NCBI GenBank assembly: GCA_038227875.1 | Contig: JBBRPR010000009.1 | Coordinates: forward strand, 64,001-128,000 | Reading direction: 5' to 3' | DNA: 64,000 nt | Source of the DNA: Planctomycetota bacterium | GTDB lineage: Bacteria > Planctomycetota > SZUA-567 > H5-PLA8 | Shown: positions 1 through 64,000 of the stretch, in pieces | Layout of the letters: each line of letters starts with the position of its first letter | Position numbering within the stretch: the stretch's first letter is position 1 | Translations under genes and position numbers: made by a program | The notes under the pieces: generated by a model | Seen by the model: the letters and a program-made list of their open reading frames with translations, nothing else | Database searches by the model: none | What the model was told of the DNA's origin: nothing

Positions 1-1
1 A

Positions 2-583
2 CTCACGCGCCAATTGAATATGCCGGTGCTGCGGCGGCACTCGGGCGGCGGCGCGGTGGTAATCGGTCCGGGGGCGATCAACTTCTCCGCGTTCTACCGT
101 TTCAGTACGCTGCCGGGCTCGGAGACCATCCGCGGCGCGATGTCCGCGGCGCTTTCGCCAGTCGTGAGCGCTCTGGCGCGGAACGGCATTCAGGCCAGGG
201 AAGCTGGGTTGTCGGATCTGGCAGTGCTGGGAACCGACGGGACGCTGCGCAAGATCGCGGGCAATTCGCAGGCACGCAAGAAACGCGGCGTCACGGTTCA
301 TGGCACGCTGCTGGCCGATCCGGATTTTCCACTGATCCAGCGCGTGCTGAATTTCCCCTCGTCGGTGCCCGACTACCGATCCGGCCGCGATCACCGCTCG
401 TTCCTGACCAGTCTACGCGAACTGAACGCGCCGTTCGATTTGGAATCGTTCACGAAGGCGTTGCTCGCCGTCCTGCCTGCGGATATTTTGGTGGCGACGG
501 AACCGAGTTCCGACGAGCAGGCCCGCGCGGCGCGGCTGCTTGACGAAAAGTACGGCACGCCGGCGTGGAACCTGCGACGATAG
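2..583 (+). CDS. Lipoate-protein ligase A family protein (5' end outside window)
   Basis: RRHSGGGAV motif, KIAGNSQ, HGTLL; frame is open back to the window edge. Confidence 0.85.
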   Translation, partial: LTRQLNMPVLRRHSGGGAVVIGPGAINFSAFYRFSTLPGSETIRGAMSAALSPVVSALARNGIQAREAGLSDLAVLGTDGTLRKIAGNSQARKKRGVTVHGTLLADPDFPLIQRVLNFPSSVPDYRSGRDHRSFLTSLRELNAPFDLESFTKALLAVLPADILVATEPSSDEQARAARLLDEKYGTPAWNLRR

Positions 584-584
584 C

Positions 585-1367
585 ATGAAACGCCCACTGA
601 AAACGCTCGTTCTTTCCGACCTGCATCTCGGTCGCGTCACCACGTACGCTCATGCGCCGGAAGTGATTGCGCCGCTGGTTGAAGGCGTCGATCGTGTGCT
701 GCTGCTCGGCGACATCATCGATCATTGGTACACGAATCGGAATCAGGTCGCCGATCTTGAAGCGCGTATCCACACCGTCTGCAAGGCCGGCGGCGCGCGC
801 GAAGTTATTTACTTCCGCGGCAACCACGATGCCGGCTGCGAGTCGGGCGAGGAATTCAAAGTCTTCGACGGCATGCTCTACCTCCACGGCCACGCCGTTT
901 ACAATAAGCTCAATGGGGACGGCTGCCCGACGACGCGCATCAAAGCGCTGAACCAGCGCAAGTACGGCTCGCACCTCACGGCCTCGCGGCTCGATAAGCG
1001 GGTCTGGACGGTGATCGACCGCATCTACGGCACGATCCCGATGGCGATGATCAGTCCAATCGCGTGGCCGCTACCGGTGCTGTGGCGCATCCGCACGCTG
1101 GTTGACGAAGTTGCACCCAACGGCGGCATTCACGGTGTGGTGCTTGGCCACTCACACCGGCCCGGCGTGCGCAAACATAAGAACCTCACGCTCTTCAATC
1201 TCGGCGGCTGGATGAAAAACACCCGCGCCTGCGCGTTCGTGCGCGAAGGCGAGCACATCCAGCTGATTCACATCGATAACCGCCGCAGTCAGTTGCGTCT
1301 CGGCAAAGTCCTGTTCGAGGGCGGACTCAACGAGAACGGCATGGCTGTAAAACCCAAAAGCCGTTAG
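585..1367 (+). CDS. Calcineurin-like metallophosphoesterase (LpxH-like)
   Basis: SDLHLG, LLGDIID, RGNHD, LHGH, GHSH motifs; ATG at 585 just after the upstream stop. Confidence 0.85.
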   Translation: MKRPLKTLVLSDLHLGRVTTYAHAPEVIAPLVEGVDRVLLLGDIIDHWYTNRNQVADLEARIHTVCKAGGAREVIYFRGNHDAGCESGEEFKVFDGMLYLHGHAVYNKLNGDGCPTTRIKALNQRKYGSHLTASRLDKRVWTVIDRIYGTIPMAMISPIAWPLPVLWRIRTLVDEVAPNGGIHGVVLGHSHRPGVRKHKNLTLFNLGGWMKNTRACAFVREGEHIQLIHIDNRRSQLRLGKVLFEGGLNENGMAVKPKSR

Positions 1368-1376
1368 AAACGTATT

Positions 1377-2198
1377 ATGCCCACGCCGCTTCCTGCCAGT
1401 CCGCAATTGACTCTGATCGGTGAGCGCATCAACACGCACCGCGAGAGCCTTCGTGTCAAAGTATTCGAACGCGACACGGCGGCGGTGCTCGAGGAGATGC
1501 GCAAGCAGCAGCGCGTCAATGTCACGCACCTGGACGTGAACGCGGGCGGCAGTCCGAGCAAGGAGAGCGACGACCTGCTCTGGATTCTGGAATCGATCCT
1601 GCCCGAGCTCGACGCGAAAACGGGGCTCGTGCTCGACTCCACCTCGGCCGAATGCCTTTCTCGCGCGCTCTTCCGGATCCAAGGTCGCCCCGGAACGATC
1701 ATCAATGCAATTACCAATGACGCCGACAAGTTGAAAGCGATCCTGCCGCTGGTTCAGCAGCATCGCACCAGCGTCGTGGCGCTCTGCGGCAGCGCCAAGG
1801 CCTCACCGCGGACGATGGAAGAACGCCTCAGCGCCGCCGAGCAACTCCACAGCGCGCTGAGCCTCGGTGGCATCGCCGATGAGCAGATTTACTTCGACCC
1901 TTTGATTCTTCCCTTGGCGCATGATCCGCAGCAGCCCTCGGCAGTGCTTGCGACCGTGCGCGAACTGCGCCGCCGCTGGCCCCGCGCGCACACGCTGGTG
2001 GGCGTGTCGAACATTTCGTTCAACATGCCCAAACGCTCGCTGCTCAACCGCACGTTCCTGGCGATGTTGCTGGCGAGCGGCGTCGACTCCGTGCTCTTCG
2101 ATCCCTGCGACGCGGAATCCGCCAGCACTCTGATCGCCGCCCGCGCGCTCCTCGGCCAGGATGACTTCCTGACCGACTACCTCTCACACGCGACGTGA
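1377..2198 (+). CDS. Pterin-binding domain protein (methyltetrahydrofolate methyltransferase AcsE / MetH pterin domain-like)
   Basis: IGERIN, LDVNAG, LVLDS, IINAI, YFDPL, VGVSNISFNMPKRSLLNRTFL motifs. Confidence 0.85.
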   Translation: MPTPLPASPQLTLIGERINTHRESLRVKVFERDTAAVLEEMRKQQRVNVTHLDVNAGGSPSKESDDLLWILESILPELDAKTGLVLDSTSAECLSRALFRIQGRPGTIINAITNDADKLKAILPLVQQHRTSVVALCGSAKASPRTMEERLSAAEQLHSALSLGGIADEQIYFDPLILPLAHDPQQPSAVLATVRELRRRWPRAHTLVGVSNISFNMPKRSLLNRTFLAMLLASGVDSVLFDPCDAESASTLIAARALLGQDDFLTDYLSHAT

Positions 2199-2207
2199 TG
2201 CTTTTTA

Positions 2208-2233
2208 ACCATGTGACCAATTGGTCCTAAGGT
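2208..2233. repeat. Imperfect inverted repeat between convergent genes
   Basis: accatgtgac-caattg-gtcctaaggt with a perfect core gaccaattggtc. Confidence 0.5.
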
Positions 2234-2235
2234 CC

Positions 2236-3795
2236 CTACATCTTGCCCGCTAATTCCAGCGCCTTGTCGATGCGGCGCAAGCTTTCCTGCTGGCCGAGGA
2301 CATGCAGCGTGTCGTGAATGGGCGGACTCACGGTCGTGCCACTCAGCGCGACGCGGATGGGCTGGGCGATGATGCCGAGCTTCAACTGCCGCTGCTCGGC
2401 GAAGCCCTTGACCAGGCCGTCGAGCGCCGGGCCGGACCACTCTTCGATCTTGGCGAGTTGGTCGCGGACTTCCTTGAGCAGCGCCAGGCCATCGTTCTTT
2501 TTGAGAACCTTTTCGACGGCCTTGGGGTCGAGCGCCTCGGGTGCTTTGAAAAACAGCGCGACGTTCTCGGCCAGTTGCTTCAGCGTCTTGGAGCGTTCCT
2601 GTTCCATGCCGATCACGTCCATCAGCCAGCCGCGGGAATGCTGGGTCAGGTCGTAGTCCTTCTTCTGCAGAAACGGCGTCGCGCGTTTCAGCAGTTCTTC
2701 GCGCGAGAGCTTCTTCAGGTACTCGCCGTTGATCCATTCGAGCTTCGAGCCGACCATGCACTCGGACAGCCATTCGACGATCTGACTCTCAACTTCAGGA
2801 TCGGTTGTCGCGCCGCCCGCTGAAACCGGCGGCGGTCGCTTGCGCGAGAGCGTAAATTGCGCCGCAGCACTCTTGATGCGCTCGAAGGAGAATTCGCGGA
2901 TGATCTCGTCGAGCGGCATGATTTCGCGGCCGTCGCCCGGCGACCAGCCCAGCAGCGCTTCAAAATTGATCAACGCCTCGGGGAGAATGCCGCACGCCTG
3001 GTAAAGCGTGATCGCGACCGGATCGCGGCGCTTGCTGATCTTCTTTCCTTCTTCGTTGAAGATCATCGGCAAGTGCGCGAAGACGGGAATCTTCTGATCC
3101 CACGCTTCGTAGATGAAGATCTGGCGGAACGTGTTTTCGACATGGTCGTCGCCGCGAATGACGTGACTGATCTTCATGTCGACGTCGTCGACCACACAGG
3201 CGAAGTTGTAGACCGGCATGCCGTTGCTGCGCAGGATGACGAAATCGCGCGTTGAGCCGTCTTCTTCCTGATAAGTTTCCGCCGGCTTCGATAGATCGCC
3301 TTTCACCGCGTCGTGAAACGTGATCTCTTTACGCTCTTTGAGATTCACTTTTAAATACAGTGCGGGATTGGGATCCTGAGCGGCCTGCGCCTTCTCGTCA
3401 TCCCACTTGCCTTGTTTCTTGAGCTTCTCGATTTTCCAATCGGGCAGGGGGCCACCGGCATCCTTTTTGGCCCAATACGCCTTGCCGGATTTCTCCAACT
3501 CCGCGGCGACCTGCTTGTAGCGGTCCATGCGCTGGCTCTGATAGTAAGGCGCGTAGGGTCCGCCAATATCCGGGCCTTCGTCCCAGTTCATGCCGGACCA
3601 CTTCATCCCGTCCATGATGATCTGGGTGCCTTCTTCCTTATTGCGCTGAATGTCGGTGTCCTCAATGCGCAGAATGAATTTGCCCTGCGTTTTGCGCGCG
3701 TAGAGCCAGTTGAACAGAGCGGTGCGGACGCCGCCGACGTGGAGGTAGCCGGTCGGACTGGGCGCGAAACGGACGCGGACGGATGAATTGCTCAT
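2236..3795 (-). CDS. gltX: Glutamate--tRNA ligase
   Basis: RVRFAPSPTGYLHVGG (HIGH), LRIEDTD, HVIRGDDH, KISKR (KMSKS), C-terminal anticodon-binding domain. Confidence 0.97.
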   Translation of the reverse strand: MSNSSVRVRFAPSPTGYLHVGGVRTALFNWLYARKTQGKFILRIEDTDIQRNKEEGTQIIMDGMKWSGMNWDEGPDIGGPYAPYYQSQRMDRYKQVAAELEKSGKAYWAKKDAGGPLPDWKIEKLKKQGKWDDEKAQAAQDPNPALYLKVNLKERKEITFHDAVKGDLSKPAETYQEEDGSTRDFVILRSNGMPVYNFACVVDDVDMKISHVIRGDDHVENTFRQIFIYEAWDQKIPVFAHLPMIFNEEGKKISKRRDPVAITLYQACGILPEALINFEALLGWSPGDGREIMPLDEIIREFSFERIKSAAAQFTLSRKRPPPVSAGGATTDPEVESQIVEWLSECMVGSKLEWINGEYLKKLSREELLKRATPFLQKKDYDLTQHSRGWLMDVIGMEQERSKTLKQLAENVALFFKAPEALDPKAVEKVLKKNDGLALLKEVRDQLAKIEEWSGPALDGLVKGFAEQRQLKLGIIAQPIRVALSGTTVSPPIHDTLHVLGQQESLRRIDKALELAGKM

Positions 3796-3860
3796 GTTGA
3801 GTTAAAGCTCGACTTGTGGCCGAAGCTTAATTTCCTTTCTAGTGTGAAATGTTCAAAGAA

Positions 3861-3962
3861 CATTTTCCATTTTCGGAAGCGGAGTGCAATGTCAGTCCGA
3901 AGAACACGACTTCAGCGCCTGCGCAATTGAAAATCGAAAATCACCAATCGAAATTGGAAAAT
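3861..3962. repeat. Degenerate heptamer arrays in inverted orientation
   Basis: cattttc x2 (3861-3874); aattgaa-aatcgaa-aatcacc-aatcgaa-attggaa (3925-3959). Confidence 0.5.
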
Positions 3963-3972
3963 ATCCGTTCCA

Positions 3973-4830
3973 TTACGTGGCATGCTGATTCCCGCGCTTC
4001 GCTTTCACCCAGCCTGCCCAGTGTAGTTTGTCGCGAATGATTTCGTAGCGGCCTTTCTTGCCGATGGTAACGAGATTGAATTCGTGCGGCGCGCGGGCGA
4101 TGCGCACTGACATGCCGCTCTTCAACGCGACGCTGGTCTGGCCGTCCATCACGAGCTGAATCGGCGCGCCGTTGCGTGATTCGGCGGCAATGGTCAGGTG
4201 TTCGTCGCCGGCCAGCACGATTGGGCGGTTGGCCAGCGTGTGCGGGCAGACAGGCGTCACGATCATTGCCTTCAACCGTTCGCTTAAGATCGGCCCGCCA
4301 GCGGAAAGGCTGTACCCTGTCGATCCCGTCGCGGTGGAGACGATCAGTCCGTCGCCCTTGTACTGCGCCACTTCTTCGCCGGAGACCGTGACGCGCACGC
4401 CGATCGTGGAGGACATGGGCTGGCGGAGAATCACGGCGTCGTTGAGGGCCGTGAAGCGCTCGGGTTTGCGCGAGGGAACATCGACCTGGAGCATCATGCG
4501 TGGCGAGAGCACGCAGTCGCCGCCCAGCACGCACGGCAGCGTGTTCTTGAGATCTTCCGGCGCGGTTTCCGCGAGGAAGCCGAGTTGACCCATGTTCACG
4601 CCGAATACCGGCACGGGATTGCCGTGCAGCCGCCGCGCGACGGACAGGATGCTGCCGTCGCCGCCGAAGACGAGCACCAGGTCGGCGCGGATATCGGTGA
4701 GATCGGTCGTGTCATCCTTGACAATCTTGACGACCGTCGCGATTTTGCGCAGCCACGGCAGCAGGCGATTGAGAATCGCCACGACGCCAGGCTTTCGCTT
4801 CGGATTTGCCACTACGTAAATGCGGGCCAT
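3973..4830 (-). CDS. nadK: NAD(+) kinase
   Basis: GGDGS, GVNMGQLGFL, ALND, GDGLIVSTATGSTGYSLSAGGP; probable start MARIYVVAN. Confidence 0.95.
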   Translation of the reverse strand: MARIYVVANPKRKPGVVAILNRLLPWLRKIATVVKIVKDDTTDLTDIRADLVLVFGGDGSILSVARRLHGNPVPVFGVNMGQLGFLAETAPEDLKNTLPCVLGGDCVLSPRMMLQVDVPSRKPERFTALNDAVILRQPMSSTIGVRVTVSGEEVAQYKGDGLIVSTATGSTGYSLSAGGPILSERLKAMIVTPVCPHTLANRPIVLAGDEHLTIAAESRNGAPIQLVMDGQTSVALKSGMSVRIARAPHEFNLVTIGKKGRYEIIRDKLHWAGWVKAKRGNQHAT

Positions 4831-4939
4831 TGTGAGAATCAAAAATACCACAGCTGGAGCCAAAATGCCAACGGAACGGGGCTGCGCAGCGGCTGGCAGT
4901 GATTACAATCAGGGAATTCACGGCTTGGAGAATTGGGAC

Positions 4940-5422
4940 ATGACCGACACGCCTCCGCAGCAAAGCTGGATCGCGCGCAACCCACTGAAATTTGTGATTG
5001 GATGTGTGGGAGCCTTGGTTGTGGTTACGATGTCGTTATCGATTGGCATCATTTGTTTTGTACTTTACGTCATGAAGGCCAGTGATGCGTTTCAACTTTC
5101 CTTGAAGCAGGTCCAGGCGGACAGTCGAGTGCAGGCCGAGTTGGGCGCCCCGATCAAAGACGGCTGGTATGTGTTGGGCAATATCAATACAGGTGGCGAC
5201 GGTGGCAATGCGAATATTTATTATCCCATTTCCGGATCAAAAGGTTCTGGCACCGTTCAGGTTCAGGCGACTAAAAATATGGGAACATGGAGTTTTCAAA
5301 AATTGGTTGTGACGGTGGACGGCCAGAAAACTGTCGTAACGTTGATTCCAGCTGGAAGCACGACCGGACCCGACAAACTCACGCCGGAAAAGCCAACTGA
5401 GACTGACGGTGAGAATCCGTGA
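4940..5422 (+). CDS. Coa1-family-like membrane-anchored protein
   Basis: N-terminal TM helix, then SDAFQ...VQAELGAPIKDGW...GNIN...PISGSKGSG pattern. Confidence 0.65.
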   Translation: MTDTPPQQSWIARNPLKFVIGCVGALVVVTMSLSIGIICFVLYVMKASDAFQLSLKQVQADSRVQAELGAPIKDGWYVLGNINTGGDGGNANIYYPISGSKGSGTVQVQATKNMGTWSFQKLVVTVDGQKTVVTLIPAGSTTGPDKLTPEKPTETDGENP

Positions 5423-5448
5423 CAGCGGCGCTGTCCAAATGACACGGC

Positions 5449-6021
5449 CTACTTCGTCTCTTCAAAATTCGCAACGGGTTCATTCTTCGCCGGATCGCCA
5501 CGCGAGAACAGGTCGTAGCCTTTCGAATTGCGCGGCTTGCCGTCCGTTCGGATGTCGTCGGCGCCGTAGGAGGTGAAGCCATTCGGCGTGGATTTGTCGT
5601 CGCGGATATTGTCGTATTGAATGGGATTGCCCCAAGCATCGACGATCGCGACGCTTCCGGTGGGCATCGTGACTAGCTTGTGTGGAGCGAGGTCGAGGTA
5701 AGGTCCCGTATCTTTTGTGGCCCAAATCTCGCCTTTCGTCGGCAATTTCCGAAAACTCATTGTGAGGTAATATTTAAGCGCGCTGGAACTTTTTTGCCCC
5801 GCTGGTCCCACGTCTGGCGGGTATTCACCCCAATCGAACTCGTAAGCGTCACAGGCAATTTCGATATCTTTTAGAAGAGCATAGGATGCGGAGATTCTAT
5901 GGCTATGCTTGCCGACTATAAGGCGCCAGAGTTCTATACTACAGGCAAGAAGAACGCCGGCCGCCAGGGTCAGCAGAATCAGTCCTCGCAGAGAGAGTTG
6001 GAATGGCCGCGTCGTCGGCAT
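5449..6021 (-). CDS. Type II secretion GspG C-terminal-like domain protein
   Basis: N-terminal FQLSLRGLILL TM segment; ACDAYEFDWGEYPP, DAWGNPIQY, YDLFSRG motifs. Confidence 0.65.
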   Translation of the reverse strand: MPTTRPFQLSLRGLILLTLAAGVLLACSIELWRLIVGKHSHRISASYALLKDIEIACDAYEFDWGEYPPDVGPAGQKSSSALKYYLTMSFRKLPTKGEIWATKDTGPYLDLAPHKLVTMPTGSVAIVDAWGNPIQYDNIRDDKSTPNGFTSYGADDIRTDGKPRNSKGYDLFSRGDPAKNEPVANFEETK

Positions 6022-6056
6022 ATCGTTCTATGCCCTTTCTCGTTGACATCGACTTG

Positions 6057-6515
6057 CTACAACGTCGTCCACATTTCCCACGACCGTTCGTAACCCAGCT
6101 TTTTATAAACGCCGCGTCCCATTTTCGATGCATGCAGCGACACTCTCGGGTAACCGCGCTCCTTGCACCAGGCGTGAGCGGCCTTCACGATCCGCGTCGC
6201 GATGCCGCGGCCGCGGAATTTGTGCTCGGTGAACATGGAGAGCAAGTATGGCACTTCCACGCGCTTCAGGCCGGGCTTCGGTTGGCGATCTTGAAGCCAG
6301 ACGCAGCCGCTGGCGACGGGCTTGCCATTCACTTCCGCGATGAACCCCGCGAACTCGCCGCGCCGCATGCGCACGCGCGCCCAGCGTTGGTAAACGCGAT
6401 CGTGGGCGTCGAGATCCTTGTCGTTCGTCGTACCCAGGTCCAGATACATGCCGCGCCGGTGTTGCGCGAGCAAGGGCAGATCGCGCACGGTCGCGAGTCG
6501 GATGCGGATCTTCAT
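6057..6515 (-). CDS. GNAT family N-acetyltransferase
   Basis: FRGRGIA acetyl-CoA motif; LHAS..GRGVYKKLGY. Confidence 0.9.
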   Translation of the reverse strand: MKIRIRLATVRDLPLLAQHRRGMYLDLGTTNDKDLDAHDRVYQRWARVRMRRGEFAGFIAEVNGKPVASGCVWLQDRQPKPGLKRVEVPYLLSMFTEHKFRGRGIATRIVKAAHAWCKERGYPRVSLHASKMGRGVYKKLGYERSWEMWTTL

Positions 6516-8179
6516 CGCTTCTTGCGCTTCTCGAAGTACGCGGTGATCTCGGCGAGCGTCAGGCAGTTGAGCACGCGGTTGGCCGGCACGCCGCCTTTGC
6601 GCGCGACGTTGACGCCGTACTTGACCAGATCGATTTCCGCGATGTCGTGCGCGTCTGGATTAATGCTGAGCATGCACCCCAGCTCCAGCGCGCGCTGATG
6701 CCAGCGCCAGTCGACGTCCAGGCGTGCGGTATGCGCGTTGATCTCCACGGCGACGCCGTGTTCGGCGCAGGCTTTCAAAATGGCGTCGATATCGAGCTCG
6801 TAGCCTTCGCGGCGCAGCAAAAGGCGGCCGGTCATGTGGCCGAGTATGGTGGTGCGCGGATTTTTGACGGCATTGATCAGGCGCTGCGTCTGACCTTCCT
6901 TGTTCAGCGTAAAGCGGCTGTGGATGCTGGCCACGATGAAGTCGAAGTGCATCAGAAAATCGTCGGCGTAATCGAGCTCGCCGTGCTCCAGAATGTCGGA
7001 CTCGATGCCCTTGAAGATGTGGAATTTCTTCTTGTCGTAACCCGCATTGAGTTCGTCGGTCATCTTCTGTTGTTCGAGAACGCGGTCTTCCTTCAAGCCG
7101 CGCGCGTATGCGGCGCTCTTGGAATGATCGGCGACGCCGTAGTATTCGTAGCCGCGCTTGCGCACGGCTTCGGCCATGTCGTGGAGGCTGCGCGTGCCGT
7201 CGGAGAAGACGGTATGGCTGTGAAGGATGCCGCGCAGATCGGTGAGCTCGACGAGCTTGGGCAGCGCCTTCTTTTCAGCGAGCTCGATTTCGCCGCGGCC
7301 TTCGCGGAGTTCGGGCGGAATTACCGGGAGCTTCAGCGCGGAGTAGACTTCAGCTTCGGTGGGGCAGGGGAGTTCAGTATCGCCCTTGAACAGTCCGCGC
7401 GGCGAGAGCAGCAGGCCCAGCTTTGAAGCGCGTGCGGCGAGCGCTTCGACGTGGGCGTCGGAGCCGGTGGCGTAAAGCAGCGTGACGCCGAAACGTTCCG
7501 GCGCGGAGACGCGCAGCGCGACGTCGGGCGGCAGGTCGTGAGTGGGCGGCGCCCCTTTGACACTCGCGGCAAGCACCAACTTCGTAACGACTTCGCAGCC
7601 GCGGCGGACATCGCCGGCGATCTCGACGGCCTCGTACGCGTCCGCTTCGCCCGATTCGCGTAGCAGGTCCTGCGCGTCGACCACGCGTGCTTCCGCGGCG
7701 TCGGCCAGCAGCGCGCCGGCGCTCTTGGTCCGCATCTCGAGGCCTTTGATGATCTTGGCTTCGAGCGCTTTGCCCAGGCCCTTGCACGCTGCGACCTGAC
7801 CGGACTTGCAGGCGGAAGCGAGTTCGTCGAGGGTGGTAATGCCCAGTGTCTTCCAGACGATCTCGATTTTCTTCACGCCCAGACCGGGAATTTCGAACAT
7901 CTCCAGCAAACCGGCCGGGTATTGTTCGCGTAGAAATTCGAGCGTGGGGTGCGATCCGGTTTTGTGCAGGCGGATGATTTTCTCGGCAATCGCTTCGCCG
8001 ACGCCGGGGATCGTTTTGATTTTGCCTTTGGCGATGAGGTAAGCCAGATCACCGGAGTGCGCGGCCAGATTTTCAGCAGCCGTGTAATACGCGCGCGCCT
8101 TGAACGTCTCTCCGGAGAGTTCCGTGCGCTTCCCGATTTCATTGAGCAGAACGGCGACGTCGTGCGCGTTGAGAGCCAT
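6512..8179 (-). CDS. polX: DNA polymerase X family / PHP domain protein (non-canonical polymerase site)
   Basis: FKARAY, HhH motifs (IPGVG, IPGLG), IPPELRE, PHP motifs HSHT, DHS, GIESD, GH, NPDAH. Confidence 0.9.
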   Translation of the reverse strand: MALNAHDVAVLLNEIGKRTELSGETFKARAYYTAAENLAAHSGDLAYLIAKGKIKTIPGVGEAIAEKIIRLHKTGSHPTLEFLREQYPAGLLEMFEIPGLGVKKIEIVWKTLGITTLDELASACKSGQVAACKGLGKALEAKIIKGLEMRTKSAGALLADAAEARVVDAQDLLRESGEADAYEAVEIAGDVRRGCEVVTKLVLAASVKGAPPTHDLPPDVALRVSAPERFGVTLLYATGSDAHVEALAARASKLGLLLSPRGLFKGDTELPCPTEAEVYSALKLPVIPPELREGRGEIELAEKKALPKLVELTDLRGILHSHTVFSDGTRSLHDMAEAVRKRGYEYYGVADHSKSAAYARGLKEDRVLEQQKMTDELNAGYDKKKFHIFKGIESDILEHGELDYADDFLMHFDFIVASIHSRFTLNKEGQTQRLINAVKNPRTTILGHMTGRLLLRREGYELDIDAILKACAEHGVAVEINAHTARLDVDWRWHQRALELGCMLSINPDAHDIAEIDLVKYGVNVARKGGVPANRVLNCLTLAEITAYFEKRKKR

Positions 8180-8193
8180 GAGTCCTCACAGAA

Positions 8194-8294
8194 AGTTTTG
8201 AGTTTTGAGTTTTGAGTTTTTAGTTTTGAGTTGCGTTGCGTAATGCCATGCCGAGTTTGTTCAACTCAAAACTCAAACCTGAAAACTCATAACT
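8194..8294. repeat. Inverted pair of AGTTTTG heptamer arrays
   Basis: (agttttg)x5 at 8194-8228; (aactcaa)-like x4 at 8263-8290; about 30-nt loop. Confidence 0.9.
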
Positions 8295-8301
8295 GCCTCA
8301 C

Positions 8302-10899
8302 CTACGTTGGCATGGAAACATAGAACTTCTGCCTGCCGATGACCAGGAAAATCAGGTGCGGGAACAGCGGTGCCCAGAGCGGCAGCAGCAGCGACTTGGC
8401 GCCTTCTTCAAAGAGGATATTTAACACCCAGTACGCCAGCGCGGCGAGAATGCTATAGCCGATGCCGGCCAGCGGTCCGCGGGTTTCATCCAGCAGCATC
8501 GGAATCGCAGTCCACAGCAGCAGCAGGCCCATCAATACTTCCGAGACGCGGCGCCACCAGTCGACGGCGAACTTGGATTTGATGCCACTGGCTTCGTTCA
8601 ATTCACTCAACCGCATCACGCCGGAGCCCAGGCGTTCGCTTTCGAGAAACGAAGGCGTGACCGTGCCGCTCCAGACCGCGAGGGGCGTCTTGGTGTTGCG
8701 CACCTGCACGACCTCGTTGCTCGCTTCGTCGGCTTCGCCTTCCATCTCCGGATTGATGTAGAAGCCGTGTTCGATCAGCGGCAGTACCTTGGTGACTTTG
8801 TTGTTCTGCTTGTGTTTCTGCGCTTCCAAGGCCTTGTTGGGATCGGTCTGCAGCCGCCAGCCCGTGCCGTTCCAGGAGGCGATATCGGCGACGATGCTGG
8901 GAATGCGCTTGCCCGATGGATCGAGGAGGAAGACGCGCAGGTCTTTTCCAGACTGTGAGGCTGACGTGTACTCGCTCATTTCAAAGACGACGGGATGCTT
9001 GTCGGCGTCTACGGTGTACAGCGCAATCGCGTTGGGCGAGGGCGTGCGATGATAAACCAGCGGCTTGAGATAATCGCGTTGCATGAGCAGCTGTGGCATG
9101 ACCGTTTCGCGCACGAGCGTGACGGCAGCAGAGAAGAGCAGCGTGAGAATCATGACTGGCCGAAACGCACGCTGGAGCGGCAGCCCGGCGGATTTCATGA
9201 TTAGATGCTCGTTGTTGCGGATCAGCACAAAGACGCAAAGCAATCCGGCCACCAGGATGACCAGCGGCAATAGGTCGCAGATCTGGCTCAGCGCACAGAT
9301 GCCGTAGTAGGAGACGGCGTCCACGATGGCTTGCGTACGCGCGCGCACCGGCACGCCCGGATTGGGATCGCCGGCCCTGACGATGCCTTCGACCACGTCG
9401 CCGCCGTGTTCGGCCAGATCGAACGCGGTGATGACCGAAACCAGTGTCAGCAGCACGATCAGGAGCGGCACGATGAACGATCCCGCCACGTAGCCGTCGG
9501 TCTTGCGGCGGAAGAGCAGCGCGCCGATACGGCGCAGGCCGATGATGGTATTCCAGATCATCAACGCGATATGGAGCAGATCTTCGCCGATCGTCGTCAG
9601 AATTGGCGGCAGTCCGCTCGATAGCGAACCGTGTTCGTACGTGAAGCACAGTGCGTATCCAGCAATGAACAGGAAGATATTGGGAAACCAGAGTGCGATC
9701 ATGCCGATCTTGCCGGCGAGGGCCATTTCTTTGCCAATCAGCATCATCGGGTAGTAGATCAGCGCGTAGATGACCAGTGAACTGAGCAATCCCACGAGGC
9801 GCTGGCTTTTTTTCACGAGCAGACCCAGTCCAATGCCGAGCATGGCCATGGTTAGCGGCATCAGGCTCATCGCGACCTTGCGCCAGCATTCGACGTTGTC
9901 GCTGTGTTCCTGATCGCGGGCGCCGCCGGAAGAGTAAATTGCGTCGGCAGAAATTCGCGTTTCGCTCCAGGTTCGCGCGTCCAGGAACGGTGCATCGGGC
10001 TGCGCATATCCGCCGCCGACGACGCACGCGGAGAAATCCGCGGCGCGGTCGAGCATGAACAGGTTGCGGCGCTTGTAGTTCTTACGGATGGTTACGGCGG
10101 CGTTGTAATTCTCCAGCCAGCCGATCTGCCCGCGCGATTTGCCCAGGTCGAGCATGCTGGCGATGGGTGGCTGCGGAATTTCCATGGTCACTTCGTCGAA
10201 ATACGCCGGCGAATCGCCCAGCCGCTGGGCCTTGGTCAGTGTCAGACGCAGGATGCTTTCGCCATCGCGGACCACCGGATCGTACGTGAAGTCACTGGCC
10301 AGCACCGTTTGCGCCACCTGCTGATTCTGGAAGATCGCGATGTGAATCGGGCGGTGTGACGTGTGAGTTTTAGGATCGGTGACCAACGGCAGACAATTGA
10401 TGTGGGCGGTTGCGCCGTTTTCAGACTGGAAGGACAGGCTGGCGCCGGGAGTACTCAGGATGTCGAAGAATTTCTTGGGATCGTTGACCTTGAGGATTTC
10501 ATTGCGGATCATCGAATTGCCCCACGCCAGTCCCCACTGGTTGTTGAACAAACAGAACAGGGACAGCAGCGCGCCGCTTAAAATCACCGGCACGGTCATC
10601 GCGCGCAGCGGTGCGCCGCCGGCCTGCGCGGCGAGCAACTCGTCGTCGGCGGACAGCCGGCTGAAGACCATGGTCGCGGAAATGAGCGTGGCCATGGGAA
10701 TCGACCAGCCCAGCGTTTTGGGAATCAGGAATGGAAAGAGCAGCGCGATCTTGCTGCCCTGGCTGTATTCGTTCTGAATCTGGAAAAGAGTGACGATGAG
10801 GATCATCATCGTGCAGGCGGCGACGGCGAGTGCGAAAATGATGATGAATTCGCGCAGGATGTAGCGCTGCAGCGTGCGGCCGCGGAAAATATTCAACAT
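8302..10899 (-). CDS. Fused LptF/LptG LPS export ABC permease
   Basis: Two tandem LptF/G units: LQRYILREF...RLSADDELLAAQAGG and TDGYVAGSF...IRNNEHLIMKSAGL; 865 aa. Confidence 0.85.
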   Translation of the reverse strand: MLNIFRGRTLQRYILREFIIIFALAVAACTMMILIVTLFQIQNEYSQGSKIALLFPFLIPKTLGWSIPMATLISATMVFSRLSADDELLAAQAGGAPLRAMTVPVILSGALLSLFCLFNNQWGLAWGNSMIRNEILKVNDPKKFFDILSTPGASLSFQSENGATAHINCLPLVTDPKTHTSHRPIHIAIFQNQQVAQTVLASDFTYDPVVRDGESILRLTLTKAQRLGDSPAYFDEVTMEIPQPPIASMLDLGKSRGQIGWLENYNAAVTIRKNYKRRNLFMLDRAADFSACVVGGGYAQPDAPFLDARTWSETRISADAIYSSGGARDQEHSDNVECWRKVAMSLMPLTMAMLGIGLGLLVKKSQRLVGLLSSLVIYALIYYPMMLIGKEMALAGKIGMIALWFPNIFLFIAGYALCFTYEHGSLSSGLPPILTTIGEDLLHIALMIWNTIIGLRRIGALLFRRKTDGYVAGSFIVPLLIVLLTLVSVITAFDLAEHGGDVVEGIVRAGDPNPGVPVRARTQAIVDAVSYYGICALSQICDLLPLVILVAGLLCVFVLIRNNEHLIMKSAGLPLQRAFRPVMILTLLFSAAVTLVRETVMPQLLMQRDYLKPLVYHRTPSPNAIALYTVDADKHPVVFEMSEYTSASQSGKDLRVFLLDPSGKRIPSIVADIASWNGTGWRLQTDPNKALEAQKHKQNNKVTKVLPLIEHGFYINPEMEGEADEASNEVVQVRNTKTPLAVWSGTVTPSFLESERLGSGVMRLSELNEASGIKSKFAVDWWRRVSEVLMGLLLLWTAIPMLLDETRGPLAGIGYSILAALAYWVLNILFEEGAKSLLLPLWAPLFPHLIFLVIGRQKFYVSMPT

Positions 10900-11132
10900 G
10901 CGGCGGCAGTTCCGTTCCGGCGTGCGGAATGTAAGAAGCGCAAGTCGTTCATTCTGCCGCGGGGCATGCGAAAAAATCCAACCGTCATGAAGTTCATCAA
11001 GACCTGTTTTCCGACGGATTCTTGTACCGCATCAACCCTAAAATGGTACGTACTTTTCGACGTGAGGAATCAGGAACGTTGCGGGTTAGACGCGCGGTTT
11101 GATCGAGACTTCATAAGTGTCTTCTTTTACCA

Positions 11133-11150
11133 CCCGGCAAATTTGCCGGG
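11133..11150. repeat. Perfect 18-bp palindrome with GCAAATTTGC core
   Basis: cccggcaaatttgccggg. Confidence 0.8.
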
Positions 11151-11157
11151 AGGCAGG

Positions 11158-13698
11158 CTACGGCTTCACGGGCGAGAGCTCCGCAGGCAGTGGAACCAGC
11201 CCGCCGCTCGTCCCGGCCTGAAGCGCGTAGAGGTTGCGCTGGGAGGCGTAGTAAAGCACGCAATTGGCGATGGCCGGCGAACCCACGATGTCGGCATTGC
11301 CGAGATTCTCGGCAATAATGTGTTTTTCCCTGCCGTGCGCGAAGACCATCACGCCACCGTCGTGAAGTCCTATATAAACTTTGCCATCGGCGATCAGCGG
11401 GGAGCTCCACACCGGATGCTTGGCGGTGTGGCGCCAGAGCAGGGCGCCGGTCTCGGCGTCGAAGCAGTAGATGTTCCCGACGGCGTCGCCGGTGTAGAGA
11501 ATGTCGTCGGCGATGGCGACGGTGCAGGAACTGGAACGAATTTCGTCATAGGACCAGATTTTCGCGGAGCTGGTGACATCGCCACTCTGGGTGGCGTCGA
11601 TACAGACCAGGCGTCCAGGACCGGCCGACGGACCGCTGCGGGCCAGGTCATTACCGATCGCGACGTAGACGCGGTTTTTGTAGAAGACCGGCGTGCCGAT
11701 GATTTCGGCATGGTTGATACGCTCACTCAGGCAGTTGAATTTCCAGACGCAAGTGAGATCAGCGGCCGCGCCGTTTGAGGCGGGCGTGAAATCTGGATCA
11801 AAGGCGTAGCAGGTGCCGTTGCCGCCGCCGTAGATCAGCAGGTCTTTACCGTTGATGTTGCCCAGCGTCGGCGAGGCGTGAGCGCCGTGAAATGTGTGCG
11901 CGAAAATATCTTCGCGGTCCCGCGCCAGCAATTTTCCGGTGGCCTTGTCGAGGACGATGAGGCTGGGGGAATCGAAGGTGGTCTTGCCGGATTTGGCCAT
12001 CCATGCATCGATTTTCTTGGCGGAGCTCTCGTCGCCAAAATACGGATCGCTGCGCACGGAGGTCGTGCCCACGAACAGGTTGTTCCCGCGGATCAGCACG
12101 GCAGAATTGAGCGCGTTGAACGGATACGCGTTGACTTCGCGCATGAGATCGAAGCGCCAGACGATGTCCGCATCGAATGGCGTGAGCGTCGCGGGTGTGC
12201 CAGGCGTGCATTCGAAAACGTGGCGGCCTTCGGGCGTGATCTCGGACTGCTCGATCGTTCGTCCTCGCGCAAAGTAGTGCGCTTCATCTTGAAACGGTCC
12301 TTGATTGCCCTTGGCCAATCCGTCGGTGGTCAGGCAGAGCACGTCGCCGAGATGGTTGCAGGTGTAGAGGCGGTCGCCTTCGACGGTGGGGGTGGCACAG
12401 TTGCCGTAACTGCGTTTGTTGTAGAGTGCGGGAATGTACGGCGAGACCATGCGCCAGAGCAGTTTTCCCGACGCTTCGTCGAAACACCAGAGCAGCGCGT
12501 CTTCCTTGCCGCCTTCGATGTCTTCACCTCCAATGAATACTTTTCCGCCGGCGATCACCGGGCTGCCAAGCGTGCGCTTGGACAGCGGCACGACCCACTT
12601 CACATTTTTCAGGCCTTCCGTTTTTGTTGCCGTGACCGCTTCAAATTCCGACGGCAACCCCTTCTCGTTCCAAACCATGTTACGGTCGGTTGCTCCGCAC
12701 CATTGCGTCCAATCGCCAGTGCGTTTGGCTTCAGGGGGCGCTGTCGGAGCTGTGTTCTTATCGAGCGCTACATTGTGTGTGGTGTGAGCGTGGGCACGCG
12801 GCGTGTGTTGCAGCGCCGCAACAGTGCAGATTGCAAGCACTAGCACGCTGCTCGACCCGAGCAGTGCATGACGGTAGCGCAGCGAAAGGCCGATCAGTCC
12901 CTCCACCATGATGAGCAGTGCGCAGACGACGATGATCTCGGTGTTGAGATATGCAAAAACATCGAAGGCCTGTTCGCGCACGAATAGCTGCTCGATCAGC
13001 GGAATGAAAACTCCGGCCATAACGAGCATGCGTCCCGCAGCGACGCGGCGGGTGAAGCTTAGGAGCGCTCCCACGGCGCACAATCCCAGCGCCAGTAACG
13101 CTACCAAGACGGGACTCGCGGGCCTTTCGGAACTTGAACCGGCAAGTTCGCTGAACGCTCCAAATGACGAAAGTCCCACGATCAGCAGTGCACTGAATCC
13201 TTGCACGACACTGCCGTTGGGATTGGACGTTGAACGTTCACGTACGCCGGTGGCGAGCGTGAAGAGCAGCAAAGCAATCAGCGCGGCAGCGTGGATCCAG
13301 ATTCCAGATGCCGCAAAAGGTTGAAAGCCGGTCCACGCAACCGGATTTGCTTTGGTCAAATGGAGGTAGAAGGCAAGGACTGCTCCTGACGCCGCAAAAA
13401 GAATGCTGCGCTGAATGCCGCGCAATTTCAGCGCAGCGAAGAGCTCCAGCAGGCCGGCGACCCACACCACAACCATGATGACTTTGAATGGCAGCGTGTA
13501 AAACGTGCTGAAGAAAGAGAAGGACCAGAGAAATTTCTCGTCGCTGCCGCCCCACGGAATAAGAAATGTTGCAAAGATCAGCAGGCCGCAAATGGCGCAC
13601 GTCCAGTTCACTGCTGTCGAATCGTTTTCCCGCACTTTGGCTGGAAAATTCGCTTCTATTCCTGCGTTCTCGCCGACGCTGCTTACGTTGCTGCTCAA
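11158..13698 (-). CDS. Multi-TM protein fused to a PQQ/BamB-like beta-propeller
   Basis: About 290-aa hydrophobic N-terminus; DWTQW, SPVIAGGKVF, TPTVEGDRLY, DAETGALLW, SSPLIADGKVY repeats. Confidence 0.85.
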   Translation of the reverse strand: MSSNVSSVGENAGIEANFPAKVRENDSTAVNWTCAICGLLIFATFLIPWGGSDEKFLWSFSFFSTFYTLPFKVIMVVVWVAGLLELFAALKLRGIQRSILFAASGAVLAFYLHLTKANPVAWTGFQPFAASGIWIHAAALIALLLFTLATGVRERSTSNPNGSVVQGFSALLIVGLSSFGAFSELAGSSSERPASPVLVALLALGLCAVGALLSFTRRVAAGRMLVMAGVFIPLIEQLFVREQAFDVFAYLNTEIIVVCALLIMVEGLIGLSLRYRHALLGSSSVLVLAICTVAALQHTPRAHAHTTHNVALDKNTAPTAPPEAKRTGDWTQWCGATDRNMVWNEKGLPSEFEAVTATKTEGLKNVKWVVPLSKRTLGSPVIAGGKVFIGGEDIEGGKEDALLWCFDEASGKLLWRMVSPYIPALYNKRSYGNCATPTVEGDRLYTCNHLGDVLCLTTDGLAKGNQGPFQDEAHYFARGRTIEQSEITPEGRHVFECTPGTPATLTPFDADIVWRFDLMREVNAYPFNALNSAVLIRGNNLFVGTTSVRSDPYFGDESSAKKIDAWMAKSGKTTFDSPSLIVLDKATGKLLARDREDIFAHTFHGAHASPTLGNINGKDLLIYGGGNGTCYAFDPDFTPASNGAAADLTCVWKFNCLSERINHAEIIGTPVFYKNRVYVAIGNDLARSGPSAGPGRLVCIDATQSGDVTSSAKIWSYDEIRSSSCTVAIADDILYTGDAVGNIYCFDAETGALLWRHTAKHPVWSSPLIADGKVYIGLHDGGVMVFAHGREKHIIAENLGNADIVGSPAIANCVLYYASQRNLYALQAGTSGGLVPLPAELSPVKP

Positions 13699-13764
13699 AT
13701 TCGACTGATCCCCGTAAAGGTAAAATCTATTTGCGAATGCGGACGCGATAGTATTCTCGCCACT

Positions 13765-13911
13765 TCAATAAATCGCGATTAATGAACGCTTTGTAATAAT
13801 TATTTGGAGTGATTCGAAATCACGAAATAACAAAAATAATTTGTCTCATTTCTGGTAATTGAATTATTTGAAATGATACAAAATCAATCTGTATTACATC
13901 AAATATATTAT
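13765..13911. promoter_or_regulatory. Very AT-rich intergenic tract with dyad gtgatt-cga-aatcac (13809-13823)
   Basis: Abrupt compositional shift upstream of the propeller gene; dyad read directly. Confidence 0.45.
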
Positions 13912-15018
13912 TTAATTCGCAGCAGCGCTGCCGTTCTGGGGCTGGCGGCGGCGCAAGCTGTGATCGCAACTGGTGAGCACGACTTCCGGCTTGACCCACG
14001 TGAGGCACGCGCGGTCAGTGCGTTCACAGGTGGTCTTCCAGCAGGGGTGGCAATCCACGCCGCCGGTCTGGATGCGGTGCATGCTGCCGTAGGGACCGTT
14101 GCGCAGCGGATCCGTCGCGCCGAAGATCGCAACCGAATTTACTTTCAGTGCGACGGCCAGATGCAGCGGGCCGGTATCGTTGCCGACAAACAACACGGCT
14201 TGCGACGTCAGTGCGGCAAGTTTGCGCAGATCGGTTTCGGGACAGAGGTACGCCTTGTCGCCGGCGATGCCACAGATGGTTTTGCCGGAGGCCAGTTCGT
14301 CGGCGCCAGCCCAGGTCACCAGTGACGGCAGATTGTGCTGCTCCATCAGCCCTTTCGCCACAAGTCCGAACGATTCCGGTGGCCAGCGCTTGGTAAACCA
14401 CGTCGCACCCGGATTGATGATGCAGTAGGGCCGCGCCAGTCCGGCGTCGTCGATCAGTCCGCACGACTTGAGAAACGGCAGCATCTCCTGCTTCTCAGCG
14501 GCGTATGAGGGCATCGCCCAATCGGGCTTGTTGGGCAGTTCCACGTTGAGTGGTTTGAGCAGCGAGAGATTTTTCTCGACGACGTGAACGGCCTCTTCCG
14601 GCGGAGAGACACGTTCGGTGGTGAAGACGCGGTTGAGTTCCCGGCTTTCGTCGCCCTTGAAACCAATGCGCCGTTTCGCGCCGCTCCACCACGAGACCAG
14701 CCCGCTCTTGGCCAGGCCTTGCAGGTCGATCGATGTTTCATAGCCAACCGCACCCAATTCCTTGCGGAAGGTGCTCAGGCTTTTCATGCGCGTCATCAGC
14801 GTTCCCGAGCCGCGCTTGAAGGCCTTGCGTGGAAAGACGTGAAAACGGTCGACCATCGGATGGTCTTTGAGCAGCGAATAGCCCATGTCCTCGATTGCCC
14901 AGCCGATTTCCGCCGACGGGAAATGACGCCGCAGCGCCACCAGCGTCGGGATGGCGTGGAGGCAATCTCCTAGTGCGGAGAGCCGGACGAGCAAAATTTT
15001 AGGACTGCCGCCAATCAT
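13912..15018 (-). CDS. Glycosyltransferase family 9 (LPS heptosyltransferase WaaC/WaaF-like)
   Basis: ILLVRLSALGD, IDLQGLAKS, NPGATW.TKRWP, VGNDTGPLHLA, IFGAT. Confidence 0.93.
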   Translation of the reverse strand: MIGGSPKILLVRLSALGDCLHAIPTLVALRRHFPSAEIGWAIEDMGYSLLKDHPMVDRFHVFPRKAFKRGSGTLMTRMKSLSTFRKELGAVGYETSIDLQGLAKSGLVSWWSGAKRRIGFKGDESRELNRVFTTERVSPPEEAVHVVEKNLSLLKPLNVELPNKPDWAMPSYAAEKQEMLPFLKSCGLIDDAGLARPYCIINPGATWFTKRWPPESFGLVAKGLMEQHNLPSLVTWAGADELASGKTICGIAGDKAYLCPETDLRKLAALTSQAVLFVGNDTGPLHLAVALKVNSVAIFGATDPLRNGPYGSMHRIQTGGVDCHPCWKTTCERTDRACLTWVKPEVVLTSCDHSLRRRQPQNGSAAAN

Positions 15019-16139
15019 TGTTTCGTGTTCACCAATTCCCGGTACGCGTTCAGCACCCCATCTACCATACGCTCAGCCGAAAATTTTGCGCGTGCGTTCT
15101 GCGCCGCGGCCTGGCCCATCTTCCTGCACAGTTCCCGGTCGCGGGCAAGAGCTTCCATCCCTTTTGCCATCGCCACGGTATCACCGATCTCCGTAGTGAC
15201 GCCGCTGACTCCGTCGTCCACAATCTCCACCATGCCACCGGCCTTTGTGATCACGGCCGGAAGTCCGGCGGCCTGGGCTTCAATCAGCGCCGTGCAGAGC
15301 CCTTCGGCTTCGCTGGCGAAAATCGCGGCATTGCTGGCCGACCAGACCGGGCGCAGATCCTGCACAAATCCCAGGAAATGCACGCGATCATTCAGCCCCG
15401 CCTGCCGCACACTTTCGTGCAGCGTCTGCTCCAGCTTTCCCGTTCCAGCAATGAGCAGCTGAACGTCCGGAACAGCCGACAGCGCGCGAAGTATGTCCTG
15501 CTGGCGCTTTTCGCTGGTCAACGCGGCTGCATGGGCGAGCACAAACGCATCCGCAGCAATGCCCAGCCTTTCGCGCAGCGCTTTGCCTTCCATTCCGGCC
15601 GCTGCCATTTCTGGAAATTCCATGCCGCTGAAGACCACGCGGATCGAATCGTCGGAAATGCCATCGGCCAGCAGTCGTTCCCGCACTGCCGCACTGATCG
15701 CGATAATCCTATCCACTCGGCCCTGATATTTCCACCGACCCTTTAAGGCAAATACGGTGCGGCGGTGGACGACGAGTTTAAGGTTCGTGCGAGGATGGAA
15801 CCACGCCGCGAACTTCGCCGGCAGTACGGCGTGCCCGTCATGGGCGTGGAGTACATCCGGCTTTTCCCGGCGCAGTAACCGTGCCAGCCGCGCCGTGCCG
15901 ACCAGATCCAATTCGCCAGACGGATGAATCGCGCCGGTCGGGATGCCTGCGGAGCGACAACGTTCCAGCAGCGGAGCGTTGCGCGGTGCGATCACCAGCG
16001 CCCGCTGTCCGCGCGCGATCAAGCCGCGGGCCAGCAGCCAGATCTGATTTTCGCCGCCGCGCCACGATTTTGCCGTCGAAAGATGTATCGAATAAATCGG
16101 TTGCACACTCGGCGTAAATCTACGGCACGCGGCCGGCAT
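15015..16139 (-). CDS. Glycosyltransferase family 4
   Basis: WRGGENQ, PDVLHAH, EKRQ, SEAEGLCTALIEAQAAGLP (EX7E). Confidence 0.92.
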   Translation of the reverse strand: MPAACRRFTPSVQPIYSIHLSTAKSWRGGENQIWLLARGLIARGQRALVIAPRNAPLLERCRSAGIPTGAIHPSGELDLVGTARLARLLRREKPDVLHAHDGHAVLPAKFAAWFHPRTNLKLVVHRRTVFALKGRWKYQGRVDRIIAISAAVRERLLADGISDDSIRVVFSGMEFPEMAAAGMEGKALRERLGIAADAFVLAHAAALTSEKRQQDILRALSAVPDVQLLIAGTGKLEQTLHESVRQAGLNDRVHFLGFVQDLRPVWSASNAAIFASEAEGLCTALIEAQAAGLPAVITKAGGMVEIVDDGVSGVTTEIGDTVAMAKGMEALARDRELCRKMGQAAAQNARAKFSAERMVDGVLNAYRELVNTKQ

Positions 16140-16315
16140 TTAAAGGGAAAGTTCAACTCTCATGTGCGTATAGCGCGCACGTAATTTGAACGGAAATGCT
16201 GAAATACATTCTGAATCGCACCGTCATACCGGTTGAAGCGCTTCCTGAGACAAAGATGGGCCCAGTGCCGCCTGAGCGGCAACGGGTTCGCGGATCTTTT
16301 CCACGGAGGTGTTTC

Positions 16316-16750
16316 ATGCCCGGCCAGGAACGTTCGCTTTCGTACAAACTCGCGCTGCTTACGCGCTACGTCATCATCGCCTTATTTGGCGTCCTCGTCT
16401 TCAGCGGTCTTTCCGGAGAACACGACGCGGGGCAACTGCACGCCTCCGGCATCGCGGCGGCGCCGGGCCATCTGTGCTTCAATGTGAAGGCCAGCCAGCG
16501 CTTCTATGTAGTCGACACGGTCGCCAGCCCCCGGCGCATCTGCGTCTATTCGCTCAACACCGACGAACTGCGCTTGGTCAGCGCGCGGCGGATCGAGACC
16601 GACCTGAACATTTTCGATGGCAGCATCAAAGCTCCACGAGCGATCGAAGGCGGCAACGGCGTCACCGCCGAAGAAGCCGAACGGTACTTGAATACCATCA
16701 AGCAGGATCCCGAAGTTAAAAAAGCAGCGGCTCCGAAATACGACAAATAG
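16316..16750 (+). CDS. Hypothetical exported protein (paralog A)
   Basis: GGAGG RBS before ATG 16316; N-terminal TM; FYVVDT...ICVYSL...LRLVSARRIETDL motif shared with the next gene. Confidence 0.7.
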   Translation: MPGQERSLSYKLALLTRYVIIALFGVLVFSGLSGEHDAGQLHASGIAAAPGHLCFNVKASQRFYVVDTVASPRRICVYSLNTDELRLVSARRIETDLNIFDGSIKAPRAIEGGNGVTAEEAERYLNTIKQDPEVKKAAAPKYDK

Positions 16751-16775
16751 CTCCCATTAAATGGAGAACCTGAAC

Positions 16776-17162
16776 ATGAATTCTTTCAGTACGTTCAATG
16801 CCTGGGCGCTCAACGTTGCACTCCTGATTGCCCTGATCGGCGCGGGTGCCACGGCGCATCTGCGTTCGAAAGCGAATGCGGCCGGCGGCGGCTGGGCCAC
16901 CGACGGGATCATGGCTAATTCGATCGACGGTGATAACGATCGCGTGGTCGTGATCGATACGGATAAAAAGCAGATCGCCGTTTATAAGATTCAAGGCACC
17001 GGCCAGTTCCGATTGATCAGCGCTCGCGACTACAAGTACGACATGCTGCTGGAAGACACGTCCGGCGTCTCGGAGATCGAAACACGGAACGGCATCACTG
17101 CGATGCGTGCTCACGAGCTCTGGGAAGAGCACCGCAATCGCAATGCATCGCAGCATCCGTAG
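16776..17162 (+). CDS. Hypothetical exported protein (paralog B)
   Basis: N-terminal TM; VVVIDT...IAVYKI...FRLISARDYKYDM motif; alternative start 16761. Confidence 0.7.
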   Translation: MNSFSTFNAWALNVALLIALIGAGATAHLRSKANAAGGGWATDGIMANSIDGDNDRVVVIDTDKKQIAVYKIQGTGQFRLISARDYKYDMLLEDTSGVSEIETRNGITAMRAHELWEEHRNRNASQHP

Positions 17163-17178
17163 CAACCTTGGACGAAGA

Positions 17179-20100
17179 CTAATTCGAACTCTCAACGCGG
17201 AACGATTCGATCTTTACTTCCCCGTTCTCGTTGAGATTGTAGAGCAGGAAGTCGATGTGGCCGATGCTGGCGCGCGGCGTGAACGGCTGGTCGTAGACCT
17301 TCCAGTCGTTCTTGGCGGTCTTGAAGTCGTCCAGGTTGAGCGGGAAGCGCACATTCCGGTTCCAGCCGGGGCGGATGAAAATGGGGCGGCTTTCGTAGCC
17401 CAGCCATTCAGGTTTCGTTGAGAACAGCAGCGCGACGTTGAAGCCGTGGTTCAGCGACGAGTGAATGTCGACCACGATGGAATTGGCCGCGGCGAGATTC
17501 AGTTCAACGTTGCGCCCGGCCGCGGCCTTCATCTTGTCGCCGGACTGGAACGCGATCTTGATCGCCTTGAGCCCCGTCGCGCCGCTGGGGCCATCGACCA
17601 GCTCGAACTTCGCCGGATTGCCCCATTCCTGAATCGCCCAGACTGGATTGCCATCGTCGCCCACCGCGGCGCTGAAGGCGTCGACAATTTTTAGCGGCGG
17701 GCCATTGTAGCGATAGATTTTCTCAAACTGCGCCGCGCTCTCCGGGGGCGGCGGCATCTGCGGCGCGTCAGACCCGAGCGAATAGGCCAGCAGGTTTATG
17801 CCGAAGCGCAGCGAACCTTCGAGCATTTCGTCGGCGGTGAGGTCGGTGAGCGACGGTCGGCCGGCGATGTTGCGCGGATCGATTTCCAGACCGTCGGCGT
17901 AATCGTTGCGCGTGTAAATCAGCGCCGCGCGCGGCTTGCCGTCGCGGCCGGCGAGCGTGATGCCTTCCATGAATTCCTGACGGTACTTGTCGCCCGGCGG
18001 AACGCGGTAGCCCTTATAGCCGTGCGTCAGGTCGTAGGCGGAATGGAAAAGCGGGTGGGTCATTTCGAGTTTTTCGAGTTTCTGGCCGGGGAAGAGGCGG
18101 ACCATGTCTTTGCGCAGCGCGAGGTCGAAGCGTTCATCGCCGCTGGCGCCGGAATCGTTGAACCAGAGCGTGCCGCCATTTTCAACGTATGCGCGCATCG
18201 CGAGAAGTTCCGCGTCGCTGAACGGAATGGCGTAGTTGGCGGTAAAGAGCAGGAAGCGGCACGACGCCATGGCTTTGGGATCATCGAGCTTCACGGTCCT
18301 GACTTCGGCTTCGACGTCCGGCAGTCCGCAACGTTCGCGGAAGGCGGTGGCGAGATTGAAGAGCGCCGTCGGCGAGGAATTCCAATCGGCCGCATGCTGC
18401 GCCAGGCCGAGGTTGACGCGCAGCACCGTGCCGCCAGGAGGACCCCAGTGCGGCCGGTCGTGAGATTCTGCGCCGCTGTGGGCCAGCGCCGCGCTGGAAT
18501 TTTTGCCGCCGCGGTCGAGTGTCAATCCATCGATCGCCGCTTGAACGCTGGCCTTGCCGCCGGAGCCGCTGCCGAACCCCGAGGCGCCGTGGCCCGACCC
18601 TGTTCCTGAAGTGCCGCTGCCCGCAGGTCCGTGTCCACCGAGACCGCCGGAGCCCAGCCCGAGTCCGGCCAATTCGGTTCCGCCACCGCCGGTACCCTTG
18701 CCGTTGGTCAATCCGGAGACGCCGAGCGGTCCATTGCCGCGCGGACCGGGCGGACCTTCATCGCCGATGCCTTTGCCGTTTCCGATTCCCGTGCCGTTGC
18801 CGTGCGCCTGCGCGACGGAGCCCGCGCCCGATCCGGCGCCGAGCGGATCAGCATCGAGCGGCGCATCGCCGGGGCCGGGACGTCCGGAGCCGGAACCTGT
18901 GCCGCGACCGTTGCCGATGCTGCGCGAGGTCAAACTTTCGCCGTTGGAACCTGGCAGCCCATTGCCGAGTCCCGAGGCCACGCCGCCAGTCTGCGAACCC
19001 ATGCCCAATCCATGCCCGGAACCGCCCGACGCAATACCGATGTCGTTTCCGCCGGTGCCACGTCCGCCTAATGTGCCGATGCCGCCGGGAAGTCCGCGCG
19101 GCGAACCCGGACCGCCGTCGCCATTTCCAGAGGCGATGCCTGTTCCATTGCCGCTTCCCGCGCCCGTTCCTGCGCCGTTGCCGGCGGCAGCGGTACCCGT
19201 GCCGGAACCGTTGCCATTTCCATTTCCGCCCGTTCCAGATCCGTTGCCACCGAGATCCAATGGCGCATCGCCGATGCCGTGTCCGTTGCCAAAACCCGCG
19301 CCACCGGTTCCCGTTCCACTTCCGCCGCGTCCGGAACCGATCGCTCGACCTGCGATACCCGAGCCGTCGCCCTTTCCGCCATAGCCGTTGCCGAGTCCGC
19401 CGGGTCCGCCAAATCCGTGATTGCCCGGACCCGCGCCGCGTCCGATGCCGTCGCCGGTTCCGTTACCGCTCCCACCCAGTCCCTCGCCACTGCCCAGCCC
19501 GCGGCCGGTTCCGGTGGCGGTCGTCAGTCCGTGTCCGCCGCGCGGCAACGTGCCTTCGCCGCGCGGCAACGTGCCTTCGCCGCCCAGTCCATTCGCGCCA
19601 GCGCCGGAGATCGACGCGCCGTCTTTGCTCCCGCCTGCTCCGGAGCTGGTGGTCGTTTTGCCAGAGTTTCCGGAACTCGCGAGACCTTCGCCCAGAACCG
19701 GGCCGGCGTCGAGTGCGTCGTCATCGCCACGGCCGACGAGCAAACCGGTTTTGCGATTCGATTCGGTGCCTGCGACGGCTGATCCGCGTTCCGCTCCGCT
19801 ATCGCCCCAGGCCTTGCCGTTTTCCGGAACCACTGCGCCGCTGGTGCCGGAAATGTAGCGCGTGGCCGGTGCGGAATTTTTGATCTCGGGTCCCAGCGCC
19901 GAAGCCCCGGGATTGGAGGTCGCGGCAATCGACGTGACCGTCGCTGGCGCGGAGGGTTCGCCGAGCGTCGACTTCGCCGGCCCGCGCGTTTCGAGTTTGG
20001 GAGCATCGGGCGACGGCGCGCCAACCGTGTCCGCGATGAGCGGGATGTCGTCCATTGCCAGGGGCTGACCGTCGCCGCGGGCCGCACCAGGCGCGCCGAC

Positions 20101-23100
20101 GAGGACCACCTTTTCATCCGGGTTGCCGCCGCCGGCTTCCGTTTTCGCCGCGGCCGCCGACGAGGCTTGTTTCGTGCCCGGACCATTGCTGCCGGCGGGA
20201 AGTTCGATTTTCGAGGTCGTAAGCGGAACGTGCGCGGCAGCGGGAGCTCCGGCGGGTTCCGGCTTCGCCGCCGGGACCAGCGGTGCCACGCCGCCGGGGT
20301 CGTCGTTCATCGCCAGCGCTTCGTCGGGTCCGCCCGTGGACGGACCGCGTTCGAAAGCCGGACCGCCGCCCGCGGGGGCCGCGTCACCCGCGCCTGCTTT
20401 TTGAATCGCTGCCGCCGCAGCCGGTCCGCCGGGACCGTTGCCGCCGTCCTTCAATCCTGCCAGCGCGCCATTGGCGTTTTCTTTTCCGCCACCGAGCGCC
20501 GCCAGGCCGTCGCCGCCGCGCGGACCGGCTGCGGCAGGCGTGTCGTTGACTGCGCCGGCTGCTCCTCCATCAGCCTCTGTCGCGCCTCCGCCGTCGTCGA
20601 GCTTGGTCAGATCGATGTCCATGCCTTGCGACGCTTCGACCGAGCCAAATGAATCGTCTTTGCGGGACTGCGGGATGACGATGAAAAAGAACAAGCCAAA
20701 GTGGAGCAGTCCCGAGTACGCGGCGACGCGCACCCAGCGGCGCTTGACCAGTTTGCGCACGAAGACCGCGCAGATCATCAGTGGGATAATGATCAGCAGT
20801 GTCCACCAGTCGAAGCCTTCGGTGTGCGGCGTCGGCGTCGCGCTGATCCGGTGCGAGTGGACGACCGTGGCGTGAATTGTCTGCCGTTCCGAGCCGCTCT
20901 CCACGACGATCAAAGTCTGGTCGCCGTCCTCCGAATCGGTGAGCGCGCGGATGTGGAATTTCGCCTCGCCGCGTCCCGGCAACACGAACGATTTTTCCGG
21001 AGCGGCTTCGGCGTCGCGGATCAATTCGGCGCTGATATGCGCCATCCCGGCGGTCGGCTCGCAGTGCGCGCGGATCGGCAGCGGTTCGTCGGACTGCGAA
21101 AAGACCGTCACGGTCACCGGCTTGTCCGGCTGGCCGTCGTAGACATTCAAGACGACTTCAATCGGCGTGACGTGAAACGGCGGCAGCGGAATCGGGTAGA
21201 CGACCTGGAACGCGACTGGAATCTCCACCGCGCCCAGCCGCGAGACGACTTTCACGCTGGTCTTGTAGATGCCATCCTGCGCCGAATCTGGCACGCGCAG
21301 TTCCAGCGCGACCTCCGCGTCGCCGCCGGGCTGCAGCGTTGTGGCGCGCGTCAGAATTTTCAGCGCGTCTTCAGCGAGATGGATGGTGCGGACGAGCGGC
21401 TTGGTGGGCGGCGCTTCGATCGCGGCGATCAGCGACGTTGGGCGCACTCCCTTAAAGGTAGCGCGAAAGGCGAGCTTGCGCGTCTGCCCGGGGAATATCG
21501 ATCCGAAATCAAGCGCGGTGGCCGAGAGATTCAATTCCGGCTGAACGACATTGGCCGTCCAGCGCACAGCCGCGTCGGCAGCGTTTCCGTGGAGCGTGAT
21601 GGTTCCCGATGTCGAGCCGGCTGGAGCGTCGGCGGGAAGTTTGAGCGCGACCCGCGCATCGTTGGGCTTGGATGCATCGACGATGACATTCGACGCGGCG
21701 GAATTCACACGGACGGACTGCGCGTCGCCCCCGCCAAGTTTCCACGACAACGTTTGCGCGGCCGCGTCACCGGGTTCGAGTTGCCCGAAGTTGAGATCGC
21801 CGCCGAGTTCGAACCACTGCGGCTGAACGTCGACGCGGACCAGAACGCGGCCGAGTTCCCGCCCGCTGCCACGCAGCACGACTTCGCGCTCCAACGTTCC
21901 GGCGCGGCATTCGGGACTTACGGTAAAGGTGAAGTTGGCCGCTTGACGGTGTTCATCGAGAACGAACGGTTCCGGAGCAGCGGTCAGTTTCAGGAGCTCG
22001 GATCGGGGCACGCTCAGCGGTGCCGCATGCCCGCGGGGCAACCGCAGCAGCGAGGTCCAGTACGCGCAGTCGTTCAGTTCCACGCCAGCCAGCCGCGTCC
22101 GGCCACCGCGCGTGGCGAGTGGCAGCGACGCCTGGATTTGCGCACCGGGCGCGACGGATCCGAGATCGAGCAGCGCAAAGCGGTTCAGCGCGAGTTCCGG
22201 CAACTTCACGCGCACATGCCACGGTACGCTGGCCGTGACCTTCGGCGCCTGTTTTTCGCCGTCGAGTTCCAGTTCGATCAGCCCGCCGTACGAGCCGGGC
22301 CCGAGCTCATCGGGAAGCGTGAGTTGCAGCGGCAGCGTTGCCGCTTCGCGGCTGGGGAGCGCGTGTCTGTCGTCGAGCAGGACAAGTTGCTTGGAAAGGT
22401 CGGTCATGTTCGCCGCAGTTTTCGACGTGAAGCGATAATTGCCGCCGGCGCCGCGCACACGGACGAGCAACTCGCCACTCACGCGTTCGCCGGCGAAATG
22501 AGTACCGAGATCCAGCGCGTGCGGCACGACCAGCCCGCGCGCGCTGCCGCGGACGAGCGTCCAATGCGCGCGGACTTCGCGGCGGAAATCTTCGCCCACG
22601 GCGCGCTTTCCCGACACTGTAGCCGTAATCACGCCGGTGGTCCCGACAGGCAAATCAAGCCCCGCGAGTTTGGCGACGAAGCCGGCGTAAATTCCATCGC
22701 CGGCCGTGCCGTCTTCGTGTGTGCCGTCGTCGAAGAGTATGGCGGCGAGTCGCTCGGAACGGTCGGCGATCTCCAGCGAGACGTCGACGGTGGCTCCGGC
22801 CAGCGGCGTCGCGCCGTCGGTCAGCGAAAGTCCGATGCGCGGGTCGTCGGGATCGATTTCGACGGTGCCGGTGGCGTCGGTCGCGGCGCGGAAGAAGAGC
22901 GGGTAGAGCGAGGTGTGCGCGGAGGCTTCCAATCGCGCGGATGCACCGGCCGGCCACTGTGCGGTCCACGCGCCGGGCGGCGGCGAAATCTTGTGAAAGA
23001 CGGGGTGTTCGGCGGCGCTGGTGGTCTCGGTTTCGCCCTTTGGCGACTTTACCGTCAGTGTGCCGCTGGATTCCGACGAGACGGACGCGACCAGTGTGCG

Positions 23101-24153
23101 GCAGGTGCTGTCGGTCGGAAAAACAAGCGCGCGGGGCGCGGCAGCGGGGAACGGGCCGGAGAAAATCGTCCGCCCTCCGGCGATGCCCGCAGCGATCGCG
23201 CCGTAAATGCGGATCAGTTCGCCGCCGCTGGCCGCAGCGGAGAACGTGCCGCCCGTATCGTCGGCGATGCGCTGCAGCAGATCGCGATCGGCATCCGGTC
23301 CCAGCGCAACGGTGTGGATGGGAATGCCCGCCGCGCGCGCCAGGCGATGCGCGTCGCCGTAGATGCCGGGTTCCTGCACGCCGTCGGTGAGCAGCACGAT
23401 CGCGCCGGTGCCGGAGCCCTTCCCGGGACCGTGGAGCATCTCCACGGCCTTGCGGATGCTGCCGTCGATATCTGTGAAACCATCGGCCGTGATGGCTTTG
23501 AGCGCGCGTTGAAATTTGTCGTCGTCGCTGATCGGTGTGAGCGGGAGCAATTCATGAACCTGCGAGGCGAACTGGATAATACCGATGCTGCCGATGCCGC
23601 CGGACGTTTTTCCCGTCGCGATAAAGCGCCGAGCCGCTTCGATGCGCGACTTTTCCGGATCGGACGTCGTCATCGAGCCAGATCCGTCGAGCAGCAGTAC
23701 CACGCTGGGTAGTCCAGTACGGAACGAGACGGCTTTGCTCAGCCGCGTTTCGCCGGCTTCGTTGCCTCCCGGGAACGACCAGCGCAGCAGAATGTCGTAC
23801 GCCTGCTCGTCGTCCTTCTTGAGCGACGTGAGTCCGCGCAGATGCGCGATGAATTCATTGGCGCGCGTCGGAGAGGGCCAGATCAGCGCGCGCGCCGACT
23901 CCGGAGCGTCGGTCTTTGGCGCCGGCTGTCCCGGTTCGATCAACCACGCTCGGAGCTGCGGCAACACGCCTTGCGCGCCGTCCGTTTTCAAATTCGGCTT
24001 GAGGATCAGTTCCAGCGCATCGTCCTGCCCGAGCACGACCGTCCCGCTGCCGGGAAGCGTAATTTCGTCCGCGCAGAACGCGTGAACGCAGCAAAGCACC
24101 GACGCGAGCGCCACGAGACGCAGCAGGACTGTCGCTGGGGTTCGTTGCGCCAT
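17179..24153 (-). CDS. Giant VWA / Ig-like / TM / Gly-rich / DUF4159 multidomain protein
   Basis: Signal peptide; VWA MIDAS DGSGS..T..D; LFDDGTHEDGTAGDGIY; repeated LDFG/LDLG Ig-like units; two TMs; Gly-rich tract; DWN...LEKLEMTHPLFHS...RFGINLLAYSL (DUF4159-like). Confidence 0.85.
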   Translation of the reverse strand: MAQRTPATVLLRLVALASVLCCVHAFCADEITLPGSGTVVLGQDDALELILKPNLKTDGAQGVLPQLRAWLIEPGQPAPKTDAPESARALIWPSPTRANEFIAHLRGLTSLKKDDEQAYDILLRWSFPGGNEAGETRLSKAVSFRTGLPSVVLLLDGSGSMTTSDPEKSRIEAARRFIATGKTSGGIGSIGIIQFASQVHELLPLTPISDDDKFQRALKAITADGFTDIDGSIRKAVEMLHGPGKGSGTGAIVLLTDGVQEPGIYGDAHRLARAAGIPIHTVALGPDADRDLLQRIADDTGGTFSAAASGGELIRIYGAIAAGIAGGRTIFSGPFPAAAPRALVFPTDSTCRTLVASVSSESSGTLTVKSPKGETETTSAAEHPVFHKISPPPGAWTAQWPAGASARLEASAHTSLYPLFFRAATDATGTVEIDPDDPRIGLSLTDGATPLAGATVDVSLEIADRSERLAAILFDDGTHEDGTAGDGIYAGFVAKLAGLDLPVGTTGVITATVSGKRAVGEDFRREVRAHWTLVRGSARGLVVPHALDLGTHFAGERVSGELLVRVRGAGGNYRFTSKTAANMTDLSKQLVLLDDRHALPSREAATLPLQLTLPDELGPGSYGGLIELELDGEKQAPKVTASVPWHVRVKLPELALNRFALLDLGSVAPGAQIQASLPLATRGGRTRLAGVELNDCAYWTSLLRLPRGHAAPLSVPRSELLKLTAAPEPFVLDEHRQAANFTFTVSPECRAGTLEREVVLRGSGRELGRVLVRVDVQPQWFELGGDLNFGQLEPGDAAAQTLSWKLGGGDAQSVRVNSAASNVIVDASKPNDARVALKLPADAPAGSTSGTITLHGNAADAAVRWTANVVQPELNLSATALDFGSIFPGQTRKLAFRATFKGVRPTSLIAAIEAPPTKPLVRTIHLAEDALKILTRATTLQPGGDAEVALELRVPDSAQDGIYKTSVKVVSRLGAVEIPVAFQVVYPIPLPPFHVTPIEVVLNVYDGQPDKPVTVTVFSQSDEPLPIRAHCEPTAGMAHISAELIRDAEAAPEKSFVLPGRGEAKFHIRALTDSEDGDQTLIVVESGSERQTIHATVVHSHRISATPTPHTEGFDWWTLLIIIPLMICAVFVRKLVKRRWVRVAAYSGLLHFGLFFFIVIPQSRKDDSFGSVEASQGMDIDLTKLDDGGGATEADGGAAGAVNDTPAAAGPRGGDGLAALGGGKENANGALAGLKDGGNGPGGPAAAAAIQKAGAGDAAPAGGGPAFERGPSTGGPDEALAMNDDPGGVAPLVPAAKPEPAGAPAAAHVPLTTSKIELPAGSNGPGTKQASSAAAAKTEAGGGNPDEKVVLVGAPGAARGDGQPLAMDDIPLIADTVGAPSPDAPKLETRGPAKSTLGEPSAPATVTSIAATSNPGASALGPEIKNSAPATRYISGTSGAVVPENGKAWGDSGAERGSAVAGTESNRKTGLLVGRGDDDALDAGPVLGEGLASSGNSGKTTTSSGAGGSKDGASISGAGANGLGGEGTLPRGEGTLPRGGHGLTTATGTGRGLGSGEGLGGSGNGTGDGIGRGAGPGNHGFGGPGGLGNGYGGKGDGSGIAGRAIGSGRGGSGTGTGGAGFGNGHGIGDAPLDLGGNGSGTGGNGNGNGSGTGTAAAGNGAGTGAGSGNGTGIASGNGDGGPGSPRGLPGGIGTLGGRGTGGNDIGIASGGSGHGLGMGSQTGGVASGLGNGLPGSNGESLTSRSIGNGRGTGSGSGRPGPGDAPLDADPLGAGSGAGSVAQAHGNGTGIGNGKGIGDEGPPGPRGNGPLGVSGLTNGKGTGGGGTELAGLGLGSGGLGGHGPAGSGTSGTGSGHGASGFGSGSGGKASVQAAIDGLTLDRGGKNSSAALAHSGAESHDRPHWGPPGGTVLRVNLGLAQHAADWNSSPTALFNLATAFRERCGLPDVEAEVRTVKLDDPKAMASCRFLLFTANYAIPFSDAELLAMRAYVENGGTLWFNDSGASGDERFDLALRKDMVRLFPGQKLEKLEMTHPLFHSAYDLTHGYKGYRVPPGDKYRQEFMEGITLAGRDGKPRAALIYTRNDYADGLEIDPRNIAGRPSLTDLTADEMLEGSLRFGINLLAYSLGSDAPQMPPPPESAAQFEKIYRYNGPPLKIVDAFSAAVGDDGNPVWAIQEWGNPAKFELVDGPSGATGLKAIKIAFQSGDKMKAAAGRNVELNLAAANSIVVDIHSSLNHGFNVALLFSTKPEWLGYESRPIFIRPGWNRNVRFPLNLDDFKTAKNDWKVYDQPFTPRASIGHIDFLLYNLNENGEVKIESFRVESSN
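19536..19577. repeat. Exact 21-bp in-frame tandem duplication (GEGTLPR x2)
   Basis: cgccgcgcggcaacgtgcctt x2. Confidence 0.85.
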
Positions 24154-24193
24154 ACGGGTCTCGCTACTTTTCGTTACAGATGCATCCGGTGCT

Positions 24194-24228
24194 CATTCGA
24201 CATTCGACATTCGTCACTCGACATTCAA
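24194..24228. repeat. CATTCGA heptamer array (solo arm)
   Basis: cattcga cattcga cattcgt cactcga cattcaa next to the TPR gene stop. Confidence 0.85.
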
Positions 24229-24229
24229 C

Positions 24230-27200
24230 TCAGTCCTTCTTTTCCGCCACGGGCGCACCCAGCACCTTTAAGCGCTCGCGGGCCACTTCGGCGCGGTCGC
24301 TCTGCGGGCGGTCGGAGACGACCTTACGGTAGTAGCCGATCGCCTGGCTCGGATCGTTCATCGCTTCGCTGGCTTTGGCGCAGAGCATCAAGGCCTGGTC
24401 GAGCAGCTTCGATTCGCCGCGATCGATGACGATGCGCAGCGCGAGCTTCTTGGCCTCCTCGGGCTTCTTGGCATCGAGCGCGATCTGCGCGAGTCCGATC
24501 ACGGCGCGTTCGCCGATGTCGTCGAGTTCCGCCTCGAGGCCCTTCTCGCCGAGCGCATTCATGTACGCGTCGCGCGCGGCGTCGGGCTTCTGTTCGCGCA
24601 GGCGGCATTCGGCGATGCCGCAGTACGCATCGCGCGCGCTTTCACCGTTGGGAAATTGCTTGAGGTACTGCTCGAACGCTTTCGCCGCTTCCGGGGCTCG
24701 ACCGGCTTTCAACTGCGTGTCGGCGCTGGCCAGCAGCGCTTTTTCGGCAAACGGCGCCGCGGGTTGTTTGTCGAGGAGTTCCTTCCAGAGACCCAGCGCG
24801 CCATCGAGATTGTTGGAGTCGGCCAGGATTTTGGCGCGGTGGTATCGCGCTTCCGCGGAGAACGGGCCGGTGGGGTCGAGCTTGATCAGTTCGTCAAATG
24901 TGCCGTCGGCTTTCTTGAGCTCGTTGGTGCGGCGGTAGCACCAGGCCATGTTCAACCACGCGGCAGAGAGCGCCGGCGTCGGGATCGGCGGATCTTTGAT
25001 CTGCGCGGCGGCGTCGAGCGCCTTGCGGTAGCTGGCGGCGGCCTCGGCGTGTTTGCCGGCTTCGTAGAGCAGATTGCCCAGTTGGAAGGGCACTTCGAAC
25101 GCCGCCGGACCCGTCAGTGCCAGCTTGGCGATCTTTTCGAACTGCGCCTGAGCTCCGGCGATGTCTTTGAGCTCCTTCGCGCTCGCGGCGATGAGGATCG
25201 CTGCTTCCAGTTCGGCAGCGTCGGATGCGTTCAGTTCCTTCGTGCCGATAAAGTCGCTCAGATCTTTCTTCGCTTCCTCAAAGTGCTTCGTATTGAAGCG
25301 CAGCTTGCCGCGTCGCAACAGCCCGATGCGCACTTCCGGCGCGTCGGCGGGACCGGCCGCGATGAGATCGGAGTACGCCTTCTCAGCGTCGCCTTCCTTA
25401 CCAGTCGCAGCTTCGAGGCAGAGTCCCCTCACGACGTATGCAGCGGTGGTGTGTTCCTTGGTTTTGTCCGCGCGCTTGAGCAGCGCGTCGACATCCGCCA
25501 GCGCTTCGGCGGTCTTGCCGAGGGTGAAGCGCATCCGTGCGCGCAGCAATAACGCATCGGGGATGAGCGTGGGATCGGCGCCGGTGGCGCCTGGCGGCGG
25601 CGGATTGTCGAGCAGCTTGTCGAGGAATGTCAGCGCTTCGGCTGGCTTGGTCTTGCTCAGCATCTGCGCCGCTTCAAAATTCGCGTGCGCGGCGAAGGTT
25701 GAGCCCGCGGCTTCTTTCAGCAGCGTCGTGTAGTCGGCCAGCGCCTTCGCCGATTCGCCGGCATCGTTCGATTTCGCAGAGCCATCCAATCGCGCGCGGC
25801 CGCGCAGGTAGAGCATCTCCGCGCGGAGATCTGCGGCCGGGGCGGGCGTCGCAGCCAGCGCTTTATCCAGCTGCGCGATCGCGCCGGGAAAATCCTTCGC
25901 CGCATGCCGGCACCATGCCAGGCGCAGTGCGACGAGGTCCAGCTGCATTTTCGCGGGTTCAGCTTTCACGGCGGGAAGTTCGCTGTACTGCTTGAGCAGC
26001 GCTTCGGCCGGTTCGTATTGATTGGCGCGGAACGCGTAGTCGGCGGCGGCGAAGAGCGCTTTGCGGCGCAGCTCGGCGCGTTCGGTCTGAATCGCCGGCG
26101 TCGCGTTGGCTGGCGCTTCGTCGAGTTGCTTAAGCAGCGCTTGCGTCTGCGCGAGCGCTTCGGGCAGCTTGTTGGACTGCGCCTGCAAAAATGCGAGCTG
26201 ATACCGCGCGGGCAACGCGAAGCGCGACGCTCCGTAGTCCTTCACGATGGTCTCGTAATACTGCTGCCCGGCGGGGCCGGAGAGATCGGCGAGCAGAATC
26301 AGCGCGGCGGCGCGCTGTTCGGCGTACTCGGGCGCATTGGAGCCCAGCGCTTCGGCTTCCTTCAACGCAGCCTGCGCGGCGGCGAGCGCGGCGTCGTTCT
26401 GCTTTTGCGCGGCGAGCGTGCGGGCCTTGATGCGCGCGACGAGCGGCCGGTCGGAACCTTTCGGAAACGACGCGAGGTAGACGCTGGCGAGTTCGCCGGC
26501 TTCCGCGTTCTGGCCCTGGTCTTCGAGCAGGCTTACGCCTTGGAGCACGGCCGTTGGCGTATCGGGATGGTCGGGGTAACCCTGCGCGAGCGCCTTGTAC
26601 GCAGCGATGGCCTTGGCGGTGTCTTTCGCATGCAGCAGAAATTCAGCGCGCCAGAGCGTTACGTCGCGGGCCTGATCCTTGCCACCGGTGAGGCCGGCGA
26701 CCTTATCGAGCGCGCTGAGCGCGTCCGCGGGCTTGCCGAGCTGATCGAGCGTACGCGCGAGCATCAGTTCGCTTTCCGCGGCTTTCGGATGTTCCGGCGT
26801 CTGCGCGGTGACGGAGAAATTCGCGGCGGCGTCTTCGTACGCCTTCGTGTCGAACGCGACCCAGCCCAGTCCTTCGGAGGCATCCGGAATCAATTCCGAC
26901 TTCGGAAATTCGCGCTTTAAGCGATCCCAGTAGGTCTTGGCCTGATCGAATTTCTTCAAGCCGTACGCGCTATCGCCGGCGTAGTAGAGCACCGATTCAA
27001 AGAGCTTCGGCAGCGACGGCGGCGCATCGGCCTTGCCCAGGCGCGACTGGTTTTCGCGTAGAAAGATTTCGCCGCACTCGACGCTCTTGGGGAACTCTTT
27101 GAGGTACCAATGAACCTTGACCGCACGTTGGAGCGCGTCGATGCGGCGCGGAGAGGCCGGGAAGTCGGCCAGGAACTTGTCGAGATCGCGGGCGGCCCGG

Positions 27201-27448
27201 GCGTAGTCCTTGAGCTGGTATTCGCTTTCGGCCAGCAGGAGCCGGGCCTGTTCGGCGCGTTCGGACTTGGGGTAATTATCGAGGTACTTCGCCAGTTCTT
27301 CGGACGCAAATTTGTATTCGTGGAGCGTGTAAAGATGCTGCGCGTGCTTGAAATCCGCATCTTCGCTCGCGGCAAACACCCGGCCGGCCGCCGGCCCCAG
27401 GACAACCCAAACCACTCCGATCGCGACCAGCTGGACGGTTCGATTCAC
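24230..27448 (-). CDS. Large exported tetratricopeptide-repeat protein
   Basis: Many TPR units (YLDNYPKS, FLADFPAS, YLKQFPNG); GTG start at 27448 with GGAGG RBS, then a signal peptide. Confidence 0.9.
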   Translation of the reverse strand: MNRTVQLVAIGVVWVVLGPAAGRVFAASEDADFKHAQHLYTLHEYKFASEELAKYLDNYPKSERAEQARLLLAESEYQLKDYARAARDLDKFLADFPASPRRIDALQRAVKVHWYLKEFPKSVECGEIFLRENQSRLGKADAPPSLPKLFESVLYYAGDSAYGLKKFDQAKTYWDRLKREFPKSELIPDASEGLGWVAFDTKAYEDAAANFSVTAQTPEHPKAAESELMLARTLDQLGKPADALSALDKVAGLTGGKDQARDVTLWRAEFLLHAKDTAKAIAAYKALAQGYPDHPDTPTAVLQGVSLLEDQGQNAEAGELASVYLASFPKGSDRPLVARIKARTLAAQKQNDAALAAAQAALKEAEALGSNAPEYAEQRAAALILLADLSGPAGQQYYETIVKDYGASRFALPARYQLAFLQAQSNKLPEALAQTQALLKQLDEAPANATPAIQTERAELRRKALFAAADYAFRANQYEPAEALLKQYSELPAVKAEPAKMQLDLVALRLAWCRHAAKDFPGAIAQLDKALAATPAPAADLRAEMLYLRGRARLDGSAKSNDAGESAKALADYTTLLKEAAGSTFAAHANFEAAQMLSKTKPAEALTFLDKLLDNPPPPGATGADPTLIPDALLLRARMRFTLGKTAEALADVDALLKRADKTKEHTTAAYVVRGLCLEAATGKEGDAEKAYSDLIAAGPADAPEVRIGLLRRGKLRFNTKHFEEAKKDLSDFIGTKELNASDAAELEAAILIAASAKELKDIAGAQAQFEKIAKLALTGPAAFEVPFQLGNLLYEAGKHAEAAASYRKALDAAAQIKDPPIPTPALSAAWLNMAWCYRRTNELKKADGTFDELIKLDPTGPFSAEARYHRAKILADSNNLDGALGLWKELLDKQPAAPFAEKALLASADTQLKAGRAPEAAKAFEQYLKQFPNGESARDAYCGIAECRLREQKPDAARDAYMNALGEKGLEAELDDIGERAVIGLAQIALDAKKPEEAKKLALRIVIDRGESKLLDQALMLCAKASEAMNDPSQAIGYYRKVVSDRPQSDRAEVARERLKVLGAPVAEKKD

Positions 27449-27589
27449 GCAATTGCCTCCGGCCCCAGAGCTTTCCCTAATATGTATACCGCTATCTCGG
27501 CGCAACGTTGCGCGAAATCGGGGTTCGTACCTTATATAGGAAGACGCCGCGAAACGGAGTGTCACGATGGAAACTTACTGCGGCGGAGC

Positions 27590-27702
27590 ACCCTAGGACC
27601 GAATTCGTCCTAGGGTACCCAGTGGTGGATTATAACCATAGAGACTACAGTCTCTATGGTCAGGCAAATTTGCCTGACCCTGGCGACCCTTGTCGCTAGG
27701 GT
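27590..27702. repeat. Cluster of four near-adjacent hairpins/palindromes
   Basis: accctaggac/gtcctagggt (27590-27616); accatagagact/agtctctatggt (27635-27660); ggtcaggcaaatttgcctgacc (27658-27679); accctggcgac/gtcgctagggt (27677-27702). Confidence 0.85.
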
Positions 27703-28805
27703 AACTTTTTTCCCCATTTGAGTACTAATTCCGACGCCACCGCGACGGAGCGCAGGTCGAACGTCTGCGTATAATCGCGATAAGGCTCAAACGCGGCATC
27801 CGCTTGAAGTTTACGCAGCTTTTCCTCGGCCGGGATTGGCTCGCTGAGCAGTTCGAGCAACGCGGTCTGAAAATCCCAGAGCGATGCGTTGTCGTGTCCT
27901 TCCTGAAGCAGCGCCGGCGACGGAATGAGCCGCGGCCGCCGGTTTTTTGGCGGAGTCCATGTGCGGACGAGCTCACGGAGCCGCTGGTAGTCCTCGCGAA
28001 AGCTCGCGCGCTGGTCTTCGCTTGGCATTGTGCCGCCAAGGCGCTCGAAGATTACCGATTCGACGTGGGGGCAGCGTTCGAGCGCGATGGCGACGAGGTC
28101 GTAAACTTCCTCCGGCACCGCGCCGTCGTGGGTATCGCGCCGAAACTTTCCGAATTCGAAGTTCGACCACGATCCGCCGGAGACGTGAAGTTCGCGCACG
28201 CGCTGCAGCGGGTAGAGATCGAGCAGCGCATCGGCGCGGATGTCGAAGTTGAACATCTGGCAGAAAATGTTGTGAAGGTCGAGCAGTAGAAATCCGTCCG
28301 ACGGCGCGAGCAGTTCGTCGAGAAACGCGCCCTGTTCGCGGACGTCGTGCGGGCCGAAGGCGAAGGCAAGATTCTCCAGCCCGATCGGCACGCCGGCCGC
28401 TTCCCGCAACGTGGCCAGCCGAGCGCGGCCGAGTTCCAGCGTCTGCCGCGAGCGCGGAACGGGCAGCGGCGCGGAGTCGTGAAACGACGCGGTGGTCATG
28501 AAGCCGAAGTGTTCTGAAATGTGCGTGTAGCTCCGGCGACCCACTTCGCGGCCCAGATTTTCAAGCCAATGGTCCTGCTGCGGATGGTCTTTTCCGGAGA
28601 GCGCGGAGAACTGGACACCGTGGCCGAGGAGTAGTTTGGATTCAGAATAAAAATTGACCAGCTCGGCCAGCCAGTCCGGCTCGCCGGCCCAGCCGGTATC
28701 GAAGCTGTATTCGAGAATCTCGACCTGACCGGCTTCGAACAGTGGCAGTGATGCGGCGCGGAAATCGTCGTGCGCGTGCAGATTCAAACCGACGCGCACA
28801 GCCAT
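27696..28805 (-). CDS. DUF692 multinuclear non-heme iron-dependent oxidase (MNIO, ChrH-like)
   Basis: GHGVQFS, ISEHFGF, GLENLAFAF, LLDLHN, RELHVSGG, RRDTHD, IFER iron-ligand motifs. Confidence 0.93.
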   Translation of the reverse strand: MAVRVGLNLHAHDDFRAASLPLFEAGQVEILEYSFDTGWAGEPDWLAELVNFYSESKLLLGHGVQFSALSGKDHPQQDHWLENLGREVGRRSYTHISEHFGFMTTASFHDSAPLPVPRSRQTLELGRARLATLREAAGVPIGLENLAFAFGPHDVREQGAFLDELLAPSDGFLLLDLHNIFCQMFNFDIRADALLDLYPLQRVRELHVSGGSWSNFEFGKFRRDTHDGAVPEEVYDLVAIALERCPHVESVIFERLGGTMPSEDQRASFREDYQRLRELVRTWTPPKNRRPRLIPSPALLQEGHDNASLWDFQTALLELLSEPIPAEEKLRKLQADAAFEPYRDYTQTFDLRSVAVASELVLKWGKKLP

Positions 28806-28807
28806 CG

Positions 28808-29134
28808 TCAGCCTCTACCGCACGGCGGACAGTAATCGGGGGAATTTTCCGGCTTGGCTTTCGGCGTTGCCGCCGGGGCCGGCGTGACGCACTGTTTGGG
28901 CTGTGCGGTTTCGATACGGCTAGGGAGCACCTTCGGATTTTCAGTGATGGGTTGCTGAGTCGTGACAGTTGTCGCTGGTTTGACGACAATCGGCGCGGAG
29001 GGCGTCGTGTTCGGCACGTCGGCCGATTGCGCCTGCCCGCAGCCGCTCAGGAAAAGTGCGAGTCCCGCGCCGCCAATGATCTGGCCGATGTGGCTCGGGC
29101 GCATTTTCGACAGGATCGAGTTGGGAATCTTCAT
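28808..29134 (-). CDS. Putative RiPP precursor lipoprotein (ChrA-like, C-terminal CPPCGRG)
   Basis: MKIP start, lipobox FLSG-C32, Pro/Thr-rich linker, ends DYCPPCGRG; stop codon 2 nt before the MNIO start; GGAG RBS. Confidence 0.85.
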   Translation of the reverse strand: MKIPNSILSKMRPSHIGQIIGGAGLALFLSGCGQAQSADVPNTTPSAPIVVKPATTVTTQQPITENPKVLPSRIETAQPKQCVTPAPAATPKAKPENSPDYCPPCGRG

Positions 29135-29238
29135 GTTCAGCTCCTCCGCTTTTCTACTGTAGACCTCGCGGAGCGCACCTGGTTTCTAAGAAAATATGAT
29201 TCTTGATATCCGTTCATCCCATCGACTAACATCATGAC

Positions 29239-29814
29239 ATGCGTCGCAATCGAGTGAAAGTGAATCCTGAGAACCTCGTGCCCACCAATAGCTGGGGCAT
29301 TCCTGACTACTACGAGGATCAAACCTTCACGTGCAGAGGCTGCCAGGAGAAGTTTGTCTTCACGGCCAGTGAGCAGCGGGCCTGGTATGAGCATTTCAAA
29401 ATTCCCATCCATGCCGGCCGAGTGCGGTGTCCCGATTGTCAGGACGAGCACAAGGACGACATTTCGCTCAAGCAGCACTTTGACGAGGCCACGGAGCAAC
29501 TAAAAAGTCATCCCGACCACTGGGCCATCAACCTTGAGTTTGGCCGCCTGGCCGTGATGCTTCATGAATCCAGCGGCGGCGGAAAATATATGGATCGAGC
29601 GATCGCAGCGTTGAAACGTGCGCACGATTTGAACTCAAAAGCGCACGAAGCCGTCTACTGGCTGGGCCGCTGTTACGAGTTCACCGGAAACATGAAAAGG
29701 CAGAAGGAGTGCCTTTTGTCGTTTCTGGCGGCGACCGAATCGAAAAAGAAAGGCGAATTGAAGCGCCTGCGCAAAGACGCGGAGAATCGGTTGCTCAAAA
29801 TCTCCGGTGCGTGA
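29239..29814 (+). CDS. Zinc-ribbon (zf-trcl-like) plus TPR protein
   Basis: YEDQTFTCRGCQEKFVFTASEQ..WYE...RCPDC; C-terminal helical repeats (AVYWLGRCY). Confidence 0.75.
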   Translation: MRRNRVKVNPENLVPTNSWGIPDYYEDQTFTCRGCQEKFVFTASEQRAWYEHFKIPIHAGRVRCPDCQDEHKDDISLKQHFDEATEQLKSHPDHWAINLEFGRLAVMLHESSGGGKYMDRAIAALKRAHDLNSKAHEAVYWLGRCYEFTGNMKRQKECLLSFLAATESKKKGELKRLRKDAENRLLKISGA

Positions 29815-29821
29815 CGGCCTG

Positions 29822-32800
29822 TTATTTCGCCGTGCCCATCTTCCCCGATTTATTACTGTACGTCAGCGACTTGGGCGTTTGGTAAATCGCGCCGTTGAAA
29901 ATCACCGTAAGCACCACCGCGACGTTGGTCTTGGCGATGGGCAGGCTGGTCAGTCCCACCGCCGCAAGCGGACGCGTGAAAAATCCTTTCGTCAGCTTCA
30001 CGGTGAACTTTGCCGTCTGCGCGGCCGTGCTGCCTTTGGCGCTGCGGAATTGCAGCTTGAACATGTTGGAGCCGCGCGGCGTGTTGCCTTTGGCGTCGAG
30101 CGTAAAGGCCACGGTGACCGCACTGACGTCGACGTATACTTTTTGCCCGCTGGCGGAGAAACCGCTTTGTATCGGCAGCGTTCCGGCGAAGGAAATCGTA
30201 TCGCTGCCGGAGCGGGTGAAGTTGAGCTTGATCGATGTCTTCGACGCATCCAGACGGCTGAACGTCGTCGCGGGTTTGTTCCCCAGCGGTGTGGAATTGG
30301 GATCCAGCGGGTCGGTGCCGGCTGCCGTCTCGAAGGAATCGGAGAAGCCGTCGCCATCGCTGTCCTTGCCGCTGCCGACCAGCGGCGCTTTGACCGTGAC
30401 GTTCACGCTGCTTTGCACCGTGTTGCCGTTCACGTCGCTCACGGTCACTGTCGCCGTGAAAGCGCCGGCCGTCGCATAGGAGTGCGAGATCGTCGCGCCG
30501 CTGCCGCCGACGCCATCGCCGAAATCCCATGTATAGGTCAGCGTCGCATTGCCTTCAGCAGCAGCGGACGCGAACTGAATCGCCTGGCCGATTCCCGCGA
30601 CGCTGGGTGTGGCGGTGGCCGGAGAAACGAGCGACGGCTGAGCGGTGACCACGACCGTAACGTTGGCGGTGACGGACGACGTGCCGTCGGACACCGTCAC
30701 GACGGCAATGAAAGTTCCGCCGTCGGAGTAGCTATGCGACACCGTGGCGCCGTTGCCGTTCGTGCCGTCGCCGAAATTCCAGGTGTACGTCAGTGGCAGC
30801 GAAAGATCGCTGACCGCGTTCACCAGGAACGCGACGGGTGCGCCGGCGCTGGCGGGATTGGGCGTGGCGGTCACCTGGCTCAACACACGCACGGGAACTT
30901 GCGGCCCGATGTTGACGACCACCGTCTGCATCGACGTTCCGGCGACATTGGAGGCCGTGGTGCCGACGTTCGCATTGGTGGTGATGGTGGTCGGGATGCC
31001 GGAGAACGTGTCGCCAGCGAAGTTCAATCCGGCCGGCAGCGGAGCGGCAGTGAACGTGAACGGCCCCTGGCCGGTGGCGGTGATCGTGTAGCTGAAGAAA
31101 CTGCCCACATTTCCGCTCGCTGTTTTGGGGCTGGTGATGACCGGCGGGGGAACGAGTTTCCGGAACGCCGCATCAGCATCCACCAGCCCGTACCCCGAAA
31201 ACGGATCAGGGCCCGCGAAGGCCGGCGCGACGGTTGCATCCCGAGCGGTGGACTGAAATGTCGAGGCCAGTACCGCCGGCGAGGTTTTCGGCGCGGCTTC
31301 CATCAGCAACGCGGCGACGGCCGCGACATTGGGCGCGGCGCAGGACGTGCCGAGAAAATTTGGGAAAAACGTCGTGTCGACGCCATCGGGCGCGGCGATG
31401 TCCGGCGAATTGCGCAGCATCGGCGCGTTGGGAAGTGGATTGCCGGCCGCGTCGAAATAGAAGGGAATGCCGTTGGGGCCAAAGCCGCCCAGCGACGAGA
31501 ACGATTCCGGACGCAGGGTGTTCGCCTGCAGGTCCGCGAAATTCATCGCGCCGACGGCGATGCAGTCCTTGCAGGTCGGATGCCCAAAGGCGCTCATGCC
31601 ATTGACCCCGCCAGACGGAAACGAGACATCAAGATTGGTGTCGCTGATGACCAGGCGGATGACATTGCCGCGCACGCCCTGGAAATGATCGAGCGCCAGG
31701 TAGACGGTGGTGTCAGCGCCCTTGTTGACGTAGTCCAGGATTTCCACCGGATCGCCCTGCGGCGCGCCAACTGTGCCCTGTGGTGCGGTCGAGGAGGCCA
31801 GCGGTTTTCCGATGGCCGGTGTGGCATAGAGGTATAGATCCAGATCCGCCTGCGATCCGGAGCCGAGATTGAAACTGGAGTACGGCTGATTCCATTCCAG
31901 CACCACGGTCAGATCGTTGTTGTGCGACAGACGGATGGGCAGAAAGCCGGGCGTCGAGGTGCCGATGCCCCAGTTATGAAAATCCTTGCCGGTGGGCGTC
32001 GAGGCGGAATCGTCGGTGGTCTGTGCCGGATTGACGGTCGTGTACGTGGCGATGATGCCATTGGTGCCGTCGTTGCCGGTCGCGGAAAAATGCGGAACGC
32101 CGTTGGCCGCGTTGGTGCTGATCGCCTGCGCGAGCGGGCCGTCCTGAAAATAAGGCTCATCGAGGAACCCGATGTCGTCGACGGTGATCGTGGATTTGGC
32201 TGCCGTGCGCAGCGCGAGCAGATTCGTCGCCGCGGCTGTCTGCGTGCCGCCCGCGCTGGCGAAGGCCAGCTTGGAGCCGGGGGCGATGTCGTAAATCAGT
32301 TCCATCATCGCTTCGCCTTCGTCGGAGCCCTTGCCCGGACCGGCATCGACGAGCTGAAACGTGGTCGGCAGATCGCCATTTTTCTGAGGTGTCGTTCCGG
32401 AGACAAACGCATTGGGAGGCGTGCCTTGAACCAGCATCGTCGAGCCAATGACCGGGTTGGTATCGATGACCGAATCGGAGACGACGCCCACCGTCTGTCC
32501 CTTCCCGGAAACGCCGAACGTGGAACGAAGCTTCGCCGCGTTCAGCAGCGGGTCGGCGGCGTTGTCCACCTTGCCCTGACGGCGCCGCTTGCCGGCCTGC
32601 AGCTGGATCGATTGAATCGCATCGATCTTCGCCAGCGCATCCAGCTGGGGAACGGTCGCGATGGCATTGATGGTCCGCCACTGCGGCGCGGTGTCGGTAA
32701 CCGTCGCGCCGGTTGCCTTGATCTGCGTCACGATGTCCGCGGTGACCGCCGCGTCGATGCGCACGGCAAACGTTTCCGGCGATGAAGTCGCCGCCAGCGC

Positions 32801-33013
32801 GCGGCCGTGCGCTACCTTCACGGATTGCGCCGCGAGCGCCGCGGTGACCGTGCCGGCACGAAAATCGTTGAGCGCCGGAATCAGCCGGGCATCGACCTTG
32901 AAGGCCAGAGCGCCGAGCGCCTGGGTCTTCGGGTTCTCCGCGTGGTCGGCGGCGGAAACGCCATTGAGCAGAACGGTCAGAAGCGCGATGACGAAAAGGA
33001 TGCGAATGAACAA
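29822..33013 (-). CDS. Secreted S8/S53-like serine peptidase with PKD domains
   Basis: Signal peptide and prodomain; GKGQTVGVVSDS, DEGEAM, SATGND, GTSCAAP; two YTW(N/D)FGDG PKD domains; DSDGDGFSD motif. Confidence 0.9.
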   Translation of the reverse strand: MFIRILFVIALLTVLLNGVSAADHAENPKTQALGALAFKVDARLIPALNDFRAGTVTAALAAQSVKVAHGRALAATSSPETFAVRIDAAVTADIVTQIKATGATVTDTAPQWRTINAIATVPQLDALAKIDAIQSIQLQAGKRRRQGKVDNAADPLLNAAKLRSTFGVSGKGQTVGVVSDSVIDTNPVIGSTMLVQGTPPNAFVSGTTPQKNGDLPTTFQLVDAGPGKGSDEGEAMMELIYDIAPGSKLAFASAGGTQTAAATNLLALRTAAKSTITVDDIGFLDEPYFQDGPLAQAISTNAANGVPHFSATGNDGTNGIIATYTTVNPAQTTDDSASTPTGKDFHNWGIGTSTPGFLPIRLSHNNDLTVVLEWNQPYSSFNLGSGSQADLDLYLYATPAIGKPLASSTAPQGTVGAPQGDPVEILDYVNKGADTTVYLALDHFQGVRGNVIRLVISDTNLDVSFPSGGVNGMSAFGHPTCKDCIAVGAMNFADLQANTLRPESFSSLGGFGPNGIPFYFDAAGNPLPNAPMLRNSPDIAAPDGVDTTFFPNFLGTSCAAPNVAAVAALLMEAAPKTSPAVLASTFQSTARDATVAPAFAGPDPFSGYGLVDADAAFRKLVPPPVITSPKTASGNVGSFFSYTITATGQGPFTFTAAPLPAGLNFAGDTFSGIPTTITTNANVGTTASNVAGTSMQTVVVNIGPQVPVRVLSQVTATPNPASAGAPVAFLVNAVSDLSLPLTYTWNFGDGTNGNGATVSHSYSDGGTFIAVVTVSDGTSSVTANVTVVVTAQPSLVSPATATPSVAGIGQAIQFASAAAEGNATLTYTWDFGDGVGGSGATISHSYATAGAFTATVTVSDVNGNTVQSSVNVTVKAPLVGSGKDSDGDGFSDSFETAAGTDPLDPNSTPLGNKPATTFSRLDASKTSIKLNFTRSGSDTISFAGTLPIQSGFSASGQKVYVDVSAVTVAFTLDAKGNTPRGSNMFKLQFRSAKGSTAAQTAKFTVKLTKGFFTRPLAAVGLTSLPIAKTNVAVVLTVIFNGAIYQTPKSLTYSNKSGKMGTAK

Positions 33014-33266
33014 GCTGAGACCTCACTAAAGTTGCAGGACACTCGTGCGTATTTCCGAATCACCCGTACTGGAAACAGGCTAAAGCCCTGTTGGCGAAAG
33101 GCGAATGGAAGGCGGCTCAATCTGAGCACCGCAAGTATAGAAGAACCGGCGTTGCAATTTGCTGCTGCGGATTTTTAAAACTGTAATTCGTATACCTAAT
33201 GAACACGCCGCGAGAGCGGCGTGTGACAAAAAAGTGCTTAGTGCCAATTGGCACGCAGCAGAATAT

Positions 33267-34505
33267 TTAGTGTTTCTTCGCGTGCACCGGCGCGGGCTTG
33301 GCGTGGTGCTGGACGTAATTTTTCAGGATCTGCCACTGCTTCCAGAAATCGTGCGTCTCGCCTTCCAGCGGGTCTTTGAAGAAACAGGCCATGTGCTTCA
33401 TCGCGCCGCCTTCACCGTGACGGTGCGCGTGATCGGCCAGGCGGATCATGTCCAGCGCCAGCGGCGCGGCGAGCATCGAGTCGCAACCCTGCCAGATGAA
33501 CTGCATGATCATCTTGGTGCCCAGGAAGCCCTGGAAGTGGATGAAGTTCCACGCCGTCTTCCAGTCATCGAGACTGGGGCAGTAGTCGATGCGCACGCGG
33601 GTGTGCAGGTCGGGATCGTCGCCGAGAATTTCGCGCAGCGCGCGGTCCTTGCCGCGGGTTTTGGCTTCGTTGTTCTTCGGATCGTTGAGCACCACCGCGT
33701 CGCGGTTGCCAAAAATGTTGTGCCCTTCCCAGCTCATCACGTGCAGGTTGCGCGCCATGAACATCGGCGCGAGCACGGTCTTCATCAGCGTCTCGCCGGT
33801 CTTGCCGTCGCGGCCGCAGTGCGGGAGATTCTTCTCCAGCGCCAGTTCGCTCAGCGCCGGAATATCGGAACCGTGGCTGGGCGTGAAGTTGATGTACGGG
33901 CAGCCGAGGTCCAGCGCCGCGTACGCGTAAATCGTTCCCGCCGTGAAGCCATCGATGCCGTCGTTGAGCGCCTTGCGGAACGCCGCGAGATTGGCGTAGA
34001 ACGGCGGCAGGTGTTCCATGTACGGTTCGGTCGAGGCGAGATTGATGCAGACGACGCGGCGCAGTTCGTGGCGCTTTTTGAAGTCGGCGATGTCTGCCTG
34101 GATCTGTGCGACGACGAGCTTGGGCGTCATCGAATCGTCGAGCACGCCCGAGCCGCTTAAGCCGCGGATCGTCTTGCCGCAGCCGATCGTGGTCGCCTGG
34201 CGGATGTTCTGATCGATCGCCGTGTAATCTTCCTTCAGCGCGGCGACGAGTTCGTACGACAGAATGCGCGGGCCGTCGCGAAGTTCGAGCGCGGACTTCT
34301 CCAGCGTCGTCTCGGAGCGCAGTTCATGTCCGCCGAAGACCAGCCGGTCGAGCGGTGCGAGCTTCAACGCTTTGAAGTCGCGCAGTTCCGTCACCAGCCC
34401 CGTGGTCGGCGACAATCCCCGCGCAATCGCACGCGCGCCGGAGATCAAACACGTGCTGACCGCTCCGCGTGCGCCGAAGATCCAGACTCCGATTGATTCT
34501 GCCAT
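33267..34505 (-). CDS. ino1: Myo-inositol-1-phosphate synthase
   Basis: GVWIFGARGAV, NLASTE, YINFTPS, GRDGKTGETLMK, GNRD, DDWKTAW, WQGCDSMLAAPL. Confidence 0.93.
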   Translation of the reverse strand: MAESIGVWIFGARGAVSTCLISGARAIARGLSPTTGLVTELRDFKALKLAPLDRLVFGGHELRSETTLEKSALELRDGPRILSYELVAALKEDYTAIDQNIRQATTIGCGKTIRGLSGSGVLDDSMTPKLVVAQIQADIADFKKRHELRRVVCINLASTEPYMEHLPPFYANLAAFRKALNDGIDGFTAGTIYAYAALDLGCPYINFTPSHGSDIPALSELALEKNLPHCGRDGKTGETLMKTVLAPMFMARNLHVMSWEGHNIFGNRDAVVLNDPKNNEAKTRGKDRALREILGDDPDLHTRVRIDYCPSLDDWKTAWNFIHFQGFLGTKMIMQFIWQGCDSMLAAPLALDMIRLADHAHRHGEGGAMKHMACFFKDPLEGETHDFWKQWQILKNYVQHHAKPAPVHAKKH

Positions 34506-34560
34506 TGTTGGTTCTCCGTTTACGTCCTGGTTCGATTACCCGCGCAGGCTTCGTAGTGTT

Positions 34561-34760
34561 GGGATCGGGGATCAGGCATCGGGCATCGGTTAATCGTAAC
34601 GCCCGGTTAATGTGCCCTGCGCCGTTGCGAGTTGGCTGCGCAGTTTTTAATCGTTCACAACTCGCCGCGGATCAAGGGACTCCAATCCGGGCACACCCAT
34701 TAACCGATGCCCGATCCCCGATCCCCGATCCCCGATCCCCGATCCCCGATCCCCGATCCC
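34561..34760. repeat. Inverted pair of GGGATCG heptamer arrays
   Basis: gggatcg gggatca ggcatcg ggcatcg gttaat (34561-34594); attaac cgatgcc (cgatccc)x7 (34699-34760). Confidence 0.92.
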
Positions 34761-34774
34761 ATCTGTTCGTGTTC

Positions 34775-36157
34775 TCACTTCACATCGACGCTCGTAAACT
34801 TGTAATTGTATTCCTTGTATCCCGCGGCGGCCGGCGTCTTGAGGACAAAGTTGCGCTGCTCGCCGGGTTGGATCACGTCGGAGAGCGTTTTCTGGCCATC
34901 CAGGGTCTTGCCGTCGGGCAGCGCGAATGTGACGGTGATCGCGACGTCCTTCACCGGGCCGCTGCGGCCGTTGCGCATCGCGCCAATCAGCAGGACCGAC
35001 TTGTCGTCGTTGTTTGACGCGCTGGTGAAAATGACTTCGACGTCGGCGACCTCTTTGAACTTCGGCGTCTCCACCTTCGCGGGCGCTTCAGCCACGGCGG
35101 CGGGAGCAGCCGGCGCGTCTTTGCTCAGCTTGAGGTACGAAATCTTCTGTTCGAAGTTTTCGTACACCGGCACGGCGGGAATTTTGAAATCGAGCGGCCG
35201 GACTTCACCCGCGTTGAGTTTGCCGGGTACTTCGTAGGTGAAGCTCTTGACTTCCTTCTTCGCAGCGTTGGTGAACGTGAGCACCACGGTTGCTTTCTCG
35301 ACGGGCACATCGAAACCGTTGCGCACTTCAGCGATGGCTTTGACTTCCTGCGTCTTGGGGTCGCGCTTGAAGCTGAACTTGGCGAATTCCACGTCGGCGA
35401 TACCGGTGAAATCGGCGGCTTCCGGAGGCGTCTCATCGCAGACGACCTTGATCACGTAGCTGCCCGCGATTTTCGGGCAGTTGGGCGCGGAGAACGGAAT
35501 GAGCTGCTCGATCCCGCCGCGGAACGTGCCGTCGCCGAGGCGGTCGGTGACTTCCGCGATCTTCTTTTTCTTGTCGTCAAAGAAGGTGAGCACGAACTTG
35601 ACGTTCTTGGCGTCGGCAGTGCCGTTGTTTTTGACGCGCAGATTGCCGTTGAAGCGGCCGGTGCGGTCGACGCCGCCATCGCGGCCGAGGATCACCAGGT
35701 CAGCGATGCCCTTAATCGGCTCCGCGTTTTTCGCCTGTGGCTGGCCCGCGTCGGAACTCGAGAACCACTGCTCCTTGCCCGCGCCGCTGATGCCATCGTA
35801 TGTCACGGTGATGTCGTAGGATTCGAACGCGGGAATGAAATCGCCGATCACTTCCAGCTTGCGGGACTCGCCGGGTTTGAAATCGCCGAGCAGTTTCTTG
35901 ACCGGTTCGGCAGCCTTCTCGCCGCTGGCTACTGTGTATTGGATGACGATGTTGACGTTCTTGATCGGCGCACCGCAGGTATTCTTGGCCGTCATGTTGG
36001 CGATGACGCGGTTGCTGCTCGTGGTTGTCTTGCGGATGCGTCCGTACGACCAGTCGCTGAGCTGCAGCTTGAAACCGTTGTCGTCTTCGGCACGAACCTG
36101 CAGCGCGAGCACGATCGCCGCGAGACAGAAACTCAAGAAATACCGCCGTGCTGTCAT
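34775..36157 (-). CDS. Exported protein with about four tandem Ig-like (FxLYD-like) domains
   Basis: Signal peptide; repeated G.(V/M)(K/R)N.....K.V...(L/V)TF...PGE.R.F pattern. Confidence 0.7.
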   Translation of the reverse strand: MTARRYFLSFCLAAIVLALQVRAEDDNGFKLQLSDWSYGRIRKTTTSSNRVIANMTAKNTCGAPIKNVNIVIQYTVASGEKAAEPVKKLLGDFKPGESRKLEVIGDFIPAFESYDITVTYDGISGAGKEQWFSSSDAGQPQAKNAEPIKGIADLVILGRDGGVDRTGRFNGNLRVKNNGTADAKNVKFVLTFFDDKKKKIAEVTDRLGDGTFRGGIEQLIPFSAPNCPKIAGSYVIKVVCDETPPEAADFTGIADVEFAKFSFKRDPKTQEVKAIAEVRNGFDVPVEKATVVLTFTNAAKKEVKSFTYEVPGKLNAGEVRPLDFKIPAVPVYENFEQKISYLKLSKDAPAAPAAVAEAPAKVETPKFKEVADVEVIFTSASNNDDKSVLLIGAMRNGRSGPVKDVAITVTFALPDGKTLDGQKTLSDVIQPGEQRNFVLKTPAAAGYKEYNYKFTSVDVK

Positions 36158-36182
36158 CGTCGTGGTTACTCCATTTTAATGT

Positions 36183-36214
36183 GGCGTGGCGCCCGATGGA
36201 AAGGGCGCCACGCC
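36183..36214. terminator. 12-bp GC stem-loop between co-oriented genes
   Basis: ggcgtggcgccc-N8-gggcgccacgcc; U-tract is weak. Confidence 0.5.
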
Positions 36215-36226
36215 CGGGACACTATT

Positions 36227-37354
36227 TTACTTCATCGCGTTGATGCAGTTGTTCAATGCATCCAGCGCGTAGGACGTGGCGAGCACCGGATCGTTTTCCA
36301 TCCACGTTTCGTCGGCGTTGGCCCACGAACCGTCCGGCTTCTGCAGGGAGATCAACTGCGCGGCCATGTCCTTGGCCCAGTTCACCTTCTTGCCATCGGC
36401 GAGTTCGAATTCCTTTTCGCCCATCGCGGTGAAGGCCTTGCTGAACGCCAGACAATAGTAGTAGTAGCCCATGGTGCCCTTGCCGCCCGGATTCTCCGTG
36501 ACGGAGTAGTTGGCCTTGACCCACTTGTACGCGGCCTGCATCGACGGATCGTTCTTGTCGACCTTGGCGTAGATCAGACCCTTGATGCAGTTGTACGTCA
36601 TGTTGCCGTAAGGGCGGGGGACGGTCTTGCCGGTGCGCTTGGCAACGGTTGTGCCGAAGTCGTCGGCCACGCCGGGCGCATAGATGAAGCCACCGCCGTT
36701 GTCGCCGTCCTTCATGACGTTGTTGGCGCCGGTGAAATCATTCGTTTCGGCGTTGTCCTGGCTGCGCTTCATGAACTTCACCGCGTTCTTCCACGCCGGC
36801 GAATCTTCCTTGAGGCCCATCGCCTTCAACGCTTCCAGCGAGAACGCGCCGTTGCTGTTGTCGGGGTTCCCGTTTTCCGGGCTGTAGCCGAAGCCGCCTT
36901 CTTTTTCCGCACCGGCCGCCGCATCGCGCTGGCAGGCGAGAATGAACTTCTGGCAGTTTTCCAGATTGGTCTTGTACGCGGGATTTTCGAGCGACACGAG
37001 CGCGATGGCCGCGATGCTGGTGTTGTAATTTTCAGTCGGAATCTTCGGCAGCGTGATCGAACCTGACGGCTGCTGCAATCCGATGATGTACTTGGCTGCC
37101 TTGGCCAGCGCGGGCGTGTTGGCTTCGCGCGGAGCGCCGGGGCTCGACGCGATGGCCTTCACCGCCAGGCCGACGACGCCGGGCATGGCATCGGGCTTGG
37201 CCTTGCCGAAGACGCCGTTGTCGCCCTGCTGGCTGATCAGGTACTGCGCGGCTTTCTTCGCTGCTTCGCTGGCGGTCGTGGCATCGACTTCTCCGGCACA
37301 AACCGAACCGATGGCGAGCACCACTGCGAGCGCAAAACATTTTCGAACGATCAC
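36227..37354 (-). CDS. Exported prenyltransferase/squalene-oxidase repeat protein
   Basis: YLISQQ, YIIGLQQPSGS, FILACQ..GGFGY, LISLQKPDGSW (QW-like repeats). Confidence 0.85.
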   Translation of the reverse strand: MIVRKCFALAVVLAIGSVCAGEVDATTASEAAKKAAQYLISQQGDNGVFGKAKPDAMPGVVGLAVKAIASSPGAPREANTPALAKAAKYIIGLQQPSGSITLPKIPTENYNTSIAAIALVSLENPAYKTNLENCQKFILACQRDAAAGAEKEGGFGYSPENGNPDNSNGAFSLEALKAMGLKEDSPAWKNAVKFMKRSQDNAETNDFTGANNVMKDGDNGGGFIYAPGVADDFGTTVAKRTGKTVPRPYGNMTYNCIKGLIYAKVDKNDPSMQAAYKWVKANYSVTENPGGKGTMGYYYYCLAFSKAFTAMGEKEFELADGKKVNWAKDMAAQLISLQKPDGSWANADETWMENDPVLATSYALDALNNCINAMK

Positions 37355-37456
37355 GGGCTTACCCTCCTGTTACCTTGGACGAAATACATGCGACACACTT
37401 AGAGTCATTGTCGCACATCCTTCCATTACTGTGTAGCGACGATCATGCGATCCGCT

Positions 37457-38461
37457 TCATTGATGGTGCTCGCTTCTCCGGTAGTAACTTTCCAGTCGCA
37501 GTTGCAGTTCCGCCGGCAACTGCGTGCGGATCGCGGTAAAGGCCTTCGCGGGATCCTGCGGCAAGCTGGCCGAACTCACGGGTCCCGGGGGATGCGAATC
37601 CTCCTGCGGGTTGGTGGCCTTGCCCGAGTTGGTCGTGGAACTGTCGGATGCTTTGGGATCGGGTTTGGTTGTGTTCGCTGACGCGGGCCGCAACTGGCTG
37701 AGCAACTCCCGGTCGAGCGGCGTGAGCTGGCTGTCGGGAATACCGGCGAGCTTCGCCTGCAGATCCTTGTACGCGTCGGCCTTGCGCGCCTCGGAGAGCA
37801 TGGGGTTGGACGCCAGTAACTGAAGCTTCAGCTGATCGGTCATCGAGAGCATTTCGACGGACGGCATTTCGTCGGCCGCGTTGCTGGCGGCGTCAGCGCC
37901 TCCCGCCTGGCCGGCGTTCTGTGTGCGGTGGCGGTGAGTTTCTTCGGTGTAATGGACCGGTGCTTCCGGCGGCGGCGTCAGCCACGCGCAGCAGAGCAGC
38001 AAAAACGCCAGCAGTACGATGCGACTCCATTCCGGCAAGCGCACCGGCACCAGCATTCGCGGATCGATCGCCGCGGCCTTCTGCAACATGGCTTCGCGCT
38101 GCGCGGTCAGGAATTCACGCTGCGTATCGTTGGTGGCGTGCGCGGGATTGGCGCGGAATTCATACCATGTGACCAGATGCTCCGACGACCCCGCGCGCTG
38201 GTCGAGCAGCAACGCGACCTGATCCATCGGCGGGTTGTCGCGCAAGTACGCACCAAACAGAGCGACCAGTCCGATCAGCGGCGGCAACGCCAATCCCACC
38301 GCCAGGAGTAGATCGTAATTTTTCAGGCGCGACCAGAGCACCACCGCGGCGGCGAGCAGCAATCCCGCGCCGAGCGCCGCCAGCGCCGTGCGCAGCGCGC
38401 GCTGCAGTCGCAAGCGGCGGGCGGTTCGGGCGAGAAGTTGGTCGACGTCAGCTTCGGTCAT
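37457..38461 (-). CDS. Hypothetical membrane protein
   Basis: Three TM segments; ALLLDQRAG..EHLVT; C-terminal LESYY. Confidence 0.7.
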   Translation of the reverse strand: MTEADVDQLLARTARRLRLQRALRTALAALGAGLLLAAAVVLWSRLKNYDLLLAVGLALPPLIGLVALFGAYLRDNPPMDQVALLLDQRAGSSEHLVTWYEFRANPAHATNDTQREFLTAQREAMLQKAAAIDPRMLVPVRLPEWSRIVLLAFLLLCCAWLTPPPEAPVHYTEETHRHRTQNAGQAGGADAASNAADEMPSVEMLSMTDQLKLQLLASNPMLSEARKADAYKDLQAKLAGIPDSQLTPLDRELLSQLRPASANTTKPDPKASDSSTTNSGKATNPQEDSHPPGPVSSASLPQDPAKAFTAIRTQLPAELQLRLESYYRRSEHHQ

Positions 38462-38603
38462 GAAAGCAGAGGGTACCTAAAGAGTCGCCAGACCTAATGG
38501 CAAGGCTCGGGCCAACTGTGCAGACGGATACTTCCCTATGAGCGGCATTGAGTTACGTGGGCGATTGTGCAAACCGTGTACACGCGATGCGCAGCCGATG
38601 ACT

Positions 38604-38635
38604 TTGAACGAATGAGGTAAAAATTAAGGTATAAT
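38604..38635 (+). promoter_or_regulatory. Possible sigma70-type promoter for mraY
   Basis: TATAAT at 38630-38635 in AT-rich context; TTGAAC at 38604 has a non-ideal 20-nt spacing. Confidence 0.3.
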
Positions 38636-38715
38636 TTTCTGCACGTGGCGTCTTCGACGGACGATACCTGTCCAGCAGCTTCCTTTCGGACCGTGCCGGA
38701 CCTGCGGAGAGCCTC

Positions 38716-39813
38716 GTGTTCTACTACTTGAATTTGCTGTCCAAAGATTGGTGGTCGGCGCTGGCAGTCTTCAAGTCAGTGTCCTTCCGTGCGGCGTTTG
38801 CGTCGGTGACGGCGTTCACGATCTGCGTGATTTTTGGACCGCGCTTCATCAATTTTCTCAAGAGCCGCAAAGTCGAAGAGAACGTTCAGAAGAAAGACTC
38901 GGAATTCCTGATCGAAAAACACGCGGTTAAGAAGCACACCCCGACGATGGGCGGCGTGATTCTGCTGGTTGCGACGCTATCGACGATTCTGCTGTGGTGC
39001 CGGCTGGATGTGCTCTTCATTCCACTCTGCTTTTTCACCATGCTCGCGCTGGGATTGGTGGGCTTCTACGACGACTACATCAAACTCACGCACGCCAAGT
39101 CCGACGGCCTGACCAAGCGCGAAAAGTTGCTCTTCCAGTTCATCGTCGGCGGTGGCGTGGGACTCTGCCTGACCTGGTACGGCGATCCGAATCTCGCGAC
39201 GAAGCTCGTCATTCCGTTCACGGACGGCGCATTCTGGCCGGTGCTGGGTCTCGGCTTCATTGCGTGGGCCGGAATTGTGATGACCGGCAGCTCCAACGCC
39301 GTGAATCTGACCGACGGACTCGACGGCTTGGCGACGCTGTGCATCACGACCGTGGCGGTGGCATTCGGATTGATCGCGTACTTCGCCGGTCATGCCGGTA
39401 TCGCCGAACATCTCGGCCTGCCGCACGTTCACGGCGCTGAAGAACTGGCCGTCGCCTGCGCGGCGCTGGCCGGCGCGTGCCTGGGCTTCCTCTGGTTCAA
39501 CGCGCATCCCGCGGAAATCTTCATGGGCGACACCGGTTCGCTCCCGCTCGGCGGCATGGTGGGACTCGTCGCGCTGTGCATCAAGCAGGAACTCCTGCTG
39601 GTGATCATCGGCGGTGTCTTCGTGGCCGAAGCGCTTTCGGTGATGATCCAGATCTTCTCCTTCAAGTACTTCGGCAAGCGCGTCTTCAAGATCGCGCCGC
39701 TGCACCATCATTTCGAGAAAGTTGGCTGGTCGGAAACGAAGATTGTGACGCGCTTTTTCATCGTCTCGGTGCTGCTGGCCGTCTTCAGCGTCGCGGCGCT
39801 CCGCATTCACTAA
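38716..39813 (+). CDS. mraY: Phospho-N-acetylmuramoyl-pentapeptide transferase
   Basis: KKHTPTMGG, GFYDDYIK, SNAVNLTDGLDGLA, FMGDTGS, APLHHHFE. Confidence 0.98.
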   Translation: MFYYLNLLSKDWWSALAVFKSVSFRAAFASVTAFTICVIFGPRFINFLKSRKVEENVQKKDSEFLIEKHAVKKHTPTMGGVILLVATLSTILLWCRLDVLFIPLCFFTMLALGLVGFYDDYIKLTHAKSDGLTKREKLLFQFIVGGGVGLCLTWYGDPNLATKLVIPFTDGAFWPVLGLGFIAWAGIVMTGSSNAVNLTDGLDGLATLCITTVAVAFGLIAYFAGHAGIAEHLGLPHVHGAEELAVACAALAGACLGFLWFNAHPAEIFMGDTGSLPLGGMVGLVALCIKQELLLVIIGGVFVAEALSVMIQIFSFKYFGKRVFKIAPLHHHFEKVGWSETKIVTRFFIVSVLLAVFSVAALRIH

Positions 39814-39831
39814 AGACTCGAGCTTACTTTT

Positions 39832-41073
39832 ATGGATGGTGCACGCCGCACGCTACTCATCGTCACCGGAACGCTTCTGTCGCTGGGCGTGGTGATGGTC
39901 TACAGCGCCAGTTTTGTCTTCGCCGAGAAGAAATTCGGCTCGCCGACGTACTTCCTGCAGCGGCACGCCGTCTACCTGCTCACCGGCTGCATCGCGCTGG
40001 GGGTGACGAGCCTCTGGGACTACCACAAATTGGCGCGGCACTGGAAGTGGCTGATCTGCGCCGCGGCCATAATGCTGATCGCGGTGATGATTCCCGGCAT
40101 CGGCGTGCGCATCAACGGGGCGCGGCGCTGGTTTTCGCTCGCAGGCATCACGTTTCAGCCCTCGGAAGCCGTCAAGCCGCTGGTGATTATGGGCATGGCC
40201 GGCTTTGTTGTTTACGCGCGGGACAAGATCACCACCTTCTATGGCGGATTCCTCCCCGGCGCGCTGATCGCCACGACCATCGTCGTTCTAACCGCCTGCG
40301 AACCGGACTTGGGCTCGGCCGGTCTGCTGACCTGTGTGCTCGGTGCGATGCTCTTCGTCGGTGGCGTGCGGCTGAAATTCGTCGTTCCATCCCTCCTGGT
40401 GGCGCTTCCCGTTGCCGCCGTTATTGCGTACAAGAAACTCGGCTACATCCAAAACCGCCTGCACGATTTCATGGCCCCCGGCGGCAGCGATCCGCTCGGA
40501 CATGGTTACCAGATTACCCAGGCGATGATGGCTCAAGGTTCCGGCGGCGTTTTCGGAGCCGGGTTGGGGCAGGGGCATTCGAAGCTCCTTTTCCTGCCAG
40601 AAGCGCACAACGACTTCATTTTCGCGCTGATCGGTGAGGAACTTGGCCTGATCGGTACGCTTTCGCTGGTGGCGCTCTTTGCGCTGCTCGTGATCCAAGG
40701 CTGGCGCGTCGCGCGACGAGCGCCAGACATGCTCGGCACCCTGATCGCGCTCGGCGTAACGCTCTGCATCGGACTCCAGGCCGCGATCAACATCGCCGTC
40801 GTCACGCACTCGATGCCCACCAAGGGCATCGCCCTCCCGCTGGTCAGCTACGGCGGCTCGTCGTTGATCTTCACCCTTGCCGCCGTCGGCATGCTCCTGA
40901 ACGTCGCCGCGCACCCCGCTTGCGACGCGGTTCCAAAATCTGTCGGCGCCGTGCCACGAAACCGTTCATCTATCTTCAGAAGGCTTGTTGCGCAGCCGAT
41001 ACCTAAACAACAGGGGCCAGTGGTTAGGGGTCAGGGGCCAGAACAGCAAGAAGTCGCTGCGCGACCAGTTTAA
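39832..41073 (+). CDS. ftsW: SEDS family peptidoglycan polymerase FtsW
   Basis: GVVMVYSAS, NGARRW, FQPSE, EPDLG, LPEAHNDFIF.LIGEELG, LPLVSYGGSS. Confidence 0.96.
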   Translation: MDGARRTLLIVTGTLLSLGVVMVYSASFVFAEKKFGSPTYFLQRHAVYLLTGCIALGVTSLWDYHKLARHWKWLICAAAIMLIAVMIPGIGVRINGARRWFSLAGITFQPSEAVKPLVIMGMAGFVVYARDKITTFYGGFLPGALIATTIVVLTACEPDLGSAGLLTCVLGAMLFVGGVRLKFVVPSLLVALPVAAVIAYKKLGYIQNRLHDFMAPGGSDPLGHGYQITQAMMAQGSGGVFGAGLGQGHSKLLFLPEAHNDFIFALIGEELGLIGTLSLVALFALLVIQGWRVARRAPDMLGTLIALGVTLCIGLQAAINIAVVTHSMPTKGIALPLVSYGGSSLIFTLAAVGMLLNVAAHPACDAVPKSVGAVPRNRSSIFRRLVAQPIPKQQGPVVRGQGPEQQEVAARPV

Positions 41074-41201
41074 GCAAATGATATTCACGGGATTCGGGGC
41101 GAGGTGGCGGTGGGTAGGGCGAACAACGGTTTCGCCACAGTGGAGATTCCTCCGCTCTGACCCCTGGCCCCTGACCTCTGACCCCTTTCCGCTACGCGGA
41201 A
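41012..41201. repeat. Empty AGGGGTC heptamer inverted-repeat element
   Basis: Left arm 41012-41042, right arm 41156-41186, then triloop hairpin ttccgc-tac-gcggaa (41187-41201). Confidence 0.85.
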
Positions 41202-41214
41202 CCGGGAGAAATCA

Positions 41215-42369
41215 ATGCGGCTAGTGATTGCGGGCGGTGGAACGGGCGGGCACCTCTTTCCGGGACTCGCGCTGGCGGAAGAGTTGCTTTCGCGCGGCGG
41301 CGATCACCAAGTCCTGTTCATGGGCGCGCGCGGAGGACTGGAAGAGCGCATCGTTCCGCTGCACGGCTACAAGCTGGAACTGCTGCCGTCCACCAAGGGC
41401 GGCTTTTTCAATTTCGGTGGACCGAGAAAGGCCTGGCAGAGCTGCAAGGGTTACTTCCAGGCGCGCCGCGCGATTCTCGCGTTTCAGGCCGACGCGGTGG
41501 TGGGGCTCGGCGGCTACGCGTCGGCTTTGCCGGCCGTCGCGGCGTGGGGCGTCGAAGTGCCGAGCATGATCATGGAACAGAACGTGATCCCCGGCCGCAC
41601 CAACCGCCATGTCGCGCGCTTCGTCAGTGAGATTGGCGTTCAGTTTTCGGAAGCGGCGAAGTACTTCGCCAATTCGCGTCTGGTCAAGCAACTCGGCAAC
41701 CCGCTGCGGAAGAAAGTCGTCCTCGCCGGCAAGGCCGCCACCGAACGGAACACGATGGCCAACGCCACGCTCCGCAACGAACCGACCGTGCTGGTCGTCG
41801 GCGGCTCGCAGGGCGCGCGCGCGTTGAACGAACTGGCTGTGAAGTGCTGGCCGAAACTCAAGCAGACGATTCCGGGCGTGAAGATGCTCCTGCTCTCCGG
41901 TCGCGCCGATGAACAGCGCACGGTCGAAGCCTTCGCCGCCGCTGGCGTGCGCGGACAGGTGATCGGCTTTACCGAATCGATGGAAGATTTGTACGCGCAG
42001 GCCGACGTGGTCCTGGCGCGCGCTGGAGCCACGACGCTGGCGGAGATCGCGGCGTTCGCTCTGCCTTCGGTGCTGGTGCCGTACCCGTTCGCGGCCGACG
42101 ACCATCAGACCGAGAATGCCAAGGCGTTCAGTTCGCGGGGCGCGGGCTGGATGATGATGCAGAAAAACATCGAGGCCGACCGCGTTGCTCAGCGTTTGGC
42201 CGATGCGGTGCTGCAGCCGGAACGCCGCCGCAAGATGGCGATGGCTGCCTCGGCGCTCGCCGCGCCCAACGCCGCGGCGACGGTGATTGACCGGCTGATG
42301 GATCTTTCCCGGCAGAATTCCGCTGCGCCGAGCGCGCAGCCGCAGAACGCGGGCATGGCCGTTGCCTAG
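41215..42369 (+). CDS. murG: Undecaprenyldiphospho-muramoylpentapeptide GlcNAc transferase
   Basis: AGGGTGGHLFP, GLGGYAS, EQNVIPG, GGSQGA, RAGATTLAE, DDHQTENA. Confidence 0.98.
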   Translation: MRLVIAGGGTGGHLFPGLALAEELLSRGGDHQVLFMGARGGLEERIVPLHGYKLELLPSTKGGFFNFGGPRKAWQSCKGYFQARRAILAFQADAVVGLGGYASALPAVAAWGVEVPSMIMEQNVIPGRTNRHVARFVSEIGVQFSEAAKYFANSRLVKQLGNPLRKKVVLAGKAATERNTMANATLRNEPTVLVVGGSQGARALNELAVKCWPKLKQTIPGVKMLLLSGRADEQRTVEAFAAAGVRGQVIGFTESMEDLYAQADVVLARAGATTLAEIAAFALPSVLVPYPFAADDHQTENAKAFSSRGAGWMMMQKNIEADRVAQRLADAVLQPERRRKMAMAASALAAPNAAATVIDRLMDLSRQNSAAPSAQPQNAGMAVA

Positions 42370-42402
42370 TTTTTCCCTCATCGAATCGCGGATTGAAATC
42401 CT

Positions 42403-43896
42403 ATGAGCATACTTGCGGTAAAAACTCCTCCTTCTCTCAAAGCCGTGACCGGTCCGGTGCTCGCGCGCTCGCTGATGGCGTCCGTGCCCGAATACCAGCC
42501 GCGCATGGATGCGGGATTGAACGGGCGACGCATTCACTTCATGGGCGCCGGCGGCATCGGCGTCAGCGCCTTGATGGAACTCTGCGCGGCGCGCGGCGCG
42601 ATCGTGAGCGGCTGCGATTGCTCGAGCGGCGGGCAAGTCGCTACGCTGCGCGCGAAAGGAATCAAAATTGAAACCGGCCACTGCGCCAGCCACATCGCCA
42701 ACTGCGATGAACTGGTCTACACAGCCGCGGTGAACCAGACGCATCCGGAAGTCGCCGAAGCGCTCCGCGCCGGCAAAACGGTGAGCCCTCGCATGCATAT
42801 GCTCGGCCGCATCGCCCGCGGCACGCGCGGCGTCTGCGTCACCGGCGCTCACGGAAAAACCACGACGACGTGGCTGATCGCCAACATGCTGATTACCGCG
42901 CAGCGCGACCCATCGGTGCTCGTCGGCGGCGTCGTTCAGAAACTCGGCGGAAACGTCCGCGTCGGCAAAGGCCGCGAATTCGTCGCGGAAGTCGACGAAT
43001 CCGACAACCGTCTCCACGAAGTCGTGCCGACGATTCCCGTCCTGACTAACATCGACAACGACCATCTCGACAACTACGGCACGGTCGACGCGATCGAAGT
43101 GGCCACCGAACGCTTCGTCGGTTCGCTCGACGCACGCGACCCGCTCTCCGTCCTGATCGGCTGCGGCGACGACGTGCGCGTGCGCCGCGTGCTGAGCAAT
43201 GCCAGCCGCGCCTCGCGCCGGCCGGTGCTCGCCTACGGTTTTGCCACCAGCAACGACGTCTGTGCGATCCACCTGCGCAGCGAAGGTCTCGGCTGGCGCT
43301 TCGATGTGCTCGGACCATTCGGTTACTGGAAGGACGTCGAGCTGCCGATGCCCGGCCAGCACAACGTCCTGAACGCGCTGGCGGCGATCTGCGTGGGCTG
43401 GCACCTGGGCCTGGAGCAGGATGTCATCCGCAAGAGCTTCTCTGAAATCGAACGCGTGGCGCGGCGCTTTGAAATCAAGGGCACCGTCCGCGGCATCCGC
43501 GTGATTGACGACTACGGCCACCATCCGACCGAGATCGCCGCGACGCTCGACGCCGCGCGCGCGTCGACGACGGGACGTTTGGCCGTGATCTTCCAGCCGC
43601 ACCGCTTCTCGCGGACGTCGCAGTTGATGGATCAGTTCGCGGATTGTTTTCATGCAGCTCAAAAAGTGATCCTGATGCCGATCTACGCGGCCAGCGAGAA
43701 ACCGATTCCGGGAGTCGACCACTACGCGCTGGCACGCGCCGTGTTGTCGCACGGACAGATTGACGTGGAAGTCGTAGGCAGCCGCGCGGACGCGATCACC
43801 GCCGCGGTGGCGTGGGCGAAATCCGGCGACACGATCATGACGCAGGGCGCGGGCGATATTACGAGGGCGGGCGATGAACTGGTATCACGGCTTTGA
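42403..43896 (+). CDS. murC: UDP-N-acetylmuramate--L-alanine ligase
   Basis: IHFMGAGGIGVSAL, GAHGKTTTT, EVDESD, NIDNDHLD, DDYGHHPTE, FQPHRFSRT; true start may be a later Met. Confidence 0.97.
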   Translation: MSILAVKTPPSLKAVTGPVLARSLMASVPEYQPRMDAGLNGRRIHFMGAGGIGVSALMELCAARGAIVSGCDCSSGGQVATLRAKGIKIETGHCASHIANCDELVYTAAVNQTHPEVAEALRAGKTVSPRMHMLGRIARGTRGVCVTGAHGKTTTTWLIANMLITAQRDPSVLVGGVVQKLGGNVRVGKGREFVAEVDESDNRLHEVVPTIPVLTNIDNDHLDNYGTVDAIEVATERFVGSLDARDPLSVLIGCGDDVRVRRVLSNASRASRRPVLAYGFATSNDVCAIHLRSEGLGWRFDVLGPFGYWKDVELPMPGQHNVLNALAAICVGWHLGLEQDVIRKSFSEIERVARRFEIKGTVRGIRVIDDYGHHPTEIAATLDAARASTTGRLAVIFQPHRFSRTSQLMDQFADCFHAAQKVILMPIYAASEKPIPGVDHYALARAVLSHGQIDVEVVGSRADAITAAVAWAKSGDTIMTQGAGDITRAGDELVSRL

Positions 43897-44809
43897 GCGC
43901 GTCGTCAGGGAGAACGTCTCCCTGGCGAACTTGACGACCTATCGTGTCGGCGGTCCGGCGGAGTTCTTCGCCGAACCTTCGGATGCGCTGGTGCTCGGCC
44001 AGTTGCTCACCCGCACAGCAACCGACGGCATCAAGACGCGCTTCATGGGCGGCGGCACCAATCTGCTCGTCGCCGATGCCGGCGTCCGCGGCCTGACGGT
44101 GAAGCTGCCGAAGTACGCATTTGGTTATCTCTACCGCAAGAACACGCGCGTCCGCGTTGGCGCGGGACACAGCCTGCCGGCGCTGGTGAAGTGGAGCATC
44201 GCCAATGGACTCAGCGGACTGGAATGTTTGCAGGGCGTGCCTGGCACCGTGGGCGCCGCACTGCGCATGAACGCGGGCGGAAAATACGGCGAGATCTGCA
44301 GCCGCGTGCGCCGTGTCATGGGCTTCGAACGCACCGGAACGGCGTTTGACCTGAGCGCAGATGACTGCGGCTTTACGTACCGCAATTCCAACCTGCACGG
44401 CCGCATCGTGACCGGCTGTGAACTGGACTTGATGGAAGGCGATCCCGTACAGAGTCAGGCACTGGCCGACAAGATCATTCGCGAAAAATGCGCGAGCCAG
44501 CCCTTGAACGCGCGCTCCGCTGGTTGCGTCTTCAAAAACCCGAAGCTTCCCGGCGTCGCCCCGGCCGGAAAGCTGATCGACGACATGGGCCTGAAAGGCA
44601 CACGCGTCGGCGGCGCGCTGGTTTCCGATCTTCACGCCAATTTTCTCCTGTGCGACGGCCGCGCATCGGCCGATGACGTAGTGAAGTTGATTCGTTTAAT
44701 CCGCGAAATGGTCTACCGCGAACGCGGCGTGTACCTCGAGACCGAGATTGAGACGTGGGGCTTTGACGCGCAGGAGCTTGTTCCGTCTGTGTGCGTACGT
44801 GCTGCTTAG
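43874..44809 (+). CDS. murB: UDP-N-acetylenolpyruvoylglucosamine reductase
   Basis: TTYRVGGPA, GGGTNLL, GVPGTVGAALRMNAG, SAGCVFKNP, HANF. Confidence 0.97.
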   Translation: MNWYHGFERVVRENVSLANLTTYRVGGPAEFFAEPSDALVLGQLLTRTATDGIKTRFMGGGTNLLVADAGVRGLTVKLPKYAFGYLYRKNTRVRVGAGHSLPALVKWSIANGLSGLECLQGVPGTVGAALRMNAGGKYGEICSRVRRVMGFERTGTAFDLSADDCGFTYRNSNLHGRIVTGCELDLMEGDPVQSQALADKIIREKCASQPLNARSAGCVFKNPKLPGVAPAGKLIDDMGLKGTRVGGALVSDLHANFLLCDGRASADDVVKLIRLIREMVYRERGVYLETEIETWGFDAQELVPSVCVRAA

Positions 44810-44916
44810 CGCGGCGAGCGCGGCCAAGCCGCGAGGGGTCAGGGGTCAGGGGCCAGGGGTCAGAGTAGACGAGCGTTGCGCGAGAATGCGACAGGCACGG
44901 AGATTGATGGACGGTT

Positions 44917-44957
44917 GAACAGCAGAACAGCAGAACAGCAGAACAGCAGGAACGGCA
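44917..44957 (+). repeat. GAACAGCA octamer tandem repeat
   Basis: (gaacagca)x4 followed by ggaacggca. Confidence 0.85.
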
Positions 44958-44975
44958 GGTTTTGAGGAACGCGGT

Positions 44976-45365
44976 GTGAGTGTGGAGCGGATTCGCGATT
45001 TTCGAGATTTGATCATTTGGAAGAAGGCCATTGAGTTTGCTAAAGAGGTCTACGTGCTGACCGCGACGTTTCCGAAAGACGAACGGTTTGGATTGGTCGC
45101 GCAGTTGAGAAGATCATCAGTCTCTGTTTCATCGAATGTTGCCGAAGGACACGCCCGACAGGGAAAGGAATTCGCGTACTTTCTGTCGATTGCTCGCGGA
45201 TCATTAGCGGAAGCGGAAAGTCAGCTCTTCCTCGCAGTTGAACTCGGATTCTTAAGACCGCAAGACCTGAAAAGTGTTACGGGCCTTTCTGAAGAGATCC
45301 GCCGAATCGCAGCAAAGCTAGCGCGCACTCTAAGCGCTCGCCCAATTCTGACCCCTGGCCCCTGA
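44976..45365 (+). CDS. Four-helix-bundle protein (23S rRNA IVP / TIGR02436-like)
   Basis: FRDLIIWKKA, FPKDERFGLVAQLRRSSVSVSSNVAEG, FLSIARGSLAEAESQL; GAGGA RBS before GTG. Confidence 0.93.
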   Translation: MSVERIRDFRDLIIWKKAIEFAKEVYVLTATFPKDERFGLVAQLRRSSVSVSSNVAEGHARQGKEFAYFLSIARGSLAEAESQLFLAVELGFLRPQDLKSVTGLSEEIRRIAAKLARTLSARPILTPGP

Positions 45366-45411
45366 CCCCTGACCCCTCGCGGCTCTGCCGCGGTGAACGG
45401 AGACGAAACAA

Positions 45412-46359
45412 ATGAGCGATCTACTCAAAGGCCTGGCGATTGGCGTGCTGTATGGCGGTCCTTCTTCCGAGCGCGAAGTTTCGATTGAGTCTGGGGAGAA
45501 TGTTGCGTCGGCTTTGGAGAAGGCGGGGCATGATGTTCATCGCGTGCTCCTCGATGGATCGTTTACGGCGAAGGATGCGCAGTCTCTTGGAATTGATGTC
45601 GCGTTTCTGGCTCTGCATGGTGAATTCGGTGAAGACGGCGTGATCCAGGGGATTCTGGAAGCGGCGGACCTTCCGTACACGGGCAGCGGAGTGGATGCGT
45701 CGTCGACAGCCTTCGACAAGGTGTTGGCCAAGCGCGCGTTTGAGAACCACAACCTCCGCACGCCGGCCTGGATGTCGCTGGACGTTTCCGAATTGGAAAA
45801 GGCCGGTGGCTTCAACGGGCTGTGCCTGATTCCGCCGATGGTCGTGAAACCGGCGACGGGCGGGTCGAGTCTGGGCGTCACCATCGTTCGCGACGAGTCG
45901 CAGGTGACTCCGGCGGTCAACAAGGCTTTCGAATACGCCGACACGATCATCGTGGAACGCTACATCAAGGGCCGCGAAGTAACGGTCGGGGTGCTGGGTG
46001 ATTCGGCACTGCCGGTCGCGGAACTGAAGATTGCTGGCGAGTTTTTCGATTACCAATCGAAGTACACCGACAACGGTACGACGGTGGTCTGCCCCGCGGA
46101 CCTCAACGAGATTCTCGCCGCGTGCGTGCAGTCGCTGGGCCTCGCCGCGCACCGCGCACTGGGTTGCCGCGATTACTCGCGCACCGACATCATCATCGGC
46201 GAAGACGGCCTGCCGTGGGTATTGGAAGTCAACACGCTGCCCGGCATGACATCACATAGTCTCCTTCCGCGCGCCGCGGGTGCGATGGGCAAGAGCTACG
46301 CAGAACTGTGCGAAGAGATGCTGCGCATGGCCGTCACCCGTTCGCTGGCGCGAAAGTAG
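45412..46359 (+). CDS. ddl: D-alanine--D-alanine ligase
   Basis: GGPSSEREVS, LHGEFGEDG, PYTGSG, VKP..GGSS, FFDYQSKY, LEVNTLPGMT. Confidence 0.98.
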   Translation: MSDLLKGLAIGVLYGGPSSEREVSIESGENVASALEKAGHDVHRVLLDGSFTAKDAQSLGIDVAFLALHGEFGEDGVIQGILEAADLPYTGSGVDASSTAFDKVLAKRAFENHNLRTPAWMSLDVSELEKAGGFNGLCLIPPMVVKPATGGSSLGVTIVRDESQVTPAVNKAFEYADTIIVERYIKGREVTVGVLGDSALPVAELKIAGEFFDYQSKYTDNGTTVVCPADLNEILAACVQSLGLAAHRALGCRDYSRTDIIIGEDGLPWVLEVNTLPGMTSHSLLPRAAGAMGKSYAELCEEMLRMAVTRSLARK

Positions 46360-46570
46360 GCAGAAGGCAGCGGCAGTCAGCAGTCCGTGATTGGAATGCG
46401 TTCAGCAAAGAAATTATTCCGCTCGAAGAAATTGAGTTTAACGGGGAGAAGGTCGGACGGCCCTGACTGCAAGCGAGTCAGGGCCGTTTCGTTTCTGCTG
46501 TTTTCTGTTCTGCCGTTTCTGTCCATTCCACCGACGCGCTGAGCGCGCAAACCTTCCGTGCTCACGCCAA

Positions 46571-46611
46571 ACTCTGGCCCCTGACCCCTGACCCCTCGCG
46601 GCTAAGCCGCG
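46571..46611. repeat. Solo arm of the AGGGGTC/triloop element
   Basis: actct ggcccct gacccct gacccct cgcggc-taa-gccgcg. Confidence 0.88.
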
Positions 46612-46617
46612 CTGCGA

Positions 46618-47757
46618 CTACTTCAACACGGGTTTCCCGTCGAACTTGACGCTCTTCAGCTTCGCTTCGACTTTTGTCTGCAGTTCCGGGGAGAGCGGGG
46701 CGTAGGCGGGTTTGGCCATGGCCTGACCTTCGTGCACGCCCCAGTTGATGAACGTCACGATCTGCGTGGCCTGGTCGATGTTCTTCAGGTACGAGAGGTC
46801 TTCGTAGACCAGCAAGTAAGTGTAGCCGCTGATCGGATATGAGCCGTCGCCCGGCGCGTCGGTGATGCTCAGGCGCAGATCGTCGGGGAAGTCGGACGAG
46901 TTCTTCGCGGCTTCGATCACGCTCTCGACGGTGGGGCGCACGGGTTTGCCGGCTTTGTTGATCATCGTGGCGTAGGGGAGCTTGGCGTTTTCGGCATAGG
47001 CTAGTTCGGCGTAGCCGATCGAGCCGGCGGCGTTCTGGACGTTCTGGGCGACGCCGTCGCTGCCTTTTCCGCCGAGTCCCGTGGGCCATTTCAGCGAGGT
47101 GGCGAAACCAGCGGCGGCTTTCCAATCGGCGCTGACCTTGCTCAGGTAGTTGGTGAAAATCCACGTCGTGCCGGAGCCGTCAGAGCGGTGGACGACGGTG
47201 ATGTCCGTCGCGGGAAGTTGCACGCCGGCGTTGAGCGCCGCGATTTTCGGGTCGCTCCACTTGGTGATCTTGCCGAGGAAGATTTCGGCCAGCACGTCGC
47301 CGTTAAGCGTCAGATTTTTCGCTTCAGGCAGATTGTAGACCACGACCACTGGACCGGCGACGGTCGGTAGATGTAGCACGCCGGGCGCCGCTTTCAGCTG
47401 TTCGTCGGTGAGCGGCGCGTCGGAGCCGGCGAACTGGACGGTCTTGTCGGTGATGCCCTTGATCCCGCCGCCGGAACCGATCGCCTGGTAGTCGGCCTTC
47501 ACCGAGGAACTGAGCGTGTTGTACTGCGCGATCCATTTGGCGTAGAGCGGAGCGGGGAACGTCGCGCCAGCGCCGTGAAGTTCGACCGAAGCGCCGGACG
47601 TGGGCGTGGCGGGTGTTCCGGATGGCTTGGCAGTGTCAGGGCTGCCACAGCCGCTGAGCAGAAACGCGAAGCCCAGCGTGGCCGCCACGAAACGATGGTT
47701 GATGATTGAGAATTGATGAATGGGACGGCTTGCGTTTTGGCGCATGTTATTCTCCAA
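46618..47757 (-). CDS. pstS: Phosphate ABC transporter binding protein (lipoprotein copy)
   Basis: Lipobox LLSGC; GAGATFPAPLY, YQAIGSGGG, HRSDGSGTT; start could be 47745. Confidence 0.95.
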   Translation of the reverse strand: MENNMRQNASRPIHQFSIINHRFVAATLGFAFLLSGCGSPDTAKPSGTPATPTSGASVELHGAGATFPAPLYAKWIAQYNTLSSSVKADYQAIGSGGGIKGITDKTVQFAGSDAPLTDEQLKAAPGVLHLPTVAGPVVVVYNLPEAKNLTLNGDVLAEIFLGKITKWSDPKIAALNAGVQLPATDITVVHRSDGSGTTWIFTNYLSKVSADWKAAAGFATSLKWPTGLGGKGSDGVAQNVQNAAGSIGYAELAYAENAKLPYATMINKAGKPVRPTVESVIEAAKNSSDFPDDLRLSITDAPGDGSYPISGYTYLLVYEDLSYLKNIDQATQIVTFINWGVHEGQAMAKPAYAPLSPELQTKVEAKLKSVKFDGKPVLK

Positions 47758-47884
47758 ACCAATAATGTTCCGGGAGGTAGGACAGTAAACGTTCGGGCGG
47801 GAGATTCAAACGAATGATGAAAAGGCAATAGCGTCGGTAGCGATTGAGCGTTCAGGGACGAAACGTCGAGGTCGTTGGTTTTTG

Positions 47885-47906
47885 GTGGTCGCAAATTTGC
47901 GACCAC
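47885..47906. repeat. Perfect 22-bp palindrome with GCAAATTTGC core
   Basis: gtggtcgcaaatttgcgaccac. Confidence 0.85.
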
Positions 47907-47952
47907 GGTTTTGCGCACAATGCAAGAATGCGCAATGTGAGTCGATCCGGAC

Positions 47953-49965
47953 TTACCGCGGCTGCATCTTGTTTCGGGAGACGTAGCGGACGATCAGGCT
48001 CAGCACGAGGATCACGAAGATCAGCACCAGCATTCCAGCCCACGCCTGGCGCTTCCAGTCGGCTTCGGCGGAGGTGACGTACTTGAAGATCTGGAGCGTC
48101 AGGGACGGGAACTGTTTGCGGGGGTCGACGACGTCGAGGTCGCTGCCCATCGCGGTGAAGAGCAGCGGCGCGGTTTCGCCGGCGATGCGGGCGACGGCGA
48201 GCATGATGCCCGTGACGATTCCGCTGCTGGCGGCGGGGAGCACCACTTTCAGCAGTGTGTGGTACTTGGCGCTGCCCAGGGCCATCGAGCCTTCGCGGTA
48301 GCTGGGCGGGACGAGTTTGAGCATTTCCTCGGTCGTCTTGGCGATGATCGGACACATCATGAAGGCCAGTGCCAGCGCACCGGCCAGGCCCGACTGCGTA
48401 TGCGTGGGGACGACCACGAGCTGATAGGCCAGCACGCCGATGATGATCGACGGCGTTCCGGCGAGCACATCGACCAGCAGCCGGATGACGTGGCTGAGTC
48501 GCGAACCGTTGGAGTATTCGGCCAGGTAGACGCCGCAGAGCATGCCCAGCGGAATGCCGATCAGGCTGGCCAGCCCTATCAGGATCAGCGTGCCGACGAT
48601 ACAGTTTCGCATGCCCGTTGGCGTGCCCACGGGGCCCGGCAGCTTGGTGAAGAAATCGAGGCTCAGGCTGGACGCGCCCATGAACAGGACGTAGCCGATG
48701 ATCAGGCCAAGCAGGGCGAGCGTCAGCGTCGCGGCGGCGATGCACAGAATCACCATGATCTTGCTGAACACGCGCACAAACGTGTTGTTGTGAGCGATGG
48801 CGATGTGCGGAATCGCCACGGGCGTGGTGGGCGAGACCGCGGAGGAATGGACGACGTCCGTGGACTTGGCCGGCTTGGGATTGCCCAGGCCGAAGGGCAG
48901 CAGCGAGCGGAGCCCGCCGGGCTTGGTGGTGCTGTTGACCATGACGCGGGCGATCAGATTCATGGTGAACGTCATCACCAGCAGGACCAGCGCGACGTAG
49001 ATCAGGGCGCTGACGTATTGTGGTTTGTCGGCTTCGGCGAATTCGTTGGCGAGCAGACTGGCCATGGTCTGAGCGGGCTGGAGCAGGCTGGCGCTGATCG
49101 AGTTGCTGTTGCCGATTACCATGACCACGGCCATCGTTTCACCGACGGCGCGGGCCAGACCGAGCATAATGGCACCGAAGATGCCGGTCTTGCCGTAGTT
49201 GAGCACCACCAGGGTGGCCTGCCACCACGTCGCACCGAGAGCGTAGGCGCCTTCGTCGAGATCCTTGGGGATCGAGCGCAGGACGTCGCGGGTGACGGAG
49301 GTGATGATCGGGATGATCATGATCGCCAGGACCATGCCCGCAGCGAGCATGCTCACGCCGACGGCCGGTCCGGAGAAGAGCGCGCCGATCACGGGCACTT
49401 TGCCCAGCGTGGCTTTGAGGAAGGGCATCAGGGTTTTCTGCAAAATCGGGACGAGCACCGCCACGCCCCAGAAACCGTAGGCGATACTGGGAATCGCGGC
49501 GAGCAGTTCAATCATGAAGGCGGTGGGGCCGACCATCCAGCGCGGGGCGAGGCGGACGAGAAACACCGCCGAACCGATGCTCACCGGAACCGCCAACGCC
49601 AGCGCGATCAGAGAGCTGACGATGGTTCCGAAAATGACCGGCAGCGCGCCGAACTGTTCTTCGACGGGATTCCATTCGCTGTCGAAAAGGAATTTCCATT
49701 TGTACTGCATGATCGCCGGCCAGGCGCTGTAGGTCAGCACCACGGCCAGCAACAGGACCAGGCCAATGATCGTCAAGCCGCCAGCGACGCAGGTGCCAAC
49801 GGTGAGGTTGTCGGCAAATTTGCGGAACTTGGCTTTGGCAATGGCCGGGTCGGGTGGGGCGGCACCTGAGTTGGAGGCTTCATTGACGGTGAGCGACGGC
49901 ATGTGGGGTTCTCTCGGTACTGCGCCAATGGAAGCCCAACGTGTGGCCGGGGTAGGTTCGGCCAC
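47953..49965 (-). CDS. Fused PstC-PstA phosphate ABC permease
   Basis: PstC half (IELLAAIPSIAYG, ARAVGETMAV), linker, PstA half (YLAEY, LAGTPSI, ARIAGETAPLL); likely start ATG 49902. Confidence 0.93.
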   Translation of the reverse strand: MAEPTPATRWASIGAVPREPHMPSLTVNEASNSGAAPPDPAIAKAKFRKFADNLTVGTCVAGGLTIIGLVLLLAVVLTYSAWPAIMQYKWKFLFDSEWNPVEEQFGALPVIFGTIVSSLIALALAVPVSIGSAVFLVRLAPRWMVGPTAFMIELLAAIPSIAYGFWGVAVLVPILQKTLMPFLKATLGKVPVIGALFSGPAVGVSMLAAGMVLAIMIIPIITSVTRDVLRSIPKDLDEGAYALGATWWQATLVVLNYGKTGIFGAIMLGLARAVGETMAVVMVIGNSNSISASLLQPAQTMASLLANEFAEADKPQYVSALIYVALVLLVMTFTMNLIARVMVNSTTKPGGLRSLLPFGLGNPKPAKSTDVVHSSAVSPTTPVAIPHIAIAHNNTFVRVFSKIMVILCIAAATLTLALLGLIIGYVLFMGASSLSLDFFTKLPGPVGTPTGMRNCIVGTLILIGLASLIGIPLGMLCGVYLAEYSNGSRLSHVIRLLVDVLAGTPSIIIGVLAYQLVVVPTHTQSGLAGALALAFMMCPIIAKTTEEMLKLVPPSYREGSMALGSAKYHTLLKVVLPAASSGIVTGIMLAVARIAGETAPLLFTAMGSDLDVVDPRKQFPSLTLQIFKYVTSAEADWKRQAWAGMLVLIFVILVLSLIVRYVSRNKMQPR

Positions 49966-49982
49966 ACGCCGGGCAGATACAC

Positions 49983-51029
49983 TTACTTGACCAGGGGCTG
50001 ACCGTCAAACACGATCGTCTTCAACTTCTCTTCGACCTTCTTGGTCAATTCCGGCGCCAAGCGGGCGAAATTCGGGGCAGCCAGTTCCTGGCCGGCGTGT
50101 TCGCCCCACGTGATATAGCTGACCAGGGCCGTGGCCTGATCCTTGTTCTTCAGATAGGAGAGGTCTTCGTAGACCAGCAGGTAGGTGAACCCGCAGATCG
50201 GATAGGAGGCGTCGCCCGGGGCGTCGGTGATGCTGACGCGCATGTCGTCGGGGATTTCGATGACCGACTTGGCCGCTTCGTTGACGCCATCGATGCTGGC
50301 GCGGACCGGCTTGCCGGCCTTGTTGATCTGCGTGGCGTACGGAATCTTCGAGTTTTCCGCGAACGCCAGTTCGACGTAGCCGATGCCGCCGTCGGCGGTT
50401 TGAACAGCCTGCGCGACGCCGTCATTGCCCTTGCCGCCCAGACCTGTCGGCCACTTCACGGACGTGGCGTTGCCGACAGTCTTCTTCCAATCCGCGTTGA
50501 CCTTGGAAAGATAGTTGGTGAAGATCCAAGAGGTGCCCGAACCGTCCGAGCGGTGGACGACGACGATATCCTTGTCCGGCAGGTTGACGCCGGAATTGAG
50601 AGCCACCAGCTTGGGGTCGTTCCACTTGGTGATCTTGCCCATGTAGATGGCGGAAAGGACATCGCCGTTGAGCGTCAGATTCTGGACGCCTTCGAGCTTG
50701 TAGATGAGAACCACGGGGCCGGCGACGGTCGGCAGGTGCAGGATCTTGGCCGGCGCTGCCTTGAGCTGTTCGTCGGTCATCGGGGCGTCGGAGCCGGCGA
50801 ACTGGACGGTCCGGTCGGTGATCCCCTTGATGCCGCCGCCTGAACCGATGGCCTGGTAGTCGACCTTGATCGTGGCGTTGGCTTTATTGAATTCTGCCAC
50901 CCACTTGGAATATAAGGGAGCCGGGAACGTGGCACCTGCGCCATGGAGTTCAACATTCTCGGCCCGGGCTCCGGACATTCCGATTACCAGCACCGCACAC
51001 ACGGCGGCGAACCAACTCATTCTTACCAT
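49983..51029 (-). CDS. pstS: Phosphate ABC transporter binding protein (SPase I-type signal copy)
   Basis: ARA signal peptidase site; GAGATFPAPLY, HRSDGSGTS; AAGGAG RBS. Confidence 0.96.
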   Translation of the reverse strand: MVRMSWFAAVCAVLVIGMSGARAENVELHGAGATFPAPLYSKWVAEFNKANATIKVDYQAIGSGGGIKGITDRTVQFAGSDAPMTDEQLKAAPAKILHLPTVAGPVVLIYKLEGVQNLTLNGDVLSAIYMGKITKWNDPKLVALNSGVNLPDKDIVVVHRSDGSGTSWIFTNYLSKVNADWKKTVGNATSVKWPTGLGGKGNDGVAQAVQTADGGIGYVELAFAENSKIPYATQINKAGKPVRASIDGVNEAAKSVIEIPDDMRVSITDAPGDASYPICGFTYLLVYEDLSYLKNKDQATALVSYITWGEHAGQELAAPNFARLAPELTKKVEEKLKTIVFDGQPLVK

Positions 51030-51095
51030 TGTACTTATCTCCTTCTCCCGTGATCGGGAAACTGTTTCTCTGTGTCACGATTAGACCATTGGAGA

Positions 51096-51133
51096 GTGAA
51101 CGGGGGTTGTGGGTCGTGTAAAGATTGGATGAA
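51096..51133 (-). promoter_or_regulatory. Candidate Pho-box-like 11-bp-periodic repeats
   Basis: Minus-strand TTCAT, TTTAC, TTCAC at 11- and 22-bp spacing upstream of pstS. Confidence 0.3.
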
Positions 51134-51344
51134 GACGGATTGCGGATCGGAGTCTCCAAGTAAGCCCTGAATTAGAGGATTGAACGAACGGAGGCGGGCG
51201 GCAAATAAGTTCAGCTGCTCGCATGTATTCTGATTGTCGAACCGTGTTCATTTGCTGCAAACCGGATCCGTGCTCGTTTCCCGCCTGTTGTCTCCGAAAT
51301 GACGCTCCGGTATTGTCACGCCAAAACCGAGGACTTTTCGACCC

Positions 51345-53708
51345 ATGGCCAAATCGATTCTCATTACGCAATGTTTGCAGCGGGATTTTATTGATCCGTT
51401 GTTGCCGCATGATCCGCTGCCGAATTGCCTGCATGTCGGGTATTCGGAGTCGGCGCGGTTGCTGGGGCATGATCCGGCGGCGGGGCCGATTGCGCAGTTG
51501 ATGCATTGGGCTCGCGCGCAGCGCGGCGATGACTTGGAGATCATCCATATTCGCGATTGGCACGACCGCAACGATCCCAAGCAGAGCGACCATCTGCGGA
51601 TGTTTGGCGAGCATTGCATCCAGGATACGCCCGGCGCGCAGCTGATCTTGAATCTCGATTCGGGCCTGGCGGGGCGGCGCAACGAGCGGACGGTCGATTC
51701 GATTGCGTTGAACGACTTCGAGCAGACGACGCTGGCGGCCCAGCTCGACGCGGCTATTGGAGGCGATCGCGAGAACGTGCGCATCGGCGTCGTCGGCGTG
51801 TGGACGGAAGCGAAGGTGAGCTTCCTGCTCTACGATTTGAAGACGCGCTACAACATTCAGGAACTGGCGACCTGCAGCGCGCTGACGGCCAGCGCGTCTC
51901 GCGCGCAGCACTTCAATGCGCTCGAACAGCTCAGCCGGATTCTCGGCGTGAAGGTTTTCGACACCGTGGGCGACCTGGTCGGCTGGCTGAGCCCGGGAAG
52001 CAGCACGCAATTGCCTGGCGATAAAGCAACGTTCGGGCACCGCGTGCTGATGAAGGGCACCACCGCCACCCAGGTCGGAATGCCGGCGCTGACGGAGAGC
52101 GACCAGGACATTGTCGGGTATCTCTACCGCGACAGTTCGGCGGTGAATCTGGAGCCGCTGTCGGGCGGCTTTTCTGGAGCGTTGGTGTTTCGCGCGACAA
52201 GCGCCGATGCGCTGGGGCACCAGCAGGCGCCGTCGGTGGTGAAACTGGGGCCGAACAAATTGATCGGCGCGGAGCGCGTGGCGTTCGAGCGCGTCGAGGA
52301 GATTCTGGGGAACAACGCGCCGAGCGTGCGCGGCTTTGCGGAGATCGGATCGCGCGCGGGGATCAAGTATTCGTTTGCGTCGATGGGGCAGGGAAAGGTC
52401 CGGTCGCTGAAGGGGCTCTTTGATGGCAATCAGCCTGTGGAAAAAATCGACGGCGTGCTGAAATGCGTGTTCGGGGAAGTGCTGCGGCCGTTTTATTCTG
52501 CGGCGCGCTACGAGCGGATGCCGCTGCTGGAGCACTATCGGTTCTCGCCGGAATTCGCGCCGCACGTGCGGAAGAACGTGGAGGCGATCGTCGGCACTGC
52601 CGCGGCGGGAAAATCGCGCCTGGAGTTTGCGGGCGGATACGTCGCCGACAACCTGTGCGGATTCTACGAATCGTTTTTGAAGAACGCTCAGCCGGATCCC
52701 GGCGAATCGCATTTCGTCTCGTATGTGCATGGCGATTTGAATGGTGCCAACATTCTCGTCGACGGGCGTGACAACGTCTGGATCATCGATTTCTTCCACA
52801 CGGCACCGGGGCACGTGCTGAAGGATCTGGTGAAGCTCGAGAACGATCTGCTCTACATCTTCACGCCGATTCCGGATCGCGAAACGCTGGCCGAAGCGCT
52901 GCTCATCACGCGGGCGCTGCGGGCGGTGGAGGATCTGGCCTCACCGCTGCCGGAAGCGATTGCGGGAATCAAGTCTCCGCAGTTGCTGCGCGCGTGGGCG
53001 ATGTTGCGGACGCTGCGTGGATTCGTGAGCGAGTATTGCAGGTCGGACCGGCATCCGGTGCAGATGGACATTGCGCTGCTGCGCTACGCGGCGCACACGT
53101 TGTCGTTTGATGAATCCTCACCGCTGCAAAAAGAATGGGCGCTGGCGGCAGCGTGCGGCTACGCGGAAGACGTGGTGAAGACGCGGCGCGCGGAAGAAGT
53201 GTTGCGCATCGATTGGATCGGGCTGCCCGGGCCAAAAGGCCCGGCCGGGCGTTTGGGAATCACGATCTGTCCGGGCCGGCGGGATCGCGGGCGGGATTTG
53301 GCGGCGGATCTGGAGGTGCTCGCGAACGAAAAAGTTTCGCGCGTGATTTGCATGGTGACCGACGCGGAACTGGAGTGGGCCGGCGTGCGCGAATTGGGCA
53401 GCGCAGTAAACGCGCGGGGGATGCAGTTCCGGCATTTCCCGGTGGCCGACCAGAACGTGCCAGCGCTCGACGACACGGTGGATCTGGTGCGCTGGATCCT
53501 GGCGGCGCTTCACGCGAAAGAAAACGTGGTGATTCATTGCATGGGCGGCTTGGGGCGCAGCGGGACGCTGGCGTCGTGCGTGCTGACGGCGCTGGGATCG
53601 GACGCGGCCTCGGCGATTGCGGCGGTGCGCAGTTCGCGCGGCCCGCGCGCGGTGGAGGTGCGGCGGCAGGAGGAGTTTGTGGAGGGGTTTGCGGGGCAGA
53701 AGGGCTAA
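51345..53708 (+). CDS. Isochorismatase-like / APH-type kinase / CX5R phosphatase fusion
   Basis: QCLQRDF, HIRDWHD, EHC, GVWTEAKV; LSGGFSGA, VVKLG, HGDLNGANIL, IDF; HCMGGLGRSG. Confidence 0.88.
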   Translation: MAKSILITQCLQRDFIDPLLPHDPLPNCLHVGYSESARLLGHDPAAGPIAQLMHWARAQRGDDLEIIHIRDWHDRNDPKQSDHLRMFGEHCIQDTPGAQLILNLDSGLAGRRNERTVDSIALNDFEQTTLAAQLDAAIGGDRENVRIGVVGVWTEAKVSFLLYDLKTRYNIQELATCSALTASASRAQHFNALEQLSRILGVKVFDTVGDLVGWLSPGSSTQLPGDKATFGHRVLMKGTTATQVGMPALTESDQDIVGYLYRDSSAVNLEPLSGGFSGALVFRATSADALGHQQAPSVVKLGPNKLIGAERVAFERVEEILGNNAPSVRGFAEIGSRAGIKYSFASMGQGKVRSLKGLFDGNQPVEKIDGVLKCVFGEVLRPFYSAARYERMPLLEHYRFSPEFAPHVRKNVEAIVGTAAAGKSRLEFAGGYVADNLCGFYESFLKNAQPDPGESHFVSYVHGDLNGANILVDGRDNVWIIDFFHTAPGHVLKDLVKLENDLLYIFTPIPDRETLAEALLITRALRAVEDLASPLPEAIAGIKSPQLLRAWAMLRTLRGFVSEYCRSDRHPVQMDIALLRYAAHTLSFDESSPLQKEWALAAACGYAEDVVKTRRAEEVLRIDWIGLPGPKGPAGRLGITICPGRRDRGRDLAADLEVLANEKVSRVICMVTDAELEWAGVRELGSAVNARGMQFRHFPVADQNVPALDDTVDLVRWILAALHAKENVVIHCMGGLGRSGTLASCVLTALGSDAASAIAAVRSSRGPRAVEVRRQEEFVEGFAGQKG

Positions 53709-53764
53709 GGACTGAGGACTGCGCATTTGGCCTTGCAGGTCCTAAAGCGTGCATTCACTCAATA

Positions 53765-53793
53765 AAAATCCCCCGCTGAATGCGGGGGATTTT
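53765..53793. terminator. Bidirectional intrinsic terminator
   Basis: aaaatcccccgc-tgaat-gcgggggatttt between convergent genes. Confidence 0.85.
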
Positions 53794-53812
53794 CATTCCT
53801 TCTTCGACATTC

Positions 53813-54493
53813 CTAGTCCCGGCTCTTGCTCATCTCAGAGCGGTCGAGCATCGTGACGCCGTCGCCGCTGTCGAACATGCCGACAATGGTGTAGATGCCG
53901 GTGCCGGTGACTGGAAAGAGGATGCCGTTCATTTTGGAACCGGAGGCGACGTCGGCGCGCGCGCCCTTGTCATCGTAAACGTCCTTGGTGATGGCCTGCC
54001 AGGTCTTGCTGCCGGCATCGTAGGTCAGCACAACCTGCGTGCGGTTTTTGGCGTTGTCGCCGAGGTTGAAGCGTTCGTCGGCGCTGATGCGCAGGCTGAT
54101 GGAGAGGCGGTACGTGCCGTCGGCGTTGGGCGTGAGGCCGGCCTGGAGCGCGTTGTCTTTTTCGACGCGCATCTGGCTTTTTCCGAACTCGGCGGCAGTG
54201 ATCGCTGCCACGGGGTCGCGCCCGACTTTTTCGTCCTTCTGCGCGGCGACAACGGCTTCGAACGAGGAGTCCTTCGAGTTCTGTTTGCGCAGCTTTTCAA
54301 GCCCCATCGAGAGCACTTTCTTTGGGTCGGCGGGATCCACCATCAGATACAGCGACCACGCGCTGTAACCCGCGGCGTGCGGACAGAGCACGAAGACGGG
54401 CTGCTTGACACCCGCGTCGGCGGCGCGCGCTGACGTGAGGCTCAACAGTGTGGCCGACAAAGCGAGCACCGATAGCGAACGAATGAAGCGCAT
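53813..54493 (-). CDS. Hypothetical exported protein
   Basis: Signal peptide ending ARA; GGAGG RBS; typical codon usage. Confidence 0.75.
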   Translation of the reverse strand: MRFIRSLSVLALSATLLSLTSARAADAGVKQPVFVLCPHAAGYSAWSLYLMVDPADPKKVLSMGLEKLRKQNSKDSSFEAVVAAQKDEKVGRDPVAAITAAEFGKSQMRVEKDNALQAGLTPNADGTYRLSISLRISADERFNLGDNAKNRTQVVLTYDAGSKTWQAITKDVYDDKGARADVASGSKMNGILFPVTGTGIYTIVGMFDSGDGVTMLDRSEMSKSRD

Positions 54494-54593
54494 TCAAATC
54501 CCTCCAGAGCCTCAATTACAGACGCCGCAAGCTAAACGGGGAATGATATATTCGCGAGTATTTTCTGTCAGATAGTTCCGTCTTTCCTACTGC

Positions 54594-54965
54594 TCAATTT
54601 CCCGCAACTCCCACAGTTTCTATAACGCGGTTAAGTTCGAGAGGCTTGGCCAGCACCTTTTGAATACCGAGCATGCGGGCAAGAACGTCAGCGCGATTGG
54701 AGGCGGTCATCAGCACTACCTTCGCGAGGGGGTGGTGCCAGCCGGTGTATTCCAGGAATTTCGTCGCGCTGGGTCCGGGCATCATGTAATCGAGCAGAAT
54801 CGTAGTGACCGAGCGCCCGTCCAGGATCGACATTGCCTCTTCGCGATCCACAGCACAGACGACCGAGTAGCCTTTTTTCTTCAAAAAGTACGACAACATT
54901 TCGCGGGTCTCGAAGTCGTCGTCAACAATGAGAACGTCGGCGTTGGGAAGGGTCGCGTTTTTCAT
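54594..54965 (-). CDS. Single-domain response regulator receiver
   Basis: VLIVDDD, ILLDYMMP, LMTA, AKP. Confidence 0.9.
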   Translation of the reverse strand: MKNATLPNADVLIVDDDFETREMLSYFLKKKGYSVVCAVDREEAMSILDGRSVTTILLDYMMPGPSATKFLEYTGWHHPLAKVVLMTASNRADVLARMLGIQKVLAKPLELNRVIETVGVAGN

Positions 54966-55058
54966 GGGTGGACTGCCTCTGAAGTCGTGCGATCCGCTGC
55001 ATAGCGTTCAGACCGGGAGGCTCACGCGAACGTCCGCGTGAGCGCCCCAATCCGAGCG

Positions 55059-56033
55059 CTAGTTGGCGCTCGCTGTTTCATGGGTTGAATCGTGCTTTGG
55101 AGTTGCATCCGCACTGCCACGCTGGCAGACGGTCTGCCGCCAAACTTTGCGCGCGGGAGTCGCACAGACTTCGCGCGTGCGGTCTTCGTACCGGGCCGGA
55201 ACTGCGATGCGGCGTTCACACGCCTGCTTGACGCAGACCTGGCGTTCAACGGTCTTGAATTCCGCGGGGATCACGTCGTATGTCTTCTCGGCTTTGCGAA
55301 CGCAAACCTGCTTGGTGCGCATTTCGTAGACGGCGGGAATCGGGATGCGGATTTCGCTTTCGGGCTTCACGCAGACGCGCTTGGTGACGGTCTTGTAGAC
55401 GGGCGGAATCACGCGTTCGGCGCAGCGTTCGGGCGTCACGCAGACCTGGCGGGTGCGGGTTTCGAACTTGGCCGGGATGGCCACGAGGCAGTAGCAGGAA
55501 TCCTTGCTTTCATGCGCGGCCAGATCGGACGCGGCGCATTCGCTGCGGCGCCATTCGGTGCGGGCCGGCGAACCGCAGACCTGGTATTCTTCGGTCCGGA
55601 AGGTGGCGGGAATCGTGTAGCGTTCGCGCTTTTCACCACAGACCATCACCTGCTCGGTGCGGTCTTCGTACACGGCGGGAATCTTTTCCTTGCGGCAGGT
55701 CTCGTCCTTGACGCAGACACGGTAGCTTTCGGTCTTGTATTCAGCGGGAATTTCGCGGCAGACCTTGCTTTCGGGGCGCACGCAAACGCGTTCGCTGCGC
55801 GTCTCGTAGACGGCAGGGATCGGTTCGACACGGCAGGTTTCCGGCGCGACCATCACGCGTTCGGTCACGGTTTTGTACTGCGGCGGCAGTTCCACGAGGC
55901 ACCAGCATTCGCCGGGCTGCGCCTGCGGCGGTTTGCCGCCATCAAACGCGATTTCATCGGACGCGCGAACGCCAAAGTTCAGTGAACTCCAGACCGACGC
56001 GACTGCAATAAACATGGACAGTTTGCGATTCAT
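55059..56033 (-). CDS. Exported Cys-rich 23-aa-repeat protein
   Basis: Start MNRKLS with GAGGGG RBS; signal peptide; ten IPA.Y.T....VCV.P repeats. Confidence 0.85.
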   Translation of the reverse strand: MNRKLSMFIAVASVWSSLNFGVRASDEIAFDGGKPPQAQPGECWCLVELPPQYKTVTERVMVAPETCRVEPIPAVYETRSERVCVRPESKVCREIPAEYKTESYRVCVKDETCRKEKIPAVYEDRTEQVMVCGEKRERYTIPATFRTEEYQVCGSPARTEWRRSECAASDLAAHESKDSCYCLVAIPAKFETRTRQVCVTPERCAERVIPPVYKTVTKRVCVKPESEIRIPIPAVYEMRTKQVCVRKAEKTYDVIPAEFKTVERQVCVKQACERRIAVPARYEDRTREVCATPARKVWRQTVCQRGSADATPKHDSTHETASAN

Positions 56034-56464
56034 TTGGTTTTCCCCTCTCCAGAACCTATTTCGATCACCGGGCACACGCCGGAAACTCATCCCACGGGCA
56101 AGCTGGACGCACGCCATGTGCCAAGTGTGAAATTGCGGTAAACGGCCATGGAGCGTGAGAATAGAGGCGCTAACTCCGTTCGGGCGCAAACGAAATACAG
56201 ATGGCGCCCACTGATTTCAGATGTCGAAGTTGGCGTAGAATTTCACAGTCCGGCAAAGTAGGGGCGGCGAACGTGAATATCAGACATCGGCTCCCGATAA
56301 TCGGTGAGTTGGCGAATAGACGCCGGCGGCTCTCCTGGGAGCAAGGCTGTGTCACAGTAGTAGGTAGTGGATTTATATGCCGTTGGCATCTGACTCGCTT
56401 TGTAGTGATGACGGACGTGTTTATTCAGGCACGACAAGGTCAAGTTACTCGAAAGGATTCGATC

Positions 56465-58468
56465 ATGAGGCATACCACTATTCTGCTGGGGGCATTGCTC
56501 CTAGCGTTTTCAGTTTCGGTCGCACCGAACGTGCTTGGAGCAGACGGCGTCGACGACGTGATTCGCATGTCGCGAGCCGGCGTCAGTGAAGATGTGCTGA
56601 ACGCGTACGTTCAGGACTCGAAACTCAGCTACGACGACATGTCGGCCGAGGACATTCAGGCGCTGCAGGATAATGGCGTGCCGTCGACGGTGATTGTGAA
56701 CATGATCGACCACGGTAAGGATGTGGCCGCCGCTCCCGTGAACACGGCAGTACCGGACAACGGCGATCCGGCCGCGGTAGACGTGGACGTGTCCGCCGCG
56801 GACACGGTGCTGGCGCCGGAATCTGACGACGCGAATATCACTTATTTTTATCAAGCGCTGGCCCCAGATGGCCGCTGGCAGCAGGTCGACGACCTGGGTT
56901 GGTGCTGGCAGCCGCGCGTGGCGGTGCAGGCCGATTGGCGCCCGTACACCAACGATGGACATTGGGTCTGGAGCGACGCGGGCTGGTTTTTCGAAAGCGA
57001 TTACCGCTGGAGCTGGGCGGCGTTTCACTACGGCCGCTGGCAGCATCACGAACGCGTGGGCTGGATCTGGCAGCCGGGCACCGAATGGGCGCCGGCGTGG
57101 GTCAGCTGGCGCGAGAGCGACAACCATTATGGCTGGGCGCCGCTGCCGCCGGATTCGCATTTCGAATCGGGTGTCGGCTTCACCTTTCACAACAAGCACG
57201 TCGGACTCGCGTTTGACTTCGGCTTGAGCGACCGCGACTACACGTTCGTACCTTCGGATCGGTTCCTGGAAACGAATCTCGCCATCGTGGCGCTGCCCCG
57301 CGACCGCAACCGCGACGTGTTTCGACAGACGACGATCGTAAACAACACGTATGTCTACAACGACAACCGCATCATCAACAACGGCGTCTCAGTCCGTCAG
57401 GTGCAGCAGCGTACCAACCGGAAGCTCGAAGCCGTGGCGATCTCCGACGCGAAGATCCGCCCGGGCGATGCCATCCGCGGTGAAGCGCGCGAAAAGAACT
57501 CGATCGCTGTGTTCCGTCCGAAGATCCAGAAAGCCGCGCCGAAGGATCCGCCCGCGGCGATCGCCAAAAATACGTATGTGAAGCATGACGACAAAGCGCC
57601 CGCACGGACGGCACGCCCCGATCGTACTGAACGTCCCGTGCGCCCGGTGAACACCGTCAGCGCCGCCGCGGCCAAGTCGCGCGTCGCCGAAGAACTGGCC
57701 AAGCGCAAAGCCAATCCCGTCGTGAAGAAGGAAGCTGCCGCGCAGCGCCGCGACGACCGCGTCGAGCAGGCGAAGGAGCAGACGCAGAATCGCGAGCAGG
57801 CGCGCGAACAGAATAAGGACGAAGCCGCGAAGATTCAGGCGGAACGTCAAGCCAAGCTGGAAGCAGAAAAGAACGCCCGCGAACAAGGTCGCGAGCAGAA
57901 TCAGAACGAAGCGGCGAAGGCGCAGGCTGAACGCCAGGCCAAGCTGGAAGCCGAGAAGAACACCCGCGAACAGGCGCGCGAGCAGAATCAGAACGAAGCG
58001 GCGAAGGCGCAGGCTGAACGCCAGGCCAAGCTGGAAGCCGAGAAGAACACCCGCGAACAGGCGCGCGAGCAGAGTCAGAATGAAGCGGCGAAGGTCCAGG
58101 CCGAACGCCAGGCCAAGCTGGAAGCGGAAAAGAACGCGCGCGGCCAGGCAGCTGAGCAGAACAAGAATGAAGCGGCGAAGGCCCAAGCCGAACGTCAGGC
58201 AAAGCTGGAGGCCGAGAAGAACACGCGCGAGCAGGCGCGTGAGCAGAACCAGAACGACGCGGCGAAGGCTCAGGCCGAACGGCAGGCCCGGGTGGAAGCC
58301 GAGAAGGCGGCACGGGAGGCGAAGAAGCCCGAGCCCGCGCCAAAGGCCGACAACGCTCCGAAGACCGCGGCCGAACGAAAGACCGACGCCGAGAAGGAAC
58401 GCGCCGATCGCGTGCAGGAACGCGAAGACAAGCGTGAGGAACAGAAAGCCAAGCGCGACGAGAAGTAG
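56465..58468 (+). CDS. DUF6600-like exported protein with a C-terminal charged helical repeat
   Basis: Start MRHTT plus signal peptide; FYQALAPDGRW, WRPYTNDGHW, HYGRW, WAPAWVSWR, GWAPLPP. Confidence 0.85.
   Translation: MRHTTILLGALLLAFSVSVAPNVLGADGVDDVIRMSRAGVSEDVLNAYVQDSKLSYDDMSAEDIQALQDNGVPSTVIVNMIDHGKDVAAAPVNTAVPDNGDPAAVDVDVSAADTVLAPESDDANITYFYQALAPDGRWQQVDDLGWCWQPRVAVQADWRPYTNDGHWVWSDAGWFFESDYRWSWAAFHYGRWQHHERVGWIWQPGTEWAPAWVSWRESDNHYGWAPLPPDSHFESGVGFTFHNKHVGLAFDFGLSDRDYTFVPSDRFLETNLAIVALPRDRNRDVFRQTTIVNNTYVYNDNRIINNGVSVRQVQQRTNRKLEAVAISDAKIRPGDAIRGEAREKNSIAVFRPKIQKAAPKDPPAAIAKNTYVKHDDKAPARTARPDRTERPVRPVNTVSAAAAKSRVAEELAKRKANPVVKKEAAAQRRDDRVEQAKEQTQNREQAREQNKDEAAKIQAERQAKLEAEKNAREQGREQNQNEAAKAQAERQAKLEAEKNTREQAREQNQNEAAKAQAERQAKLEAEKNTREQAREQSQNEAAKVQAERQAKLEAEKNARGQAAEQNKNEAAKAQAERQAKLEAEKNTREQAREQNQNDAAKAQAERQARVEAEKAAREAKKPEPAPKADNAPKTAAERKTDAEKERADRVQEREDKREEQKAKRDEK
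57791..58312 (+). repeat. 87-bp (29-aa) coding tandem repeat x6
   Basis: REQAREQNQNEAAKAQAERQAKLEAEKNT units starting 57791, 57878, 57965, 58052, 58139, 58226. Confidence 0.92.
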
Positions 58469-58506
58469 TTTTTGTCGGAAGAATGGCCACTTCGCCATTC
58501 TTGAGC

Positions 58507-58545
58507 CTCGGAGCGAACGGTGCGTTGAGCGCCGTTCGCTCCGAG
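58507..58545. terminator. Long GC stem-loop between convergent genes (terminator or REP-like)
   Basis: ctcggagcgaacgg...ccgttcgctccgag, 14-bp perfect stem. Confidence 0.6.
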
Positions 58546-58549
58546 CTGT

Positions 58550-59254
58550 TTATAGCGCGAGAATTTTCGGCCGGAGGAACGCGCCGAGATGACGGTACAT
58601 CTGTTTCGAAAAATGCAAGTCGTCAGCGGCGAACATCTCCGGTTTGGGACGGCCGTTGGAATCGAGCAACAGATGCAGGTAATCGACGAATTCCAGCCGC
58701 GTCGCTGAGCGGGCGCAGAACGGTTGAATGCGCGCGTTGGCCTGGCGGATGTATGACCAGAGTGGCTCATCGCAGGGCGAAGGATGGATTGCCAGATAAA
58801 GGATCGCGGTCACGCTCGGAACGTGCGCCGCGACGAGTTCCGCAAAGAGCCGGAAGCCGATTTCCGCGTTGCGCGCGCCGGTTTCGCCCTGGCAGGAAAT
58901 ATCGTTGTCGCCGGCGCAGTAGACGATCACGCGGGGTTGTCTCGGCAGGATGAGCGCCTGAAAGCTGACGAGCACTTCCCACGTGCGCGCGCCGCCAAAA
59001 CCGAGATTCAACGCCGGGAGATCCGCGAAGAATTCCGCGAACCCATTCGCGTCACTCCAGAGGCGCATGTCCGAGTCGCCCACGAAAAGCACCGGACCCG
59101 GCGCCGCCGCCGAATGCAACGCCGCGAGCTTCTCCACCTGATTCCGGAAGCGGATCTCCGGGATCACCATGCCCTGCCGTTCGAGAAAGGATTGATCGAT
59201 CAGCGGAAAATCGCGATTCAAAGTCGAAACACTTCCCAAACCCGTCGGCTCCAA
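58550..59254 (-). CDS. SGNH/GDSL hydrolase
   Basis: FVGDS, NLGFGG, AGDND, DDLH; start uncertain. Confidence 0.88.
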   Translation of the reverse strand: MEPTGLGSVSTLNRDFPLIDQSFLERQGMVIPEIRFRNQVEKLAALHSAAAPGPVLFVGDSDMRLWSDANGFAEFFADLPALNLGFGGARTWEVLVSFQALILPRQPRVIVYCAGDNDISCQGETGARNAEIGFRLFAELVAAHVPSVTAILYLAIHPSPCDEPLWSYIRQANARIQPFCARSATRLEFVDYLHLLLDSNGRPKPEMFAADDLHFSKQMYRHLGAFLRPKILAL

Positions 59255-59281
59255 TTCAGTTCGTGCCGTTCATTAGGCGGG

Positions 59282-61606
59282 CTAGTTCTTTAACACGCCC
59301 CGGTCCGCTGGAATCGGCACCGCCTTGCTGTACGGAGTCTCTCCGCCGAAGACGTCGATGGTGGAGCCGGAAACTTTAAGCTCCGCGCCATCGTTAAAGG
59401 AGAGGCCCGTGATCGTATTGCGGCCGCTGAGCAGGCCGGTGGTCAGGACGTTGGTGTTGCCGATGCTGATGTTGCCCTTCATGTCGATGACGTAGACATC
59501 GCAGAACGACGGGTTGAGCGGAAAGACTTCGCCTTCCGCGGCGAACGCGAGGTGGCGGCGATCGGGGGCGATCGTCGGAATCGTGATCGCGCAGGGAATG
59601 TGGAAGATCGGCGCCTGGGCTCCCGAAAGGCCGACGGCCGAGGCCGTCAGCGTCTTCACGCCGATATGGCGATCGACATACTTGCCGTCCTTGTCGAGCA
59701 CGCGCTGCGGCGTCAGGCTGGCGAAGGGAATGCTGTAGATGTCGATTTCCACCCACGTCTTCAAGGCGTCGTCGGGCGTGGCGTTCTCCTTGCTGACGCT
59801 GTGATCGCGGTACGGACGGCCCTTCACCGAGGCGATGAGCTGCGCGAGTTCGTTGGTGAGCGGACCGGTTTTGGCGGCGGAGAGTTGCGTGACGGCGTTG
59901 GCCTTGTTGGCGGCATCGCCGTGGCCGTCGAGCGTGTAGGCGATGGCGCTGAGTGCGGCGGCATACTGCGCCTGCGGGAAATCGGTGGTGCGTGCGGCCG
60001 CTTCCCATTTTTCGCCAGCGTGGACAAGTTCGCCGTTTTCGAAGAAGCACATCGCTTCCTGAAAGCGCAGCCCGCCCACGGTGGCTTCATCAGGACAGAT
60101 TGGCGAGGCCAGGCGGTAGGCTTCCTCGGCGTCGTTGTACTCGCCCTTGAGCCGCGCTTCGTAAGCGCGGCGCAGCAGCGGGATGAGCTTGTTCTGCGGC
60201 GCGGCGGTGCAGAGTTGTTCCATTTCTTTGACGACGGCTGCCGTTTCCGCGGGCGCGGGGCGGGGGAGGCCGGCGCCAGGCGGGAAGAGGAACGTCAATC
60301 CGTGCGGACCGCCGATGGGATGAAGGAGCAGCGCTTTCTCGAAGGAATCGCAGGCGGGATCGTATTGCTTGGCGGCGAGGTAGGCGCGGGCGTCGGCGCG
60401 GTCGAGTTCCCCCGCGTCGAGCGGCGGCGGCTGCAGTTCATGCGCTTTCAGAGCGCTGGCGACGGCCTTGTCGGCTTCGCCCTGGCGGATCTGCAGCGCG
60501 CTGGCGGCCATGCATTCGGTGGGCGTGAGCGGAAAATAACGGGCCTTGCCCGGTTCGCCCAGGGCCAGTCCGCCCGGCGAGAGCCACGCCTGCCGCAGTG
60601 TACCATTATGATGCGCCGCGCGCGGATCGGCGGCGTTGGCACCCGTCAGCGTCGCGCTGTCGCCGTCGAGATGCGTGAATTTCTTCGTTGTGAAGTCAAG
60701 CCGGTAGGACTGGAAAACAACGCGTTCCGACGAGGCTTGCGCGAGCGTGAGCACTGCGGAGTTGCCGTCATCATCGATGCGGACCATCACCGGCGTGGAG
60801 AGATTTTCAGGGAGCGGAAACGACTTGATCGCCGTAGTGTCCGTGCGCATGGTCCAGATTTTGGTGCTGCCCGGCGCGTAAAAGAGGACGCGGACGCGGT
60901 CGGGAAATGGATGGACGACGTACGTCGCCGCGGTCGGGTCGTTCTGTTCTTCGGTCGGAAAAATAACGCGCGGCTGCGTGCCGTCGAGATCGCAGATGCC
61001 CAGCAGCGGGAGCGATTCGGCGGGCTTCTGCGAATAGACAATCGCGCTGCCGTCGGGGAGCAGCGCCGGCGAATACAGTTCCGTCAGCGCACCCAGCGGC
61101 GTGCGCTTGTTGCTCGCGACGTTCCAGATTTCCACCGTGCCCGGCGAACCGGGACGCGCTTCACGTCCACTGACCAGCAGCGCCACCGCGCCGTCGACAG
61201 AAAGTTGGAAGCCGGTGAGATGCAAGTTGGAGAGCACCGGCTGCGGTTCGGCCCCGGCGGCGTTCTTCGTGTATTTGAAAATCTTGGTGTAGAAGCCGGC
61301 TTGATCGCGATCGCCGAGGTAATACAGCGTGGTGTTGTCGGGAAGCCAGCGCGGAAAGGCCGCACCCTTGGCGATCAACTGAGCTTCGCCGTTATCGTCC
61401 TCGACCTCAACGACATAGACGCTGGTGTCCAGGTACGACAGTGGCGCGCCAGCGGCCGTCTGGCCTTGCGTATATAAGGTGTAGGCGATGCGGCGGCCGT
61501 CGTTGCTCCAAGTTGGCCCCTGCAATTCCTGGCAACCGGCGAGCAGCACGAGCGTCATCACGACTGTGAAAATACGGCTGAGGCGGATTAGCACGAGACT
61601 CTCCAC
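59282..61606 (-). CDS. Lipoprotein with a TolB-like propeller and TPR repeats
   Basis: Lipobox LLAGC; PTWSNDGRRIAY, PRWLPD, SPALLPDG; helical TPR middle region. Confidence 0.8.
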   Translation of the reverse strand: MESLVLIRLSRIFTVVMTLVLLAGCQELQGPTWSNDGRRIAYTLYTQGQTAAGAPLSYLDTSVYVVEVEDDNGEAQLIAKGAAFPRWLPDNTTLYYLGDRDQAGFYTKIFKYTKNAAGAEPQPVLSNLHLTGFQLSVDGAVALLVSGREARPGSPGTVEIWNVASNKRTPLGALTELYSPALLPDGSAIVYSQKPAESLPLLGICDLDGTQPRVIFPTEEQNDPTAATYVVHPFPDRVRVLFYAPGSTKIWTMRTDTTAIKSFPLPENLSTPVMVRIDDDGNSAVLTLAQASSERVVFQSYRLDFTTKKFTHLDGDSATLTGANAADPRAAHHNGTLRQAWLSPGGLALGEPGKARYFPLTPTECMAASALQIRQGEADKAVASALKAHELQPPPLDAGELDRADARAYLAAKQYDPACDSFEKALLLHPIGGPHGLTFLFPPGAGLPRPAPAETAAVVKEMEQLCTAAPQNKLIPLLRRAYEARLKGEYNDAEEAYRLASPICPDEATVGGLRFQEAMCFFENGELVHAGEKWEAAARTTDFPQAQYAAALSAIAYTLDGHGDAANKANAVTQLSAAKTGPLTNELAQLIASVKGRPYRDHSVSKENATPDDALKTWVEIDIYSIPFASLTPQRVLDKDGKYVDRHIGVKTLTASAVGLSGAQAPIFHIPCAITIPTIAPDRRHLAFAAEGEVFPLNPSFCDVYVIDMKGNISIGNTNVLTTGLLSGRNTITGLSFNDGAELKVSGSTIDVFGGETPYSKAVPIPADRGVLKN

Positions 61607-61837
61607 GGAACGGCGTTAGCCCGAAATTGGGGCGCTTTAGATTGTAACGTGTTCAGGGGTCTGTGGTCACGTGCATTTGTATGTGCGTAGGCGACCCGGA
61701 CGGTTCGTGACTATGATAGATTTTTCAGAATTGTGTTCAATAGTGGTGTAAAAGGTACTACGGTTAGTTACACGGAGCCCGTTTTTGTCGAAAAGGCGGA
61801 CCAAATCAGTTCGGAAAGCATCGATAAGAGGTTCTGA

Positions 61838-63604
61838 ATGACGCAACGTTTCAAGCTCTCTTCACTGGTGTTGTCGCTCGCTGTCGTGGCTGTGGTCGGA
61901 GCGCTGCGCGCCGCCGACGATTGGCCGCAATACCGCGGACCTTCGCGGCAGGGCATCGCGGCCGACGGCGTGAAACTGGCTGACGCATGGCCCAAGGAGG
62001 GGCCCAAACAACTGTGGAAGAGCGAGTGGATTCCCGGCGCCGGCGAAGGCGGCGCGGGCAGTCCCGTGGTGGCGGACGGCAAGGTTTATCTGTACGTCAA
62101 CTGGATGCATCCGGTCGGGGGTGGACGAAAGTACCATCTGATCACCACGGAGTTTCTGCAGGATGCCGGATGGCTGCCGGACCTTCCCGCGGAGCTGGCG
62201 AAAAAAATCGAGGACGCCTGGGCCGCTCCGGCTCATCCCCCGTGCTCCAAGGCTCCGGCCTGGTGGGGCGTAGTTGGTCCGAAAGACGAAGAGTTCGAAG
62301 CGTTCCTCGCGAAAGCACCCGACGTCGACAAGTACATCAAGGATTTCATGGCCACGCTGCCCGCGGCCGACGCTCAGAAATATGGCAAGTACATCAAGCG
62401 GCGGTTGTGCATCTCCGGGCCGAAGACGGGATGGAATCCCACCGGCGGTTACACGTGGGACGAATTGGAGAAGATGAGCAAAACGCGCGACGAGGAGACC
62501 GAATTTGCCTGGAACTACAAAAAGCGCGCTGGCAGCGTTCAGATTCTAAACAAGGGTGCATTCGACGACAGAGCCGGCTGGCTGATCTCCAACATCTGGC
62601 TGCGGGCCAGCACTCTGACTGACACTCTCGTCTGCCTGGACGCCGCGACGGGCAAGGTACTGTGGAAGCGGGAATTCCCGGCCACCCGTGAACGGGTGTT
62701 GAGTTGTCTGAGCATGGATAAAGGTGGCTTTGGACAAATTGGTGCCAGCGGTACGCCCACCATTGCGGACGGCAAGTGTTATTTCGCGGGAATCATGGGG
62801 CTGTACTGCATCTCCGCAAAGGATGGCACGCCGATCTGGAATGTCGAAGGCGAAGCGACCCACAATTCGCCGCTCGTGGCCAAGGGCATCGTGTACCACT
62901 ATGGCGCCGCGTACAACGCCGCCGACGGCAAATTGCTCTGGAAGCACCCGCAGTGGAAACCCAATCTCGGCGCGTGGGAAGTGGCGGCCAAGGCCAACGC
63001 TCCAATCTTGTGGACGGTGAATGGCAAGGACTACATCATCACCACCAACGGCAACCACGATTGGTGTTGCCTGGAATTGGAAACGGGAAAAGTGCTATGG
63101 ACCGTCCGCGGCGCGCCGGATCTTTACTCTCCCGTGTTCAAGGATGACCTCCTGATTTTACGCGGTGCGACGCAGGTCGAAGCCTTCAAAGCGACTCCGG
63201 CCGCCGCCACGTCACTGTGGAAGCAGGCGGTGAAAATGGACAGCCGGGGAAGCTATACCATCGTCAACGATGCGCTGTTCATGCTGGGATGCCCCGACGC
63301 CGGCGCGATGTGGACGTGTCTGGATCTGAAAACCGGTGACGTTAAATGGAGCCAGGCGATTCCCGGGGAAACACTGTGCAATGCAGCGGCCACAGTGGAT
63401 GGCAAGCTCATCAACGTTTTTGGGAAAGGGCACTACGACAGTAACTTCCAAGTGGAGATGATCGATGCCACTCCGGAAAAGTATGTCCAACGCGGCCTTT
63501 TCAATCCGAAAGCCTGCGTGTATTCCTGCCCCGCCATCGCGGGCGGAAAGCTGTTTTTGCGGCTGGAAGATGGCGTGGCGTGTTATGACCTGCAAGGAAA
63601 GTGA
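61838..63604 (+). CDS. PQQ/BamB-like beta-propeller protein
   Basis: Signal peptide; DWPQYRGP, SPVVADGKVY, LDAATGKVLW, PAIAGGKLFLR, CYDL. Confidence 0.9.
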   Translation: MTQRFKLSSLVLSLAVVAVVGALRAADDWPQYRGPSRQGIAADGVKLADAWPKEGPKQLWKSEWIPGAGEGGAGSPVVADGKVYLYVNWMHPVGGGRKYHLITTEFLQDAGWLPDLPAELAKKIEDAWAAPAHPPCSKAPAWWGVVGPKDEEFEAFLAKAPDVDKYIKDFMATLPAADAQKYGKYIKRRLCISGPKTGWNPTGGYTWDELEKMSKTRDEETEFAWNYKKRAGSVQILNKGAFDDRAGWLISNIWLRASTLTDTLVCLDAATGKVLWKREFPATRERVLSCLSMDKGGFGQIGASGTPTIADGKCYFAGIMGLYCISAKDGTPIWNVEGEATHNSPLVAKGIVYHYGAAYNAADGKLLWKHPQWKPNLGAWEVAAKANAPILWTVNGKDYIITTNGNHDWCCLELETGKVLWTVRGAPDLYSPVFKDDLLILRGATQVEAFKATPAAATSLWKQAVKMDSRGSYTIVNDALFMLGCPDAGAMWTCLDLKTGDVKWSQAIPGETLCNAAATVDGKLINVFGKGHYDSNFQVEMIDATPEKYVQRGLFNPKACVYSCPAIAGGKLFLRLEDGVACYDLQGK

Positions 63605-63676
63605 GGCGACTCGCGCAACGATTGCTTTTTAAGCGTCCAAGGCCTAGCATGATAGCTGTATATCAGGAGGCCGCGC

Positions 63677-64000
63677 GTGATAGATCTCGATCAACTTATT
63701 GTCAAAGCATACGACCTCGAACCACTTCCGGCGAGCGTGACGCGCTTGTCGGCGCTGGTCGCGGATAACAACTCGCAGCTCAACGAGATCGTCGAAGTTC
63801 TCACCTACGATCCGGCGCTCACCGCCGGCATTCTGCGCTCGGCCAATTCCGCGGCCAGCGCCAGCCACACGGCGATCTCCAATGTCAAAGATGCGGTGCT
63901 GCGCATGGGCCTGGGCACGGTGCTTTCCCTGGCCGTCGCGGCGAGCGTGAAACGCAACATGATCCTCGCGCTGCCCGAATACGGCTTGCGCGAAAATGAG
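63677..64000 (+). CDS. HDOD domain protein (3' end outside window; not in the ORF track)
   Basis: AGGAGG RBS then GTG; translates LEPLPASV...DPALTAGILRSANSA...DAVLRMG. Confidence 0.88.
   Translation, partial: MIDLDQLIVKAYDLEPLPASVTRLSALVADNNSQLNEIVEVLTYDPALTAGILRSANSAASASHTAISNVKDAVLRMGLGTVLSLAVAASVKRNMILALPEYGLRENE

Follow-up and report, generated by a model that had tools for sequence, protein, structure and literature searches.

The window analysed here, a 64,000-nucleotide stretch of DNA from a Planctomycetota bacterium, contains an intact, self-contained two-gene unit encoding a small precursor peptide and an MNIO enzyme. The phylum is borne out by homologues of the genome's GluRS, all 10 named hits (53-79% identity) coming from Planctomycetota; DUF1559 (PF07596), tried as another marker of the phylum, gave short N-terminal hits only. 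By analogy with characterised systems, the cassette probably directs the formation of a lipid-anchored peptide with a chryseobasin-type modification, a so-called DAG-RiPP. Lipid-anchored, enzyme-cyclised peptides were first described as a class in 2026 (PNAS 2026, PMC13056109); the main text of PMC13056109 draws its lipidated chryseobasin-type members from Bacteroidota, with Planctomycetota appearing only among small enzyme clusters. The cassette is not a new kind of system but adds a member from another phylum to a known class, which would extend DAG-RiPPs with chryseobasin-type chemistry to Planctomycetota. Being compact and fused, and having a natural CPPCGRG core, it also offers an easy co-expression test.

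Layout of the cassette and its surroundings

Both genes lie on the minus strand. The precursor gene (28808-29134), recognised from its ORF, its orthologues and alignment A3, encodes 108 residues comprising a lipobox signal peptide, a Pro/Thr-rich linker of about 67 residues and the C-terminal core DYCPPCGRG; the MNIO gene is a 369-aa ORF at 27696-28805. The precursor stop codon TGA (28808-28810) is followed by two bases (28806-28807) and then by the ATG of the enzyme gene, and this 2-nt gap suggests translational coupling. A Shine-Dalgarno sequence, GGAGGAG, can be read from the sequence at 29141-29147 (minus strand), 6 nt 5' of the precursor ATG. These coordinates confirm the arrangement reported in a preliminary description, in which a 108-aa lipobox ORF ends 2 nt before the MNIO gene, and its naming of the locus as a chryseobasin-like MNIO system is borne out by the enzyme's matches to PF05114 and MNIO_ChrH together with the CPPCGRG precursor just upstream. 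The spacer 3' of the cassette (27566-27695, minus strand) folds into four hairpins in succession (RNA fold -69.3 kcal/mol, z = -6.1) and is likely to be the end of the transcription unit; a pattern scan for promoters and terminators yielded nothing usable. Partial copies of this spacer occur elsewhere in the same genome.

The genes neighbouring the cassette encode TPR, zf_Tbcl+TPR and PKD/S8 proteins, and no neighbour gene is conserved across 10 related loci. The flanking TPR genes were considered as MelA1-like substrates and rejected, neither carrying the motif at its end. An epimerase and an M42 peptidase of the chr type are both absent from the locus. The earlier statement that no protease is adjacent holds for the directly adjoining genes, but 0.7 kb upstream, past a divergent gene, lies the gene of a 1063-aa PKD protein that partially matches Peptidase_S8.

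The cassette is real and, as judged from its sequence, probably functional. It is extremely improbable that it represents a decaying remnant of horizontal transfer, unexpressed or inactive. Its rarity in the phylum would fit such a history, a ChrH-like gene (>300 bits) being found in 3 of the 301 sampled Planctomycetota genomes and in none of the seven sampled genomes of the same family, but neither ORF is interrupted, no putative ligand has been lost, the precursor has a strong Shine-Dalgarno sequence and the spacing of the genes suggests coupled translation. Moreover, the functional ends are kept in three fused enzyme orthologues (92, 80 and 66% identity) and in two precursor orthologues.

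The enzyme, its C-terminal domain and the partner question

Sequence comparison puts the enzyme in the ChrH/DybH subfamily. It matches the Pfam family PF05114 (MbnB_TglH_ChrH) with 6.8e-31 and 107.9 bits (cut-off 25), and its best NCBIfam match is NF050165 (MNIO_ChrH) with 340.1 bits, which covers residues 5-364 of the 369 in the protein and positions 4-360 of the 363 in the profile; the runner-up family, BufB, reaches 91 bits. The genome's own BufB gene lies on another contig. The score is below the 600-bit equivalog cut-off of NF050165, as are those of the characterised MelH (326.7 bits) and of the Bacteroidota MAG homologues (371-489 bits), so the group that the cut-off delimits is narrower than the functional subfamily. 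HMM comparison and phylogeny, a check proposed in the preliminary description, place the enzyme inside the ChrH-like subfamily but apparently outside the Bacteroidota ChrH/DybH clades. In the trees, which included MelH (L010) and Bacteroidota homologues but not ChrH and DybH themselves, the ChrH-like rows (102 or 50) split from the outgroup MNIOs (five or three) at 100% support, with the window enzyme among them and apart from the clades of Bacteroidota homologues. Identity is 48% to MelH and 40-44% to the Bacteroidota homologues retrieved. The window enzyme is of the fused form and sits in a four-member clade of its own, beyond which its nearest relatives are split into a core and a small C-domain protein.

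The MNIO catalytic core is a TIM barrel predicted to span residues 1-281 (27963-28805), as delimited by Pfam, NCBIfam, alignment A1 and an AF2 model. It is followed by a Pro/Arg-rich linker (residues 282-305; 27891-27962) of pLDDT 63-72 without secondary structure, and then by a C-terminal four-helix domain (residues 306-364), assigned from the AF2 model and MelHc-type homology, which together with the tail and the stop codon occupies 27696-27890, all on the minus strand. The AF2 model (pLDDT 88.4, pTM 0.89) contains the barrel, the linker and the helical domain, whose helices run over residues 306-320, 326-335, 337-346 and 351-364. The top nine Foldseek hits in the PDB are TglH, MbnB and 3BWW, with E values from 2e-15 to 1.9e-10. 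The putative iron ligands are H62, H99, E144, D176, H207, D224, H226 and E254. The recognisable iron-ligand motifs reported earlier are indeed present: H62, E98/H99, E144, D176/H178/N179, H207, D224/H226 and E254 are invariant among the 15 sequences of A1, and at the conserved His, Asp and Glu positions the aligned TglH and 3BWW have identical residues. Six of them (H62, H99, D176, H207, D224 and H226) are offset by 3-4 from H65, H102, D179, H210, D228 and H230 of DybH, a correspondence mapped by position only; mutation of these DybH residues abolishes or derails the reaction (bioRxiv 10.64898/2026.10.27.762324).

The C-terminal domain is homologous to stand-alone MelHc-type proteins, is encoded by a separate downstream ORF in relatives, and has library relatives of 48-115 aa in 76 of 86 cases. 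The preliminary description had regarded the helical extension after a Pro/Arg linker as a departure from ChrH; the extension is present and, by analogy with MelHc, its functional importance is supported, but it is no departure, as the ChrH profile (363 positions) covers residues 5-364 of the window enzyme and a C-terminal helical bundle is common to every ChrH-family member, ChrH included (PMC13056109). Our survey shows that fusion or splitting of this domain has occurred many times across the subfamily. Among the related enzyme loci, a same-strand ORF ending CP.CG.. was found in 46 of 86 unique loci, and 10 of the 45 other unique precursor-bearing loci have lipobox precursors, spread over several enzyme-family clades. 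The spread of the lipobox and the repeated fusion and splitting of the C-terminal domain both bear on substrate recognition in the subfamily.

The lack of an adjacent partner gene had likewise been noted as a peculiarity of this locus. None appears to be needed, since ChrH and DybH are active without a partner or ChrI, and MelH requires nothing but MelHc, whose counterpart is fused in the window enzyme (PMC13056109); the absence is real but does not set the locus apart. The earlier label of ChrI as an RRE protein has to be corrected, ChrI being a DUF1772 membrane protein according to PMC10214503. The genome search for a ChrI homologue suggested earlier was run and gave no PF08592 (DUF1772) match in the 88%-complete genome; ChrI, dispensable according to PMC13056109, was rejected as a partner. 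We consider it very unlikely that the enzyme depends on a partner or recognition protein whose gene lies elsewhere in the genome, unlinked to the cassette, as MbnB depends on MbnC and TglH on TglI. Most characterised MNIOs do use partners, the genome sequence is incomplete, and an HvfC-like gene adjoins the BufB gene mentioned above; against this, DybH works alone in vitro with multiple turnovers, the domain required by MelH is already part of the window enzyme, DUF1772 is unmatched in the genome and the 10 related loci share no neighbours.

The precursor peptide and its probable lipidation

The precursor starts MKIPNSILSKMRPSHIGQIIGGAGLALFLSGC32, has an internal cysteine, C82, and ends SPDYCPPCGRG. 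Its last nine residues, DYCPPCGRG (100-108; 28811-28837, minus strand), contain the putative CPxCGxG modification site (C102, C105), assigned from the conservation in A3 and the literature, in which CPxCGxG is the site of macrocycle and hydantoin formation (PMC13056109; bioRxiv 10.64898/2026.10.27.762324). In A3, D100, C102, P103, C105, G106 and G108 are invariant. Two orthologues, P0122 (80% identity) and P0123 (46%), retain the MKIP start, the lipobox and the SPDYCPPCGRG end, with a variable middle. This conservation, like the CP.CG.. ORFs at related loci, marks the small ORF as no chance reading frame. The preliminary description had called the core a variant; the CPPCGRG reading stands, but it conforms to the family consensus CPxCGxG and recurs in four other loci. 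For DybH the 7-residue tag alone is enough, and an engineered CPPCGMG is modified, as described in PMC12636315 (section 10); position 6 of the motif is M in native substrates and L in HymA (CPGCGLG) among those tested, and the window precursor has Arg there. An N-terminal MxxPxxxL is unlikely to be a required recognition element, given that DybH makes do with a C-terminal tag of 7 aa. The extra cysteine pointed out earlier, C82, exists but is missing from P0123; a stalk cysteine was rejected as a conserved feature, since the share of lipobox precursors with at least one (8 of 13) does not clearly exceed what their length would give by chance.

The precursor's assignment as a lipoprotein, already made in the preliminary description, is supported by residue conservation and by the lipobox rule, which we take to apply to L29-S30-G31-C32 and whose pattern fits. 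Residues 1-32 (29039-29134, minus strand), delimited from the sequence and A3, consist of an n-region with K2, K10 and R12, an uncharged hydrophobic stretch and the lipobox L-S-G-C32. G31 is found in all 10 aligned precursors and C32 in nine, and the genome encodes Lgt (180.8 bits), LspA (112.3 bits) and Lnt (250.3 bits), each above its cut-off. As regards sorting to the outer membrane, LolA (PF03548) was not found in the genome. Lipobox precursors of the subfamily give triacylated DAG-RiPPs, and the triacylation of DybA was demonstrated by mass spectrometry in 2026 (PMC13056109).

Alternatively, the same modification might be made on a peptide cut by signal peptidase I at AQS|A, which would yield a soluble, unlipidated periplasmic or secreted peptide resembling ChrA or MelA1, both of which are signal peptidase I substrates (PMC13056109). 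The A-Q-S|A site does occur five residues past the lipobox, and signals of this type are found in many relatives, such as L021, whose CPPCGRG precursor lacks the lipobox cysteine. Nevertheless this outcome seems distinctly unlikely, because the G-C pair is kept in nine of the 10 aligned precursors, the AQS-A site is not shared even by the orthologue with 46% identity, the lipobox cysteine immediately follows the hydrophobic region, and all three lipoprotein-processing enzymes are encoded in the genome.

Proposed pathway and comparison with known systems

We propose a pathway for the lipid-anchored product in which the cytoplasmic location is taken from the enzyme sequence and every reaction step from homology to DybH, MelH and ChrH. 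The MNIO, which has no signal peptide, would act in the cytoplasm as a single chain of tri-iron TIM barrel and helical C-terminal domain, the latter typical of its family, and would need no partner protein to bind directly to CPPCGRG at the precursor's C-terminus. An O2-dependent four-electron oxidation would convert the C105 thiol to a thioaldehyde, after which the backbone would rearrange to a hydantoin and C102 would close a small macrocycle, for a net change of -4 Da that leaves a free thiohemiaminal thiol. The modified precursor would then be exported by Sec, given a diacylglycerol on C32 by Lgt, cleaved after G31 by LspA and N-acylated by Lnt. This should yield a triacylated lipopeptide of 77 residues, with the modified tip at the far end of a Pro/Thr-rich, probably extended linker.

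With the same chemistry, the end product might instead be a chryseobasin S-methylated like that of ChrA (+10 Da), in place of one with the free thiol of the DybA type (-4 Da). ChrA, and partly ArlA, are methylated on expression in E. coli, and the determinant is not understood (PMC13056109). This outcome is rather unlikely here, since the three Bacteroidota systems tested that are of the lipoprotein type or not from Chryseobacterium (DybAH, ChsAH and HymAH) as well as MelA1 give unmethylated products and no methyltransferase gene flanks the cassette.

The metal- or oxidative-stress-binding role suggested earlier is supported by nothing at the locus. A more far-reaching joint reading, to which we attach little probability, is that the core and the MelHc-type domain were fused in this lineage independently of the Bacteroidota ChrH/DybH fusion, and that the product would hold its hydantoin macrocycle, with a free thiol and a basic Arg in the ring system, out on a long Pro/Thr stalk at the cell envelope. 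In that reading it would stay fixed in the envelope, where it might capture, say, a metal ion or a pyrophosphate-lipid, instead of being secreted as an antibiotic, and the non-conserved C82 of the stalk could cap its thiol via a disulfide.

Several known systems bear comparison with the cassette. The lipidated bufferins and oxazolins (such as NedA/NedBC) are also MNIO-modified peptides that use the lipoprotein pathway, but they belong to another MNIO subfamily, require a DUF2063-type partner, have EGKCG motifs, differ in chemistry and bind copper. With ChrA/ChrH/ChrI of Chryseobacterium the window cassette shares the enzyme subfamily with its C-terminal extension, the motif class and the core chemistry; the chr cluster includes genes for ChrI (DUF1772), for an epimerase and for an M42 peptidase (PMC10214503), all three missing here. 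ChrA differs further in having a signal peptidase I signal and an S-methylated product, and ChrH in that the window enzyme, at 340 bits, stays under the 600-bit NF050165 equivalog cut-off.

The MelA1/MelH/MelHc system of a Melainabacteria MAG (L010) belongs to the same ChrH-like subfamily (48% identity) and has the same C-terminal domain, needed there for activity, with a -4 Da product formed on a C-terminal CPACGMG. That domain is a separate protein in the Mel system and fused here, and the substrate there is a 34-kDa TPR protein with a signal peptidase I signal, in contrast to the small lipoprotein of the window. The DybA/DybH system of Dyadobacter crusticola (PMC13056109) comes from Bacteroidota, not Planctomycetota, and the Bacteroidota homologues retrieved, 40-44% identical, fall in other clades. 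Its core is CPACGMG as against CPPCGRG here, DybA has about 50 residues in all (motif cysteines C44 and C47) as against 77 in the mature peptide here with its Pro/Thr-rich linker, and the KDD/Asp surface-export signature after the lipobox is absent from the window precursor. Like the cassette described here, DybA/DybH consists of two genes, that of the precursor lying directly upstream of that of the MNIO, and it combines a signal peptidase II signal and lipobox cysteine, a C-terminal CPxCGxG, a fused helical domain and no partner gene with the product expected here, a -4 Da macrocycle and hydantoin on a triacylated peptide.

A minus-strand precursor–enzyme cassette of the ChrH type

The cassette consists of a precursor ORF of 108 aa (28808-29134, minus strand; stop codon TGA at 28808-28810) and, after two bases, a directly following MNIO ORF of 369 aa (ATG at 28805, end at 27696, minus strand); the sequence GGAGGAG lies 6 nt 5' of the precursor ATG. 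The precursor begins MKIPNSILSKMRPSHIGQIIGGAGLALFLSGC32GQAQSAD, continues after the lipobox as a Pro/Thr-rich stretch with one further Cys (C82), and ends SPDYCPPCGRG. The preliminary description of a 108-aa lipobox ORF ending DYCPPCGRG, 2 nt before a DUF692/MNIO gene, stands as written. The window is 61% G+C and crowded with spurious ORFs; the 108-aa ORF is considered a gene because two relatives keep its ends and the arrangement recurs at other loci. In both relatives (80% and 46% identity) the N-terminus MKIP..SILSKMR, the lipobox and SPDYCPPCGRG are kept, and the middle part diverges. The cassette is real and intact, and is probably active.

The enzyme matches PF05114 (MbnB_TglH_ChrH, 6.8e-31), and its top NCBIfam model is NF050165 (MNIO_ChrH, 340.1 bits; runner-up BufB, 91 bits). 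Residues 5-364 align to profile positions 4-360 of 363, nearly end to end, so the region described at first as a C-terminal extension belongs to the ChrH profile itself. The enzyme does not reach the 600-bit equivalog cut-off; on this model neither do the experimentally characterised MelH (locus L010, Melainabacteria SJ512; 326.7 bits) and four other homologues (303-489 bits). An AF2 model built from a 15-sequence alignment (pLDDT 88.4, pTM 0.89) consists of a barrel at residues 1-281 and four helices at 306-364, joined by a linker of low confidence (282-305); TglH, MbnB and 3BWW make up its nine best PDB fold matches. The putative iron ligands H62, H99, E144, D176, H207, D224, H226 and E254 are invariant among the 15 aligned enzymes and align to the same residues in TglH and 3BWW. 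They are offset by 3-4 positions from the ligands mutated in DybH of Dyadobacter crusticola, given in the 2026 preprint bioRxiv 10.64898/2026.10.27.762324 as H65/H102 (Fe1), D179/H210 (Fe2) and D228/H230 (Fe3).

Relatives, fusion state and distribution

A word-index search with the window enzyme gave 476 relatives at E <= 1e-3. Among the 120 matches listed, P0001, P0002 and P0003 (92, 80 and 66% identity) share the fused architecture of the window enzyme, as do at least 11 more at 47-51% identity; the remaining 106 proteins (268-320 aa, 71-79% query coverage) are of the split form. In most of the loci inspected (14 genome loci and the best 80 of 115 confirmed metagenome loci), the C-domain profile matches a separate small ORF directly 3' of the core gene. 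An exhaustive search with residues 300-369 returned 86 cluster representatives: 76 are 48-115 aa, in four the matching segment is the end of a protein that has MNIO length or is partial, and six are long proteins with short matching stretches, regarded as noise. The flanks of 10 related loci have nothing in common; the unit comprises precursor and MNIO and, in some cases, a C-domain gene of its own.

Phylogeny placed the window enzyme within the ChrH-like group, which is separated from other MNIOs with 100% support both in a quick tree (LG+G4, 107 core domains) and in a more careful one (LG+C20, 53 core domains, bootstrap not fully settled). The window enzyme and P0001-P0003 form one wholly fused clade (100/99), lying within a nine-row group (94/85) with the split P0004-P0006 and P0095 (labelled Planctomycetota) and with L034, where a contig end truncates the enzyme ORF; this group joins the fused P0007 and P0009 (97/94). 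On the larger of the two trees (98 scored enzymes, loci L004-L100) the fused/split state changes at least 12-13 times, and fusion or fission has therefore occurred repeatedly; outside Bacteroidota, split forms predominate. Fused clades from Bacteroidota, like the clade that holds MelH, are placed elsewhere in the trees, and the fusion in the window is probably separate from that in Bacteroidota, as judged from a tree rooted by outgroup only.

The ten GluRS homologues that carry a name (53-79% identity) all come from Planctomycetota. Among 301 genomes sampled from the phylum, ChrH-like matches above 300 bits occur in only three (the host genome, G089 and G126; next best 125.5 bits) and in none of seven sampled genomes of the same family; the distribution in the phylum is patchy. 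Other contigs of the host genome carry two further bufferin-type MNIO genes, namely a BufB equivalog (C21:96444-97223, 361 bits against a cut-off of 310) adjoined by an HvfC-like gene, and a weaker BufB-like match (C109:5441-6226, 184 bits).

An ORF with the exact end CP.CG.. is present in 46 of 86 unique enzyme loci. All 49 such ORFs are on the enzyme strand and 47 are flagged upstream, the flag of the other two being wrong owing to stop-to-stop ORF boundaries; one ORF ending CPRCGTY, 3.5 kb distant (L014), looks like a chance occurrence. The tally of 53 ORFs, duplicates counted, is CPACGMG 15, CPACGRG 9, CPPCGMG 6, CPPCGRG 5 (the window, L021, L029, L047 and L065), CPGCGLG 5, CPGCGMG 4 and others 9. 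By a crude pattern rule, lipoboxes occur, apart from the window, at 10 unique loci (L016, L029, L037, L045, L048, L070, L071, L078, L084 and L103, the last from the window's own phylum), and the L009 precursor is lipobox-like on visual inspection. Tandem precursors with differing cores, such as CPACGRG + CPPCGMG or CPACGRG + CPGCGLG, precede one enzyme at L007 and L008 (Bacteroidota MAGs) and L030. The precursor start M-[KRNQ]-[LI]-P-x-x-x-L (29111-29134 in the window; also L021, L029, L037, L045, L048, L071 and L103), with M1, P4 and L8 unchanged in all 10 sequences, is conserved, yet DybH needs just a 7-residue C-terminal tag.

Other features of the window

Behind the MNIO stop, a 130-nt spacer (27566-27695) forms four back-to-back near-perfect hairpins on the minus strand (-69.3 kcal/mol, z = -6.1). 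Two of the palindromes turn up again at a few further sites in the genome, and the spacer may represent a REP-like element or a cluster of terminators. The gene 0.7 kb upstream of the precursor, beyond a divergent zf_Tbcl+TPR gene (29239-29814, plus strand), encodes a PKD/TSP3 protein of 1063 aa (29822-33013, minus strand) that matches Peptidase_S8 partially; 10 related loci showed no neighbour of this kind. Downstream of a gene for a 1111-aa TPR protein, a 2324-aa protein (17179-24153, minus strand) has a VWA domain at its N-terminus and DUF4159 at its C-terminus, with a long low-complexity region rich in Gly, Ser and Ala between them. The 787-aa protein at 51345-53708 (plus strand), carrying TCAD9 (ternary-complex-associated domain 9), a DSP-PTPase-type phosphatase and an isochorismatase-like domain, may belong to a conflict or defence system.

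Proposed maturation and comparison with known systems

The two-gene anatomy, the enzyme's family, fold and ligands, the conservation of lipobox and motif and the presence of lipoprotein machinery are shown by the analysis. The 9.34-Mb, 88%-complete host genome encodes Lgt, LspA and Lnt; LolA was not found in it, and the residue at +2 after the lipobox Cys is Gly, not Asp. By homology, C105 and C102 would undergo a four-electron oxidation in the cytoplasm that generates a hydantoin and a macrocycle (-4 Da); Sec export and processing of C32 by Lgt, LspA and Lnt would follow; and the mature 77-residue product would bear its modified tip on a linker rich in Pro and Thr.

Each departure from the Chryseobacterium system flagged in the preliminary description is already in print, and all are therefore described properties of the ChrH family. 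A C-terminal helical bundle of ~7.8 kDa occurs in all ChrH-family enzymes, other MNIOs being without it; Cyanobacteriota have it as a protein of its own, MelHc, without which MelH is inactive (PMC13056109, PNAS 2026). A missing partner is likewise no departure: Bacteroidota clusters are mostly precursor and MNIO only, DybH alone is active in vivo and in vitro, and ChrH works without ChrI (PMC13056109). ChrI had been paired with an RRE; PMC10214503 gives it as a DUF1772 membrane protein without RRE, and the proposed genome search for a ChrI homologue found no DUF1772 in the 88%-complete host genome. The variant core falls within CPxCGxG, carried by precursors throughout the subfamily (PMC13056109), and, according to the preprint of that paper (PMC12636315), the 7-residue tag suffices by itself for DybH, and modification also takes place on an engineered CPPCGMG. 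Lipoprotein precursors are known from the DybA type, with an SPII lipobox and with triacylation shown by mass spectrometry ('DAG-RiPPs'), and Planctomycetota hold small clusters of ChrH homologues (PMC13056109). The subfamily is also treated in PMC12452194; a literature search for further work on it beyond these papers found none. The preliminary reading is largely right but not new. Such loci may already be listed in published datasets; the modest additions here are lipoprotein-type precursors in Planctomycetota, a natural CPPCGRG core and a fused enzyme among mostly split near relatives.

Follow-up and report, generated by a model that had tools for sequence, protein, structure and literature searches.

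The 64,000-nucleotide stretch of Planctomycetota DNA analysed here (the window) carries, between the murB and ddl genes of the dcw operon, a lone gene for a four-helix-bundle protein enclosed by inverted repeats that combine a short hairpin with tandem heptamers. This locus raises the question of what kind of insert it is. A sequence-only reading, made from the letters without database searches, had proposed either an intervening element acting at the mRNA level or a transposase-free mobile module whose protein binds the heptamer stems.

The insert between murB and ddl

The identities of murB (43874-44809) and ddl (45412-46359) were both confirmed by Pfam, and the 602-bp spacer between them contains a single open reading frame (44976-45365, + strand). 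The inverted arms occupy 44819-44864 and 45347-45392; each measures 46 nt, the two match at 96% complementarity across the 482 nt between them, and a gapped alignment lengthens them to approximately 57 nt. From the outside to the inside each arm is built of a 15-nt GC hairpin, four heptamers and a AGAGTAGACGAGCG extension, the heptamers running AGGGGTC AGGGGTC AGGGGCC AGGGGTC in the left arm and in mirror order in the right arm. The features of the insert are as follows:

44819..44833, + strand: left outer GC hairpin, CGCGGC-CAA-GCCGCG (inverted-repeat search)
44834..44861, + strand: left array of four units, (AGGGGYC)4, identical to the commonest 28-mer of the repeat family (22 exact genome copies)
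44862..44875, + strand: inner extension of the left arm (AGAGTAGACGAGCG), with the AGARTWGRG consensus common to the repeat family
44909..44948, + strand: four tandem octamers, (GAACAGCA)x4, within the gene's 5' leader (tandem-repeat family D1)
44976..45365, + strand: PF05635 / TIGR02436 four-helix-bundle gene, 129 aa, GTG start (profile matches)
45333..45349, + strand: inner extension of the right arm, overlapping the 3' end of the open reading frame (gapped arm alignment)
45350..45377, + strand: right array, reverse complement of the left array (inverted-repeat search)
45378..45392, + strand: right outer GC hairpin, CGCGGC-TCT-GCCGCG (inverted-repeat search)

The open reading frame matches PF05635 '23S_rRNA_IVP' over positions 1-103 of the 106 of the profile (E 8.6e-34, 116.4 bits for a cut-off of 33.8) and TIGR02436 'four helix bundle protein' (109.9 bits for a cut-off of 24). 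The solved structure closest to its 129-aa product is that of XCC0516 from Xanthomonas campestris (2GSC, E 5.8e-23, five chains). A GAGGA motif lies 8 nt upstream of the GTG start, and the TGA stop codon (45363-45365) falls within the right array. The GC content of the gene is 0.52 and its GC3 0.51, to be compared with a GC3 of 0.73-0.81 for murB, ddl, murC and murG, and the nearest relatives of the protein are at most 55% identical and scattered over many phyla. The gene is a putatively foreign, horizontally acquired PF05635 gene, because its GC3 differs from that of its neighbours and its best relatives are distant and found in many phyla. PF05635 proteins are very widespread and, to our knowledge, no function has been assigned to them since their discovery in rRNA intervening sequences.

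No transposase was found between the arms, and inspection by eye of the surroundings of the insert revealed no target duplication. Neither a sigma-70-like promoter nor an intrinsic terminator was found on the + strand between 44500 and 45700, and a search of Rfam with positions 40500-47000 returned no match at E up to 0.1. Most of the initial description of the locus, namely a lone gene of lower GC in inverted hairpin-and-heptamer arms, with its stop codon in the right arm and with neither transposase nor target duplication, is confirmed by these data. The variant heptamer AGGGGCC, to which that description had drawn attention, is indeed mirrored in both arms, but the mirroring is not compensatory here: it is the family consensus, as found in the 22 exact copies of the 28-mer.

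The repeat family in the host genome and its relatives

A 19-mer of the array, with two mismatches permitted, has eight matches in the window, with none expected from 100 shuffles. The whole genome (9.34 Mb, 59.6% GC, 176 contigs, 88% complete) holds 124 arrays of at least two units, the commonest length being four units (51 arrays), and 112 arrays of at least three units when one substitution per unit is permitted. Fifty-three of these 112 have an inward-facing partner at a distance of 88-485 nt (median 154; approximately 27 pairs), the widest such pair being the gene-bearing one at murB-ddl; the remaining 59 are solo, and none of the 112 has a tail-to-tail partner. PF05635 is the only gene found between arms of the AGGGGYC type in this genome, and the 28-nt array of its own arms is also the commonest. 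The repeat family that houses the gene here outnumbers it about 100-fold, and the arms are not private to it, as they had been treated in the sequence-only reading. The arrays are intergenic, often located right after stop codons, and they are depleted within long open frames (51 of 112, as compared with 543 of 600 random sites). A perfect hairpin of at least 4 bp abuts 87 of the 112 arrays; its sequence varies while the stem is kept, a co-variation that shows some structural constraint, at the DNA or the RNA level.

The possibility that the outer hairpin is a pre-existing, free-standing REP-like target was rejected, perfect 6-bp all-GC hairpins being rarer in this genome (968, of which 22 abut arrays under this strict definition) than mirror-repeat controls (1620). 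There is no free-standing hairpin family and therefore the hairpin belongs to the element. We also rejected the idea that the gene-less copies are recent deletion derivatives of the gene-bearing copy. Past the arm and about 10 nt of AGARTWGRG their interiors cannot be aligned with it, and when the two interiors of the gene copy were compared with the 112 others by blastn-short the only match was to C38, over 16 nt; they may nevertheless stem from older decay. Thirteen candidate PF05635 remnants were scored in the genome and two matched. Paired and solo arms contain 0.137 and 0.208 mismatches per unit, respectively (p 0.32), and the hairpin is present in 42 of 53 paired and 38 of 59 solo arms (p 0.10).

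The genome contains only two PF05635 genes. The second, which is divergent (contig C10:24118-24432, - strand, 53.5 bits), has no period-7 arms and an inverted-repeat score of 22, which indicates that not every member of the family is packaged. Purine-rich 'RGCAG' tracts similar to the leader octamers were seen by eye in many gene-less copies, while a strict motif count of the leader-type purine tract retrieved it at only 10 of the 112 arrays; the GAACAGCA octamer run of the leader (44909-44948) itself matches many places in the related genome G002. A cluster of three arrays, one of them with eight units, is found on contig C2 (236425-237695) and includes a 386-nt interior with a short open frame. 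Four tracts of four G separated by 3-nt loops make up a textbook G-quadruplex motif, and both the left array (44834-44861) and all the four-unit arrays fit a four-G-tract motif, the partner arm being C-rich. A G-quadruplex was nevertheless rejected as a general principle, the units of other lineages not being G-rich.

Two additional members of the repeat family are located in the window:

41012..41186, no strand assigned: second element, gene-less, between ftsW and murG (arrays 41012-41039 and 41159-41186; array search)
46576..46611, - strand: solo arm between ddl and a convergent PstS-like gene (array 46576-46596, hairpin 46597-46611; array search)

The FtsW-family open reading frame (39832-41073) runs through the left array of the gene-less element to a stop at 41071-41073, and its last 20 or so residues are encoded by the repeat; its Pfam match stops at residue 361 of 413. 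The interval from ddl to the solo arm contains, at positions 46451-46520, a perfect hairpin (gccctgact...agtcagggc) as well as a tract rich in pyrimidines and complementary to the leader-type purine tract. Because of this complementarity the solo arm may be what is left of an element on the minus strand.

The distribution of the family was determined in 17 genomes of the host's family with a 21-mer of three units, allowing at most one mismatch. The window's genome (G000) has 183 hits, G015 has 94, G002 has 43 and G008 has 16; five genomes have 1-3 hits each and eight have none, including congeners of G002 and of G015. A reversed control pattern gave no hits in any genome except G014 (two hits). 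On these counts the repeat family has apparently multiplied in some lineages of the host's family without doing so in others. No conclusion drawn here depends on the unpublished genome G017. Genome G014 also contains about ten near-identical, full-length copies of a Y1 transposase (121.8 bits each); these indicate a recent burst of the IS200/IS605 type, unrelated to the AGGGGYC arrays, of which G014 has none.

The murB-ddl junction was resolved in 12 of the 13 loci, the value for G011 being unreliable. In this comparison of relatives, which the sequence-only reading had proposed, it was found empty, scarred or differently filled:

G002: spacer of 29 bp, empty
G009: spacer of 39 bp, empty
G005: spacer of 83 bp, palindrome (hairpin scar)
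G007: spacer of 95 bp
G006 and G012: spacer of 121 bp each
G014: spacer of 186 bp, three AGTTCCG units, the first 5 nt past the murB stop (heptamer scar)
G001: spacer of 190 bp, hairpin or heptamer scar
G008: spacer of 574 bp, PF13366 cassette
G004: spacer of 611 bp, PF13366 cassette

The junction is thus used by a second, unrelated cassette family. In G008 and G004 the gene between murB and ddl is a PF13366 (PDDEXK_3) gene, on the operon strand and within inverted arms of CACAGAG-type units. The two PF13366 proteins are 57.8% identical, as compared with 62.7% for Ddl and 58.8% for MurB, and because the cassette is as diverged as the genes that flank it, it may have settled there long ago and been inherited vertically since, instead of having inserted recently. 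The window's genome has a single PF13366 gene (contig C2:183843-184193), in an inverted repeat of about 45 nt with CGCAAAG-type units of about 8 nt, which are of a third kind, unlike the AGGGGYC and CACAGAG types; the translations of its neighbours look like putative cysD and cysN.

The whole murB-ddl locus was recovered from one of 17 sequencing runs, probably the source sample. Contigs of four other runs (X2, X3, X4 and X6) contain arrays in other contexts, or pieces of murB or ddl that end at the arms. Neither a polymorphic site nor a transposition intermediate nor an empty allele was seen in the other samples, where contigs of close strains end at the arms. The only RNA run with any part of the element covers, in its contigs, arrays in other contexts only. 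One contig from X6, an RNA library, matches at 44863/45355 and consists of a left-type and a right-type array with only 26 other letters between them. This contig represents the element reduced to a minimal hairpin in another sample, though it may derive from DNA carried over into the library.

Arms, protein and transcript

The packaging of PF05635 genes was analysed at 37 remote loci that contain the nearest relatives of the protein (33-55% identity, one genome per species) in Planctomycetota, Acidobacteriota, Gemmatimonadota, Bacteroidota, Gammaproteobacteria, Cyanobacteria, Omnitrophota, Patescibacteria and others. The score of the inverted repeat bracketing the gene is at least 38 in 23 and at least 30 in 27 of the 37 loci, for shuffle means of 14-20, and at least 36 in 21 of 30 loci of the host's own family. 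The arms around the remote genes are tandem arrays whose unit varies by lineage, and a period of 7 fits best in 27 of 37 flanks upstream of the gene and in 29 of 37 downstream of it. When only arrays with at least 18 of 21 matches are considered, the period is 7 in 13 of 16 upstream and 15 of 17 downstream cases, and any array at all was detected in only 2 of 67 distal control segments. In all, after removal of six partial matches (L051, L054, L056, L068, L071 and L084), a period-7 array is found at 55 of 67 PF05635 loci. Judged from these flanks, a gene placed between inverted period-7 arrays is the packaging that appears typical of the PF05635 family. The proposal that family members elsewhere would have such flanks was therefore borne out, and the view of the insert as a discrete, acquired, IVS-like cassette is sustained by this packaging together with the junction states and the long stem predicted for the transcript. 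No publication describing periodic inverted arms around PF05635 or PF13366 genes outside rRNA was found in a search that covered few subscription journals; as far as our searches reach, the cassette type is widespread and apparently unpublished outside rRNA.

We consider it somewhat probable that the murB-ddl insert is an IVS-type, REPIN-like insertional element with arms that act at the DNA level, the stem and any cutting by RNase III being a consequence. The insert is the sole gene-bearing copy of a genome-wide family of hairpin-ended inverted repeats, in which each arm consists of a GC hairpin, then (AGGGGYC)3-5, then AGARTWGRG, and always faces inward. The family would be insertional DNA of the REPIN/MITE kind with the arm as its conserved unit, and the arms would be spread by a trans-acting factor. 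The four-helix-bundle protein could bind nucleic acid as a non-catalytic partner of the arms or hairpins, without strict specificity for the unit. Lacking both a promoter and a terminator of its own, the cassette is probably co-transcribed with the dcw operon. In the transcript the arms would form a duplex of about 46-57 bp, and by analogy with IVS stems RNase III would be expected to cut this duplex and to separate the murB and ddl halves. Such cutting would be an incidental effect, tolerated because the site is intergenic, and would not be what the element was selected for.

Three other explanations have to be weighed against the insertional element. All four array-rich genomes (G000, G015, G002 and G008) hold a PF05635 gene with arms in the dialect of that genome, and the arm of the window's gene is the modal array, as would be the case if the PF05635 protein itself recognised and spread its arm and the 100 or so gene-less arms were its non-autonomous offspring. 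We regard this partnership, similar to that of REP and RAYT, as unlikely. Pairwise identity among the PF05635 genes in AGGGG-type arms of the four genomes is only 33-47%, and because of this the arm type does not follow the protein; moreover the protein of locus L072, 53% identical to that of the window, is nevertheless in unrelated TGCTGGT arms, and the G008 copy (L060) has an in-frame TAG. We also know of no catalytic motif in the four-helix-bundle fold of PF05635. Across the 67 loci the mean distance between units falls from 3.65 below 30% protein identity to 2.24 at 60% identity or more, and the unit is shared in each of the six cross-genome pairs with at least 77% identity, while the units of PF05635 genes within one genome differ (mean distance 3.34). 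None of 2000 permutations reached the observed association of unit and protein, a result inflated by relatedness. This correlation agrees with a partnership but it is also what plain co-inheritance of gene and arms gives. The crystals of relatives, with five chains per entry (2GSC and 2RLD), and the homopentameric toroid formed by the Xanthomonas protein of the family (PMC4990558) are in favour of the partnership as well. We read the whole as the apparent co-inheritance of gene and arms over the short term with exchange or overwriting of the arms over the long term, and not as base-specific recognition. The earlier suggestion that the protein specifically binds its own heptamers is weakened by the same identities.

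An mRNA-level intervening element, with a stem selected to loop out or excise the gene from the polycistronic transcript, is in our view distinctly improbable. A stem selected in sense RNA is expected to retain G.U pairs and to purge A.C mismatches. In the 50 of the 67 loci with alignable arms we counted 1650 Watson-Crick pairs, 63 G.U pairs, 74 A.C mismatches and 107 other mismatches, with more G.U in 16 loci, more A.C in 20 and a tie in 14. Because G.U is not in excess over A.C, the arms behave as DNA-level repeats, with no signature of selection as sense RNA in these alignments. Most arm copies, in addition, enclose no gene. The long stem that the sequence-only reading had foreseen is itself well predicted, since the arms pair end to end in the fold of the cassette transcript (MFE -262.7 versus -214.9 ± 6.8 kcal/mol for shuffles, z -7.06), and with the co-orientation of the cassette with the operon, its want of promoter and terminator, and the precedent of IVSs excised by RNase III (PMC4990558) it speaks for a device of this kind. 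Across the 37 remote loci a crude longest-frame rule gave 22 neighbours in the same orientation, 10 in the opposite one and 42 undecided, and co-orientation was set aside as too weak to serve as evidence. Still less probable, we think, is that the arrays are regulator sites of the host, or REP-like stabilisers of mRNA 3' ends, in one of which the gene landed by chance. Paired arrays in Geobacter metallireducens have been interpreted in the first of these ways (PMC2700814), and the intergenic position of the arrays, often right past stop codons, would suit it. The presence or absence of the arrays differs between congeners, unlike a conserved regulon, and the same packaging with unrelated units surrounds PF05635 genes in many phyla.

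The reading of the insert as an insertional element has points against it too: neither a target duplication nor an intermediate of transposition nor an empty allele came to light, the PF13366 cassette may be old, paired arms are not significantly better kept than solo ones, the interiors are heterogeneous, the co-varying hairpin stems show some structural constraint and no candidate mobilising enzyme was found. A bolder version, which we put forward tentatively and consider unlikely, is that the heptamer-array arm and not the gene cassette is the replicating unit, with PF05635 rings and PF13366 nucleases as interchangeable partners or passengers. If this were true, it would be a counterpart of the REP/RAYT symbiosis that works without a transposase: small genes unrelated to each other would alternate at shared operon junctions, and the rRNA IVS of the classical kind would be only its most visible landing site. 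What this locus newly contributes is the patchiness among congeners, the mismatch between arm and protein, the lack of a G.U excess, the presence of PF13366 at the same junction and the contrast in GC3. The mechanisms are thereby narrowed to DNA-level arms mobilised or maintained in trans, and we propose that the protein acts as an adaptor and does not read the sequence. For annotation, the locus is a warning that a stem within an essential operon, dcw for instance, can be a parasitic insert.

Comparison with known systems

Like MITEs, the members of the family are short, gene-less, intergenic and multicopy and have terminal inverted repeats. They differ from MITEs in that no transposase-bearing parent was found in the genome, no target duplication was seen by eye and the interiors are not conserved, heterogeneous interiors being unusual among MITE copies. 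The four-helix-bundle fold of Avd, the accessory protein of DGRs, is related to PF05635 (PMC10053308). The Avd profile NF033474 matches the 129-aa protein with E 4.8e-5 and 23.6 bits, far under the cut-off of 80, and unlike a DGR the cassette has a single open reading frame, with no reverse transcriptase and no template or variable repeat.

Geobacter metallireducens contains gene-less arrays of hepta- or octanucleotides, with four or five units and tens of copies, many of them paired on opposite strands at variable distance and interpreted as regulator sites (PMC2700814). They resemble the arrays described here in unit number, copy number and opposite-strand pairing, and they differ in this interpretation, apparently with no link drawn to a PF05635 or PF13366 gene.

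REPs are dispersed extragenic palindromes that occur as singlets or, in REPINs, as inverted doublets able to form hairpins, and each REP family has one RAYT gene flanked by repeats specific to that family (PMC3116915). The 112 arrays of the window's genome, 53 of them in inward-facing pairs, are similar to REPINs in abutting hairpins and in being depleted in open frames. The gene that they flank is a four-helix bundle and not a Y1 transposase, the conservation of their paired arms does not significantly exceed that of the solo ones, and their spacers (88-485 nt) are heterogeneous. PF01797 (Y1/RAYT) has eight matches in this genome, none of which lies beside an array when coordinates are compared, and the family is present in 16 of the 17 genomes whatever their array content. 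A RAYT as the mobiliser has no support, PF01797 neither tracking the arrays nor adjoining one.

The PF13366 (PDDEXK_3, 'GxxExxY') cassettes are built like the murB-ddl PF05635 insert and occupy the murB-ddl junction in G008 and G004 and a cysD-cysN-like junction in the window's genome. Their proteins have a nuclease-like fold and their arms have other units, with a period of about 8-9.

The remaining parallel is the ORF-bearing IVS of 23S rRNA. The IVS of Coxiella burnetii has a 28-bp stem with three tandem heptamers, variable in number, in its 5' arm, RNase III cuts have been mapped inside this heptamer-containing stem, and the element is described as selfish, with the PF05635/S23p gene in the loop of the long terminal stem (PMC4990558). 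It is the sole printed case of heptamers around a PF05635 gene that we found. The window's insert differs from a 23S IVS in lying between the MurB and Ddl genes of the dcw operon and not in an rRNA helix, in the additional outer hairpin of its arms and in the recurrence of these arms about 100 times in the genome without the gene. It shares with the 23S IVS a PF05635 gene enclosed by terminal inverted repeats with a long predicted stem, and with that of Coxiella the tandem heptamers of the arm, which are present here as (AGGGGYC)4 in both arms.
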